Shown piece by piece: positions 1 through 64,000 of a stretch of 64,000 bases of DNA (within the stretch, counting starts at the first letter, position 1; every line of letters starts with the position of its first letter). Made by a program: the position numbers and the translations under genes. Source of the DNA: Zygnema circumcarinatum SAG 698-1b (lineage: Eukaryota; Plantae; Zygnematophyceae). A model generated the notes under the pieces. It was not told where the DNA came from. It was given only the letters and a program-made list of their open reading frames with translations, and searched no databases. The stretch lies in assembly GCA_037447605.1 (NCBI GenBank), contig CM074805.1:3815361-3879360 (forward strand), given 5' to 3'.

Positions 1-201
1 AACTAAAAATCCTCACAATATTCAGGTTATTCTTCCAATTTCATTGTCTCGGCGTATAGAATACTGCATTTGTAGCTTTGGTTAACGTAAGACATGGATG
101 AATCATATCCGTTAAGGCGTCACTGCGGCTGCTGGGCTTCCGTTCAATTCGCTTTCAAAAGGAATTTTAATTTTCTGTCAGTGCTTCGTCGTGCTCCTAA
201 C

Positions 202-1055
202 CTGCCGATGCAAGTTGCTCATCTCTACCACATCTCGATCTGCGATACCCAGCTTGCCTGCATGTCCAGCCAAACAACTGCGCTTTCCAATTAAATATCA
301 AAGCATTGTGGGGAAAACGCAAGTTGTCAACGAAGAAACTGGAGAAAAAACAGCAGGATACAAATGCAATAAAACATGTACCTATTCCAGCAGCCGCAAG
401 GTAGAGTGCTGCAGGAGCTCCAAGACCCCCTGCTCCTACGATCAGAACAGACGCTCTCTTCAAATTCTCCTGGCCTGAAACCTCCTCATCCCAAGCACTT
501 ACAGAAGACTGTGACAGCCTCTAAATTGAGGGTTGAGGTAACGTGATCTTCACTTAATTGTGCACCAATTTATGGATTCTTCTTGACCAAAAATGTCACA
601 AACCTGAAAATTTCACTTCCTCACAGCCTACATTGTTAATACCTTGAGGGCGAAAGCCATAGTCCCTCAGTCTTTCAAGTGCAAAGTGAAGGGGTTCCTA
701 TGCTTGTCCTTAGAGGCAACAGAGTGACGAGCAATATAGTGAAAGATGAGATTGTACCACGTGGTCCAAAGCTTGGCAGCACCAGGTGGCGACTATATCG
801 AGCGGCCATAGCTGCTCTGCTGTGCAGGGATGCAGAGATGCTTTCGTTGCCCTCACTGCGGCCTTCAATCCTGCTCGCTTCCTGCTTCTTGGATTCACCT
901 GCCAATACAGCATTCTCCGCTTGAAGCTCATGAATGCGGCGCTGAAGCGCTGCCTGCTGTGATCGCAGCTTGGCGATTTCTTCTTGAGCGGCAGCTAGGG
1001 AAGGGGAATGCGTCCGATCCTCCTGCTCCGTCACTGCAGGGCTGTCAGCCAGCAT
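202..1055 (-). CDS. CNX5: Adenylyltransferase/sulfurtransferase MOCS3/UBA4 (CNX5), 5' part only; gene continues off the left edge
   Basis: Exon 1 (ATG 1055) has an N-terminal coiled coil and ...[17 protein letters not shown]. Exon ~474-383 reads [31 protein letters not shown] (ThiF/MoeB GxGxxG). Exon ~258-202 reads [23 protein letters not shown] boundaries are in matching phase. Confidence 0.92.
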
Positions 1056-1286
1056 GGCTGAAGCAGGGCCGAAGCGAAGACTGCTTTGAGAAGCAGATTG
1101 AAGAGCGGTCGTGTTTGCAAGTGCAATCTCGGAATTCGGGTATTCTGTATTTTGTCCGTTCGACTGGCAAAATTGATTGTTATCAAAGCAGAATTACAAG
1201 TTTCGCTTGCGCTGAGATCATGCCCTTGGAGAGAGGAAGGGAAGGCGGAGAAAAGAAAGCGCAGAGCAACCGAGCTGTCAATGCAT

Positions 1287-1333
1287 CGAGCAGAGGATAA
1301 AATGCCTCGAGCAGAGGATAAAATGCCTCGAGC
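1287..1333. repeat. 21-bp tandem duplication (CGAGCAGAGGATAAAATGCCT x2.2) upstream of CNX5
   Basis: Two exact copies plus a partial third, read directly. Confidence 0.9.
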
Positions 1334-2311
1334 GACACCAAACACGCTTGCTGCGTGCCTTTTCCGGAGGATGCCGCTGCGGGGACGGCCATGCAGCAGC
1401 CTCGCGTTCCTAGCCACCTCGCGTGCACTTCCAGCTTCTCTCACTTCTCTATCGTTCTATACTCTTCAGAAGGAAAAGGAAGTGGCATTGATCCCACTTC
1501 ACGATGTACATGAACAAAATCAGCATGTGGAATTCAAGGCTGCATGGAGTGATTCTGAGCTTCAATCGCCTTCGCCAACTCCTGTCCTGTGCATGTTCCG
1601 ACGCTGGCAAGACAAATTAATTTCTTCCATTTTTATTACTTCCGGGCCTTTTCTCACACACACCTTTGCATTTGCCTACACTCAAAATTTGTTCTGTGCT
1701 GACCTATAAACCATGTTAGAGGACGCCAACTCAACAACAATATTGTGAGCTTGTTGCATTCTAACCAATCTGCGAGTGCATTTCGTAACTTCGCAAACAA
1801 CGTTGAAGTACATCGTTCAGTTTCTGTTTTCTAACGAGACTGCAATACCCTCCAGAGGTGGCATGGCTGCTCCAGGTTCAAAGGAACAGTTCTTTGCGCA
1901 TTCGAACATTTGTTGACTAACAACCCTACGTGTCTCAATTTCAAGTTCCGTGTCTAGCCGAATCTCCCCGCTGCTGCTTTCATAGCCATAGACTCATAAT
2001 GTGTAGCACTCCATGACATTACATCATCGTATGAGTAACTTAACCAGGCAACGCTTTGGAGTGACCTTCACGCGATGTGAAGTGGGACATGGCTATCTTT
2101 TGACGTCCATGAGAGCACTTGTTTGAATGATGGCTCATGTACAGGCAATGAAGCGACAATCGTGACAAAAGCAACTACGAAGTTTCAAAAGAACGAAAAT
2201 TACAAGCTGCGTGATCGAGTTCATGTATGATCTCACACTACGGCGTTTCTACGTGCTCTTCTTCAATCCAAGGGCCCAAAAAGCACAAGGTGGCTCCTCT
2301 TTCCCAGCCTC

Positions 2312-5300
2312 TCACTCGGCACGGGATCTCCCAGCCCGCATCCAAACCCTTGGCGGCGGGAGCATGCTTTCTATTATTAGCAGCAGCACTTCACGAGGGA
2401 GTCGGCCCAATTCGCACGGCTTCAGGGACTGCACAAAAACCATATGGAAACGCTTAAGGAACACCTTTCAAAGGCCCGCTTCAGGTCATACTATGAGGAA
2501 GGAGAAAGGCATTGTTCTATCGTTCCTTTCTTTTACTTGTCAAGCAGATATTTGCAGGCACCATGAAGCCTTGCGATTGCATGAGAAATGGGAGTACAGA
2601 CCTTGCTGTCGGCTGCTGCAACGAGTAGCAGAGTCCGGACAGCCGCTTTAAAATGATATGGGAACTTGGAATGGGCAGACATACACCAACGAACGGAAAA
2701 TCCATGTGGCTCCTGTTATGAATGCCCAAAACGAATATCAGTAACATGTGACGGTGCAAAGTTCCCTTGGTCGGCGTTGAACTCGTTTCCCTCAATTGAG
2801 CAACTGAACCTCGTTTGTATACCAAAGCTTTCTCAAAAAAAATTCAAAACCGTGCATGGTAAAATAGAGGTAGAACTGTAAGATGTTTCAAGAGGCTGGA
2901 AAAGGTTCTTAAAAGTGAGGAATGAGCTTAGAACGAGAGCAAGAAGAGATGGTTGAGAGTGCAGCAGAAGGGAGGGCATGTGACGGTTCAAGGGGACGAA
3001 CCTGGAGGAGGCTCGAATCAATGGCTGACAGGAAAGCGCCATGACATACAAGGAGGTCGATGCACTGCACTCCAAACAAAGAGAATTCAGCTGTTTCAGC
3101 AAGTGATGCAATGTAGAAAGGAATTTCTAGCTTGAGCTTAACAACTTCCACCTTCCTAGACGAATAAAACTGCACTGTTCTCTGGTAAATCTGCTTACCT
3201 TTCTCATCATCGTGCATGTATAGGAGGTACTCTTCACATATTAACTAAAAAGTGAACACACATCATCAACTTGTTCATCAAGAAAGACCTCAATTCTGTA
3301 TGGTCACTTATGTAAACCTGCAGCAGTCCCAAGTTCTAATCCATTTCCATGTCTACAGAACATTGGCGGTGAAGAGGTTGACTTGCGCCTGACCTCATTT
3401 TTCCCTTGCAAAGCTGCCATGTGTACAGCTGTTCTTCCGTACATATCTTGAGCGTTCACGAGTGCTGCCTGTTAAACCAAAAGTGCAGCTAACTTGAAAT
3501 GTCAGAGTACAAAACATCAACTTCGTTTATTGCTGTAAAGGAAAAACCAACGATCAGCAATTCAGGAGCACACTGAAGAATGCATTGACAAACAGTGCGA
3601 GAAGTAAAGAAAAAGCCAAATAGAGGAAACGAGCATGTCTAGAACGACGACTCAAGGTCGAAGTCTAAGATTGAGTAGCAGTCCTGAGCCCTCAACACAC
3701 ACACAAACAACTTGCTGGCGTACAAGGGAAATCTCAAAATTCAAAGCAAGCAATGCTTACGGGCTACGGAGTATGTCGACTCACTGTACAGAGTGGATAA
3801 TCCAATAGAAGTCGCAATACTTCTACACTTTGAGAACATACTGCTAAGTGAAGTACTGTGGACTTGCACGAGGTATCCTTCTCTTCTTGCCAAGCTCCAT
3901 ATCTCAAGAGCAGCGCAACCACTCTGATTCATTAAGCCAGCAGAAGAGCAATTCAGAAGCAGTAGTGCAGCATTGCGTAGCCTGAAGGAGCTTCGAGAAC
4001 CCTAAAGACCCCTAGACCCCTTCTCAATTGATTTGATGGATTCAGCATTCATTTCTTAGGTCCAAAAAAATAAAACAACAGTACAGAGTAACGAACGAAA
4101 CAAAGGGCTTCAAGCCACACTCCTGGAACAGGATGGAGGGTCGTACTCTGGATTGTTCACGCAAACAGCAAAATGTAAAGGGGTGCGTCCAATGATACTT
4201 CTGCATCTAAAATTGGCTCCCCTACTCAAAAATAGGTCGACGATGTCAAGCCTACCGGCACAGCAAGCCTGCAATGCCACACAGAGCAATCAGTAACGAT
4301 ATTTGATGCAAAAGCGTCTCCAGTTATAAGCACTGAAAGCGTGAGCTATAGAATGAGCAATCAGCGGAAGTGAAGTGCACCAGATGCAAAGCCGTATGTA
4401 GGGACTCGTCCACTTGCTCGAGGAGGTGTTTCACATTCCCATACCTCGATATCCTCGCTGCCTCAAAGATCATATGGATCACTGCCGGAAAAGGAAACAA
4501 CATTCACACTGCAGTTGCAGTAAAAGTGCCATTCAATAGTTTCCAAAGTCCGCTTCGGCCTTAAGTAAGACTCCATATTACTAAATCAAGTGACAAAATT
4601 CAGACTCCGTATATCACACTTTGGCTTGTCTTTCTGAGTTGAACCCTGAACATCTTCCAGTCCTAGCCCTCTCGTTTCCATACTGAAGCGTCTTTGCCCT
4701 ACAATAATGGCACACTTAATTGAAAGGGACGAATTGACCGACTGTGAACATCAAGCTGAATAGAACCATGAAATACTCCAATGCACTTCCAGGGCGGGTT
4801 CCTTTTGATCGCCTCTACGGCATACCTGCCAGATTGCCTGCCTCAGCTGCAACCATAAGCGGAGTGCTACGACGATCATCCTGCAACCATTGAAAACAAC
4901 TATCTTGATGATCTTTACCTCCCAAACAAAGGAAAAGAAAGCTAGAAGACACCAGTTGAGGGCATGGATTGGTGGTTACCCAATTAGGGTATATTCTATT
5001 TGAAGCTCATATATCATTCCTGGTCATCCTAACCAAGTCTTCATACCACCTCTCTCTCAGACAAAATGCATCTATTTAAGCGAAATGAAACCAACAGAAG
5101 CCTCCGCAAACAATGAAGTAGCAAAGTTCCACATAACCAAAGACACTTTTCAAAATGCAATGACCGTCACCAAAAGTTATGATGTTTCAAAGAACGAACA
5201 GTGGTTTTCTCAGAGAATTAGGCATGTATAAAAAATGAAGAAGTCCAACATATCTACTACTCTAGTCTCGAGTCTTAAAAAGGGATGTTTCAGAAAGAAG

Positions 5301-8300
5301 CACCTTTACGAGCATATCCACTTTTTTTTTCCATACACTACTCCTACGAGTCAGGAGATATTCTGGTCTCAGCTTCCCTAGTGGTGAACGACAATCCCTG
5401 ACTTCAGGAGTGCTGGAATCGGTTCATTCACTCATGATCTACTTTGAAGCAAATAACTTGAATGCAACTGTAAGGCCGAAAGCAGCTCCTTCACATTTTC
5501 AGCTGCATAACTGGATGCTATAACTACAGGATCACAAAACAAATGCAGAAAAAATACTCCGAAATTACGGAGTGACAGATGTCAATGTCCATTTCAAGAC
5601 GTGTGACCCACCTGAGCAGTCAACGTAGCTCCACTCTCTAGCAGTATCTGAGCGATGGCTGCAGTTCCCTTCTCTGCGCATATGTGCAGTGGAGTAACCA
5701 TGTTCTGATCTCCAACACTGCCATGCCAAGGCTAGAACCCAGCCATAGATGGATCAGGACTTCGAGCCAGAAAAAAGAACTCAACGTGCCAGCAACAACA
5801 TGAGTAAAACAACGATAGTGAAAAGCCTGCAGCATCAAGTTGACGAAAATTCCTCGCTCCCATCTTCTCAGAGGAACAACTTCCCCCGGTGATTTCCTCT
5901 TGAAGCTTCAAACTTAGCTTTGCTCCTCCTCTGCGATCAAATCGAAGCGCCAGCCACTTTCCTGACAAACTAGGCAGTTTATAGGACCAGGTGTTCAATG
6001 CCAAACTACAGAAAGTTGTTGATGACAGAAAAAATGCAAGTGAATGCCAACGATAAGGATAGCTGTATAGTTATGAGAGAAATGCTTCAGAGTTCTCTTG
6101 GTAACAGATGGATACAAAAGCAACAATACACTCACGAAAAAAGGAGAAACAAACCAACGTCTGACATTTCAACAAACTCGCAACAATTCACCACCATAAC
6201 AAAACGAGTTCAAGCCTTTCCTTAGTCATCATATCCATCATGTCATCCTGAAAACCAAAAGAAAGGTCAAAGTCGCTACTGATTCACAAACTTCTCCGAA
6301 CACACAGAAGGCGAGGCAAGGGAATTCCACCATCATTCTCACGAAACAGCATACCAATCTGATCTAACACGCTGATATTGCCAGCCTTATCAAATAACCA
6401 GGATGAGACATCAGACCAGTTGAATGGAGAACTGACACGACAAGCAGCTTGCTGCCGAAAAATTAATCACGTGGAAATATTGGATACAATGGGCAGACAA
6501 CCTTGTCTTTCAGTTTGCCTAATCAATAGCTGCAGATAGTTATTATTATTCAAAAGGTGCTTTTTGCTGCTAACAGCGCACCAATCAGGAGTAGAAAAGT
6601 TATATTTTCTTTTAGGAGAAACCTGCCTGGGCGTTGCACCATGCTGTAACAAGATCCGACAAACGGCCTGGTGCCCTCGATCGACTGCTAAATGCAATGG
6701 TGTTTCTTCGTTTGCTGCAGTCAGGGAATGGCATGCTCCTGCAAGAGTGATGAATAGAATGGAATTGGCAAGGATATCAAGTCCACCACCCATTTGTAGA
6801 AATCAAGCCAGAATAACTACAAGAACACTACACTCATTCATTTGTTTTGCCAGATGTTACATAAACCTCCACAACACTTCATCTGTCAACATTACGGACA
6901 GTGTGTGTGCAAACTAGTTATGCTTTACACCAGTAACAAGCGAAACTCTCTTAATATTGAGGACAAAAACGTGCAACAATCCCTTCAGAAAAAACAATAT
7001 TGTCTTCTGCCCGGAAATGGGTCATCAAAACTGAAATTCAAGCCAAAGCATCGTAAAAACTTGAAGCAAAAGTCATTAAGTAATCAACAGCAATAGGCTG
7101 CGAAAGAATGCAATATACCTCTGCTTCCACCGAGAGGTTAAAAGCAACTTACCAGCTTCCAGTAACACTCGAACAGCTGCAACGTGGCCTCCAGCAGCTG
7201 CCCTATGCAGTGGCGATTGTCCATCAGTATCCTGCAATTGCGTAGCGGCAAGTGAAAACATCAATGTTCTCCACATTGAAGTACGCAAATAGAACCAAAA
7301 CACTTCACTTTGACAAAGCAGCCCGACCACATGATTGACTCGCCTTGCGGGAGGCAAACTTCATCTCCATTTTTACACTCCTCAAACAGAAAATAATGAT
7401 TTAACAAGCAAACAGTTCTGCTTTAGGAAAAGAAGCAGAGACGGTGTTGTGCATGTTCAATACGGTTCCTTTATCCTCGTTTAACTCAGCACTTGGAAAA
7501 CAAAAAGTATCGCTAGACTTGGAAAATGATGCCACCAGAGATGCCAATACTGGCAGAGTTGCTATTCATCGAGTACAAAAGCTTTCAAAAGATCGGTAAA
7601 ACTGAAAATGAGACGTAATAGTTCTGAATAAAGGGTGCACAGATAGGAAGGCATCGCAACATACTTTGACATTAGGGTCACCTCCAGCTGCCAAGAACAA
7701 CTGGCAGCAGGCTGCCCTCCCATACGTGGCCGCTTCGTGGAGAGGACTACTTGACAAGTGTGTTGTGTCATTCAAGCTAGCGCCTCGATGCAGAAGAGTC
7801 TCGCAGACTAGCTGAAAGGCCACTGGATTACTAATGATTAACATGCTGAACGCATTTGCAAACGAAAAGACTGTCTTACCGTAATTGTTTTCGTTAAATG
7901 CACTACTTGTATGTTAAACAGAATGTCTCAAGGCGTGCAGGTAGTAAAACGTTGACATTGCACGCACAATTGGACGGAAATATCGCTGTTTCTGGCAATT
8001 CGCCCTTCCTAGTTCACAGATTGCAAGTGCGTAAACCAGAACGAAACTAGCATGTCAAAAACAATAAGAGCTTCTTTAGTGTCATAAACGTAAGCGCGAT
8101 AGACTTGAGAAAATGATGTAAGAAATAGCAGCGCGGCACATGTGAATTCCATGCTCGCAACGATCATCCTCATGCCAACTCCAATTCCGGCCCGATCCAC
8201 TTCAGAACATAACACATGACCGTGAAAAAATCATGTGTTCACCTGATGACCGCATCTTGCAGCAATTAACAGAGGAGTAAGGCCATCTCCTCTTCGTTCG

Positions 8301-8647
8301 TCAAGCTCTATTCCAGAATCCAAGAAAGCTTCGACACATATGACATCGCCAGCTTCGACGGCCTCGTGAATGGATTTCCTGTCGGGAGGAAACAACAAAG
8401 ACTCTACTGACTGCGCGAGGAAAGCATCCAAGCTCCACGGTCTAAAGGAGTCGGAAGATGAATTCATTCTGCCTGTAGGATGAGTTTGGTCTTCCAAAGA
8501 ACGCGTCACATCCATGCTAGTTGAATCACTGTTCCCATTCCAAGGAGGTGATGGACGCGGCTGTGCAGCACATCCGGCCGCAGCTTTCTGCTGGCGTCGA
8601 AAAGCATGCTCATTGTCCGAATTTGAAATCCTCACGGTTCCGACCAT
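2312..8647 (-). CDS. Multi-exon ankyrin-repeat protein with C-terminal F-box-like motif
   Basis: Ankyrin exons include GLTPLLIAARCGHQ (~8240), SSPLHEAATYGRAACCQLFL (~7700), GQSPLHRAAAGGHVAAVRVLL (~7200), ETPLHLAVDRGHQAVCRILL (~6680), VTPLHICAEKGTAAIAQILL (~5680), STPLMVAAEAGNL (~4850), RTPLHFAV (~4180), STVLHLAVCSQSVEVLRLLL (~3840) and GRTAVHMAALQGKNE (~3430). Terminal exons read WCMSAHSKFPYHFKAAVRTLLL and LGRLPREVLLLIIESMLPPPRVWMRAGRSRAE*. The internal exon set is approximate. Confidence 0.85.
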
Positions 8648-8984
8648 GCAGCCAAAAATAAGAAAGGAAATACCTCACTCCTGCACTAGATTCGCACAGG
8701 CGTCCACTTCTCAACAGATGTCCAAGCCCTCCCGTTTGTCAAAAACTATCTGAGATCATGTTGACCAGTCTCTCCAGAAAATAAAATGAGATCCCCTAAA
8801 CAAAATTCAAATCACAATAATCGTCTGTGATGAAACAGAGCTTTCCGCCTGTCACCCTCCCCTCCCCTCTTCTATCCTGTCAGCACCGGCCTCCCTCCCT
8901 TGCCTTCTCTTGCCCTGCCACAAGCGCACATCTGCATGACCTGGCTGCGCGACCTTCAGATTGTGCTCTCCCTCCCTGCCCTCC

Positions 8985-9129
8985 CAGGCAGGCAGGCAGG
9001 CAGGGAGGCAGGCAGGCAGGCAGGCAGGCAGGCACACTGCCGAGCCGCTGAATCCTGCAAGCGTGTCCCCCGCGGGCCCTCACCGCGACCCGGACCGGAC
9101 CCGCCCGGTGCGCAGGCAGGCAGGCAGGC
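8985..9129. repeat. (GCAG)n tetranucleotide microsatellites (8985-9034 and 9112-9129) in the 5' region of the ankyrin gene
   Basis: Direct reading; source of the spurious PACL/QAGR ORFs. Confidence 0.95.
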
Positions 9130-9610
9130 CGATCCCGGAGCCCCGCCCGATCTGGTCGCGCAAGTTGCTGCAAACGGCCGAGATGCGTTCTGCGCCAACG
9201 TGGCGAGATCCTGGCCGTCCAACGTTCTCCAAAAACTGTCTGGAGCTGCTACTGCTGCTCGGTCGTGCGAACAAGAGCGAGCGCAGGCCAAGCCGACCCG
9301 CCCGCCCGGCGCGCCAGCAGGGCTCGCGGCCGCGGCGTGCGCCACGTGGCGCGCTGCGACCGGCCGCTGCGCTCGAACCGCGCGCGGGGCAATCTCGTTA
9401 GCGCCGCGGGGGCCATTCAGCGCGCGCCACGTGGCGCTGACTGGCGGACCGCCTGCGGGCGCTGGCCGGGTCGGTGCGTCCAATTATGGCGCGGGCCGCC
9501 AGTAAATGCGGCGGCCGTGTGGACGGGCCCTTGTCGTTTTGCGCCAACGTCCAACGACCGCCGTTCACGCGGGCCACGACCGTATGGTACCGTACGGTTC
9601 CGGGCCCTTG
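9035..9610. promoter_or_regulatory. GC/CpG-rich promoter island of the ankyrin gene with two GCGCCACGTGGCGC palindromic G-boxes and a GGTACCGTACGG motif
   Basis: Very high GC. Palindromic G-boxes at ~9339 and ~9424; CCGTAC motif at ~9590. Lies upstream of the 8647 start. Confidence 0.6.
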
Positions 9611-10020
9611 GTGGGCGGCTGGCTGGCTCTTCGTGGTTTTCCATGTTGGTGGGGTTGGGGTTGAGGCGGTTGGCCATGGACACCATTCATGGTTCATGTC
9701 ATGGGGATGGATGGGTGGATGGATGGATGGCAGGCATCGTGAGATCAATCAATGCCAAATCCTTGTCTCTATTGTGTGGAGAGGAGACGAGCAAACATGA
9801 ATCACGCAAGCACAGCAACAAGCTTGCACATGCGAAACACGCGTTCAGAGACACTGTAGTCAGCGACGAGTCCACGAGGAGTTGAGTCAAACCTCGCAAG
9901 ATTCGGAAAAGTTTGGCCATTTGCGAATTCAATCTGAAGTTCAAATTTAGGACCTTCTAAACCGAACGTATCCCGTATCGTATCGTACCTGATTTTGAGG
10001 CGTAGCTTTCCGCTCGTAGC

Positions 10021-10110
10021 TTTTTTTCTTTTGTCCTTGGGTCCTGTTCCTCGTGGTTCCCCATGCTGCTTTTGTCCATGTACATTTGATGGCCTCGCCA
10101 TCGTGAGACC
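10021..10110 (+). mobile_element. Dispersed ~100-bp repeat family B, copy 1 (SINE/MITE-like, intergenic)
   Basis: Core GGTTCCCCATG..TTTTGTCCATGTACATTTGATGGCCTCGCCATCGTGAG is shared with copies at 11649, 19889 (inverted) and 32530; a fragment lies at 9735-9757. Confidence 0.7.
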
Positions 10111-10910
10111 AGTGTCACTTCCTTTCTTCTTGAACGCATCCCGGCGAGCCAAATTCTATCGAATCACTCACGTATTTCTTTTTCGTTGATTTCTACAGAT
10201 TTTGAAATTCGGCGGCACCCGCCAACGAGTTGTCTTGTCACACAGGTGTCAAATATAACAAATTCATTCACTTACATTTGGTGTTCGAACTCAATCCTCG
10301 AATAGTCTTCTGTGAAGAGATTTTCCAGATATACACACTCCTGTAGGGTTCCTGTTACGTTTATATGTTTCTCGGTTTCTAATTTAAAACATGCAATTTT
10401 GCTCAATTGACTGTCGCTGAATAAAATCGAACTGCGGATAATTGAGACTCGATTTCGGTTTGCAAACTCTAAGGCGAAATGAAAGAGACCCTATACTGTA
10501 TGTAGCCCGGGGGTGCTGAACCTTTCGATGTGGGCGTATCGATTTCCTTGGGACGCCCAATGATAACGTTGTGCTGCTCATGTGCGTTCCATGAGCTTTG
10601 ATGGCAGTCTAAAGACTACATGCGCGGGTGCAGAAATAAACGAATGATCTTACATACGGGAGCATGCGGAGATGACATTCATTGCATGGCATGAATCTTT
10701 TCACCACAAAGAATGCATTGAAATTGCCTCTACGAGAGGCTAAGTTATAGAGACCCCATTGTATTTCCTCGTCTGGGAAGAAACAAGTCGACCGCTGGGT
10801 GTGAAACACACCCATTATTCTCACAGTGTTCCGACTCAGATCGGAGGCTCCCTGAGCGACTCTATTTAGGCAAACCATTTACATGCTACCTAATGCGCAA
10901 TTGTTGAGCA

Positions 10911-13702
<2,792 letters not shown>

Positions 13703-15412
13703 GGCGCCTGCAACCCCCAACCTCCCAACTCGAGTGAACTTCAAGTTGAGTTTGACAGGAGGACTTTTTGAACCTCAATTTGAATTACCATGCAGACGCA
13801 TAGTTCGCCCACTGAAATGGCTTACACATAGCATGCGGACGAGATATTGACAAAGAATGAGCTTCCCACACTTTTTAATTACCCCTTCTTGAAAACCCTA
13901 AATTGCTACGATTTCAGTTCCCCTTTCCGTGCGTACTTCCTTCTTCTCTCCCTCACTTTCTGCCCACTACTGCCGCAAACCCTAAAGTGACACATAGACC
14001 GCCAAGCCCTCATCCATGAACCCGTCAAAGCAACCATTACACATAGCCCGCTCCACCGCTCTCCATAGAAGCAACGGCAGGAGCTCTCCCACCTTTTAGA
14101 CACGTGTCCCCTCCTCCCTTCCCGCTCTCTCTCTCTCTCTCTCTCTCTCAGGTCTCTCCATTCTAAGATGGCTCTCCATTCAAGTTATATGCGACCCGTT
14201 ACCGTTACCGTTAGCAGTCCATAGAACATCGACCGACAGTTTCAGAACAGCTGGGCTTGTTTGTCAATGGATATGGTCAGATGTACCTGGTCCTTATTAT
14301 AAACCAGATACAACTTCCTTCTTGAGCCGCAATGCGACCCTAGGACCGTGACCGCTAGTGGAAGTCAACGGTCTCCCATGGGGGGGAGGCTGTCGGCGGG
14401 CCGGGCGTGTCCCCAGACCGGTCCCATGTGGCCACGATTCACCTATGTGGTGCCGACGTGGCTGCCACACCGACGTTACACACACAGCTCTCCTCCGGAG
14501 GCGCCGTAACGCCGTTGCGCCATTCTTCGACCAATTCCGTACCAGCACGTGCCCACCAAAGATCCGCCTGCCACGCTGGCGCAAAGCCGTACAGGTTCGA
14601 AATGTGTACGAAGCCCGGCGACGCGAAACGAAGGGGCTTCAAATCAATGCTGATTGGAAAACGCTCATCCTACGTGGACTGCTACAATATCGCCTGATGG
14701 AAGGCAAGTTCGGTTCAGCCGAGTTGGCACATACGTGGCATCGACATGGCACCTACGTGGCATCAACGTGGCGTCCTGGCGCGTGCAGGTCTACGCATAC
14801 TCCGTACGCCCCCGTAGCTGTAACCTGTAACTGTAGCCTACACGTAGCCGTAGCTGTAGCCGTAGCCGTTGCCCCTCGGGGCTGCGCCGAAGCGGCCCGC
14901 GGCCTAGGGACGGATCACACGCACCGACCCATGTTGCTCCGTCTCACACGGCAAATGCGGGTATCAAGGGACGCTTATCAAACGCGTAAGCGTAGCCCTT
15001 GTTGAGCCGAGGCGGTAGTTTTCGAAGGAGAGGGAGAGGGAGAGGGAGAGTGGGGGAGGGAGAGGGAGAGGGGGAGGAAGAGGGAGGGAGTAAAATGAAT
15101 ATTTGTTGGGAGGTTCCTGTTAGTCCTGAATGAGCTGGACAGCCTAGGCCAAGTATTCGAGTTGGAATGAGTGCATGCATGCACCATAATACCAACCAAA
15201 ATAAGTTCGAAGTCATGTATCCACGTCTATTATTTCTGAACATATCAAATGTATCGAATTCAATAGTTTTTCAGATTAAGTCACGGGTTACTAACGAGGA
15301 ATGCCCCGAAAGGGCGCCAATGGTCGTCGGCGATAGCGTGACGAGCATCACGTAGGCAGTGTACGGAACACATGCATGTCCTTGCAAAGCCGCCGGCGAC
15401 GCTCCTTTCTCA

Positions 15413-18400
15413 TTACACTCCGCGCCATGTGCATTTACTGCGAATAAACTTTGTAAGTTTGGCGTTTCTTCTGCTCGAACATACCACATTGGACCATGTG
15501 CGGATTTCAAAAGCGTTGTCCCAACAACCGGTGAGGCATATGATCGTATTTATCGTTTCATTCTCTGCAAAGAAACACATCGAACGCATTAGCAGCCAAC
15601 TACTTTACAAAGGTCAGGATGGGGACCACGGGATTAAAGAATATGCAGGTTCCACGAGAAGCAGAACGGGTATGGAAAGGTGGGGAAGGAAGGAAGGAAC
15701 GAATAACGGTAGGGGAAATCCAGAAACGGATGTGGCAGCAGAAGGCAAGCGTGAAGAGAAGGATGGTAGAAAAAAGAGAAAGGGTATAGAGAGAGGGGAC
15801 ACGATGAAATGGAAAATGCCAATGGCGGAGCAAAAGAGCGTGCACATGAAAGACTAAAGGGGGGAAAGAGGAAGGAAAAGAAGTGGTGGAGGAATCATGT
15901 AGGGAGACAGAGGAAGAAAACGAGCCTTCTTGAGGCAGAGTCTAACCTTGCCAGAGCTCAAGGAAGCAATCATAGCCCAGCGAATCAAACCACTGCACCA
16001 CGTCTTGGAGGCGAAACTCCTCCCAGCGCCCAATAGAGTGGTACTCGAACACCACCAGTTCAATTTGATGCGCTTTGAGGGCCCGTTCAGAGCCAAACAG
16101 CACCAAGGGATCGTGCCTGCAAAAGATTCCGGTCTTGAATCTAGAATTTATAAATTTAGAAGTCAACAGGGTTGCTGCAACATGTACTGCCCAAAACTAT
16201 GCGCATATATTGTCCCAAGCCTATGATGTTTTTAAAACTGACAATTGGGGAGCCACTATCGTTCCACTGTGCTCTGGCATGCATCCAAACATTATGAGGA
16301 GAGAGGAGGGTGGGGGAGAGAAGGGACAGGGGAGGGGGAATGGGGAGAGAGGGGGCGGGGGCAGGGGGGAGGGGGGAGGTGGGGAGCGGAGGGGAGAGAG
16401 GGAGTGGAGGGAAAGGGGAGTGGGGGAAGGGGAAGGGGGGGGAGGGGAAAGGGTGAGAGGGGGACAGGAGCTGGGGTAGGGGGAGGGGAGAAGGGGAGAT
16501 GGGAGGGAAGGGGAGAGGGAGAGCAGGGAGCGGGGAAGGGGACTGTGGGAGGGAGGGCTGGGGGGATACATGTGCTGTGCTCATATATTGTCCCAAGAGC
16601 CACTATGGTTTCACTGTCCTCTCACATGCAGCCAAGCATCATGCATCATCGTGAACTAACATGGATGCCCCAAGTTCATGTTTTAATCTCAAGAGGAACT
16701 GATAAATTACGGCGGACATGAATTCATGAAGTTAGTGCCTTAAGCCCATCAACACTATCTCCTTCATTCTCACTTAACCACAAGTCTACGACCACGTCCT
16801 CACCCCACAAGTGCTGAGATATGAGGGCATACCCTTCAGTGTCAATCATGAGGTGGTGGATGTGTTCAATTCTGTGCTCCTCCATGAACTCGTCCACTGT
16901 GAAGATGCGAACATCCACAGTACTTTGTCCAGCGTCTCCTACCATAGACCTTGTGTAACCCAACCTAATGGCCGGAGATCGCCCACAAAGAGCTTCAGAG
17001 ACTTCCCCCTCCTCAACACATATGAACAAAAACAATAAACGTAGTGACAATCTAATAAGCAATGTAAATAGTTAGAAAATAGACGTCTAGCAAACAAGTG
17101 AGCCGTACGATGTGACAGGGAAGGCCACAACTCCGCTGACATTGGCGGCTGCAGCGTTCAGAAGAGTCATTCTCCCATATTCGGACCACACCTGAAACCC
17201 TCTTCTCCTTCGCCTCTTAAAGACTGAACCCTCTCCCCCCTCCCCCTTCCCCCGTCCCCCCTCCCCCCCAGTTCCCCCTCCCCTCCCTTCCCTCTCCTTC
17301 GACCACCCATCCTGATTGATGCAGATCTACTTCAAGAGCGCAGAATAACCGCACCTTAAATTCCAAAAGAAGCTTGAAATTTGTGATGCTGGGCTCCAGT
17401 GCGTATATGTGGACCCCCCGAACCGGCCCCCGAGTCCTTAAAAGGCCTAAAATCACACCCCAGAAGGCATATTAAAGCAAACCCGAGTCTGCCAGGTAGC
17501 CAAACAAAAGAAAATGGAATTTTGTACCTTTAGTCACTCACTGGACTTTGAGCCAAAATCGCCTCCTTTTGCGGCCCAAAGAAAACTTCAAATCTGTGAA
17601 GAAAACCTAGAGAAGGAAACATCCGCTCAGGCACCTGTAGATGTTGATGGTTCTACTTCGCAATCCCCACAAGTCCCGCAAAGGTTGCTTGCTGCTTCAC
17701 CCGTCGGCTCTTCATACTTTTGCATGAGGTAACTCCCCCACTCTCTTGGGCCCTTTGAGTTGGTTAAATTCCAAGCGTCTAACCATGCGACGAGGTTATA
17801 ACCTGCATAGAAAAGTACTCAAAACATCACTAAAGAATGTACCATGCATGAATTCAGCATTGCGTTTTCTGTAACATGGGTTTTTGCCCAGTCACCTTTG
17901 TTGGCTCCAATGTTGACGAAAGTGAGTAACTGCTCCGATGGGTCCCATATTGTCCTTAGGTACGATTCGAGGCCCGCCTGATGCCCACAGCCGATGTAAC
18001 TGCCTCTTCTTATCCGAAAATATCCGGTACCTTCGCAAAGTGTGTTAAAAGCCTCCACCTGTTTGATTCGTTTTTCATTCGAGCACACTTCGGAAGGAAG
18101 CTCATCTTCACGCAGCAAAGGCAAAGCGGAGAGAAAAAAACAACGAGAAACAAGAAGCCAGAATTGAGCAGTCCGTTTATCCAAGCCACAATTGTTGAGA
18201 TAACAAGAGAGAGAGTGTGCCGAGAGAACATCAATTGTGAAGCATGAACTTCAATGAGTTATAGGATTGCACTCTGCTGTCAGAATTTTTTCTTGGATGT
18301 GTCTTTGAGCCACAGGAAAACAGGTTGACGCAGTTTCCAACGGTTGCTTCACTCCCAAGGACAATGAGAAGCTTAGAATGAAGAGGGAGAGAGTTTGCCA

Positions 18401-18863
18401 CTAACACTACTAATGATGTTTGGTATCGGAGGAATCCGAGCACCGTCGTCAGGTTATTAAAACACAAGAAATCAGCAGCTTGCCCAAACTTCATGAATGT
18501 AAAAATCAGCGCCAAAATGAGCGCATCTGAGTGAAACGCTTACCACGTTGTCAAGTTGCAAGCCATAGAACACCGTCCAGTTCCAATTCAAACGGTAGAA
18601 CAGAACGCAACAATCATACATAGAACACAAATATTCCGCATTGCATCCATACCCTGCAGTATCTCTTCTTGCGTAACCGCCAACGGAGGGCGTTCCATGG
18701 AGTCCTGCTGCGCGTTCCGTTGGCAGAAATTGAACTGAGGGATTCCCTGTTTGGTGTTGCGGAGGAGCAGCACGACGGCGGCGGAGGAGAGGATGAGGCC
18801 CGTCCATAGGAAGATGAGAACCTTCTGGTAGGAAAAACGTCCGCTTTCTGTTGGGAGGCTCAT
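15413..18863 (-). CDS. FkbM-family (Methyltransf_21-like) SAM-dependent methyltransferase with N-terminal transmembrane anchor
   Basis: Start MSLPTESGRFSYQK is followed by hydrophobic VLIFLWTGLILSSAAVVLLL. Motifs FVNIGANKG (SAM motif I), IYALEPS, TVDEFM..HLMIDTEG, LVVFEYH, LGYDCFL and LTGCWDNAFEIRTWSNVVC. Some internal exon edges are uncertain. Confidence 0.82.
16297..16567. repeat. ~270-bp polypurine (G/A) low-complexity tract in an FkbM intron
   Basis: Almost pure G/A on the + strand with many G3-G6 runs. Similar shorter tracts recur at ~15020, 17230, 18870, 20760, 21490, 33230, 48700, 51470 and 53560. Confidence 0.9.
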
Positions 18864-19175
18864 TGAGACGGGGAGGGAGGGTGAAAGGAGGGGAGGGAGA
18901 GGAAGGAGAAAAGAGAGAGACAGAGGAGAGGGTTGGTGGAGACAAAGGGTTAGAGAGGGTTGGAAAGAGAGGGAGGAGAGTGGTGGGGGAGATAGGAGAG
19001 GGGGTGGGAGAGGGAGAGAGGATGGGGAGGGAGGGAGGCCGGAGGGAGAGCGTGGTGGGAGAGAGATCATTGTTCGTGCGTGGGAGAGGGCGACGCGCGC
19101 CGATTGGCCCGGGCGGGGAGCAGTCCAAAACGCGCCGCCGGCTCCTCTCCAGTACACGAAATCCAATCGGCGCTC

Positions 19176-19961
19176 GCCACGTGGCCAGACATGTCAGTAC
19201 TGTACAGTAGGCGCAAAATTTGCTGCATGCTGCGATCGGTGGCTGTGAGGTGACGTGGCATAAGGACCGTCAGCGTGGCATCGAGACGGAGCGGAACTGC
19301 CACGTGACTGTGCACGATTGGTTAATGGAATCAAAGTTTTTTACATACGTGGCATCCAAGTCGGTGCCACGCCGGCTCCTGATGGGATGAGGCCGCGAAA
19401 CGACAAGAAACAGTGACGTATGACTGTGTCACTCGCGCGTGTGGGATGCCGGTAGGTTGACTGCCGTTTCCGACCGTAACCGCTTTGAGTTGTACTGTCG
19501 CCAGCCGTGGAAAGGTGGTGCGACTATTCGTAAAGGCCAATGGAAACGCACCACGCAGTCAACCTTACTTTTCAAGGGCTTGGGGCTGTGAGCCTAGTGG
19601 AATGACGTGGCATATGTGCATGGTATGGTGACGTGACACGTGAACCTTTGTACGTGACGTGACACAATCCCTAGTCGATCCAAGCCGGGTGACGTGGCAC
19701 GTGCGCCTTTCCAGATGAGGTGTCGCATTAGCCTCCGCTGTTGATGTGCGTTGTGCGCGCATCCGGGTAACGTCGCCACTACGGCGACTTGAGTCACGTT
19801 ACGTCATGTCACTGAATAGGCCTTCCCGACAGCCTGAAGCGTGACGTGACGAATGGTCGAGGAGCGGTCTAGACAGATGGGGAACTTTCATTGAACTCGC
19901 GATGGCGAGGCCATCAAATGTACATGGGACAAAAGCAAAATGTGGAACCCGAGACACGTGA
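19176..19961. promoter_or_regulatory. ACGT-core (G-box/TGACGTG) cluster upstream of the FkbM gene
   Basis: About 17 ACGT cores counted by eye in ~790 bp, many as GTGACGTG, CACGTG or ACGTGGC. Confidence 0.6.
19889..19953 (-). mobile_element. Repeat family B, copy 3 (inverted, partial)
   Basis: Reverse complement reads CTCGGGTTCCACATTTTGCTTTTGTCCCATGTACATTTGATGGCCTCGCCATCGCGAGTTCAATG. Confidence 0.7.
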
Positions 19962-20001
19962 CAAGTGAGGCAGGCAGGCAGTGCCAAGCAGGGCTCCTGC
20001 C

Positions 20002-20054
20002 GTATGTATATTATGTATGTATATATGTATGTATGTATGAATGCATGTATGTGT
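20002..20054. repeat. (TATG)n microsatellite
   Basis: Direct reading. Confidence 0.85.
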
Positions 20055-20649
20055 GCATGGCGTCTAATTCGTTACAAAACCTATTTCCGAGTCTCATTTT
20101 CATTTCAAGTTTGTTGTTTTCTTCTTCTTCTCTGACAATCCAATTCAAAGATGGGCTCCTTCGGGAGCACATCCCGATTTCAACCCTTGAATGTCCGGCA
20201 TCATATCTTGTTAAGCCTACCGATAAAATAGACGACAATAGTGAAGATTTGGTCAGGCGATTATTACCAAACTAGCCAACCTCGTCTGATGGCGCTACTC
20301 TCCGCCGAACCAGCTCTAATCTTTGCTTAGACTGCACTCTCTAAACACCTTCAACAAAAAAAAAACAAAAAAGTGGGGGGGGCACCGCCAACTTTACCGC
20401 TACCTCGTCCCCCCCCATCGAGACAATGCTTACGTGCTGCTTCAATCTCATCCAATCCTTCTTACAATAGGAAGTCCTGCACCTACGCCTATCTGCGTTA
20501 TGGTCGCTCCATACAATAAAACACAACAAAAAATATGCGTCACTTTCTCCTCCCCTTTGTAACGGCCTTGTGATGAGATCTGGACCTACTCGCACCCCTT
20601 CAAGAGCTACTCGACATTGCCGTATGTACATTCGAGAGCAAGTAAGTGA

Positions 20650-21450
20650 TCACGACCGGTACATCCCTTGAGAAGGAGGTGGCGCCGGTGCTTTAGCCAA
20701 ATTTTGAAAAAGTGCCACGTTTCCGTTGTATGCTGCAGCACAAATGGGCGGAAAAGCGTTAGAGAAAGAGAGGAAGGAGAGGGAGAGAGGGAGGGAGAGA
20801 GGGAGGGAGAGGAGGGACGGAGGGAGGACGGGAGGGAGGGCTGACTTATGGAGGGGTCCCAGCCGCGGTTCTTGAGTTCGCGCGTCTCCTGGCAGACGGC
20901 GCAGGGCCAGCAGAAGAGGTGCACGCAGAGGTCCGGGCAGGGCTGCGGTGGGAGGAGGTACTTGTGGCGCAGGCGCGTGCGGTAGCTGCACGTGTACAGG
21001 CAGCCCAGGAGGCACAGGTCCTGCATCACGTACCACACCACGCCCGCCGTCGCGCATCCTGCGCACCGCCCCGTGCCACGCACTGTTAGGACAGTTAGGG
21101 TTTCAAGATGGGGTGACAATGGGAAGTAGAGAGCAGGCGTTGGGGGATAGCAGCAAGGGGAGCACTCACCTGTGTAGCCGTCGCTGATGAGCTCAGCGTT
21201 CTGTCCCACCATGACGCAAGGGCAGATGAGAGTGCAGCAACCTGCGGGAAGGGGGGGTGGCTTAGGTCAGTGCGGGGGACTGAAGAGAAAGGGTGGAGGG
21301 GAGAGAGGGCAGAGAGAAGGAGAGATAGGGGGTGCGACGCTCACAGGAGTCACAGTCCTCAAGGCAGCCGAACAGGCCAGTGGTCCATGCGCCCGTCGGC
21401 CGCGTGCTCCACGCTGGCTGAGGAGGGTACATGTACGAGCTGCTCGCCAT
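20650..21450 (-). CDS. PLAC8-family protein (PCR/CNR/FW2.2-like), 4 exons
   Basis: Spliced product MASSSYMYPPQPAWSTRPTGAWTTGLFGCLEDCDS-CCCTLICPCVMVGQNAELISDGYT-GCATAG...CLYTCSYRTRLRHKYLLPPQPCPDLCVHLFCWPCAVCQETRELKNRGWDPSI-AYNG...PPPSQGMYRS*. Shows the W-STGL-C, CCxxxxCPC and QExREL hallmarks. Confidence 0.95.
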
Positions 21451-22125
21451 GGCGTCTGGGGCTTGTGTTAGGGAGGGAAAAATGAAGGCAAGAGTGGGAG
21501 AGGGCAGAGAGAGAAAGAGGCGAAATGTAAGAGGCGGAGGAGAGAGGGAGAGGGGAGTGATGGAGGGTGTGGTAGCAGCGAGGGGAGGGGGGAGGGAGAG
21601 GCGCGGGGAGGTGCCCGCCCGCCCGAGCGGAGGCGGAGAAGAAAGGAGGCGCCGCCGCGAGGACGTGGGGGGGGGCCCCATGTTCGCGCCAGCGCGGCTG
21701 CCACGTGGCAGAGGCCTCGCCCTCGGCACGCTTTGGAGGGCTGCGCGCGAGCGGGCCGCAGCCAATGGGCGCGCGGGAATGGCGTGACATGGCAGCTGGG
21801 GCCTGCTACGGGCACATGTCACATAGGACCGCCGACATTCGTACAGTCGCAGGAGTGTCTGACGTGGCGGTGCAGGATTGGTTCCAAGGAAGTCGGGCCA
21901 GGTTAACGGACGCTATCTGCCGTACATACGTTGTGTCGTGTAGGGAGTCAGTAGGGACGATGGGTGACCCATGTTGAGGTATGGCATGGCATGGCATGGG
22001 ATGCCATGGCGTGGGATGGGAGCCATCCCATCGGTGGAGGCCCTAAGGCTTTGGGGAAGGGTCGTTGCACAACAGCTTGGTTCATGCTTTGGGCACGGGC
22101 ACACAATGCGAAGGAAATTCCCAGA

Positions 22126-22862
22126 CAACTTTGCACAGTTCGGACCAGTGAATCGGCAACCATTGGACAACCATTGGATGGCAATGGTTGGACGTCTACT
22201 GGTTGGCAACCAGTCGAATGGTTGTTTCGGTCCGCAACCACTGGTTGGCAACCAGTCGACTGGTTTGGAACCAGTGGATGCCACTGGTTGGCAACCAGTC
22301 GAATGGTTGTTTCGATCCGGCGGCACTGGTTGGCAACCAGTCGAATGGTTATATCCATTAAATCAAATGGTTGGCAACCATTAAATCACTAGTTGTAGCG
22401 AACTGAACGCTACAGCTACCAAAATGCCGTCGGCGTTTCGGAGAAAACTATTACGGTTCGGCCGTACAGAATACCCGTACAACCGTACGACTCGAATGTA
22501 CGGACCCGTACACATTTGTACGCATCAGGCTTGTTACACTAGTTGTCAACGGTTGGCAACTCACCAAAAAACACATACGACCCATTTTTGCAAAAAGGCA
22601 TAATTTCAGAAATTCAATGGTTGCCAACCATTGGATCACCGGTTCCGAACCAGTCGAATGGTTGTTTCAGTCCTGCGCCACTGGTTCGCAACCAGTCGAA
22701 TGGTTTCCAACCAGTGGATGCTACTGGTTGGCAACCATTCGACTGGTTGCCAACCAGTGGCATCCACTGGTTCCAAACCAGTCGAATGGTTGTTTCGGTC
22801 CGCAACCACTGGTTGCCAACCAGTCGACTGGTTTGTCTAATGGTCCGATCTGTGCAACTTTG
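22126..22862. mobile_element. Foldback/MITE-like element (family A) with 22-bp imperfect TIRs and two subterminal arrays of palindromic 42-43-bp units
   Basis: Left end CAACTTTGCACAGTTCGGACCA (22126-22147) vs reverse complement of right end CAAAGTTGCACAGATCGGACCA (22841-22862), 19/22 identity. Nine copies of a 25-bp core CTGGTTGGCAACCAGTCGA(A/C)TGGTT. No coding capacity. Confidence 0.65.
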
Positions 22863-23219
22863 CCAAGCCAACATGGGCGAGGATGCATGGCAGAAAGAGG
22901 CTCCAGTTCTGGCCTTGTCAATAGACCGGGGCCACAACTTCCATTGACGACTTCAAAGTGGAGCACACATAATTCTTTATGGTGAAAGTTGAATTCAAGC
23001 ATCCTCCACAGCACTGCCCGCTGTACAAGTTATATCCTTTCAAAGGCGGGGGCACTGCAACCCCCTAAATTTGTAACATATTAATCAGTCAATCACTTAC
23101 GATATAGCTAAGAATCGAAAAATAAAAGGTGATATGTGAGGCGAATTCGCTATCTATAAGCAATGGTCGGAAATTGTAGTACATAACGGTGGGCCACGGG
23201 CTGCCAGAGGAGCACGGCT

Positions 23220-26200
23220 TCACTTGTAGTCCACTCCGTCATCCAAATTTTTGGACCCCATCATCACATTGCCCGCCAGCTGCTTATCCACTTTTTCCTT
23301 TCGCCGTCTCTCAAATGCGATGTATCCCTCCATCTGGTTTTGAACAAAAGCAAGAGCAAGAGAGTGAGAGGGAGGGGGGAGAGATGAAGAGAGCGGGAGA
23401 GAGAGAGAGATAGAATTTTGGTACGAGCACTCAACGGTAAAAAGAAACTAAGCTGCATCCTTGGCCAACGTGTAGACTGGGGAAACAGACGGATTCAAAC
23501 TCTCCGGTGAAAGAGTGTGGTGGAGAGAAGGCGTTAGCCACAGGAAGGTTGGAAGGGAGCAGATGCACCTGCTCGAGATCCTCGCGTGAAAACGGGTTTC
23601 TATGCAATGACAGAGTTTGAAGAGCAGCACATTCCTCCAACAATAGGCGAGGAAGCTGTCCAAGCCACGATTGCCACACTCTTTAACGGAACTGAACAAA
23701 AATCCCCTGTTTTTCTGCGCTAAACTTTGAATATAGGCACTAGCAATTGAGCTTACAAAATGCGAGGCAAACTTTAATGCATCAATCATGTAAGGTAAGT
23801 ATACAACTTTGCACAAGCCTTTCAATGGTTGCATTTAAAACAAGGTGTTGATCCATACCTTGCTGATACTGTTTCCATCCAACAGGAGGGTTTTCAGTTG
23901 TTTTAATCTACAGATGGAGTCAGGGAGCTCCGAGATGGCGTTATCTGCACATGTGCATGCAGCCATCTTTCAATGTACCAAGTCAGCCTATAAATCCAAA
24001 AGGGCCTCCTCAACTACAGATGTTTCTCCATTTTCAAACGGAGGCCTGTGTGGAAACACTGCAAGAGGCCAAACTCAGGTGCTGACCGTCCGCCGCAATC
24101 TCCTCCAAAGAAGTGCATTCGCCGATGGAGGGGGGCAGAGAGCTCAGTTTGTTTCCCCGCACATCTAGGAGGACAAGCTGCCCCATGCCATGCATGCGGC
24201 CTTTCAGTCATGGTCAGCGAACGGGTCATGAATGAATGAAGCCATGAAACATATAGACGGTCTTGCCAGAAGTAAAGGGTCCGACCAAAGAAGGTTGGAA
24301 TCTGGGAACAATAGGTTGCAGATAGCCTTCAGCGTCCCACCTTCGCAAGTTGGCCAAGAGTTTGTGGCAGTGAAACAAGAACATTTTTGGCCAGCGAAAG
24401 GCGCTCCAAGCGTGTGAGGAAACCCACTGCACGCTTGCTCAAACGCACACAGTGAGAGAGTGGGAGAGAAAGCGAGGTTAAGATGCATGATGATCTCTCA
24501 TAATGCTCAATGCTTTGCCACTAGTTCAAGATACGGCTCCAATGGCTCTGTTTTTTCTTTATCAGGGCGATGATTAAAGTTGACGCAGTTTTGGGAATAG
24601 CCTGACAAGTTATAGGTTGAGCAGATTGTGGGACTGCACAACTAAGGAATCGCAGGGTACAAAATCTTCACTTTCATCCGGGAGGGCTCGTAGTTGGTTG
24701 GATTCCAAGCTAACAATCTTTAGCGATTTCAGACAACCAATTTCAGCTGGAACAGCTTCCAATCGATTTTCGCCCAGCATCTGCATCATGCAGCCAAGAG
24801 CGACATCCACAATGAACAGGATGGTTTCCTTTTCTCGAAGAAGGTTGGATAGGTGCCAGGTAGAAACAGAAGTTTAAAAAGGTACCAGTCTTTGAAGGTT
24901 GCACAGTTTGCCGATGTCCTCGGGCAAATCGGCTGCATTTGCAGTCAACTTAACATCCTGTAAGATACGGATTTTTCAAAAGAAGCTTTCTAAGCAGACA
25001 TCAAGGAAGCCAATTGAGATATAGGGGTTCCTAGGTCCTGAAGTTCGTCCACCTTCTCAAGGCCATACGTGAACCTATATTTGTGACAACTGGCCTTTGT
25101 TAAAAGAGGCCTTTGAAAAAAAAACAGAGCTTTGAAGAACAATGTGTTGGAGCATACTTAGTTTGTTGTTGGTGGCATCGAGCGTCCTAACAGCCATCCC
25201 AACTTCCCAAACTTGTGGGGGCAGCACCTGTGGAAAAACAAGTCGCCGAATACAAGTCATGATCGATGAATTCGAAGGAGCTTCTTCAATAAATCCAGCG
25301 AGAATAGCAATTTTCGTAAACTTGCCTTCAAGTTTGCATCTCTTAATGCAACAATGCCTGTACTCTTCCAGGTTGTAACTCGGTTGACCTGTCCAGCCCA
25401 GTCCAAGGCCATTGCGTAAGATATTGAACACCAGCAACTACTAGAGACGAGAAGCACGTTTCACGAATTGGTATTAGTTGCTGCTATTTTTGTTATTTTC
25501 GTTACCTTTGGACCAAGGATGGGACCAGCTGAAGGTTGACACAGCATCAGACTAGCTTGGCATCTATAACTGAATGTCGAAACATCTCATGGTATTATTG
25601 CTCCATATTTCTTAAAAAATCCTCAAGTATATGTGGCTTTGGTCTTATCGTCTCTCATCGACTTTCGAACTGCATGACACAGCCAAAAGTACATTTTCCT
25701 TTTACAAAGAATTACCCAACCTATCGATGATAACTAACATTGATCAAGTGAATTGCACGCAAATTTCATGCATGGGATCGATCCTTGCAGCCAAATATTT
25801 GGCTGCTGGCACATTAGAAGGACAATTCCTTGACTGAATAATGCAGTTTCTCAAATTAAAAAAGGACGTCCCCAAACGGATGCTACCGCTTCATCTACAT
25901 GAAGCTACCGTATATATGCCATTCACAATTACGTTCTTACAAAAATGACCTTGGAAGCTTAACCACCATAGCCAGCCCAATGACTCACCAAGCAAACGTT
26001 CACTGTGAATTTCATCATTCTAACAGGCAGTAGGTTTTATTCCAGCCACCCTTGAAGCACTTCAATATTCACATCTGCTTAGGGAACCCGTGATTGAGAT
26101 TCTGAAACTCATGTGCCAATGGATGGGTTATAAAGACCGATATCCCAAGTCTGATATAAGGTTGGAGCTTCTCATAGAAAATGTTGGACTATATGTTCTC

Positions 26201-27021
26201 CATGTAGCACATGCCAACGATCAACCACAACAAATGCAATAAAAAAAACCTTAGGTTGTCTGATGGAAAGCTGCCAACGACAGTCACTCTGGATTGTTGA
26301 ACTGCTTTATCACGGCCACAGAGTTTGCTTTTTTAACTAGATGACTATAGTGCAAAAAAGTGGGAAGAATCATTTTGTCTTTAACCTTGTGCGCATTCTA
26401 CTTTTGCTGAATTTTTTTCTACTAGCAATGTGTACATCTGCAAGCACAGGGCTATGTGGTACAGTTATGACCTGCAAGTATAACACCCTTAAGACCTAGC
26501 GAATTTCATTTTTCTCCTCGGTGCTGTTATTTGCAGGAACGGAGAGCAATTGTTGCGGGCTACATTAACCATCCCTCTGTCATCTTCATTCATTTCACTG
26601 TATGTTAGACTTTTGATAAGGTCAGCATCACTGTGATTGAAGGAAAGGGAAAGGCGAGTACAAATTGCCCAGGGATGAGACGGCCAGTTTCCCTCGCTTT
26701 CGGAAGCTTTTCTCCTCTCCTTTGCGCACCCGCAGGGGAGCCAACGCAGCACCCCATGGCCCAACCACAATACCGTAGCCCTAACTGCGGCTAAATGAGC
26801 GCTGCCAGAAGAGCAGGACCCCAAACCGGGAAAACGCTCCCCTTATCAATGTGGAGAAAGACGCCTGCTCAGTAGACCAAAGGCTCAGATGGAAGGTGCG
26901 CATGATGAGGAGGACTTTGTACCTCCCCTTTCGGCGTGAGGGCGAGGGAAGAGAAGAAGTCGGTAACTTTGGCCCAGCTCGTCTGGAACTGCACCGCTGC
27001 AGACGAAGCTGAGGGTTTCAT
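23220..27021 (-). CDS. LRRC57-like small intracellular leucine-rich-repeat protein
   Basis: Exons read VNRVTTWKSTGIVALRDANLK, VLPPQVWEVGMAVRTLDATNNKL, DLPEDIGKLCNLQRL, LGENRLEAVPAEIGCLKSLKIVSLESNQLRALP, LERLSLAKNVLVSLPQTLG, LDVRGNKLSSLPPSIGECTSLEE, NAISELPDSICRLKQLKTLLLDGNSI, LQTLSLHRNP and MEGYIAFERRRKEKVDKQL...GVDYK*. The first exon (27021-26923, MKPS...KGE, phase 0) is the best guess. Confidence 0.88.
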
Positions 27022-27612
27022 GGCGGCCAGCGAGGCAGCAGCAGCGTAGCCGCAGCAGGATGCACAATGCAGAGAGTAACAGAGTGGGAGACTGCAGCGA
27101 GGCAGCCTCTGCTCGCTCTCGCTCGCTCTCTAGTTCAGACCTCACTTCTTCGGCCGACTCGTCTTCTACAACTTGGCAATGGGACCCACATTTGGAATAT
27201 CTTCCGTTAACAAAAAAAAAAAAAAAAATGTCTGGTTACATGTCCAGTGCGTGAGGGCAGCACGATGAAAAAGGCAAGTACAAACTGTACGAGGCGAGAA
27301 GACCCTCGTGGTTTTTAAGCAGAGAAGGGCACGAGCGCTGTTTGACGTTCGAGCCCGGCGTGAAACCGACCGAGCCCGAGGACAGTGCTCGCTTGCAGGT
27401 GGGGCCGCTGGGAAACACGTGGCGCTTTCCCAGTGGTGCCAGCTGGAGCATCCCTCCACGTGGTGGTCGAGGGTTGGCTCAAGGCAGTCAGTCGGCAGTG
27501 GCGCTGCCTCGAAGATGAAGCCGCCGAGGCGTTGCTTTGAAGCGGTCCAGGGAGCGCGCTCCTCCTCCTCCTCGAGCGAGGAGGAGAGGAGGAAGAAGGG
27601 GAGGAAGATGAT

Positions 27613-28217
27613 GATGATCGGTTGATTGACGAAGGATCTGACGGCTCTCGCTCATGCGAATACGAGTGCTCTCAGAGATGAGAAAATAGGAGAGGACGAC
27701 GAGCCGGAGGAGAAGGGAACGAGGAAGAGGACGAGGAGTAGGCGCCACGTGTCGAGGAGGAGCAGCAGCAGCCACAGTCCAGCTAGGTGTTTCAGTTGGA
27801 GCTCTACTCCGAGTTCCAAGGCGCCTCCTCCGTGGAGCGCCGGTTGTAAGCGGCGCCAATTTAGGCTGCCTCGGCGACGCGCTGAAGCTGCAGAACACAG
27901 GAGTAGTCGGCTCCTCCGTTGCGCGCTCGTCACAAGCTGGAGGCGGTCCCCGGAGCTTGAAGTGGAAAAGGAGGGGGGGATAGATACAAGAGGAAAGATG
28001 GAAAAAGGTAGAAGGGCAGTGAGGAGAGAGGGGAAGAGAGAGAGGGGCTGATAGCGCTAGGAGGAGCGGGAGGAAGGCAGAGAGTGAAAGAGAGAGGAAA
28101 AGCGGATCCTCCTCCTCGTTCCCTTCCTCCTCCGACTTGTCCTCCTCTCCGATTTTCTCCTCACTGAGAGAAATCGTATTCTCATGAGCGCCGTCAGATC
28201 GTCGATATACCGATCAC
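27613..28217. repeat. ~115-bp inverted repeat pair (27613-27730 / 28108-28217) with ~377-bp spacer
   Basis: The reverse complement of the left arm aligns by eye to the right arm at roughly 85% identity, with three small indels. Confidence 0.85.
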
Positions 28218-28762
28218 CTGCTTCGTAATGCATTCGCTATTGATCTCCCACGAGCACCCTACTGTTATATGGTAGAAGCGTCCAACATAAGGCCACTCCC
28301 CAGCTCTTCTCAAACATCCCAGTAAGAATGTCGGCACGGCATCAAAAGCATTTTATTTCAAATAAATAACTTTGTACAAATGCTAAGGTCCTAACCTATC
28401 GCAGTAAACCTCGCAAGCTCATTTCAATTAGAGCCGCAAACACAAGAAATAACAGAGGCACCTTCAAGCCGACGCCTCAGATACGCCGCATATTCTGCAG
28501 GTACCGACATTCCCCATTTTAGGGACGCCCATGCCCTACATGCTGTACAGGTTATCAGCACTGCTACCTACCCTAGCCAAGCTTTTCCTCCTACTCAGTT
28601 TCCATCGGATACCGAGAGTTAACAAGGAAAACGGGGACTACAACTCGGTTGGATTAATAGAAATCAGTAAGCTTCATCCCCTCTCATTCTTCTCCAACTT
28701 TAGAATCGAATAAGCGTTTCCCTTACAAAGTAGTTTGGCTACTACAAAGATATTTTTAAAAT

Positions 28763-31700
28763 TTACAAAAGAGGAGCACGATTACTTGTCGAGGGCCGAC
28801 GGAGCATCGGTGCTCCTGGCGGAATCCGCAGCACAAGCTTTGAGGAGTTCCACCCCAATGCAGCTGCCTCGGCCATGAACACTTCAAAGGACTCCTGCAT
28901 CGAACTCAGCGAGCTTGATAGGAGCTGCTTGGATTTGACGTCCATCCCTTTAGAGACAAGCGGATTCCTAGAGTGAGAGGAAGGATTTATACGGGGAATG
29001 AGTGGAGCATCTTCCACAGACGAATTGTGGGCAACAAGTCTCCCAATCGTACTGTTCTCAGGGTGATCAAAGGCAGTCTCATTCTGCAAGAGCCACTCTG
29101 CTTGCCATACGCTTCTGAGAAGAGTCATGCTCGTGGCACCCTCCTGCACAACGGAAAGAAGCACACTTGTAAGACGATTGAAAAACATGCCATTCTGCTT
29201 TGTCTCAGTTTGGCCATAGTCTTATCACAGCCAGGGAAATTGCTAACACCTTTCCGTAAAACGATAGATTCTACGGCTAGTTAGCACTGTCCACCCAAAA
29301 GCGTGTTGTCATGAAAGCCCAACATGGTGCATTCGAGAAAGCGACCACCCTGCATCCACACAAACATTAGTGCATCCAGGACAGGGAACACAGCAGGATG
29401 GTGCAACACATAGGCCGACTTACCTTCAGCAGCATGTAGAACTGCGGCCCTGCTACACGGCCACCCGCAAAAACGAGCACATATTCTTCCCTCTCGTATA
29501 TGCTCAGCAGCTCGTTCACATCCTGCAGCGCGTAATACACCTTTCGGTGGGTTAAACTTGCCGATGCTATCACCCAAACTCTAAGCAATAAGTTTCGTAC
29601 GACAAAGACTTTCTTGGTCAATTGAGCAGACAATCTTGCTCTTTGCGGCAGCGCTGCAGCCCAATCCCTTGTATCCATATCCCAGACTTCAGTCCCATCC
29701 CCCGGATGCCCCCCCCCACCTGCCCTACGACGAGCCCTGTTGCAAGCAGCGTCTCCAGCGAGCAGCCGATCTGCACTCGCGGCCGCGTCCACTTCCGCGG
29801 CATGAGCAGACTCTCCCTCGCGTTGCACGCACGCACGTCTGAAACCACGCAGGAACAAAGAGCAGGGCGCCCCCCATCAGACGCTTAGGGGCACCTTCAC
29901 AAACTGTTTGTCACACTGCTACGGGGCTCAATGCACAAGGGCTGATGCATGCAGACGGTCTCCCTCCTGTCTATGACACAGGCACCCTGTTCGGTCAGAA
30001 GACAAACAAGTAGTGACAAGTTTGAGGTGTGTAGCTCACCAGGCATGGGCAGGCCTGCTACATGTGCCTGCGCCAAGAGTGCTGCACGTTTGAAGTTGAT
30101 CTGCAGACGGCCCGCAGGAGACAACTTTTCAGCATTTGGAGTTGCTTCATTCAACAGCAGCAGCTCGAAACTTGTGGTCATCAGAAGCAAAGACAATTCA
30201 ACTGCGGCTCAGGAAGAAGTCTGTCTGAAACATTTCTTTCCCAGTAATTCTATGATGAATGAATAGCACCTCGGTGCTGCACGCTCACAATACAGTTGAG
30301 TGTGTCCAAAACAGCCCCACAGCAATGCTGGAAAGCCTCTTACCGTGGGAAGTTCGAGAGCTTTGAGAGAGCGGTAGCGAAGGTAAAGATGGACGGCCCG
30401 AAAGGCTGCCCAGACTCCCACCAGACATTCATACGACGCTGCCGCAGGGGTCCGCTGCACCCTCAGAAGCACAAAACGCAAGATGTGAACTCGCACGTAC
30501 TTCAGACACTCTTTCACTTAATGGGACGGCATCCATCAATCTGCCGTATGCAACAAACGGAGGCCACAAAGCCTCTGCCCCTATCCCCTGATCGAGAATG
30601 ACAACCCATTGACTATGCGACAGGTCCATGGGCTACAACAATCCTAAGCGCCCTGACAAGACAGTATACAACATATAACGAAGACGAACAACTCACCAGC
30701 AGCAAGATGCCCGTGCCCAGCCCAAGAAGCTGCCCTCCCACAGCCCAGACCTCCCCTTTGGCAGCCACGTCCCCAACGTTCTCTGCGATCGCAAAGTGAG
30801 TCTGAACCACTCGCGTAGAGGGCTCCTTCAACCCCCTCGCCACCGCCTTAGTCAAATTCCCAAGGGACGCGAGGAGAAGAAAGCTGCCGGGGGCCAAAGG
30901 GGTGGCCAGCTCAAACATGCCTCCTACTGAGCCTATGACGTCGGCATACATACGCCACTGCTTTGGGTCTTCATCGAACATGCTCCCAAACCTCCCTCCG
31001 ATGATGAAGCGGCCTAAGGCACCGATCCCGTCCTTTGTAACCCATTTGATTGCTGCTGTTGCTGCAGCCACAGGGGCGACTCCGACTCCCGAGCCAATGC
31101 CCACAGCAGTGAGGAGGGTGGAGGTGACGAGGGTTGAACAGACCCATCCGGTGACATGCACTGGAAGCTGATACAGCCTGCAGGCGGCCCAGCGGGAAGA
31201 GAGACAGCTTATCAGACGAGTGAACTGGAAACAACGAAAGAACGCAGTTTTGTTCAACACCCCAGAAGTGAGTCAACTTAGGGCAACACAAACGCGTGTA
31301 GCCCTCACAAATTTACGCTAAAGCCAGGATAATTGACCGTACAGATCAATAGGTCTATAGGTCAATTGTAGCGTGAAGTAGAATAGGCGGGGCAATTCGT
31401 GGAGTGGATCATTTTTTATACTAAATGGCTGCAGAGACTACTGAAGATTATTGCTACACATGCTGTTGCATGATGGAGCAGAAAGCTCCTAAGTAAGTAA
31501 GAACATTAATAACTAGCAGTCCTTGCGAAGAAGTAAGTGTAAAGGAGAGCCATCTGTTAAAATAGAATTGCCATGATATTCTGCGGAGGCTACGGATTCC
31601 ATCCACTACGTGCGTCCACTAAGACTTCCGGCTTTCTTGTTTCCAATCGACAGTTGTCCTGAGCTACAGTGTAGGCGTATATCAAACTAAACAGTCATGA

Positions 31701-33370
31701 GACTGTCCGTCACCACTTCTGCTGTTGGAAATAACCGATACTCCGAACAAGGTCACCCTCGGGAACTAGCTGACTTTCTGAAATGATGCCAGACACTCTC
31801 ATCATCCGTTTAGTGCGTTTCCTATACTCAATCCTTTTCCATTTCTTTGCCGCAAGCCGTCCAGGTCACCATTTGGGTCCTACAGAGACCGTGAACTAGA
31901 ACGACCAACGACCTCCTCCAGCTACCTCTCAATGGGAATGTCCTTGCAAAGGGTATTGGAAGCCCACATGTATTGCAGATAATCGTCGGTGACAGTGTTA
32001 GGGAATCCGGCGGGCAGGACAAAATTGCATAGCCTTCTATGAAGCGCCAGGTTCCGAAACCCTTCTCCAATTGAAGCCTTGCCTCGAACTTCCTCCACCC
32101 GTACATCCCCTGATATCTCATTCAACCAGTATTTCCTGCTCGCAAAATGAGAACTCATCAAGTTTCAGCAAACAAATGTTGCAATCGTAAGATCAAACGG
32201 AGGCAATGGTCTCTCAACACATGCCACGCCATGTTAAGTTGCACAACTCAAATTTTGAATCACAGGAGCGAAGCATACGAAATTTGATATTCATGTTCAG
32301 TGTATAGTGTTCTTTGCTTCCAATAAGCGAGGCTCACCTTCGTTTACCCGTGCGAGGACAGTTCTCCTCGAGCACAGTGTGAGGTGTTTTTGAATCCGGA
32401 ATTTCACGTACCGGTGAAGTAATCTCAACAATCCTGCAACCCATTTCTCGAAAAGTTGCTCATTCTAATGCCCATGACACGTGAGCAAACGTGACAATAA
32501 ACTGCAATTGTTTCAAGCAAACACCTCAGTTTTTCTTTTGTCGTTAAGTCCTGTGCGACCAGTTCTCGTGGTTCCCCATGATGATTTTGTCCATGTGCAT
32601 TAAATGGCATCGCCACGGTGAGATCAATGCCACGCCTCGTCCTCATAAAATTACAGAAGTATATGAAATGAAAATGTCAAAACTGCAGTAACGACTTGAG
32701 CACTAATCTTGGCGGATGCCCTGCCCAATTGCATGAATTCTAAACACTTTCTGCCACCGCAAATGGAGTAACGAATGAATGACATATAAAGTATTTACTG
32801 CAGACGCGCAATTTCGAGACTCCTAAGAGTTAAGACGGTGACATTCAAACAGTTAAGCGTTTCCTTAGAGGATCACGAATTGAAAGGCGTCAGCTAAGAA
32901 GTAACGCTGGTTGTAGTGCAGTTCAATTCCCACCCACGGCAAACGCATGACAATGGGATGAAGATAAGCGTATGGAGAAAATAAACGACTTGGCAGAAAG
33001 GAGGAAACGAGAACGACACGAGGTAAAAACTACAGCGATCGCGGACTCAATTGCCCTCACTACGTATAGCTTCTTCCTATATCGAGCACCAGCAAAGACG
33101 TACGACCCCATCTCCTTACCGGGCTGCCTCGAACGGCTTCCGTATCGCGTGTAATTCACATCGCACATGTAATGCATGCTCACGCACTTCATGGCGCCTC
33201 CTCCTAAGCGCTACCTTCACCCCCCCCTTAAACCTGCTGTGCAAGCTACAGTCTCTGTCACCTCGCCAGCCTCCCCCAACTCTCCCTTCCCCCCCTTCCT
33301 CCTCCCCCACAACCCTACCCCCCCTGCCCGCCCTCACCCCGACCCCCACCCCCTGCAGCGCAACCACCAT
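28763..33370 (-). CDS. RUS5: ROOT UVB SENSITIVE (DUF647) family protein, RUS5-like
   Basis: FVLPAGFPNTVTDDYLQYMLYQLP, AAIKWVTKDGIGALGRFIIGGRFG, DEDPKQWRMYAD, LLASLGNLTKAVARGLKEPS, HFAIAENVGDVAAKGEVW, INFKRA and GATSMTLLRSVWQA. The first two exons (33370-33118, ~32435-32337) were joined by phase matching; the start codon is less certain. Confidence 0.93.
32530..32632 (+). mobile_element. Repeat family B, copy 4, inside RUS5 intron 1
   Basis: TTTTCTTTTGTC...TTCTCGTGGTTCCCCATGATGATTTTGTCCATGTGCATTAAATGGCATCGCCACGGTGAGATCAATGCCA, a diverged family member. Confidence 0.7.
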
Positions 33371-33573
33371 CGCCTCTTACGGAATCCCCGCCCCCTTTCT
33401 CCCTCCCTCCGCACGCTCCCCCCTGCCCCCTCTCCAATGGAATGGCGCCCAAGATGCTCCCCAAGATTCCTCCCCCTCCTCTCCCCTGCATAAAAAGATG
33501 CCCCCTCAGATGCTTAAAGAGCCCCCTTACTCTCTCCTTCCCTCCGTCCCTGCGAGGGCGGCCGCAAAGCGCC

Positions 33574-34088
33574 CACGTGGCCCGCCCACAGGGCCAGGTG
33601 CGTCCGCCGTCCCTTCGCCGTCCGCAGCGCCCTCCGCACCATCCGCCGGCGGAAGTTACCAGACGCAGGGCGTCCGCGGACGGAGGGTACCCGCGGTCCA
33701 ATTTGTGAGCGAGGCGCTGCGCGTTTGGGCGCCGCAAACTGCAAATCGTGCAGGATTCTGGAGGCCGCTTTTGGCGCCACGTGGCAGAGAATCGAGGAGG
33801 GCCGCGCCCACCACACAAGAGAACACGTGGTGGGCTGTGGTTGGTGGGGGGAAGGAGGGTCAATCACTGAGGAGCAGAATGCCACGTGGTGACAGCTGGG
33901 TCCTTCGCGTCATACGGCAAGGTGCCACGTGGTTAATGACGTGGCAGCTATTGTAGTACGGCCAATGAGAAGCGAACATGGCGCGTGCCTCCTGTCGGGA
34001 CGGCGCTTGGCGACGGAACTGCCGCATGGAAACGAAGTCCGAGTGCGACCAATCAGGGACCGCTGTAGCACTTGCGGAGGGACGTGGC
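33574..34088. promoter_or_regulatory. Bidirectional promoter (RUS5 / HAD) with G-box cluster
   Basis: CACGTG at 33574, 33778, 33824, 33883 and 33926; GACGTGGC at 33938 and 34081; lies between divergent genes. Confidence 0.65.
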
Positions 34089-34948
34089 AGTCGCTGTGTG
34101 GCCTAGTAGCGGGTGTTATTTGAAGTTTTTGGAGCTGGCGAGGAGGGGGAGGGAGACGGAGAGGGGAGGAATGCAGAGGAGGATTATTGGAAACATTTGT
34201 ATGGGGGGAGGATGGTCATAAACACCCACTCTTCTCCGGCGCAGGTGAGAGCCTGCACTGCAGAAGAAGGATGGCGAAGCAGGATGGGAATCATGCGTGT
34301 GGTCTTGCACGATCGTATATTGTGTGCATACCAATGGAGATCATTGCTGAGAAGTTTATCTCAAGAGATCACACTTACGATAATTATCTGCATGCTGAAG
34401 GGCTATCCGCTTATAAGTTTAGCTCGTTCAAAGGAGATATGGTTTTGAAGTTAGCAGCAAGCGTGCAAGCATTGCTTGTGCTTTCCTTCTGATCTTATAG
34501 ACCATGCCTCTCTAAGGAAATCTTCAAACATGTAGTCAGACGTATTCAAGCGCTGTTACAAACACTATTCACCTTACTTAGAGCGAGGAGGTTCCGGACC
34601 ATCTGTCTTTGTCAACAAAAAAAGCATCGGGATTGCATAAGTGGATTGCTAATGGCAAAAGAAAGGAAAGGTCACAAGGTCAACATGCACAAATAATCAG
34701 AGCAGGTGTCGATAGCGTGCGCTTGGATTTCTAGGGTTTTCCTGATGTGCATTCGTGCATGGTGGCAGCTAGCAGGCAAGCTGTTCTTGGAGAGCCACTG
34801 GAATGTTCGATCTTCCAAAGTGCACTTTGTTCTGAGGAAGGGAAGTCTTCTGGCAGATAACAACCAACCATTCAGTACTGGACTGCTGTCGTCCAAAGCT
34901 TTGCAAGCTTCGCTTCACCGGAAGTGTCCGGGCACTCCAGCAAGTACT

Positions 34949-37179
34949 ATGGCTGTCCTTGATGTTCCGGAGATTCCGAAAGGTAGGTTTGTTTGTGTGC
35001 TGCTCCCCTTGTTTTTTAAAGTTTCTCTGCTGGTTGCGTTGAAGGAATAGTAACGGTATTGGACTTCGAGCTGTCGGATGTGGTAGGATCCGGGGCCCAT
35101 CGGATCTATCATAAACCTTTTAACCAATGTGCCCTTCTGCTTAACTTTCTGGGTCGAACAGTATAACCACTTAGTGATTAGCTTGTCAGGGGCCTCTCAC
35201 AAAGCATCAAGGAAGGCTCTTTTCAATGCTGTCACTACAAGCACAGCAGTCTCGACGAACTGGTTAGGCAAACCGCAAGATATTTGAAAATCAATGAAGC
35301 CATTGGTTCGTAATGCACGACTTCATCACTCCGGTCAATGGGGGAACATCTTTCTTTGAGGCTGTTAAAGCCAGTTAAGTTCACTGGCAAGTAAAACCCT
35401 GAAGTTCACCCTGAAGTCTAAACCATGTCTATTCTGCCGTGACTGCACGCTCAATAGCTCTAATTCAGGTGAAGCAGATCAGCCATGTACCTGTATGGTT
35501 CCAGTGCATCCCCAAATTGTGAGCTGCATAAACAGCGGACATTTTCACTGATACGACACCTTGTGAATGAACGAATACCAGCAACGGGCAAACCTTTTCC
35601 TCCAGTGGACCACCTGCAAGCAGTCTTGTTCGATGTCGACGGAACTCTCGCCAACTCGGACCCTTTGCACTACCTGGCCTTTCGTGAAATTTTGCAGGAG
35701 GTGAGAAAAGAGACTTTTTGCACATCTCCCTGTGCAAATGGCACCTCGAAGTTGTTCTCGAAGTCTGGTTGCAGATGATAGCGTAGTGAAGGAACCAATG
35801 CAGTTTCACATTGCAGACGACTGCAGCTTTTCTATGAAGACTGGCGCTAAGTACCCCTTGTCCGTTTGCATTAAGACGAGAGTAGCATGTCGCTCTGGAG
35901 AAGTTACTGGCAACGGACTCTTGCAATAGTCCAGCATTTGACTAACAGTAGTTGTTTGCTTGCAGGTCGGCTTTCAAGGCGGGGTTCCAATTGATGAGGA
36001 ATTCTTCAACACACGCATAAGTGGCAGGCACAATCCCGACATTGGAGCGGACCTTTTTCCCGACTGGCCAGTGGCTGAGAGGGACGCTCTTCTGGTGGAG
36101 AAGGAGGCACGCTTCAGGAAGTAAGCCTCCGTCAATTTACATGGCACAGCGTGTCCTCCATTCTGAAAATCCTCTTAAAAATGGAGGACATGCTGTTAGG
36201 AGCTTCTTGAACTGTGCATGGCAGTTTGCACTTTGCAGGCTGCGTTGAAATACTTTCTTGTTATCCTAGATTTCAGACCTGGTTGGTGATTTCTTTCTAT
36301 ATTACCGAGGCCGTCTGCTTCTTATTTCCATGAGAGAAATTATCATCATGCAACCAAGTAATCATGCAGATCGCGCTGGTTGCGGCCTGTTCGCGGCTCG
36401 ATTTCAGCAAGAAGCAATAAGGACCCATAGCAAGCTGGAAATTGGGTGTGGTCTGGGCCAGAGTGGCAGCTGAGACGCTTGAGGAAGTGAAGGGCCTGCA
36501 TCGACTATGTGAGTGGATCAAGGCGCGCGGAATTCGGCGGGTAGCTGTTACTAATGCCCCACGGGAGAATGCAGAGCAGATGATTGCGTCTCTGGGGCTC
36601 TCTTCCTTCTTTGAAGCCCTTGTCATTGGGTCGGAATGCGAGCGAGCTAAGCCATTTCCAGATCCCTATTTGAAGGGACTGGAGTGGCTGGGCGTGTCGC
36701 CCGACCATGCGTTCGCTGTAGAGGTAAGGTTCTTGCAAGCTTTTCCACTACCGCGGAAGGCTCTCAGATACTCCACCATTTGAGGGGCCTTCGCAAGATC
36801 ATGACTTTCACAAAAGTAATGGAAGACGTGCTGCATTCGTGCGTGATTTGATGCCTGTTTGCAGAGTAGAAAGGGGTCAAGTCTGAAATTGAAGGTGTGG
36901 GCAGGACTTATACATCAAAACTTTACAAAGGCTAAAGACAGTCGAAACTATGGAAACCTTAAGAACCTTCTTGAATGGGTTTTGAACTTTCTTTGCCTTA
37001 TGCCCTCACTTCTACAGGATTCTCCCTCAGGAATGAGGGCTGCTGTGGCTGCGGGTTTGCCCACCATCGGCATCCTCACAGGGCAGAAGGCGCCTGTGCT
37101 TGAAGCAGTCGGCGCAGCTTTCACCATTACTGACTTCGAGGACCCCAAATTGTGGGAAAAGCTCGAGCCTGCTTCGTGA
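34949..37179 (+). CDS. HAD-like hydrolase (Sgpp/CbbY-type sugar phosphatase)
   Basis: Motif I LFDVDGTLANSDPLHYLAFREIL, then VTNAPRENAE, KPFPDPYLK and EDSPSG, ending DFEDPKLWEKLEPAS*. A longer N-terminus from an upstream exon is possible. Confidence 0.93.
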
Positions 37180-38750
37180 TAGTTTATTAATTATGAGCAA
37201 GTAACCGAACATTGCCGATTGGTTTGGAATGTTGTAGGGAGGCCGTGACAGCATCCACAAAATTCGGTGATTCCGTAGCAGATTGCAGCGAGATTATTAT
37301 CAAGCCTTGTACATTTTTTGGCCCTTTTCCAATTTTTGGCCCTTTTTGAGAGGCCTGCTTTGATCCATGTATGCCCTCATTCAACTGAAGGGAGTCAGAA
37401 GCTTTCGTTAAGCGCGGGATTCTAGGGATGCGCTGTACATTGTTCAGCCAATAAGTGCAGGCATGATGCAAATAGCTTAGACTACGGATTATTAGCAAAG
37501 GGAACCTCTTCTGGGAACTTGAATAGGTCTAGCCATGACTGTTTGAGGGACTTCTGAATCCATATGTATAGATCTTAACTCTCCGTTGAAAATACCAGCG
37601 ATCATGTCGATGATCGCCAATGACTGCATGAGGTAAAGGGCCGCGAGGGTGCGAAACTTGCAGGGAGGGAGATTGGGGTCATTGGAATGCTCTTCGAGTG
37701 ATGGCTTGTGGCATTAGAGTTTTCTGAGCAACAAAATCTCCCACGTTTTCAAAGAAGGAGCAAGGTGCCTCCGTATAGAGGTAACGCCAGCAAAGAGGGC
37801 GTGTGAATGAACGCAGGAGGCAGCATGGGGCATGGGGTGATTGTGCATGGGCATGCCCCGACGCACTGCCGCTCAAAGCTGAAGGAAAATTGGAAGTGGC
37901 GCAACTGTCGCTAGAGGGGAAAGGGAGGGAGGGGATGGGGGTAAGCAGGGAACGATGAGGTTGAAAGTTGCGAATTGTCAACTCGTTGCATGAGGAGGAT
38001 GCACTCGGACAATGAGAAAAAAAAATGCATGGTTCCAGGGAACTGAAACGCCAGACCGCCTGCAGGCCCATGAATGCGGTGTATGTCACAGAAGGGAATC
38101 AAAAGCCAGGGCACAGTCAAAGCTGAATTGCAGTACGCCCTTCAAGCCCTATTCCACACTTCCAACAATTCAGCTCATGGGTCGCTCGAGGATGCCAGAC
38201 GTCGGGGCTTAGGGAGGTTATAGAACCTGCATCTGGCAGGTGGCGGAGAGGGAGGAAGGGAGAGGCGCTGACGCTCTCCTTCCTGCAGCGGCGCCGCACA
38301 TGGGACGACGCTGCGGCGTGAAACAGGGACGGCCCGCAGCGGGTTTCATGGAAAGGGCTGTCGGTCAACCGCATGATGTGACTGCCACGCTACGCGCATG
38401 CTTTTTAGGGTTCCTGACTTCCGGGGACACGGAGGAAACGGCGTGCATGCGAGTTGCATCAACTTATCTCCGTTTGTAACTGGATATTCTCGGTTGAGAG
38501 AGAGCTTTAATCCCGGGCAGTTGCATCAGCCATGCAATGCGGCCCTTCAGCGGCTCGTTTGACTTGCTGCAGGGCATAGATTCGTATCGAAGGAGAATGA
38601 GTTTCTCGCAGTAGATTCTTGATCGAGGGGATAGATGGAACTGCTTTAAACATTGAAATTTTACAGCAGTAAGCTGTAATCAGGCATTCAGCAGATTTCA
38701 TCCGGTTTTTGGAGGAATTTGGTCGAATAAGTTAAGGTGGGGCGGGAGAC

Positions 38751-41700
38751 ATGGTTGAAAATGCGGATGCAGGACCTGTAGCTGAAGCTTCTGCGTGTGA
38801 TGTTTCAAAAACAGAGTCAGAGATAGAAAAACACGATGCAACCGCACAAGCAGACGTATCAATGAACAATGACGAAGCGGATGTGAAGGGTAAGGAAGCA
38901 GAACAAAATGCAAGTGTTGCGGAAGCAGAAGGAGGGCCGACAGCAGTTACACGAGAAGTTACCATGGCTGAGGAGGGTATGGTCGCCAAGCCTGTGGAGG
39001 CATTGCCCGCTCTCGAGGGGACAACTGGCGTGCAAGAAGGGTCTGCGGGAAATGAAGGTGCAGCGGTAGCTGCAGACGAACAAGGGCCTCCTGCTGATTT
39101 GAATGACTCTTCTCCTACACCTGCAACTCAGGATGAGCTCTTGACAGAAAGCCAGGAGGAGAGTTTGGTGCCTGACGACCAACCGGATGTTTCCGATCCA
39201 GCACTTACAACTGAGAATTCTTCATCTTCAAAGATGGTTGCGAGCCCATCTGCTGAAGCCATCCTCGCTGTTCAAAAGCCCACATCGGAAGGACTAAGCA
39301 ACAAGAGAAATACCCAAAACTCTTCAACTGGAACGCCTCAGGGCTCCAGTAGCTTCGGATTTTTCAACAGATTACCAGCATTTCGCTCAACTTCAGGTTT
39401 TGCGGGATCAGGGGGCGTAGGGGAGAAGCAGCAAAGTCAGGTTTTCACTGGAGCAGCTGTTTCGTCTAATGCTAGGGAGGTTTTGAAAGGAGCTGAGAAG
39501 CTCCAAGAGAGTGCTAAAACCGCCATAAGTAGCTTTCTCTCTAACTCCAATTTTAGTAAAGGCTTACTAGACTCGCATTACGACAAGGTACCGCTCGTGG
39601 ACACTCCTTCAGACAGTAAACCAGTTTTGGCTTCTGGCCAGTTTGGTAGCATGTGGAAGCAATTAGCCTCGTTGCCCTTGACAGGTGTCGGAGCCACAGT
39701 TTCCTCAGGCACGGCAGGAAACCCTAATATCCGGCACCAGGTGCCATCTACAGTTACGAAAAAGCCTGTCACAATTGCCTCTAAAGTTGAGCCTGTGTCT
39801 GTGCAAAATGGAGCTGCAGCAGATGGAGCTGAAAGCAGTCTCGTGAAGTCTGATGCTGCAGCTGCGAACGAGGTCGAGATGGCACCCTCTGCACAAGAGA
39901 TTGAAAATGTTTCATCAGGTGCTAAAACGAGCGAAGGAATAGATTCAAAAATCGAGGTGAAAGCTGAAACTTCAGCTGACACACCAAGCAATATGACTCT
40001 TCCTGTGAAAGGCAGTGTAGCTGGAAAAGGAACAGCGACTGGAACAGGAACTATTGGCTTGTTAACGAAAAACATCCTCGACGGTTCAAAAACGTCCTTG
40101 AAGGTCATTCAGACTAAAGCACGGCATATGGTTTCGCAGAATAAGCGCAGGTATCAGGTCAGTGGACAAACCCTTTTCCCTGTTGACTATCAGTAGCCTG
40201 GCCTGTTATTCTTTGAACGTATGGAGTTAGTAATTTATAGCTGTGATTCATGCAGGAGGATGGCTTTGACCTGGATATGGCCTATGTAACTGAAAACATC
40301 ATTGCAATGGGCTTCCCTGGAGGAGACATCAGCTCCGGAATCATTGGTTATGTGGAGGTGAGGGGTATTTACTTGGAAAACAACAATTGTGGACATTGTC
40401 ACCTGAATCTGTCTAGAGGTACTTGTCAGCAATGACACGCTAAACCTTGGCGGGTATCCAGATTCGTTTAAAGCTAGAATCGTCCAAGAGTTGATTGTTG
40501 ATTATCCTGGGATTTGATGGCAGGGTTTCTACCGCAACCACATGGAAGATGTGATTCGGTTCTTGGAAACACGCCACAAAGTACGCAACTATCTACTTTG
40601 CTCTGTTTTTTAGCTTCAAGAATGTTTGTGGTTTGCTTGCAATTAAGAATAAGCGTGGCACTAGAACAAATGCTTGGTTGATTTGCACGAGTTGGCTTAG
40701 CCACATCAGAGTTTGACAGGACAAATAGGGAACTTCGCCTAGACTTGATTACAGATTGGCTTTGGTTTAGCCATAGTGCTACTAACTGATATGAAGATAT
40801 CCAGTCTGAGGTACAAGATCTAGTCACAGAAATTCCATTGTGGCGGCACTCTTGGAAATTCTCCTAAAAGATTGCAGCCATTTTTGTAGCTGAACATGAA
40901 GTCCATTAGCGCATTCTGGATTAGAAATTTTGGCAATAAGGAAGAGTAAACTTTTATTCCGGACCCCAGTGATGTCCATTTTGCCCATTGAAGCTGCTTG
41001 TTCTCATTCACTTCTATAGCTTTGTTTCACAGTCTTTCAACTTACGCAGGATTAACCGTGAGGCAAGACACTGGATGTGCAGGAGAAATACAAAGTCTAC
41101 AATCTCTGCTCAGAGCGGCTTTACGATGCGGCCCTGTTTGAGGGCAAGGTGAGCTTCCGCCAAGGATTCATCCTTAAGGAGGGCTCACATTCTTCAGTGT
41201 ACTTACAAGTCAAACTGTCAGATCAGTACAGAAGTACATCTTTTTCATGCTGAGTGAACTAACTGAAGTGGGATTGTAAGTCCTACTTCCTAGAAAACTC
41301 GTGAGAATCAATATATAGCCTACGCTTAGCTTGGTAAACTTGACAAGCCATTTGGGCCAAAACCTGCAAGAACGTACCCCGCCTTTTGGGCTCACAAGCA
41401 GTTCAGTTTTCTGCAGGTCGCCACATTTCCCTTTGAAGACCACAACTGCCCCCCCCTCTCCCTGCTCATGGCCTTCTGCGAGAGCGCCTACGATTGGCTC
41501 AAGGGCGGACTGGACCGCGTCTGTGTGGTGCACTGCCGGGCGGGGATGGCACGGACAGGACTTATGGTCTGCTGCCTGCTGCTCTATTCCAAGGTATGTA
41601 TGGTATATGAGGGGGAAGGTCAATGCTTCCGGATGTAGCAGCTATTGCAAGTTGTTTGTATTGCTGGGTCCGGAATGTCTTGTTTTGGCTAGAACTGCTG

Positions 41701-44700
41701 CATTTTTTGAATGGGTTTGCACTGCTGACATTTATAGGAAGTTCGTTTCACTTACAGTAATTTGACGCGCAGTTGTTGACATGGAACTTTGGCACTGGCA
41801 GGTTTTCACTTCGGTAGAGGAAGCAGTCGTATACTACAACAACAAGCGCACCACTGATGGCAAAGCACTTGTCCTTCCCAGCCAAGTGGTCAGCACTTGA
41901 GACACACAAACCATGTCGTCTGCAAAGACTGATGAAATGCGTTCGTTGGATATGTAGCCAACCACTAGGGGCTGTCGAGTGTGTGTAGCTTCCATTACTT
42001 GAAGACTACTTGACTACTGCTACTTGACCTAAGGAGCTATGTACTTAGCTGTATAGAACTTCAATCTGACGTAGAATGGGGTTATTCTGGGCAGCGTTAC
42101 GTCCATTACTTCAATCGTATCCTCACTGACTTCGATTCCATCACTCCATCCCCTCGCAAGTAAGCCGAGTCTGCTATGAATTATTCACAGTCCTAGTTTA
42201 CGAGTTGAGCTCTCTGTTTGTCTATCATGTTTTGTTTGTCAGTGCCTATTTCTCCATTGCCTATTTTGGCGAGCATGCTTCACAAATGTAGACAGGCACA
42301 CATAAACTAACTTTGGAACTTTATCTCACCATGTCTACCCGCCAGATGTATACTCAGAGGCATTCGACTGCACAAGTGTCCATATTGGATCCGTCCGGGC
42401 ATTACTGTGTCCAACCATTCAGGTAGTTTCCAGATAGCCACAAACTACTTTTGCATGCGTAGTTTTGAGATAAGCGTCCACTGTGGGATACATCAAGATT
42501 TGGGTCTACTTCCATCCATGCTTGGCGATTATGTCTATCGTTTGAGGCTTTGAGAAGGAATGAAGAGCAACTAGGTCTTTGGCAAAAATATGAGGCAAAA
42601 ATCCGTTTTGCAGGTGTACTATTCTCAAGTAGGCGGCATCCTCAAACTCGAGACCTGCTGGTGAGAGCTCATCGAGCAATACATTTGACTAGCCCATTAT
42701 TGAGTTCTTCGCTTAGACTCTCACCATTCCAAACACAAATGTATGAGTTGCAGCCAACAATCTTATCCTCTATCTGTGAAATAAGCCTTCAAAAGAACAT
42801 GTGCCTCTGAAACCGGGAGTTTTCAAGACTGCCTTACCCAACTGGAGGCAAGAAGGAATAGCATTGAGGGAAGGGTTGGATATGTGAAGTATCCATCTTT
42901 TGGGGCCTTCGGTTTCAAAAATAGCAAGGATAGCGTTAGTGTCAAGTACATTGGCGAGAGTCTCTGTAGTCTTGTTTGCATTCCGCGGTGCTTGAAATTC
43001 AGTCCTTAGAAGAGGTAAACTGAGGCTTTTGGGTTCAGAAACACTCAGATGATCATGTAATATGGTGAATATGGTGAATGGGGTCACCAGCCGGATGACA
43101 TTTGGCACAATGCCCCGCGCAAAGGAGTGGTAGTGTTCGCATTGCCGGGAGAGCGGTGTGTGGCAGAGGTTGCCGGTGACTTCAAGATTTCATTCCAAGA
43201 TCGTCATGGGGACTTCTACTGGTGAGTGCATTGAGCTTACCAAGTTGGTGAAATATATAACATATGGAAGGGCTTAATTATGCATTCCGGTCCAGGTGTC
43301 AACACCCTTATCTTTCCTGCCTGATGGGTTTGAGGGAGAGGAAGGGATGTTGTGGTAACAGCTGGCTGAACACGAGCATGATGCAAACTCGGCAAATTCT
43401 GAATACTGGTGACCTGGATGGTTTCGACAAGGTATTTTCTTCTGCTTTTATCGAATGTCGTAGGGGACAACCATGATAGAGAGCGATTATCGTGTGAATT
43501 CTCAAAACAGCCTTTGGAAAAACCTCGGACATTCACAGCCGTGAATGTACACCACTCTCCCATTACTCGCCGTTCGTGTTGAACTTTTTTGTGCGGATAG
43601 GATACCTAGCACATAATTGAATGCTCACTATGTTTCGAATTGAACGCTCACTATGTTCCCACTGCCTTCTCGAACCTCAAATCTTACTTTTGGGGCTTGT
43701 TTACGGTGCGCAGAGAAGGCTGGGTTCTCCGGGTTTCCAAGTGGAGGTGGTAGTGCTCGACCATGATTCCCCTCTACCCAGTAAGCCAAAGCCCCTCCCT
43801 CCTCCTGCAACCGACAGTTCTAAGGTCCCCCCCAAAGCCTCTGCACCCCAAGGGCCGAGCGCACTGTCAGCAGCAGCAACAGCGGCTGCCAGTGCAACGG
43901 TGAATGCATTTCAAGCCTTTGTTGGTGGGGGGGCTCCCGCTGGAGAGAAAGGAGAGAGAAAGGGGGGTGTAGCGGCAGATAGTGCGAGCAGAGGAAGGGT
44001 ATCTCCTGGGCAAAAAGTGAGGGAAGCGGAAGCAGGGCCAGCTGTAGCTTCCAGCCCGTCTTTGCATAAAGTAGAAGAAGATGTGGGCGTACTGGGGAAT
44101 GATGATATCTTCAGTGACAGTGATTCGGAGGAGGAGGAAAGCAAAGCAATGGAAGATCAAGGCAAGCGGCAGAAAGGGGCTGCCGAGCAGCCAGTTTCAG
44201 GTTCTGGGCAGGGTGAAGCAGGAAACCCTGCCCCAGGAACAGCCGCTGCAGCTCTGAATTTATTCACAAGTGCTCTCACGTCATCTGTGAAGGACCTGGG
44301 AGATGGATTCAATGCTATGGGAGGAGTGAGTTTGAGAAACGCAATGGACTCCTTTCGAATGGGCAACCCGGCGGCACAAAAAGAGGCCTTTAGCAGTTCT
44401 GGCTCGATTAGAGCTGCTGCTGCGGAGGATAAGTCAAGCGGTGGTGAGAGAAGGCAGGCTCCAATATTGAGGGGAGGGTCGGGTGCAAATGTGGCCTCGC
44501 TTGATGTGCCGGGTGAGGAGGAGTTCATTCCCTTGACTGAGCTTTTTCGGTGTCTTGTTGTTCATGATGTTGGCTTAAAGGGTACGAAGTCATGGAGTCA
44601 GAGGTAGACCGGTCATTTTTTTTGAGAACAGAAAGTTGTACGTTTGGACAAGTACGATAATTGCCAGGTAGCAGGAGCAGCTTGCGGGAGGAATAGAATC

Positions 44701-45109
44701 TATGTGAGTTCAGTCTTTCAGAATGCTAGGAAGAGTCCTGGGTTACGGTGTTGTCCTTGGCTTCCTTCTGCGAACTTCCGTTCTGCGGATGCACTGACCA
44801 TTGACGATAGTCCTTTCTATGGCAGCTGTTCCTCATGCCGACCCCGGGAAAGAGCTATCAAGGGAGGGTAGCAGCTTAAGTATACCTTCGATGAAGGCGG
44901 AGAGCTCGACCCGTGACTCTGGAGAGAGAGAGGGTGCCACATCACTACTGGGGAAGGCGGAATCAGTATATCTTTCTGACGGAGCTGCGGGGAATGAAGG
45001 ACCGATTTCGTCACACTCGAGCGACTTCAAGGCCTTGGCTGCTGCCAGCTCAGCGGACATGTCAGTGTTCACATTTGGGGACGATGAGGACTTCGATGAT
45101 GAGCAGTGA
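38751..45109 (+). CDS. PTEN2: PTEN2-type phosphoinositide phosphatase with very long N-terminal extension and C2 domain
   Basis: [67 protein letters not shown], P-loop VVHCRAGMARTG, LVLPSQVRYV, ELAGDFKISFQDRHGDFY, WLNTSM and DLDGFDK. C-terminus SVFTFGDDEDFDDEQ* is typical of plant PTEN2. Confidence 0.95.
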
Positions 45110-46170
45110 TGATCTCATGCTTTAAATGGACGATGGGACTTCTCGTCAATTGAAGGCGACCATGGTTCCCCCAAGGAATGCCACACAGATGACACTGCGG
45201 CCTTACTTTGAATGAAGGCGAACAAAAAACTTGTCGCGAGACGACGCATCAAGATGTGTAAAATACATAGAACTACTACCGGATTGTGACTTAATACTAT
45301 TTGGGTCCTTCGAAAACAATGACGCGAGACAATCTGGGTGCCGAAGTTTAGAAATCTTTGCTTTTAGGCTGTCGCAAGTGGATCTTTCGAATTTACATGG
45401 AACCAATGTAAAGTGCTGGACAGACAAGCCGAGATGTATTGCCAACGGACCGAGAATGTATCCTGACTGCTGCCACTTAGGCCTTGCAATTAATATTACA
45501 ATCTGCAATTTCAACATCTGGATGCTATGATCATCATGGTGCTTGTGTGCGCTTCGGACTCCTCAGAAGGACCGTGCGACGTTGATCTTGAACTTGATTT
45601 GCCGACTACAGACACATAAACGTGACCAACACGGAGGAGTCGAGACATGGAATGCTCTGCTGACCGACGATATTGATGCACTTGATCTCCGTGAACCCGA
45701 CCAGCACAACGGAACTGCTAACTATACCAACATATGAAAGCTATGGAAAAGAGCACATGGCCCCAGAGAGTCGTGGAACGCAGCTGTCAAACCCTGTGCT
45801 AGATTGCGCCATGGCGGCTGCTCAGTCATCACATGGAAATGCAGTTTAGCGATCGCCACTGACTCTTTATTAGAGATGGAAGCTTTACTCCACCGTTCTG
45901 ATAGAAACAACGAAAAGTCGACGAGCCTGACATCCAACCAATATCCGTAGTCAGACGTGCAATACAAATCCTTGGCAAAGTAATTCTGCTCTATTGACAC
46001 GCTTGCTACGAATTAGACCCCACAACCAACTAATGCATGGACGAGGCATTCGCCAAACAGTTGCACAAAGCGCAACCTTCAAGTCAGCCCAACCATAAAG
46101 CACGAGTCTCCCTGCCCACCGGCTTCTCTGATTCGACTTTTTTCTAAACACGCGCGACCATGGCCTAGCC

Positions 46171-48656
46171 CTATTTGCCCCCCTTGAGAGAAGCGACCTT
46201 GGCAATGGCTTCATCGCGAGAGGATGGAAACAGCTCCACATAACGTGAGCCCATTTTGCACCGATGTTTGCCCATGGCTGCTCGAGCATCATCCGCACTT
46301 GCAAACTCTGCAAAGCCTTCTCCTGTCGACCGACCCTCCGCACTTTGCACTATATGTACACTGTTATCTGTCAAGTCAAAGCCTTGAAAAAATTCAATCA
46401 CGTCCTGCAGAAACGTACAGGGAACGACAGGTGTTAATGTAAGGCAAAATTTAGGTTGCTACCCACACTAAAAGGAACCGGACGTTCAAGACTTAGATAA
46501 TTGCGACGAGTTAAGTAGAAAAGTAAGTAAGCTTAGTAAGCCCACCAATTTGGTTGCCGTGTACGGTAGGCCGCGCATCCATAAGACCCCCGTATGCTCC
46601 TTTTCACTCCTCTCCTCGAATCCCACAATTGCCTGTGATGGCTGATCCACAGAGCCTAGCTTGTGACCACTTGCAACTGCAGCATCTAATCCACCCAAAG
46701 TGGAACCGGCATAAAGTCCACCATCCATAGCCACTTCGGCGGCTATGGCATTGTAGTAGTCGGCCTTCTTGCTGCGAAACACTTCAACGTAACGCCGACC
46801 CAAGTTCTGCTTGTTCCTCTGTTGGCAAAAGATTAGGGCATCAAGTCAGCTCTCAAGGCAATGGTAGAACTAGCTTAGCAATCAACAAAAGGAGACGCGC
46901 AGTGGCAGTGTTCGAGAAGACAGTATACATGAGATGGCAGCAGAGCTGGTTTGAAGGCTATGGATAGACAGCCTGTGTCCTATGACCAAAAAAAAAAAAA
47001 AAAAACAGAACATTGCTGGTCACTTGCTGACGGACTTCGAGGAGTCATAGGAAAGAAATGGACAGGCTATTTCAACAACATGCTTCCAATCCGACTCTAG
47101 CCATTATTCACTTCTGAGCAATACAACACCCAAAAGGGCACAAGCTTACTCGGCAACCATACATGTTACTTTTGAAAAAGCAACAAGGTCGAGTATTAAA
47201 AATGTTCAACACAACACTTCACCATCAATGAGTTGAAGAGAAATGAATGAAAAGAAGAGGTCGAAAAGTTTGGTTGACGAATCTAAGGCTTCATCAAAAC
47301 CAAACCCTAGTTGACAAGTGACGATAAAGACTGTGAATGGAGAAATAGAAGACGAGATGCCCTGCAGCCATGGTCAGTCACACAGCAAATTGGAACAGAA
47401 CTCTGCACGACAGAGTACAAGAGGTATTGCATTGAAACAAACGACAGTCGGCACCTGTGATAGGTGCTGAGTTGAGAAAAAAATTCTACGATGTATCTTA
47501 ACTGAAATCTCCGGAGCATGGAATGAGGAGATAATAATCTCCAGACACCATCATCTCCTTCCATACCAATCCCAACACCACTTCCTGTAATCATCCTGTA
47601 ATCATCCTGTAATCATCCTGTAATCATTCCTGTAATTACTTCTAATTCCTCCAATCCCCCAAGAACACAAAAAATAGAAAGAGCAAAACCAACCTGGAGT
47701 GCTCCTTCCACCTGGGCCATCGACGACAGCACAACAAGCGCTTCTCCCGAAAACCTCCCTGTTTTTCTCACCATGAGCACATCCAGCACCTCCAAGCCCA
47801 CCAGGAAGTCCAGCACTTCCCACTCCTGGCAAGAATATGGTAGCCCTCGCAACTTGACAACTGGCAGACCCCCACCCTGCTGCAGCCCCGGCCCTCCCAC
47901 CAGTCCCACTGCCGACCCTCCCGTCCGGGCCCCTCCCATCCCCGCCCCGCCCATGGGCTGCCCTGCCCCGAAGCCCCCCATGACCCCTCCCATGGCTCCT
48001 AGAGCGCCAATGCCCATGCCCATGGCCCCCCTCCCCATGCCGCTGCCCATGACCGCTCCACCAACTCCTCCCAGACCTGCCCCGAGGTTCATTCCCAGAC
48101 CCCCTCCCAGGCCGCCGCTCATGCCAGGCGCCATGCTGCCAAGAGCGAGATGCCCCATCCCTGGCACCGCCCCACCTTGGTAGTAGGGATCCATGCCGGC
48201 CCCGCCCACCATAGCCCTCTGCCGCTTTCCCGGATTCATCTCAAACCCGTCTTGTGCCCGCCCGCCCAACATATCCCTGGAAACCCCCTCCCCCATCCCC
48301 CCCGAGCCCCGCCATCCCACCACTCTCCCACCTTCGGTCAATACCTCCCAGCCACCTCCTAAAACTCTTACACCCTTCTCTCAAAAGCCCGCTTCCTCCC
48401 AGTTTCTCTACCCCATAAATCCAGGACTGCCCTCCCTCTAGCCTATGCCTTAACGTCCCATGCAGCCATATGCACTTCCCACCTCCTCCCTTGCATCCAG
48501 TCATAACTGATGATGCCCCTAATATCCCCGTCCAGCACTGCGACCGCCCTCTGCCAGCCATCACTTGCCGACAGGAGCCCAAACTGCACAGCAGCAGCCC
48601 TAACGAGACACAAACCCCCAAGGCACGCTTATCACTTACCCTCCTCGCCCGTACAT
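46171..48656 (-). CDS. hnRNP F/H-like (quasi-RRM x2) RNA-binding protein with Gly/Met-rich N-terminus
   Basis: A 17-nt first exon ATGTACGGGCGAGGAGG|GTAAGT (MYGRG) joins in phase to DMLGGRAQDG. Further motifs VVKLRGLPYSC, GRFSGEALV, QNLGRRYVEVFRSKK, MRGLPYTATK and GRSTGEGFAEF...MGSRYVELF. Confidence 0.92.
47584..47637. repeat. 11-bp tandem repeat (CCTGTAATCAT x~4.5) in an hnRNP intron
   Basis: Direct reading. Confidence 0.9.
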
Positions 48657-48969
48657 AAAGTGCAAACCCTCAAACACCCCTCCCGCCTGATCCAGAACTC
48701 TCCCGTCCTGCCCCCCTCCCTCCCTCTTCCTCTCTCTCACTCTCTCTTTTTTTCTCTCTCGCTCCCTCTCCTCTTCTCCCTCTCCTCTCTCTCCCTCCTC
48801 CCCGCCTCGCCTCCTTAGCAGCCCGCCAAACTCTGTCCATTCACGAGCAGAGCTGCTTCTTAAGAGCGCGCTTGGCGTATCATATCGTATCGTCTTTATC
48901 GTGCCGAAAATATCGCATCGGAGAAGACCTTTTTCTGTACGGTGCGGCTTACGGGGCCAAGCGATACTG

Positions 48970-49152
48970 AAGTCAACCGACTTCAACCGACGTCAACGAA
49001 AGTCGACCGAAGTCGATTGACGACAAACCAAATACCATTGGAGTGTTGGCGACCAACCGTTGGAGTGTTGACGACCAACCGTTGGAGTGTTGACGACCAA
49101 CCGTTGGAGTGTTGGTGACCAACCATTGGAGTGTTGGCGACCAACCGTTGGT
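48970..49152. repeat. Compound promoter minisatellite: 10-bp units (AGTCAACCGA-like x5, 48970-49020) followed by 22-bp units (ACCRTTGGAGTGTTGRYGACCA x5.4, 49034-49152)
   Basis: Unit boundaries at 49034, 49056, 49078, 49100, 49122 and 49144, read directly. Confidence 0.9.
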
Positions 49153-49192
49153 AAATGTTGCCAAGGCCAAACCGGAAGGCCCACGAGAGAGC

Positions 49193-49213
49193 GCCACGTG
49201 TCATACACGTGGC
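49193..49213. promoter_or_regulatory. Perfect inverted pair of ABRE/G-box elements GCCACGTGT-CAT-ACACGTGGC
   Basis: Both halves match the ACACGTGGC ABRE consensus; ~440 bp upstream of the channel ATG. Confidence 0.6.
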
Positions 49214-49648
49214 ACCTCCAGAATCACCCGCCCGGGCCTGGACCAGCGCGTACGTGGAATAATTTAATGTCATATGCCACGTTTCGACATATTATTGGTA
49301 AATAAATGTTATCCTTGTCTTATTAGGGTACGAATTAGAGATCTGAATTTCGAAAAGTCAACTTCCCCCGCTCCAAACGATTCCCGTCAGCATGCGCGTG
49401 AGTACGTCAGCAACGTTGGACCACGGCAGTTACTTTTCAGAAGATGTCGTCACTTGAACCATGAAATCCAGACTTGGGAGTCCCCAAGCAAACCGGAGCT
49501 GCTAGTTGCCAACGTGGTGACGTCACCCCAACCTCCCCTCGGGCCGCCTGCTCATCCTGCCAAGAGCAGGAGCAGGGAAGGCCAACTGTCTCTGGGAGGG
49601 AGGAGGGAGGAGGGAGGAGGGAGGAGGGAGGGAGGAGGGCGGAGGGCC

Positions 49649-52600
49649 ATGGCGGAGGCGAGCTCGAAGCGGCCAGTGCTGTCCATGGAGGACCTGCGCG
49701 TGGTGGAGGTGCTGCACGACTACGAGCTCTCGCTCACCTCCTCGACGGGCTCCGTCCTCATGTCGCACATTCGCGAGAGCGCGTCCATGGGCGGCCACCG
49801 CCTGCACTCGCGGCGCAGCACCATCAGAGATTCCATGGCGACTCCATTGCGGCGCGAGAGAACGGTCGTATCAGATGATCTGTGGTTTCGGCTGCCCATT
49901 GTCAATCCTGAGAACAAGTACGGTATTGATCTTCGAAACGAATAGCTGTCTCTTTTTTTTATGTGGCTATTAGGATGTATGGCTCAACTGCATCACGCAG
50001 CGGCTTTTCTGAGGGCTACAGCACATTGCTTCCGTTACCCATTGCATGAAAAAATAATTTGTATTTGAACCTACCATTCCTCTTCGATTTCTGCGAAGAA
50101 ATGAGCCTCACTCACCGGTAAAAATAATATTATCTCCATTGATTTTTTGCGGGCATTCTATTCACCTCCATCAAGGCCGGCAGCGCTTTTATGCCGCCGT
50201 ATACATAGTTCTTGACTCCTCGTTCACGTACCCTGTGGACATAGCTTTCCTCAACTTGGCACATTTACGGCAGTGAATTCTCAGATTATGCATCAAACAG
50301 GAGTGAGGTGGCATCAGGAGTCGATTGCATCAAGTGAAGGAGCACTGCACTCAGTAAAAAAAACGATGCTTTTTTTTTTTCTAAACTCTCTCACGTACAT
50401 ATTTAGAAAAGGTCTTAGACTGAATTCGTCGGCGAAATAATCACTCTAAAAAATCTTTAGTAAGTAAAAAAAAACGTGTTTCAGGCAATCATTTAGCTTC
50501 AGGGCTCATCCTTGCGCGCAGGGAAGTGCTTAACATGTTTGTCTCACCCTCCTTTCTGTAGCCCAGGCCTTCTTTTCCACGGCTCAACCATTGGGGTTGG
50601 CAAGCGTATAGCTGACAGCGCAGCAAATGGCTAGTTTTTATTAAATAGCGAAGGTAGTACCTCATTTAAGTGAACTAATCATGAGCTAAATTTCTTTTGA
50701 CGAATGTTTTTTTCGATTTGGGAGGAGCACAAAAGCAGGTTTTTCCTCGTTTGGAGGAGAATTGTGATACTCTTTTCGGTGTATTCTGCATTCATCACCC
50801 CTGTTGAGTTTGGATTCTTCAAAGGCACTGGCCTTCCCTTCGTGTGGGAGATATGTGATATCTGCCTCAACTTGATCTTCTTCGCTGATATTTTGGTGAC
50901 TTTTCTTCTGTCTTACAAAGACAAAAAGACTCTGGGAGTTGTGACAGACCACCGACGCATCGCTTACAGGTCCGAAAGGGGACCCTTACTCTTTTCATGG
51001 CAGAACAGTGGTCCTTTGGAGTTTATTGCTTCAGGAGTAGCTCGTTCAGCTAACCTCCATGAATTGTTGGAGCTTATATATGAGAGGGTCCTTTGGGGGG
51101 CAACAGATACGCGAGAAGTTATCTTGTGTTTGACATCTTGTCCTGTTTGCCGTGGGACGCTTTGTACAAGGTGGGCATTTTTTTTTTTTTTTGTACTTCA
51201 TTGCTCCTATTTTATCGCAGGAAACTTTAGAATGCGAGTCCCGGAAAGCTGTGATCTCTTACCCGTAGCTTTGGACTGGATTATCTGATTTTTATGCTGT
51301 GTTTTCTCTTCATGTGTCGGATTTCTCCTTAACTTGGAGCATATCCTTTGCGTTCGGCGTGCAGGCTTCGAGAAGAAAGGAAGCTTTCCGTTTCTTAAAC
51401 TGGTTCAGGATTTATCGTATACGAAATGTTTTTCTATTCCTCAAAGAGTGCTTTCACTTTCTCTCTCTCCCGCCCCCTCTCTTCTCCCACTTCTCCCTCT
51501 CTCTCTTTCTCTCTCTTTCTCTCCCTCTCACCTCTCATCTTCCCTCCGCTCCTCTCCTCTCCTCTCTCTCCCTGACAACCAAGTTGCTACGCTTGTATAC
51601 AGCATATGAAACTAAACGCAGTTTGACAGCGCGGGAAAGTTCATGCTTGGCCTTAGTTTCCTTTTCATTTCCCTTCCTTTGGTTTCGTCTTAATTCGCTT
51701 TCTCCGTGCAGGTTGGAAAAGGACACTCGTCTGAACTATTTCCTTGTTCGCATCTGCCGGTTGGCCGTAACGGAGTTATATGGGACCCATTTGGCAGCGT
51801 GTCTTTTCTACTACCTCGCTACCACCGTTCCCTACCTTCCCTCTTCGCACAACTCCTGGATAAGTTCACTCACTCTCGGCTCTGTGGACTATGAGGACTA
51901 CAAGTCCCTAAGCCTCGGGAGGCGTTACGTGACATCTTTATACTGGTCGATAGTCACCATGGCCGGTGTAGGTGTGCTTCTTCTCTCTCTAGCAATCACA
52001 TAGGTTGTACGAAAACATTCCCTTCTATTGACATCATGGTATCTGCAATCCCTCAAGCGAGAAACGGCATCATGTTGCTGTGAAACAACGAATGAGCTTT
52101 GGATTGATGGTAAAGTTTGAAGTTTTGCAATATCACCTCTTGGGTTGCTTGCATGCAATGACTCGAATGTGACATGGTTCTTAGAAGATATATGAATTAT
52201 ATCAATTTTCGCATGAGGTGTTTTGGATGCATGCTGCAATTCAGGGTATGGCGACATCCATCCGGTCAACGAGAGGGAGATGATCTTTGCTATCATATAC
52301 GTCAGCATGGACATGGTTCTGGGTGCTTACCTTCTCGGCAACATAACGGCCCTTATTGTGCGGGGCTCGCACACCGAACGCTTTCGAGATTGTATGGCGG
52401 ATCTCAGAAAATGGGCCGACCGGTAGTGCAACTTATCCACCCCTTAGTGAAGTGATGTAAATTTGTATCCAAGTTCGGACTGGCTACTTGATGCGGCTGC
52501 CTAAACAGCAGATACAGGCCATCGTTTTTTAGCGCAAACAAAATATTCAAAGACTTGCATATTCCTTGTTATCATTGGATTGCTGTGCTATTGACCTCTG

Positions 52601-55600
52601 TGCATGATATTGTATCTACCTTCCTCATGCAGAAATGCGGTCCCCCCCGTTCTTCTTCACCAACTGAGAGAGCACATAAAGCTGTCATTTGCAACTGAAA
52701 AGGGGCATGAACACATAGTGAAGCATTTGCCTGCATCCATGCAAGCGAAGGTTGCCAGGACTCTGTACTGGCCCTGTGTAGCCAATGCCTATCTCTTCAA
52801 AAACTGCTCAGCAGAGTTCATCAATCAGCTGGTAAGCTTGACCTGCACGCAGTAAAAAATTACACTAAGGGGCTTCTTTGCAGGCATTGGGAGCTTGTAC
52901 AAACTGAAGCATGAAACTCAAGAGCTTTCACAAGGTCAACCTGCAAAGTATGCAGTTTAGTTACGATGTAAAGTAATGAGATGGAAGGAGTGTTGTGAAT
53001 TCTGCTTCGTAAGGTTGTGGCCCATGTCTGCCATTGATATCGTTGCTTTTGGCGGGATACAATGAAGGTTCCCCGCTTTCATGTGGAGCACTTTTTGCCA
53101 GGCGAAGTTTTGATATCGCATAAGGATGCGGGCGACCAGATGTACATCATCTTTGAGGGTATGCTGGTGCGTGACGTTACAACGGAGTCCACATTCAGCA
53201 GTAGGAGGGAGAGAGGTAGCTGCACTCTCTCACTTCTTTCAAGTGCACTTGTTTCTCTTCTTGAGAAGTGTCTCACATGCAATCCATGGCCACATTTGCG
53301 CCGTTGTTTGTCAATGGAGCAGGAGGAGATGGTGGTCAAAGGGGAGGAGGAGGTGACAGGTGTCACACGCCGAGGTGGCGGAGAGCTTGTTGGCGAACTT
53401 GCCCTCCTCTGCGGCATTCCGCAACCGTTCACAGTGTGGGTTGTGCAGCTAACCAAACTTCTGCGCATTGACAAGGCGAGCTTTACAAGGCTGCTCGAAA
53501 TGTATGTGAGGGACTCGCAGAAGATAGTGAGCAATCTCATGAATGTAAGCCCCATCTTACCTCCCCCCACTCCCCACCACTCTCTCATTCTCTCCCTCCA
53601 TCTCTCCTCCCCTCAGGTCCCCCCCTCCATCCCCCTCCCCCGCAGCTGCCCATCCCGATCACCTCCTAACGTAAGCAAACAAGGAGGGTAGTGCTCGTTG
53701 TAGGTGTCAATCATGCATAGCATGTCTATTTTTCACACGTCGGTCCCTTGAAAGAAAGTTCATTGCACCCATTTTGATTTCTCAGCCTGAAGTAGCCACT
53801 GAATTTAACATATGAGTAACCTTCTATTCAAGTTGATGTTGTGCAGAAATTAAAGGGCTCCGGTTGGCAGGATTTGCCGAACCGAGTAGAGCTCCTTCTT
53901 GAGCTGCACGAGCCGCAGCTGACAACGACTCTTATTGGGGCAGCGGCCCGAGGGGATATGGAGAGTATTAAGGGGCTTATAAGAGGGGGAGTGGGGGTGA
54001 ATTCCAACGATCATGATGGGAGGAGTGCTCTTCACTTGGCAGCAGCTCGTGGGTTTGACGACATTTGCTTGTTTCTCATTGCAAGTGGTGCGGATGTGAA
54101 TGCAAAAGGTGAGTTCACGTTCACGGGTGTATGCGTGCTACAGTTATCAGTTTGGAAGGGCAGGTTTATCTCAGAAGTTTTTGGTTTCTCTGGAATTATG
54201 CGTGCAGATCACTCTGGAAAAAACGCCATGTCTGAAGCAGTTCAGAGCGGACATGACAGCACTGCAATGCTCCTTCAGAAGAATGGAGGAAGGGTAGAGC
54301 TGGCAGACCCTGCTAGGGAGCTTTGCACTGCTATTGTTTCCTTCAATATGCCCTACCTAGAGGTACGGAGCAACACATTTGCCCATTTGCATCGTCGTAA
54401 TGATGAGTGCTCCGGTTCACGAATTTCTCGACTTCAAGGTATTTATATTGGCTGATGCAGCTGCTTGTTGCTGCCTTATCAGCGTCTTCTCATTCATGGT
54501 GCGGACCCAAACGTTCGCGACTACGATTCACGGACCCCTCTTCATGTGGCAGCCGCAGAGGGCTACTATCATATGGTCAGGGTATTGCTCTCCCATGGGG
54601 CCAACCCCTATGCTCGAGATCGGTGGGAAAACTATCCCATTGATGAAGCTCACCGCAGCGGATGTCAACCTCTCATCGCCCTCCTGCAAGATGCCATGGA
54701 GGCGGAAAAGGCACATGGAAATGATCCTCCGGCAGGGGATGCACATAAGGTGGGAATGAACAGATACATCGGAAGCAGAACTGCAGGAACAGAGGAGATG
54801 GAAGTGGAAACCTATTCAAATATCGCAGCAGACGTGAAGGGCAAGATCGAACAAGGAGAGTCGCATGCATCCTCGTCGGCTTTATCAGAACAGCTTTCAG
54901 CTGCTTCACAACCGGTTGAAGACTCCCTCCAACACAGGTGGATTAGCCACGACATCCAAATGGAAGTTGTGTCTGATGGAAACTCTCATCCTAGCTGTAG
55001 TAGTCCATCCCTAAATCACAACACGGGCCCTGAAGCTGCTTCAATTTCAGCAGACTGCAGACATATGGGCCACCCAGCTGCAGGATTAGAAATCCTCCAC
55101 GTCTCCAGAAACAGGTCTTATTCAGGGGAAAGCCCTCCCGCTGAGGGAGGGACAGAACTTTATTCCTCTGCCCAAAATAGCAAGTTTTCTCTCGCTTCAG
55201 ATTTCCTTCCCTCGCCCTCTTCTCCAATTCAGGAGCAGGCAGAGATTGCCAGGGGATTCCATGGCCGCAGTAATAATAGTCATAAGCAATGGCCCTCGTC
55301 CTCAAGGATGTGGCAGAGAGGTGGAAGCCCTCAGAGATCTCCTACCACTCCTCGCATCACTGTGCATCCGTACCATCCATGGACGCCAAAGGGGCCAAAA
55401 AGGAGGCCTGCACGACTTCTCTTCCTTCCGTCAACGATGAACGAACTCTTGGCAGATGCCAGCAGACAATTTGGAATGAACTTCACTCAGATTCTCACGA
55501 AGTCAGGTGCAGAGATTGTTGCAATTGAGCTTGTCCTGGATGGTGATGAAATTCATGCAGCGACAGACGATGACTCCCATTTAGGTGAGCCCTTGGTGCT

Positions 55601-55640
55601 AGTAGGAAGAGAAAGGAGGGGGAAGGGAGTGACAAGATAG
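49649..55640 (+). CDS. Plant Shaker-like voltage-gated K+ channel of outward-rectifier (SKOR/GORK) type: S1-S6, CNBD, ankyrin repeats, KHA domain
   Basis: S1 VWRRIVILFSVYSAFITPVEFGFF; S4 FLNWFRIYRIRNVF..LEKDTRLNY; pore YWSIVTMAGVGYGDIHPVN; S6 DMVLGAYLLGNITALIVRGS (outward-rectifier signature); CNBD FLPGEVLI...GELALLCGIPQPFTV; ankyrins DHDGRSALHLAAARG and DYDSRTPLHVAAAEG; KHA RITVHPYHPW...LPSTMNELL. Confidence 0.95.
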
Positions 55641-56646
55641 GAAGATGGTAGGAGCAGGGAGGAGCTGATGAGGGAGAGCTAGTGGAACCAATGCATCAGA
55701 ATCTGCCGATCCCTCTTTGTGTATGGAATCTTTGTTGGAGCAATCTCTGACCAGTGAATCTGTTTGTGTTTTCAGAAGAGTCGCATCATCTATGCACCCG
55801 CTGCCAAACGAAGTGGCGACAGATTGTATGATCTTAAAAAAAACAGCGACTGTAGGAAACTATGCGTCTTTCTAGAATTTGAAGGTAAAGGCAGATTAGA
55901 GGACTTTTGCAGATTCTTTCAGAATAATAGGGCTCTAGGGTCTGTATAGTGCCGCTGTAGTCCCCTTTTTTCGGTATTCTTTCATTCTTTTCATTGCCTA
56001 TACTTTGAAGCTGAAGTTTGGCAGTCATAAGGCGTCGTCTTTCTGTGCCATAGTTGTGTGCTTATTGGGAGAGGCCGCCTGGGACATTGCGAGTTTAAGA
56101 GTGGCGTATGGCGTGCTTTCAGTAATTTAGGAATGACAGCAAATGACTACAATAGTACTTTGAAGGAGGTTTGTTGATGTATTGATGGTAGTATGCGGAT
56201 GTCCTAGGAGTTGTGGCCAGGGCCGAGCAGAGAAAGGGCAAGCCCCCAGGTCCTCCTCCACCAGTCACAGTCACAGTACAGTCTCGCAAGAGACGAAGTA
56301 ATGCAGGGGGAGGTTGGGCGATGAACAATGGCGGGCGTATTTACCCGTATGTTGGGTGTTGTTCCCTCTCTAGTGGAACTGTGACAAAGGTGCGAATTTG
56401 ACCATGTCTCATGATACTCTAACAAGTGGAAAACTCATTTTGAGGAAACCCCTCGAAAGATTGAAGTGCATAAAATATTGGGCTTGAATATCAGAGGCAT
56501 TCACTGGCAGCTTGCCACAGCACACCGTTCACTTGACCTCACCTTTGGATGATTGGAACAATGACATAAAGCCAAAGCGCAACTCGGGCTTGCAAGAATG
56601 TTTCATTGACTGTAAGTGCCGCTAAAATAAGAAATAATCTCCATCT

Positions 56647-59600
56647 TCAGGCTGGGCGGAACCGCATGGCACCGCCGTCCTCCACATGAGTCGCGTAAAA
56701 CTTTAAAATCCGTTGCGCTTCACGGCTGCCAGCATGAAATGCTCCGTGGGTGTTAGAATAGCTACTCCTGTGAGTCGCCTCTCCCGCAAACAGAATCTGC
56801 AGCGGCTGCGCTGAGCCCTCCTCCGAGTCTTCTTCTCCTGTTGCAGCATTGCTTGTTGACCCAGGCAGTGGCTTCGCCAGGACGTCAATATCTTCCCCAC
56901 TTGATCCGACAGCAACATAAGAATATGAGCCTCTGAACAAGGGATCTGTACCCCACTGTGTCCGCAGAACAGCGATAGGCTCAACCAGCCGTTCTCTCTC
57001 TGCTTCTGGGAAAAAACGTTTGATGGAATCCATGCACGCCTGCACGACCTTCTCTTCCACCTCGCTCTCCATCTCAACTGCCTCCCTTCCAGCAATCCAG
57101 GAGACAACCACTGGAGACTGAATATTGATAGGATGGAAGGCATACAGCTTTTGGGTCCAAGCCGGGAGACCATCCTCCTTTGAATCCTCCACAGGCGGCA
57201 AACCATCTGCTACTCCATGCCACCTCGTGCGAGGGGGGAACGAGTTATTTCGTAGAGGGTTCCATGCAACCTCCAGCCCTAAGCAATTTTCTCCCCAAAC
57301 GCCGAGCTGTAACAAACAGAGAAGGCAAGAGGACAGTTCTCTGAGAGGTGTTCAAATGAACGAAAGTAAAGCATCAATTCAAAGTCAAGTGCCAAAGATA
57401 GGATACATGACCACGTCATTCTCATGTGAGCATGTCTAGAGCTGTATAAAACCTTCCTTCCTTTCAAAGCATGACAGATGGGCTTGGAATGAAATATAGC
57501 AGTGTGTGCTCAGCCCAAGGGAATGCATTTTTCGACTCATTCCTACAAATCGATATGGTGAATTTCCCGGCTTTCACAAAACCTACATCAAAGAAGTCAC
57601 AGTTGGAGAAGATCCTCACATGCGAAGCTGAAGGAGAAGAAAATGAAATGGAATTATCCTTATAATAATCTTGAGTTTGAGGAAACGGAAAACACACACC
57701 TTTGGGAACTGGAGGAAGATCTTGTCGACTGTTCCGAAACCCATGCGGCGAATGACTTCCAGCTTCCAGTCAGGCAGCGGCGGGCAGAATAAATTTTTTG
57801 GCGGCACCTTTGGCCCTTGCCCTGCTGCCCGCTCCTTCAAAACTCCCAAAGACACTGTCACCACCACGTGGTTGGCCTCCACCTCCTCTCCATCAGACGT
57901 GACAATTGTCACAGGTAGCCTTTTAGAAGGGAGGGACTCTCTGCCAGAAGGAGACCAACGGATTTCCACGACTTCTCGACCAAACAGCAACGTGCCGGGT
58001 TGCAACTGACTAGCCAATATCTCCACCACCCGGCTGTACCTGCAGATAGAGAGACCATGGCTTAAGTGACTGGATACAGCCCTGCCGTACAGAACACTTC
58101 TTTCCTATGCTATGACTATGCATAGGGAACATAGCAGCTAGAATAAGCCCAACAGCATAGTAAAGGAAGCCTGCCTTCTCAGGGCTGCACCTTTGTGCAG
58201 TATGGGAGCAGTACGGCAGGGGCCCGGGGATTACCCCTTTGCGATTGTGATATGGGGCCCGGGATACTCCTCGTATTCTCCAAATGAACGGAGTGACAGG
58301 TCTTCCAGAGAATCAACACCGGAAATACAGCACTCCAAGCGTGTTCGCATGTCAAATATAGCTTTACGCTGCAGTATCTCCTCATCGGCCCCCTCAAAAC
58401 CTTTCCATGAATCCTCTTTAATCAGCTTTGCCATACCTTTCTCAAGTCTAACCATGGCAGCGCTTCCACGTTCGGTTTCCATGGACGGTCCGTCATCACG
58501 CTGCGCTTCAGGACCTGCACTTGCACTGCCTCGCCAGGCTGCCATATTCAATTCGCAGGTTCAATTCTACAACTGTCTCAACCAGCGACAATGAAATGCA
58601 GCATTCATGCATGAACAGTGCAATTCCGAGGTGACCTTCACCTCCTTCTCTCTCCCAACTACCCTATTCACATGATGGGTCATTCGCACCACCCATAACG
58701 AACAAGCAGATGTTCCTTTTTCTGTTACCCACATTCCCCAAATGTCCAGAAGGTCTGAGTCCCACCTAGCCGTTGCAGAGTAGGCAACTGCCCTTCGCCC
58801 ACGCTCAGCGAGAGTTTCCGCCCCCGCCCAGTCATCCTCCCACTTCTCCTCCTCTCCCAGCAGCGGATTGTCAGAGAATGAGCTGCCTCTCTGCATCTGC
58901 CGCTGCTGGATATCTTCTATAAAGCCTTTGAGCAGGTAAGCACCAACGCTCTCATTCACACCAACCTGACAAACCACAAGTGCAGGTGATAAGAGAGTTT
59001 CTAAGGTCGGTTTTGAGTCCACAACTATCGACATTCCATGGCTGCAAACTAGCACATGGGTATCATTCAACGACGCACCTCACACCCATTCTTGTCTTTA
59101 TAGCGACGCAGTCCGGTCTCCTTCGCACCAATCGTATGCGTTTCGGTGATGAGCCGCCGGTAAAGCCCCTTCACTTCAGCCACGAGTTTGGGGTCACCCT
59201 CCGACCCCCCCTCCATCCGGTATTGATTGTTGCCGGTCCACCGTGTGCCCCCCCATGGGCCGCTATTGAGGTCGAGAAGATTGTGCTTCTCTGCGATCTC
59301 CATTAAGGGGCTGCCCTCCGTTCCATGGATCCAATTTGCACCCATCTGCAAACGAACAAGGGCAAGAGGCAGACTCAGTCTAATGATGACGACTGGTGAG
59401 GATTGCAGGGCCACATACTGACAGCGTATCTGAATTCTGTCAAAATGAAAAGCCCCGCTCTTACATCCGCTGGCAAATCTCAGACCAGTACTACCTACCC
59501 TCACCCAATTCTTTCAAATATAATCCCCGAATGGGATGAGAAGCATTAAGAGAAAAGCCGTGTTTTCTTTGTTGTGCGGCTCAATTGCGTTAGATCTAAT

Positions 59601-60692
59601 CAGCTCACCTCCACTTTCTCGCCTCCAAATTCGCGGCTCCATATGCGTCCTCCCACCCTCTCCCCGGCCTCCAACAGAACTACATCGACCGAACCTGACT
59701 TCTGCACTCGTCCAAACAACATACGGTTAAATCCAAAGAGGAGACCGGCATTCATCTGACTACGAGAAACTGCGTCAATTGATTTTAACCACGTGCAGCT
59801 TAAGTTTATTCCCAATCGACCGCGAATGTGCTGAGTTCAACAAGCATGCCCCTGATTGCACTTCTGCGAATATTTTGGAGTGCTGAATCTGCAAGCATGA
59901 TGGACCTCGTTAGAAACTAATCGGCTTAAATATCTCATGGCGGCATTGAGTCCATCAATACTTTAGGCGTGGCCCAAATACGCTTTTAGAAAAGTTCATG
60001 CACAGATTGGAACTACATTGCAGCTACCGATGCTTTTTTTCTAACAGCGAGGGCTTAGAAGTTGGTGTAGGATCAAGTGGCAAGAAAAAGAAACTAAAGT
60101 ACTACACTCGTGCAAAGAAGGGATGGAAACCATGGTTTATTCAAGGGTTTCAAAAACCCACCAATTCCAATGTTTATGAGAGCGAAAACAATATTTATTA
60201 AAAAATTCGTTGCCATGAGGTTTGCAGTTGCTAGAAGACAAAGATACGGTATCAACTCAAGAGCAAATTTTGAAACAATTCAAATCAACGATCACAATCT
60301 ATCCTCAAAGAATCTCGACGATTCAAGATAAAGAGCGAACTCTCGTCCTTTCTCTGTTCACGTCAACCACTTCCATCATTGTCCGCGCCGTTCACCGAGG
60401 TTAATTAACATGTCCTTGAACCTACTTGGAAGAATGATTGTACATTGCTCATCAAAGCTTTCATGTTCGCATTGCAATGCTCTCTGAAGCTGAACGAATT
60501 AAAAAATCCCTTCAATAAGCAGACTGCTGAGTGTATGCATGTAGTTCACATTCCACACACTTCGTACGCACTCTCCTCCCGCAACAAGCAGCACCCGCCG
60601 TCCCCTCCCTTCCACCCCTTCACCTGCAGCTGCATGGCCGCCACCAGCCCCGAGATGCCCGCCCCCACCACCACCACCTTGGGCCGCGCCAT
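56647..60692 (-). CDS. FAD-dependent polyamine oxidase (AtPAO5/OsPAO1-like)
   Basis: MARPKVVVVGAGISGLVAA (GxGxxG), LLEAGERVGGRI, MGANWIHG, FGEYEEYPGPHITIAKGYS, HVVVTVSLGVLK, MGFGTVDKIFL, TQWGTDPLFRGSYSYVAVG and ILFAGEATHR...THGAFHAGSREA. Confidence 0.95.
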
Positions 60693-60866
60693 GGCTGCCT
60701 CTGCCCCTCTTCGCTCCTTCCGCACCCGCTTCACGCCCAGGCCACGGCCCCGACGGAAAGTGGCGTCACGCTGCTGACGCCACGGACGGCGCGGTTGTAC
60801 GAACAGGTGCAAGTTTGACGCAACGGATTTTGGCGTCCCAGATGGCACCTTCCTGGCAGCTGCCTC

Positions 60867-60917
60867 AACCCTAAAACCCTAAACCCTTAACCCTACAACC
60901 TCAAAACTCAAAACCCC
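60867..60917. promoter_or_regulatory. Degenerate interstitial telomere-like repeats (telo-box, AAACCCTA) in the PAO / small-gene bidirectional promoter
   Basis: AACCCTAAAACCCTAAACCCTTAACCCTACAACC..., with GGCCCA (site II, reverse) at ~60981. Confidence 0.65.
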
Positions 60918-61054
60918 GACCCCGACCGTACGTTTCCTTACCGTACGGTACCCTGTCGAGCTCATGTCGGCATGAGGCATGGCCCATGGCATGGCATGGC
61001 AGAGCGATAAAGGCCCTCCCTCCACTCGCGCGATTCATCAGAGCTCGAGGCCAT

Positions 61055-62299
61055 ATGGCTATGGCGGTCGCGGCTGGGGGCGTGCCTGCGGCGCTGCGTG
61101 CCCTCCTCCGCGTCGCTGTCTTGGCGCCCCTCTGCAGGCTGGAGGCGCTTTCAGGAGGGGCGGCTGGAGGAGGGTCGTTTCAGGCGGGCGGTCAGCGGGG
61201 GATGACCAAACGGGCCAAGAAGACGTGGGGATGTACGACAGTTCGTCGAATTTTTAGAGTGTTCTATTAAGGAATTTTCATGGTGGCTGTAGATATTTTG
61301 GAATTCTGCAGGTTTATTGAATAATTTCTTCGTTTGGTTCCGCCAGTTGGAAGTTGTATTGCAAGATTGGACCGTGCGTTTTCAGTAGCATGTATCCTGC
61401 TGACATGCCGATTGAACCTGCGCGACTGTTTGGTGGATTGGCTGCAGTCCCCTGGGTGGAGGTTCAAGTGGAGGAGGGAGTGCCTGTTCCATCATCGCAA
61501 CCAAATGCAGGCAGCATCGGGAATCGCAAGCATTTACGGCGCATGAAATTGCGAGCCCTTTTCGCCAAGGTGCTTACGCTTGACCTTTTACGGAATGTGG
61601 GTTTGAATATGAAGCTCTTGTATAATTAAGATGCTAGTTGTACGACACTCTAGCGTGAAAGCAACCATGGAAATGCCACTGAAAGCAACATAAATGATAA
61701 CTTACTGCCCGAGTCCGCTTCCCAATTTCAAAGGTACAGTAGTGCGCTTACTTTTCTTGGAAGTAGTTTGGATCAATTTGAGATGTAAGTGTTTCCATTG
61801 CTGTTTGGCTGTCTTGTAACGTCACACTTAGACTGAAAGCTTACGGGTCAGTAGCCTTCTTGACAAGAGTCACAAAATGACGTTTTTGGTACACGAAGTT
61901 GTGGCTACTATGTTTTTCTCCAAAGGTCCCTTTGCAACTTGTTTGCGTCCGGAAGCATGAATGGAGTAAGAAACCTAAAGGCTCAAGTTAAACTTGACGC
62001 TTGCCACGGAGTTTGTCCGTTGGTGCATTAGAAGTTTCCACAAGGTGCTGTTTCTCAAGAAAGGAAGGGGGTGGAACTGGGAGGCTGCCTTCGAGTCATG
62101 ATTCAGCTGACTCGGATGTTTCTGCTGTGAGCAGGAGGAGGTGCACAAGAAACTCGCAGAAAGGAAAGTAGCGTTTGAGGCAAGGGACAAGGCTCGAATT
62201 GAGCGGTGGAATGCTGCGAAAAGTCGTGCGGATGAATGGCAGTTATTCTTGCAAAACAACGGTGGCACAACCTCTAAAGTGGCAGAAGCTCAGCAATGA
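61055..62299 (+). CDS. Small basic protein, probably mitochondrion-targeted (tentative 3-exon model)
   Basis: Exon 1 MAMAVAAGGVPAALRALLRVAVLAPLCRL...QRGMTKRAKKTWG resembles a presequence. Exon 2 (~61448-61568) reads PWVEVQVEEGVPVPSSQPNAGSIGNRKHLRRMKLRALFAK. Exon 3 (~62135-62299) reads EEVHKKLAERKVAFEARDKARIERWNAAKSRADEWQ...*. GT-AG phases are compatible. Not present as a single ORF in the track. Confidence 0.6.
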
Positions 62300-63239
62300 T
62301 CACTAACATGTATTATCAACAGGATATGTTATAGAGGTTTTCTCAATTTCCTTCTAGTGCTGGGACCCAGAGGGAAGCACTGAGGAAGAAGAAGCAGCAT
62401 GCCACTAAATCTATCAAAGTTGGAGCGTTTGAACAGATTTTTGGACAGGATGTATCCTCCGCTACTCCCGAATCCTTTCCCCAATGCTCCCAAGGAGTTC
62501 TCCAGAGGGTATCAACTCCTCACGTCCCGGTTTCGGTAGAACCAAACCTGTTTTTGGAGCTTCTGTCAGTAGCCAGCCAGTCCCTTGAGGAGATCACCCC
62601 CAGGCTACGGCTGTACTCCTGTAACCTGCGTCTCTTGGGGCGTTATTTACCCTCCAGTGCTCCGGACATTATATTGCAGAAGTTTTGCCGTTAAGAATTC
62701 AGCTGACGTCTTTTAAGACATTCAAACTTATTTTTTTGCGCTCCTGTAAAGGACAAACTAGGCTTAGTTCAGAACGCTCTCATAGTGTCAGCCTCCTCTA
62801 TGTGGATAGCTTAGGCTTTGGGACAAATTAAAGGCCAAGGGAAATCTGGAATGTTGTAGCGTTGCTAATTGCCAATGGTGTAGGGCCCTATGGGCGCACA
62901 TTGGCTGGGGGGATGCTCCTGTCAATTGCGGACTCTGTCGCTGAATTCTTAAAAAAGGGAGTTGGTAGTGGTCCTGGTACGGATGCACATTCTGCTGGTG
63001 AGGCGCGTTCGGCGACATCATAGTGGGCATGGCTTCACGATGTACTCAGTTTTTTGAATGTGGTAAATATTTACATTATTATGGACGCGCTCACGGTTTT
63101 TGTGAAGTCAATGGACGTAAGCGCCGCCGTCCGTCCATTTTCTGCCCCATCTCGTGCAAGGGCTGATGTCATCAAACCGCAAGTTTTCCCCTCATTTTGC
63201 GGGAATGGCGTCAGCAAGCCGCAAGTTTTTCACAGCTCG

Positions 63240-63354
63240 AACCATTGGATAGGCAACCATTGGACAACCATTCGATGGCAATGGTTGGACGTCCAATGGT
63301 TGCCAACCATTGGCATCCACTGATTCCGAACCATTCGACTTTGCCAACCATTGG
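63240..63354 (+). mobile_element. Partial copy of palindromic repeat family A in the PUX2 promoter
   Basis: 63252-63309 matches 22155-22212 at 54/58 nt; 63303-63342 resembles 22750-22790. Confidence 0.8.
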
Positions 63355-63660
63355 CGCGGGAATTGCCAGTGAACGAAATCTTACGAACAAGAAAGTTTCG
63401 GAAGTACTCCGCCGCACCAGAATCGCGATGTCGCCAGAGTACTCGTTCTGGTCTCAAACTTACGATCAACTTTTGTCTGACACCCCCTAATGGTCCGACC
63501 CGTAAAGATTTTTTCCTCCTTTCCCGAGTGCTGATGTCGGTAATCCGCAAGTTTTTCCCCTCCGCGGAGACACGACCTGAGGCCTGCAACTAGTTGCGCT
63601 TCCGCTCGCTGCCGAGTTATCTGGTGGAGAGGCAGAGTTCTGTGGGGTGGAGGAGCAGCC

Positions 63661-64000
63661 ATGGACGACATCCAGAAGCAGGCGAAGGAGATTATGAACA
63701 AAATTGCCAACCCTTTCAAGCCCAAGTTCAAGGGTCAGGGCCACCGCTTAGGCAGTGCAGACGGCTCGTCGGCTTCAGCGTCAACCCCTTCAAAGGGGGG
63801 GGCTGCTGGGAGGCCTTCAGCCAGCAGTGCGAGAGGAGTGGCATCTCATGGCGCCGCAGGCAGTGGAGACTTGCCTTCCAGAGAGAAGGTTAGACAGGAA
63901 TTTGGTGGAGTACAGCGAGGCAGTGGCTCTCAGCCAGCAAAAAACACTCGCACTGAAAGCCAGGGGGTTGTAAGGAATGATGTTGGAGCTCAGAGTGTTC
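63661..64000 (+). CDS. PUX2: Plant UBX/PUB-domain protein PUX2-like, 5' end only
   Basis: MDDIQKQAKEIMNKIANPFKPKFKGQGHRLG matches the characteristic PUX2 N-terminus (MDD..K.K..M.K....KFKGQG..LG). The frame is open to the window end. Confidence 0.75.
   Translation, partial: MDDIQKQAKEIMNKIANPFKPKFKGQGHRLGSADGSSASASTPSKGGAAGRPSASSARGVASHGAAGSGDLPSREKVRQEFGGVQRGSGSQPAKNTRTESQGVVRNDVGAQSV

Follow-up and report, generated by a model that had tools for sequence, protein, structure and literature searches.

The window analysed here, a stretch of 64,000 nucleotides of the Zygnema circumcarinatum SAG 698-1b assembly (GCA_037447605.1, contig CM074805.1, positions 3,815,361 to 3,879,360), contains a transcribed gene that encodes a plant Shaker pore-forming subunit belonging to the SKOR/GORK-type branch. 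Its 13 exons (Table 1) form a frame that remains open across 1059 codons, and all splice sites are of the GT..AG type. RNA-assembly contigs from four runs belonging to four studies (X7, X11, X12 and X20) were mapped on positions 49600-55599, and nine GT..AG joints were listed in every one of the four runs, which identifies the contigs as assemblies of RNA; two repeat-masked junctions were placed by homology and contig arithmetic. According to these contigs, the donor of exon 1 (AAC AA|gtacgg, 49917) is joined to 50739 to encode PENKFFLVW, while at the opposite end of the gene a loose end AAGAGTCGC… following 55584, observed in the contig mapping of all four runs, matches the short exon 13. Contig depth was similar across exons in the four independent studies, and the contigs of the four runs showed no differing letter, insertion or deletion with respect to the window along 6 kb. 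Genomic support was also obtained, since all sampled words of the stretch were present in six DNA runs from three studies, runs that may correspond to the source strain itself.

Table 1. Features of the Kout-type channel gene, in positions of the window
Feature	Position	Strand	Description or evidence
Coding region, ATG to TGA	49649..55831	+	13-exon plant Shaker (Kout-type) channel gene, 1059 aa
Exon 1	49649-49917	+	RNA-contig junctions and open frame
Exon 2	50739-50969	+	RNA-contig junctions and open frame
Exon 3	51107-51170	+	RNA-contig junctions and open frame
Exon 4, S4 voltage sensor (RFLNWFRIYRIRNVFLFLK)	51365-51447	+	Aligned with Riccia, Marchantia and Spirogloea Kout proteins
Intron 4	51448..51711	+	264 nt = 88 codons, partly CT-rich, no stop in coding frame
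Exon 5: end of S4-S5 linker, S5, long S5-P loop, pore helix, first half of filter (…YWSIVTMAGVG)	51712-51971	+	
GGT codon, Gly301	51965..51967	+	Filter-Thr position (KcsA T75, SKOR T288, GORK T271)
Intron 5	51972..52244	+	273 nt, GT..AG, phase 1, splits first Gly codon of GYG
Exon 6: (G)YGDIHPVN, S6, start of C-linker	52245-52422	+	
S6 motif D-M-V, Kout 'DMI' position	52310..52318	+	Alignment to GORK/SKOR; GORK also DMV
Exon 7	52633-52831	+	RNA-contig junctions and open frame
Exon 8, cyclic-nucleotide-binding homology domain (with exon 9)	53068-53166	+	
Exon 9, cyclic-nucleotide-binding homology domain (with exon 8)	53323-53544	+	
Exon 10	53847-54108	+	RNA-contig junctions and open frame
Ankyrin repeat region, exons 10 to 12	53847..54700 (end approximate)	+	Pfam Ank_2, Ank, Ank_4
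Exon 11	54208-54362	+	RNA-contig junctions and open frame
Exon 12	54483-55584	+	RNA-contig junctions and open frame
KHA tetramerisation/clustering domain	55353..55550	+	PF11834, E=5.3e-17, residues 300-365 of frame 54456-55637
Exon 13, short, last, with stop codon	55776-55831	+	Acceptor and stop read from sequence

An exon-by-exon Pfam scan detected PF00520 (Ion_trans) and PF07885 (Ion_trans_2) as well as, over exons 8-9, PF00027 (cNMP_binding, E=6.8e-12). The succession of Ion_trans, cyclic-nucleotide-binding domain (CNBD), ankyrin repeats and KHA is the plant Shaker architecture, and the order S1-S6, CNBD, ankyrin and KHA is shared with Arabidopsis GORK and SKOR (PDB 8wfz, 9khe, 8jet and others), as are the long S5-P loop, the D-M-V/I motif of S6, the TMAxVGYGDIH context of the filter and the position of an intron inside GYG. 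Among PDB entries, the outward channels GORK and SKOR gave much stronger matches to exon 5 (E=3.6e-24 and 5e-22) than did KAT1 (4e-11) or AKT1 (3e-9), and for exon 6 the Kout proteins were again far above KAT1/AKT1 (SKOR 1.9e-22, GORK 7e-22). The fourth transmembrane segment displays regularly spaced basic residues, RFLNWFRIYRIRNVFLFLK aligning to RYFVLFRVYRVRKV of the Riccia and Marchantia Kout proteins. Kout channels have been distinguished from Kin channels by an S5-P loop about 8 residues longer, by D-M-I in place of N-L-G in S6 and by the motif SFFT rather than AWxx in S1 (PMC4565715). In the Zygnema protein, 86 residues of the query align to 84 in GORK/SKOR and to 75 in KAT1/AKT1, in line with an extended S5-P loop, the filter has M and A at its x positions, which is Kout-like by the criterion of the same work (PMC4565715), and S1 reads S-A-F-I-T where SKOR-type proteins have S-S-F-F-T, a motif that is similar though not identical.

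A tree built on 157 pore-domain columns placed the gene within a Kout clade separated from the Kin channels with support of 100/100. The nearest named relatives belong to Riccia fluitans, Spirogloea muscicola, Mesotaenium endlicherianum and Closterium, and the overall identity of the Zygnema protein to liverwort and zygnematophyte Kout proteins is about 38-43%. The protein, with its 1059 residues, is longer than GORK and SKOR on account of an insert of low complexity that separates the ankyrin repeats from KHA. Taken together, the PDB matches, the S5-P loop, the D-M-V motif and the tree agree with the identity given in a previous sequence-only reading of this DNA, that of a Shaker channel of the outward-rectifier (SKOR/GORK) type.

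The distinctive trait of this gene resides in its selectivity filter. Exon 5 ends with TAC TGG TCG ATA GTC ACC ATG GCC GGT GTA G|gtgtgc, its last base being 51971, and the downstream exon opens at 52245 with ttcag|GG TAT GGC GAC, so that the product joined across 51971|52245 is YWSIVTMAGVGYGD and the filter motif reads TMAGVGYGD. In the alignment of the PDB match, Gly301 stands opposite the Thr of GORK IVTMAT. Hence, the fourth-position Thr of the signature T-x-x-T-x-G-Y-G-D is absent, with Gly301 present in both DNA and RNA, whereas the rest of the K+ signature (T298, G303-Y304-G305 and D306) is maintained and the pore helix YWSIVT together with T-M-A-x-V-G-Y-G-D appears otherwise fully canonical. 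The joint over intron 5 was found in all four RNA runs (listed as 51969->52243, a cut that shifted by +2 corresponds to 51971|52245), with a depth of zero inside the intron. The exact junction, recovered without base differences in four RNA studies, excludes both a sequencing error and alternative splicing at the filter. The boundaries and the GVGYG filter that had been read from the window letters were therefore reproduced in spliced RNA from four studies, and neither TVGYG nor any other splice form, the two outcomes that a cDNA check might have revealed, was seen in the mRNA. Other GT donors between approximately 51962 and 51975 were considered as well; their use would lead to a frameshift or to a filter two residues short (TMAGYGD), and none occurred in the RNA contigs. 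Likewise, sequencing error, assembly error and RNA editing were ruled out by the four RNA studies without differing letters. The earlier argument that a single sequencing error was unlikely gains from the invariance of GGT in these contigs, and its premise, that the change from ACN to GGN needs two substitutions, is correct.

How exceptional is glycine at this position could be judged from several collections. Land-plant SKOR/GORK-type proteins, 119 of them among the matches listed, carried Thr in all 117 readable filter motifs, 113 of which were TMATV. These motifs, together with the PDB alignments of GORK and SKOR, bear out TMATVGYGD as the baseline of the SKOR/GORK family, from which the Zygnema gene departs by having Gly301 instead of T271 (GORK) or T288 (SKOR). 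JGI metagenomes were scanned with a degenerate pattern and the best 80 Shaker-like loci were taken, comprising 72 loci with T, one with S, one with M, three with N and three incomplete (77 readable); Gly at the filter site was found in none of these best 80 loci. The metagenome loci with N or M (L046-48, L012) are land-plant-like and may be decayed copies. A full-text literature search retrieved no paper describing GVGYG in any K+ channel, and a word-index search, which covered only proteins of 47-150 aa, yielded no close orthologue of exon 5. The same kind of search returned only land-plant T-type proteins when seeded with the Riccia protein P0001, and only Closterium S-type and more distant T-type proteins when seeded with Closterium P0051.

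A different picture emerged among algal relatives. HMMER, run with exon 5 as query in a full pass over 1.84 billion representatives, gave 125 matches. These include short fragments of genomic DNA, in three groups, which stop at the same exon boundary and have a residue other than Thr. Two of these groups, P0047 (loci L001-L004) and the P0053/P0126 cluster (L005, L006), read TMAGVG, and the third, P0049 (L007, L008), reads TMAAVG. Identity of these fragments to the Zygnema exon ranges from 42 to 53%. In L001 and L005 a canonical phase-1 intron follows and the next exon begins with GYGDIHPVN or GYGDFHPVN; the position of intron 5 is in fact common to L001, L005, L007 and the land-plant loci. Besides the window gene, the Gly-bearing relatives are environmental fragments, and a literature search for the sample identifiers of their contigs met with two unrelated papers and with none using these identifiers. 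Full-length non-Thr proteins were found in Closterium, where CLOM_g17429 (GJP32833.1) and four orthologues contain TMASLGYGD, while other Kout paralogues of this genus contain TMATIGYGD. Gly, for which a survey of algal channels had been advocated earlier, was found in two groups of fragments, the remaining non-Thr relatives having Ala or Ser. The filter codon is GGT in the window, GGA in L001 and L005 and GCA in L007, and the Ala encoded by the latter indicates that the one-step intermediate between Thr and Gly exists in nature. All these algal Kout-type genes resemble the Zygnema gene in their small non-Thr filter residue and in their exon structure, although the Closterium S-type and L001-L008 sequences differ from it by the presence of W-D-[LM]-L in S6.

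In the tree, L001 and L005 (Gly), L007 (Ala) and the Closterium S-type proteins formed one clade with support of 99/93 inside the Kout clade. The window gene, whose branch is fairly long (0.56), fell outside this G/A/S clade in the best tree with weak support (83/73), and constraining all non-Thr sequences to a single clade cost 1.1 log-likelihood units (AU p=0.418). On these sequence comparisons, the substitution may have arisen once, long ago, or twice independently. The recurrence of Gly in divergent algal relatives identifies it as a heritable natural variant, as had been proposed for the window gene, where Gly is moreover present in the mRNA, and its maintenance across a deep divergence argues against error or recent decay. 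Whereas the channel family and the role of the filter residue are known, the novel part is the natural and expressed Gly at this site, along with the small algal group bearing G, A or S.

The transcripts also displayed a peculiarity next to the voltage sensor. Intron 4 was retained by the transcripts assembled from three of the four runs, in which the other introns were spliced: X7 record 15, X12 record 5 and X20 record 10 are continuous from 51365 to 51969. Contig arithmetic is in keeping with splicing upstream and with an unspliced intron 4, as in X12 record 5 the piece from exon 2 is separated from that of 51574-51969 by 277 letters, equal to 4 + 64 + 209, and the 532 upstream letters of X7 record 15 equal 209 + 64 + 231 + 28. 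Contigs of X11, on the other hand, stop at 51449 and restart at 51712, a break corresponding to the splice bubble expected at the predicted GT/AG sites, which indicates that both spliced and retained forms exist. The retained form would add 88 residues (CFHFLSLPPP…SLSPCR) between S4 and S5 and, given that retention prevails in the assembled transcripts, the canonical protein may be a minor product. This in-frame intron kept in the S4-S5 linker by most assembled transcripts is a further difference from GORK and SKOR. Hence, the description of an otherwise intact channel holds for the open frame, the 13 exons and the domains, and has to be qualified with regard to intron 4.

Such retention, in conjunction with the filter change, could be taken as a sign of relaxed constraint in a gene drifting to loss of function. 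The fairly long branch of the window gene would fit that explanation, as would the lack of a close exon 5 orthologue among the 47-150 aa proteins of the word-index search and the land-plant-like metagenome loci with N or M, if these are indeed decayed copies. We consider this explanation very improbable, since the frame of 1059 codons is open through 13 exons with canonical splice sites, expression was detected in four independent studies with even exon depth, every other diagnostic residue is conserved and the retained intron itself preserves the frame. Moreover, Gly is kept in genes whose identity has fallen to about 45-50%, which argues for selection.

The side chains of the filter threonines constitute the lower ring of ion-binding site S4, and few residues in biology are as strongly conserved as this Thr of TVGYG. 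Replacement by Gly would keep the backbone carbonyl while removing the four side-chain hydroxyls that line this lower ring, and the resulting filter would probably be a three-site, carbonyl-only structure opening directly onto the cavity. In this respect the Zygnema channel is comparable to KcsA T75G, T75C and T75A, Shaker T442A, Kv1.5 T480A, MthK T59A and NaK2K T63A, all of which have lost the S4 hydroxyl ring; unlike those engineered bacterial and animal mutants, it is natural, transcribed and belongs to the CNBD-type channels of the plant lineage. According to PMC11251424, the T75C and T75G mutations of KcsA abolish S4 and reduce S2 occupancy, and conductance in KcsA T75X mutants is 3-17-fold lower. 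By analogy, a several-fold lower unitary conductance and a changed occupancy of the inner sites could be anticipated for the algal channel.

Whether discrimination between K+ and other cations would survive the loss of the hydroxyls is less straightforward to anticipate. Retention of K+ preference appears most likely by analogy with KcsA T75C/G/A and with the eukaryotic voltage-gated channels Shaker T442A and Kv1.5 T480A, which stayed K+-selective (PMC11251424), and the remaining signature and the pore helix of the Zygnema protein, being fully canonical, weigh in the same direction. On the other side, if discrimination between K+ and Na+ is lost once a filter has fewer than four contiguous sites, Gly could lower selectivity and turn the channel into a depolarisation-activated, weakly selective cation pathway conducting K+ with Na+ and/or NH4+. 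MthK T59A and NaK2K T63A are described as non-selective in the same source, where simulations of KcsA T75A also show reduced selectivity and joint permeation of water and ions (PMC11251424). The behaviour of MthK T59A and NaK2K T63A means that K+ selectivity is not assured for Gly301, and we regard a weakly selective pathway as an unlikely, though not negligible, outcome.

Natural precedents for a residue other than Thr at this position exist in voltage-gated channels of the CNBD family. HCN channels, from the same CNBD superfamily, have Cys at the site (CIGYG) and pass Na+, which would lend some weight to weak selectivity in Zygnema. They differ, however, in bearing Cys and not Gly and in being hyperpolarisation-activated, and their weak selectivity arises mainly from a re-oriented Tyr in the outer filter. 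Permeation of Na+ through HCN channels despite their GYG has been documented (PMC4565715).

Another explanation makes the protein a modulatory or 'silent' subunit that would need a canonical TVGYG partner of the Kout type to form active heterotetramers, in a manner reminiscent of AtKC1 with AKT1; at S4 of such a mixed pore there would then be at most two Thr hydroxyls. Closterium genomes contain Kout paralogues of the T-type (TMATIGYGD) as well as of the S-type (TMASLGYGD), and the assembly domains KHA and ankyrin are present in the Zygnema protein. Furthermore, mixed pores do exist in nature, as shown by P0112 and P0117, tandem CNBD channels of two repeats in which the first carries a G or A filter and the second TVGYGD. 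Nevertheless, the sequence bears no mark of a silent subunit, neither a retention motif nor a degenerate S4, and an exclusively modulatory function seems to us rather improbable.

Overall, we favour by a modest degree an outward rectifier that still prefers K+, with a reduced unitary conductance and a changed K+ dependence of gating, on the basis of the analogies with engineered channels. Gating of SKOR and GORK by external K+ takes place through occupation of the pore, and mutations in TxGYG or in the adjoining face of S6 weaken or abolish K+-dependent gating (PMC8644596). In channels of the Kout type it is K+ within the pore that serves as gating ligand, acting on the neighbouring D-M-I/V region of S6. 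Since pore occupancy gates Kout channels, the main physiological effect of Gly301 could be an altered coupling between filter and gate, and activation or pore collapse would depend differently on external K+, an effect that would be relevant for an alga surrounded by very dilute K+. GORK and SKOR require submillimolar external K+ against collapse of conductance (bioRxiv 10.1101/2021.06.01.446568). In broader terms, the earlier suggestion that the substitution alters selectivity, K+ sensing or conductance is plausible when the mutant channels are taken as a guide.

More tentatively, streptophyte algae might keep an old and selectively maintained Kout sub-type, in which G, A or S replaces the filter Thr and confers a distinct physiological mode. 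If this possibility were true, a three-site filter might let K+ efflux proceed without collapse where, as in fresh water or soil films, external K+ is present only in traces; in the alternative mode, these algae might dispose of a voltage-gated outward pathway also passing Na+ or NH4+. Such channels would likewise represent a natural counterpart of the T75G/T75A mutants in the debate on K+ conduction.

Mutants of the filter Thr have been central to the arguments on ion occupancy, water co-permeation and filter-gate coupling, and a wild-type Gly channel offers a natural protein on which those ideas can be examined by structural and electrophysiological means. The comparison of Gly301 with Thr provides, in addition, a handle on the sensing of external K+ by plant outward rectifiers via pore occupancy, as well as a marker for the diversification of Kout channels in the algal relatives before TMATVGYGD became fixed in land plants.

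Intron 4 of the SKOR/GORK-type Shaker channel gene was kept, in three of the four RNA runs analyzed, within contigs from which all the other introns had been spliced out, and in the fourth run a bubble fell precisely on the predicted splice sites of this intron. The form retaining it would carry 88 extra residues, hydrophobic and Ser/Leu/Pro-rich, which would separate S4 from S5. An unspliced form of the intron 1 region was also seen, as separate contigs with a depth of about 9-20, versus 46-90 for the exons, which suggests the occurrence of some pre-mRNA or DNA within these RNA runs. Unlike intron 1, introns 5 and 9 showed zero depth. The purine-rich GGAGGGAGG repeat is likely placed in the 5' UTR.

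Features of the channel gene in the window
Feature	Position	Strand	Description
Purine-rich GGAGGGAGG repeat	49590-49646		immediately 5' of start codon; masked as repeat in read analysis
Intron 1 region	49890-50768		
Intron 4	51448-51711	+	264 nt, in frame, stop-free, CT-rich in part

Among the Shaker-like loci from JGI metagenome contigs, the position of the filter Thr is occupied by Asn in L046-L048 (TMANVG) and by Met in L012 (TMAMVG). All four are SKOR-type loci of low GC that resemble those of land plants, and the S5-P loop of L046-L048 is two residues shorter. They may represent either copies in decay or additional variants that occur naturally. In the environmental fragment L001, which bears Gly at this position, the intron splitting GYG contains, at about 1075-1225, partial and decayed copies of the start of the next exon (…GYGDIPPV…, …VYGDTHS…), suggesting a local tandem duplication near the acceptor.

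Two further proteins, P0112 from a JGI metagenome (1330 aa) and P0117 from ENA (1241 aa), display a tandem layout with two Ion_trans and two CNBD domains. Pore 1 reads TMTGVGYGD or TMTAVGYGD and pore 2 TMTTVGYGD, a difference between first and second motifs by which both proteins are naturally occurring mixed-filter channels.
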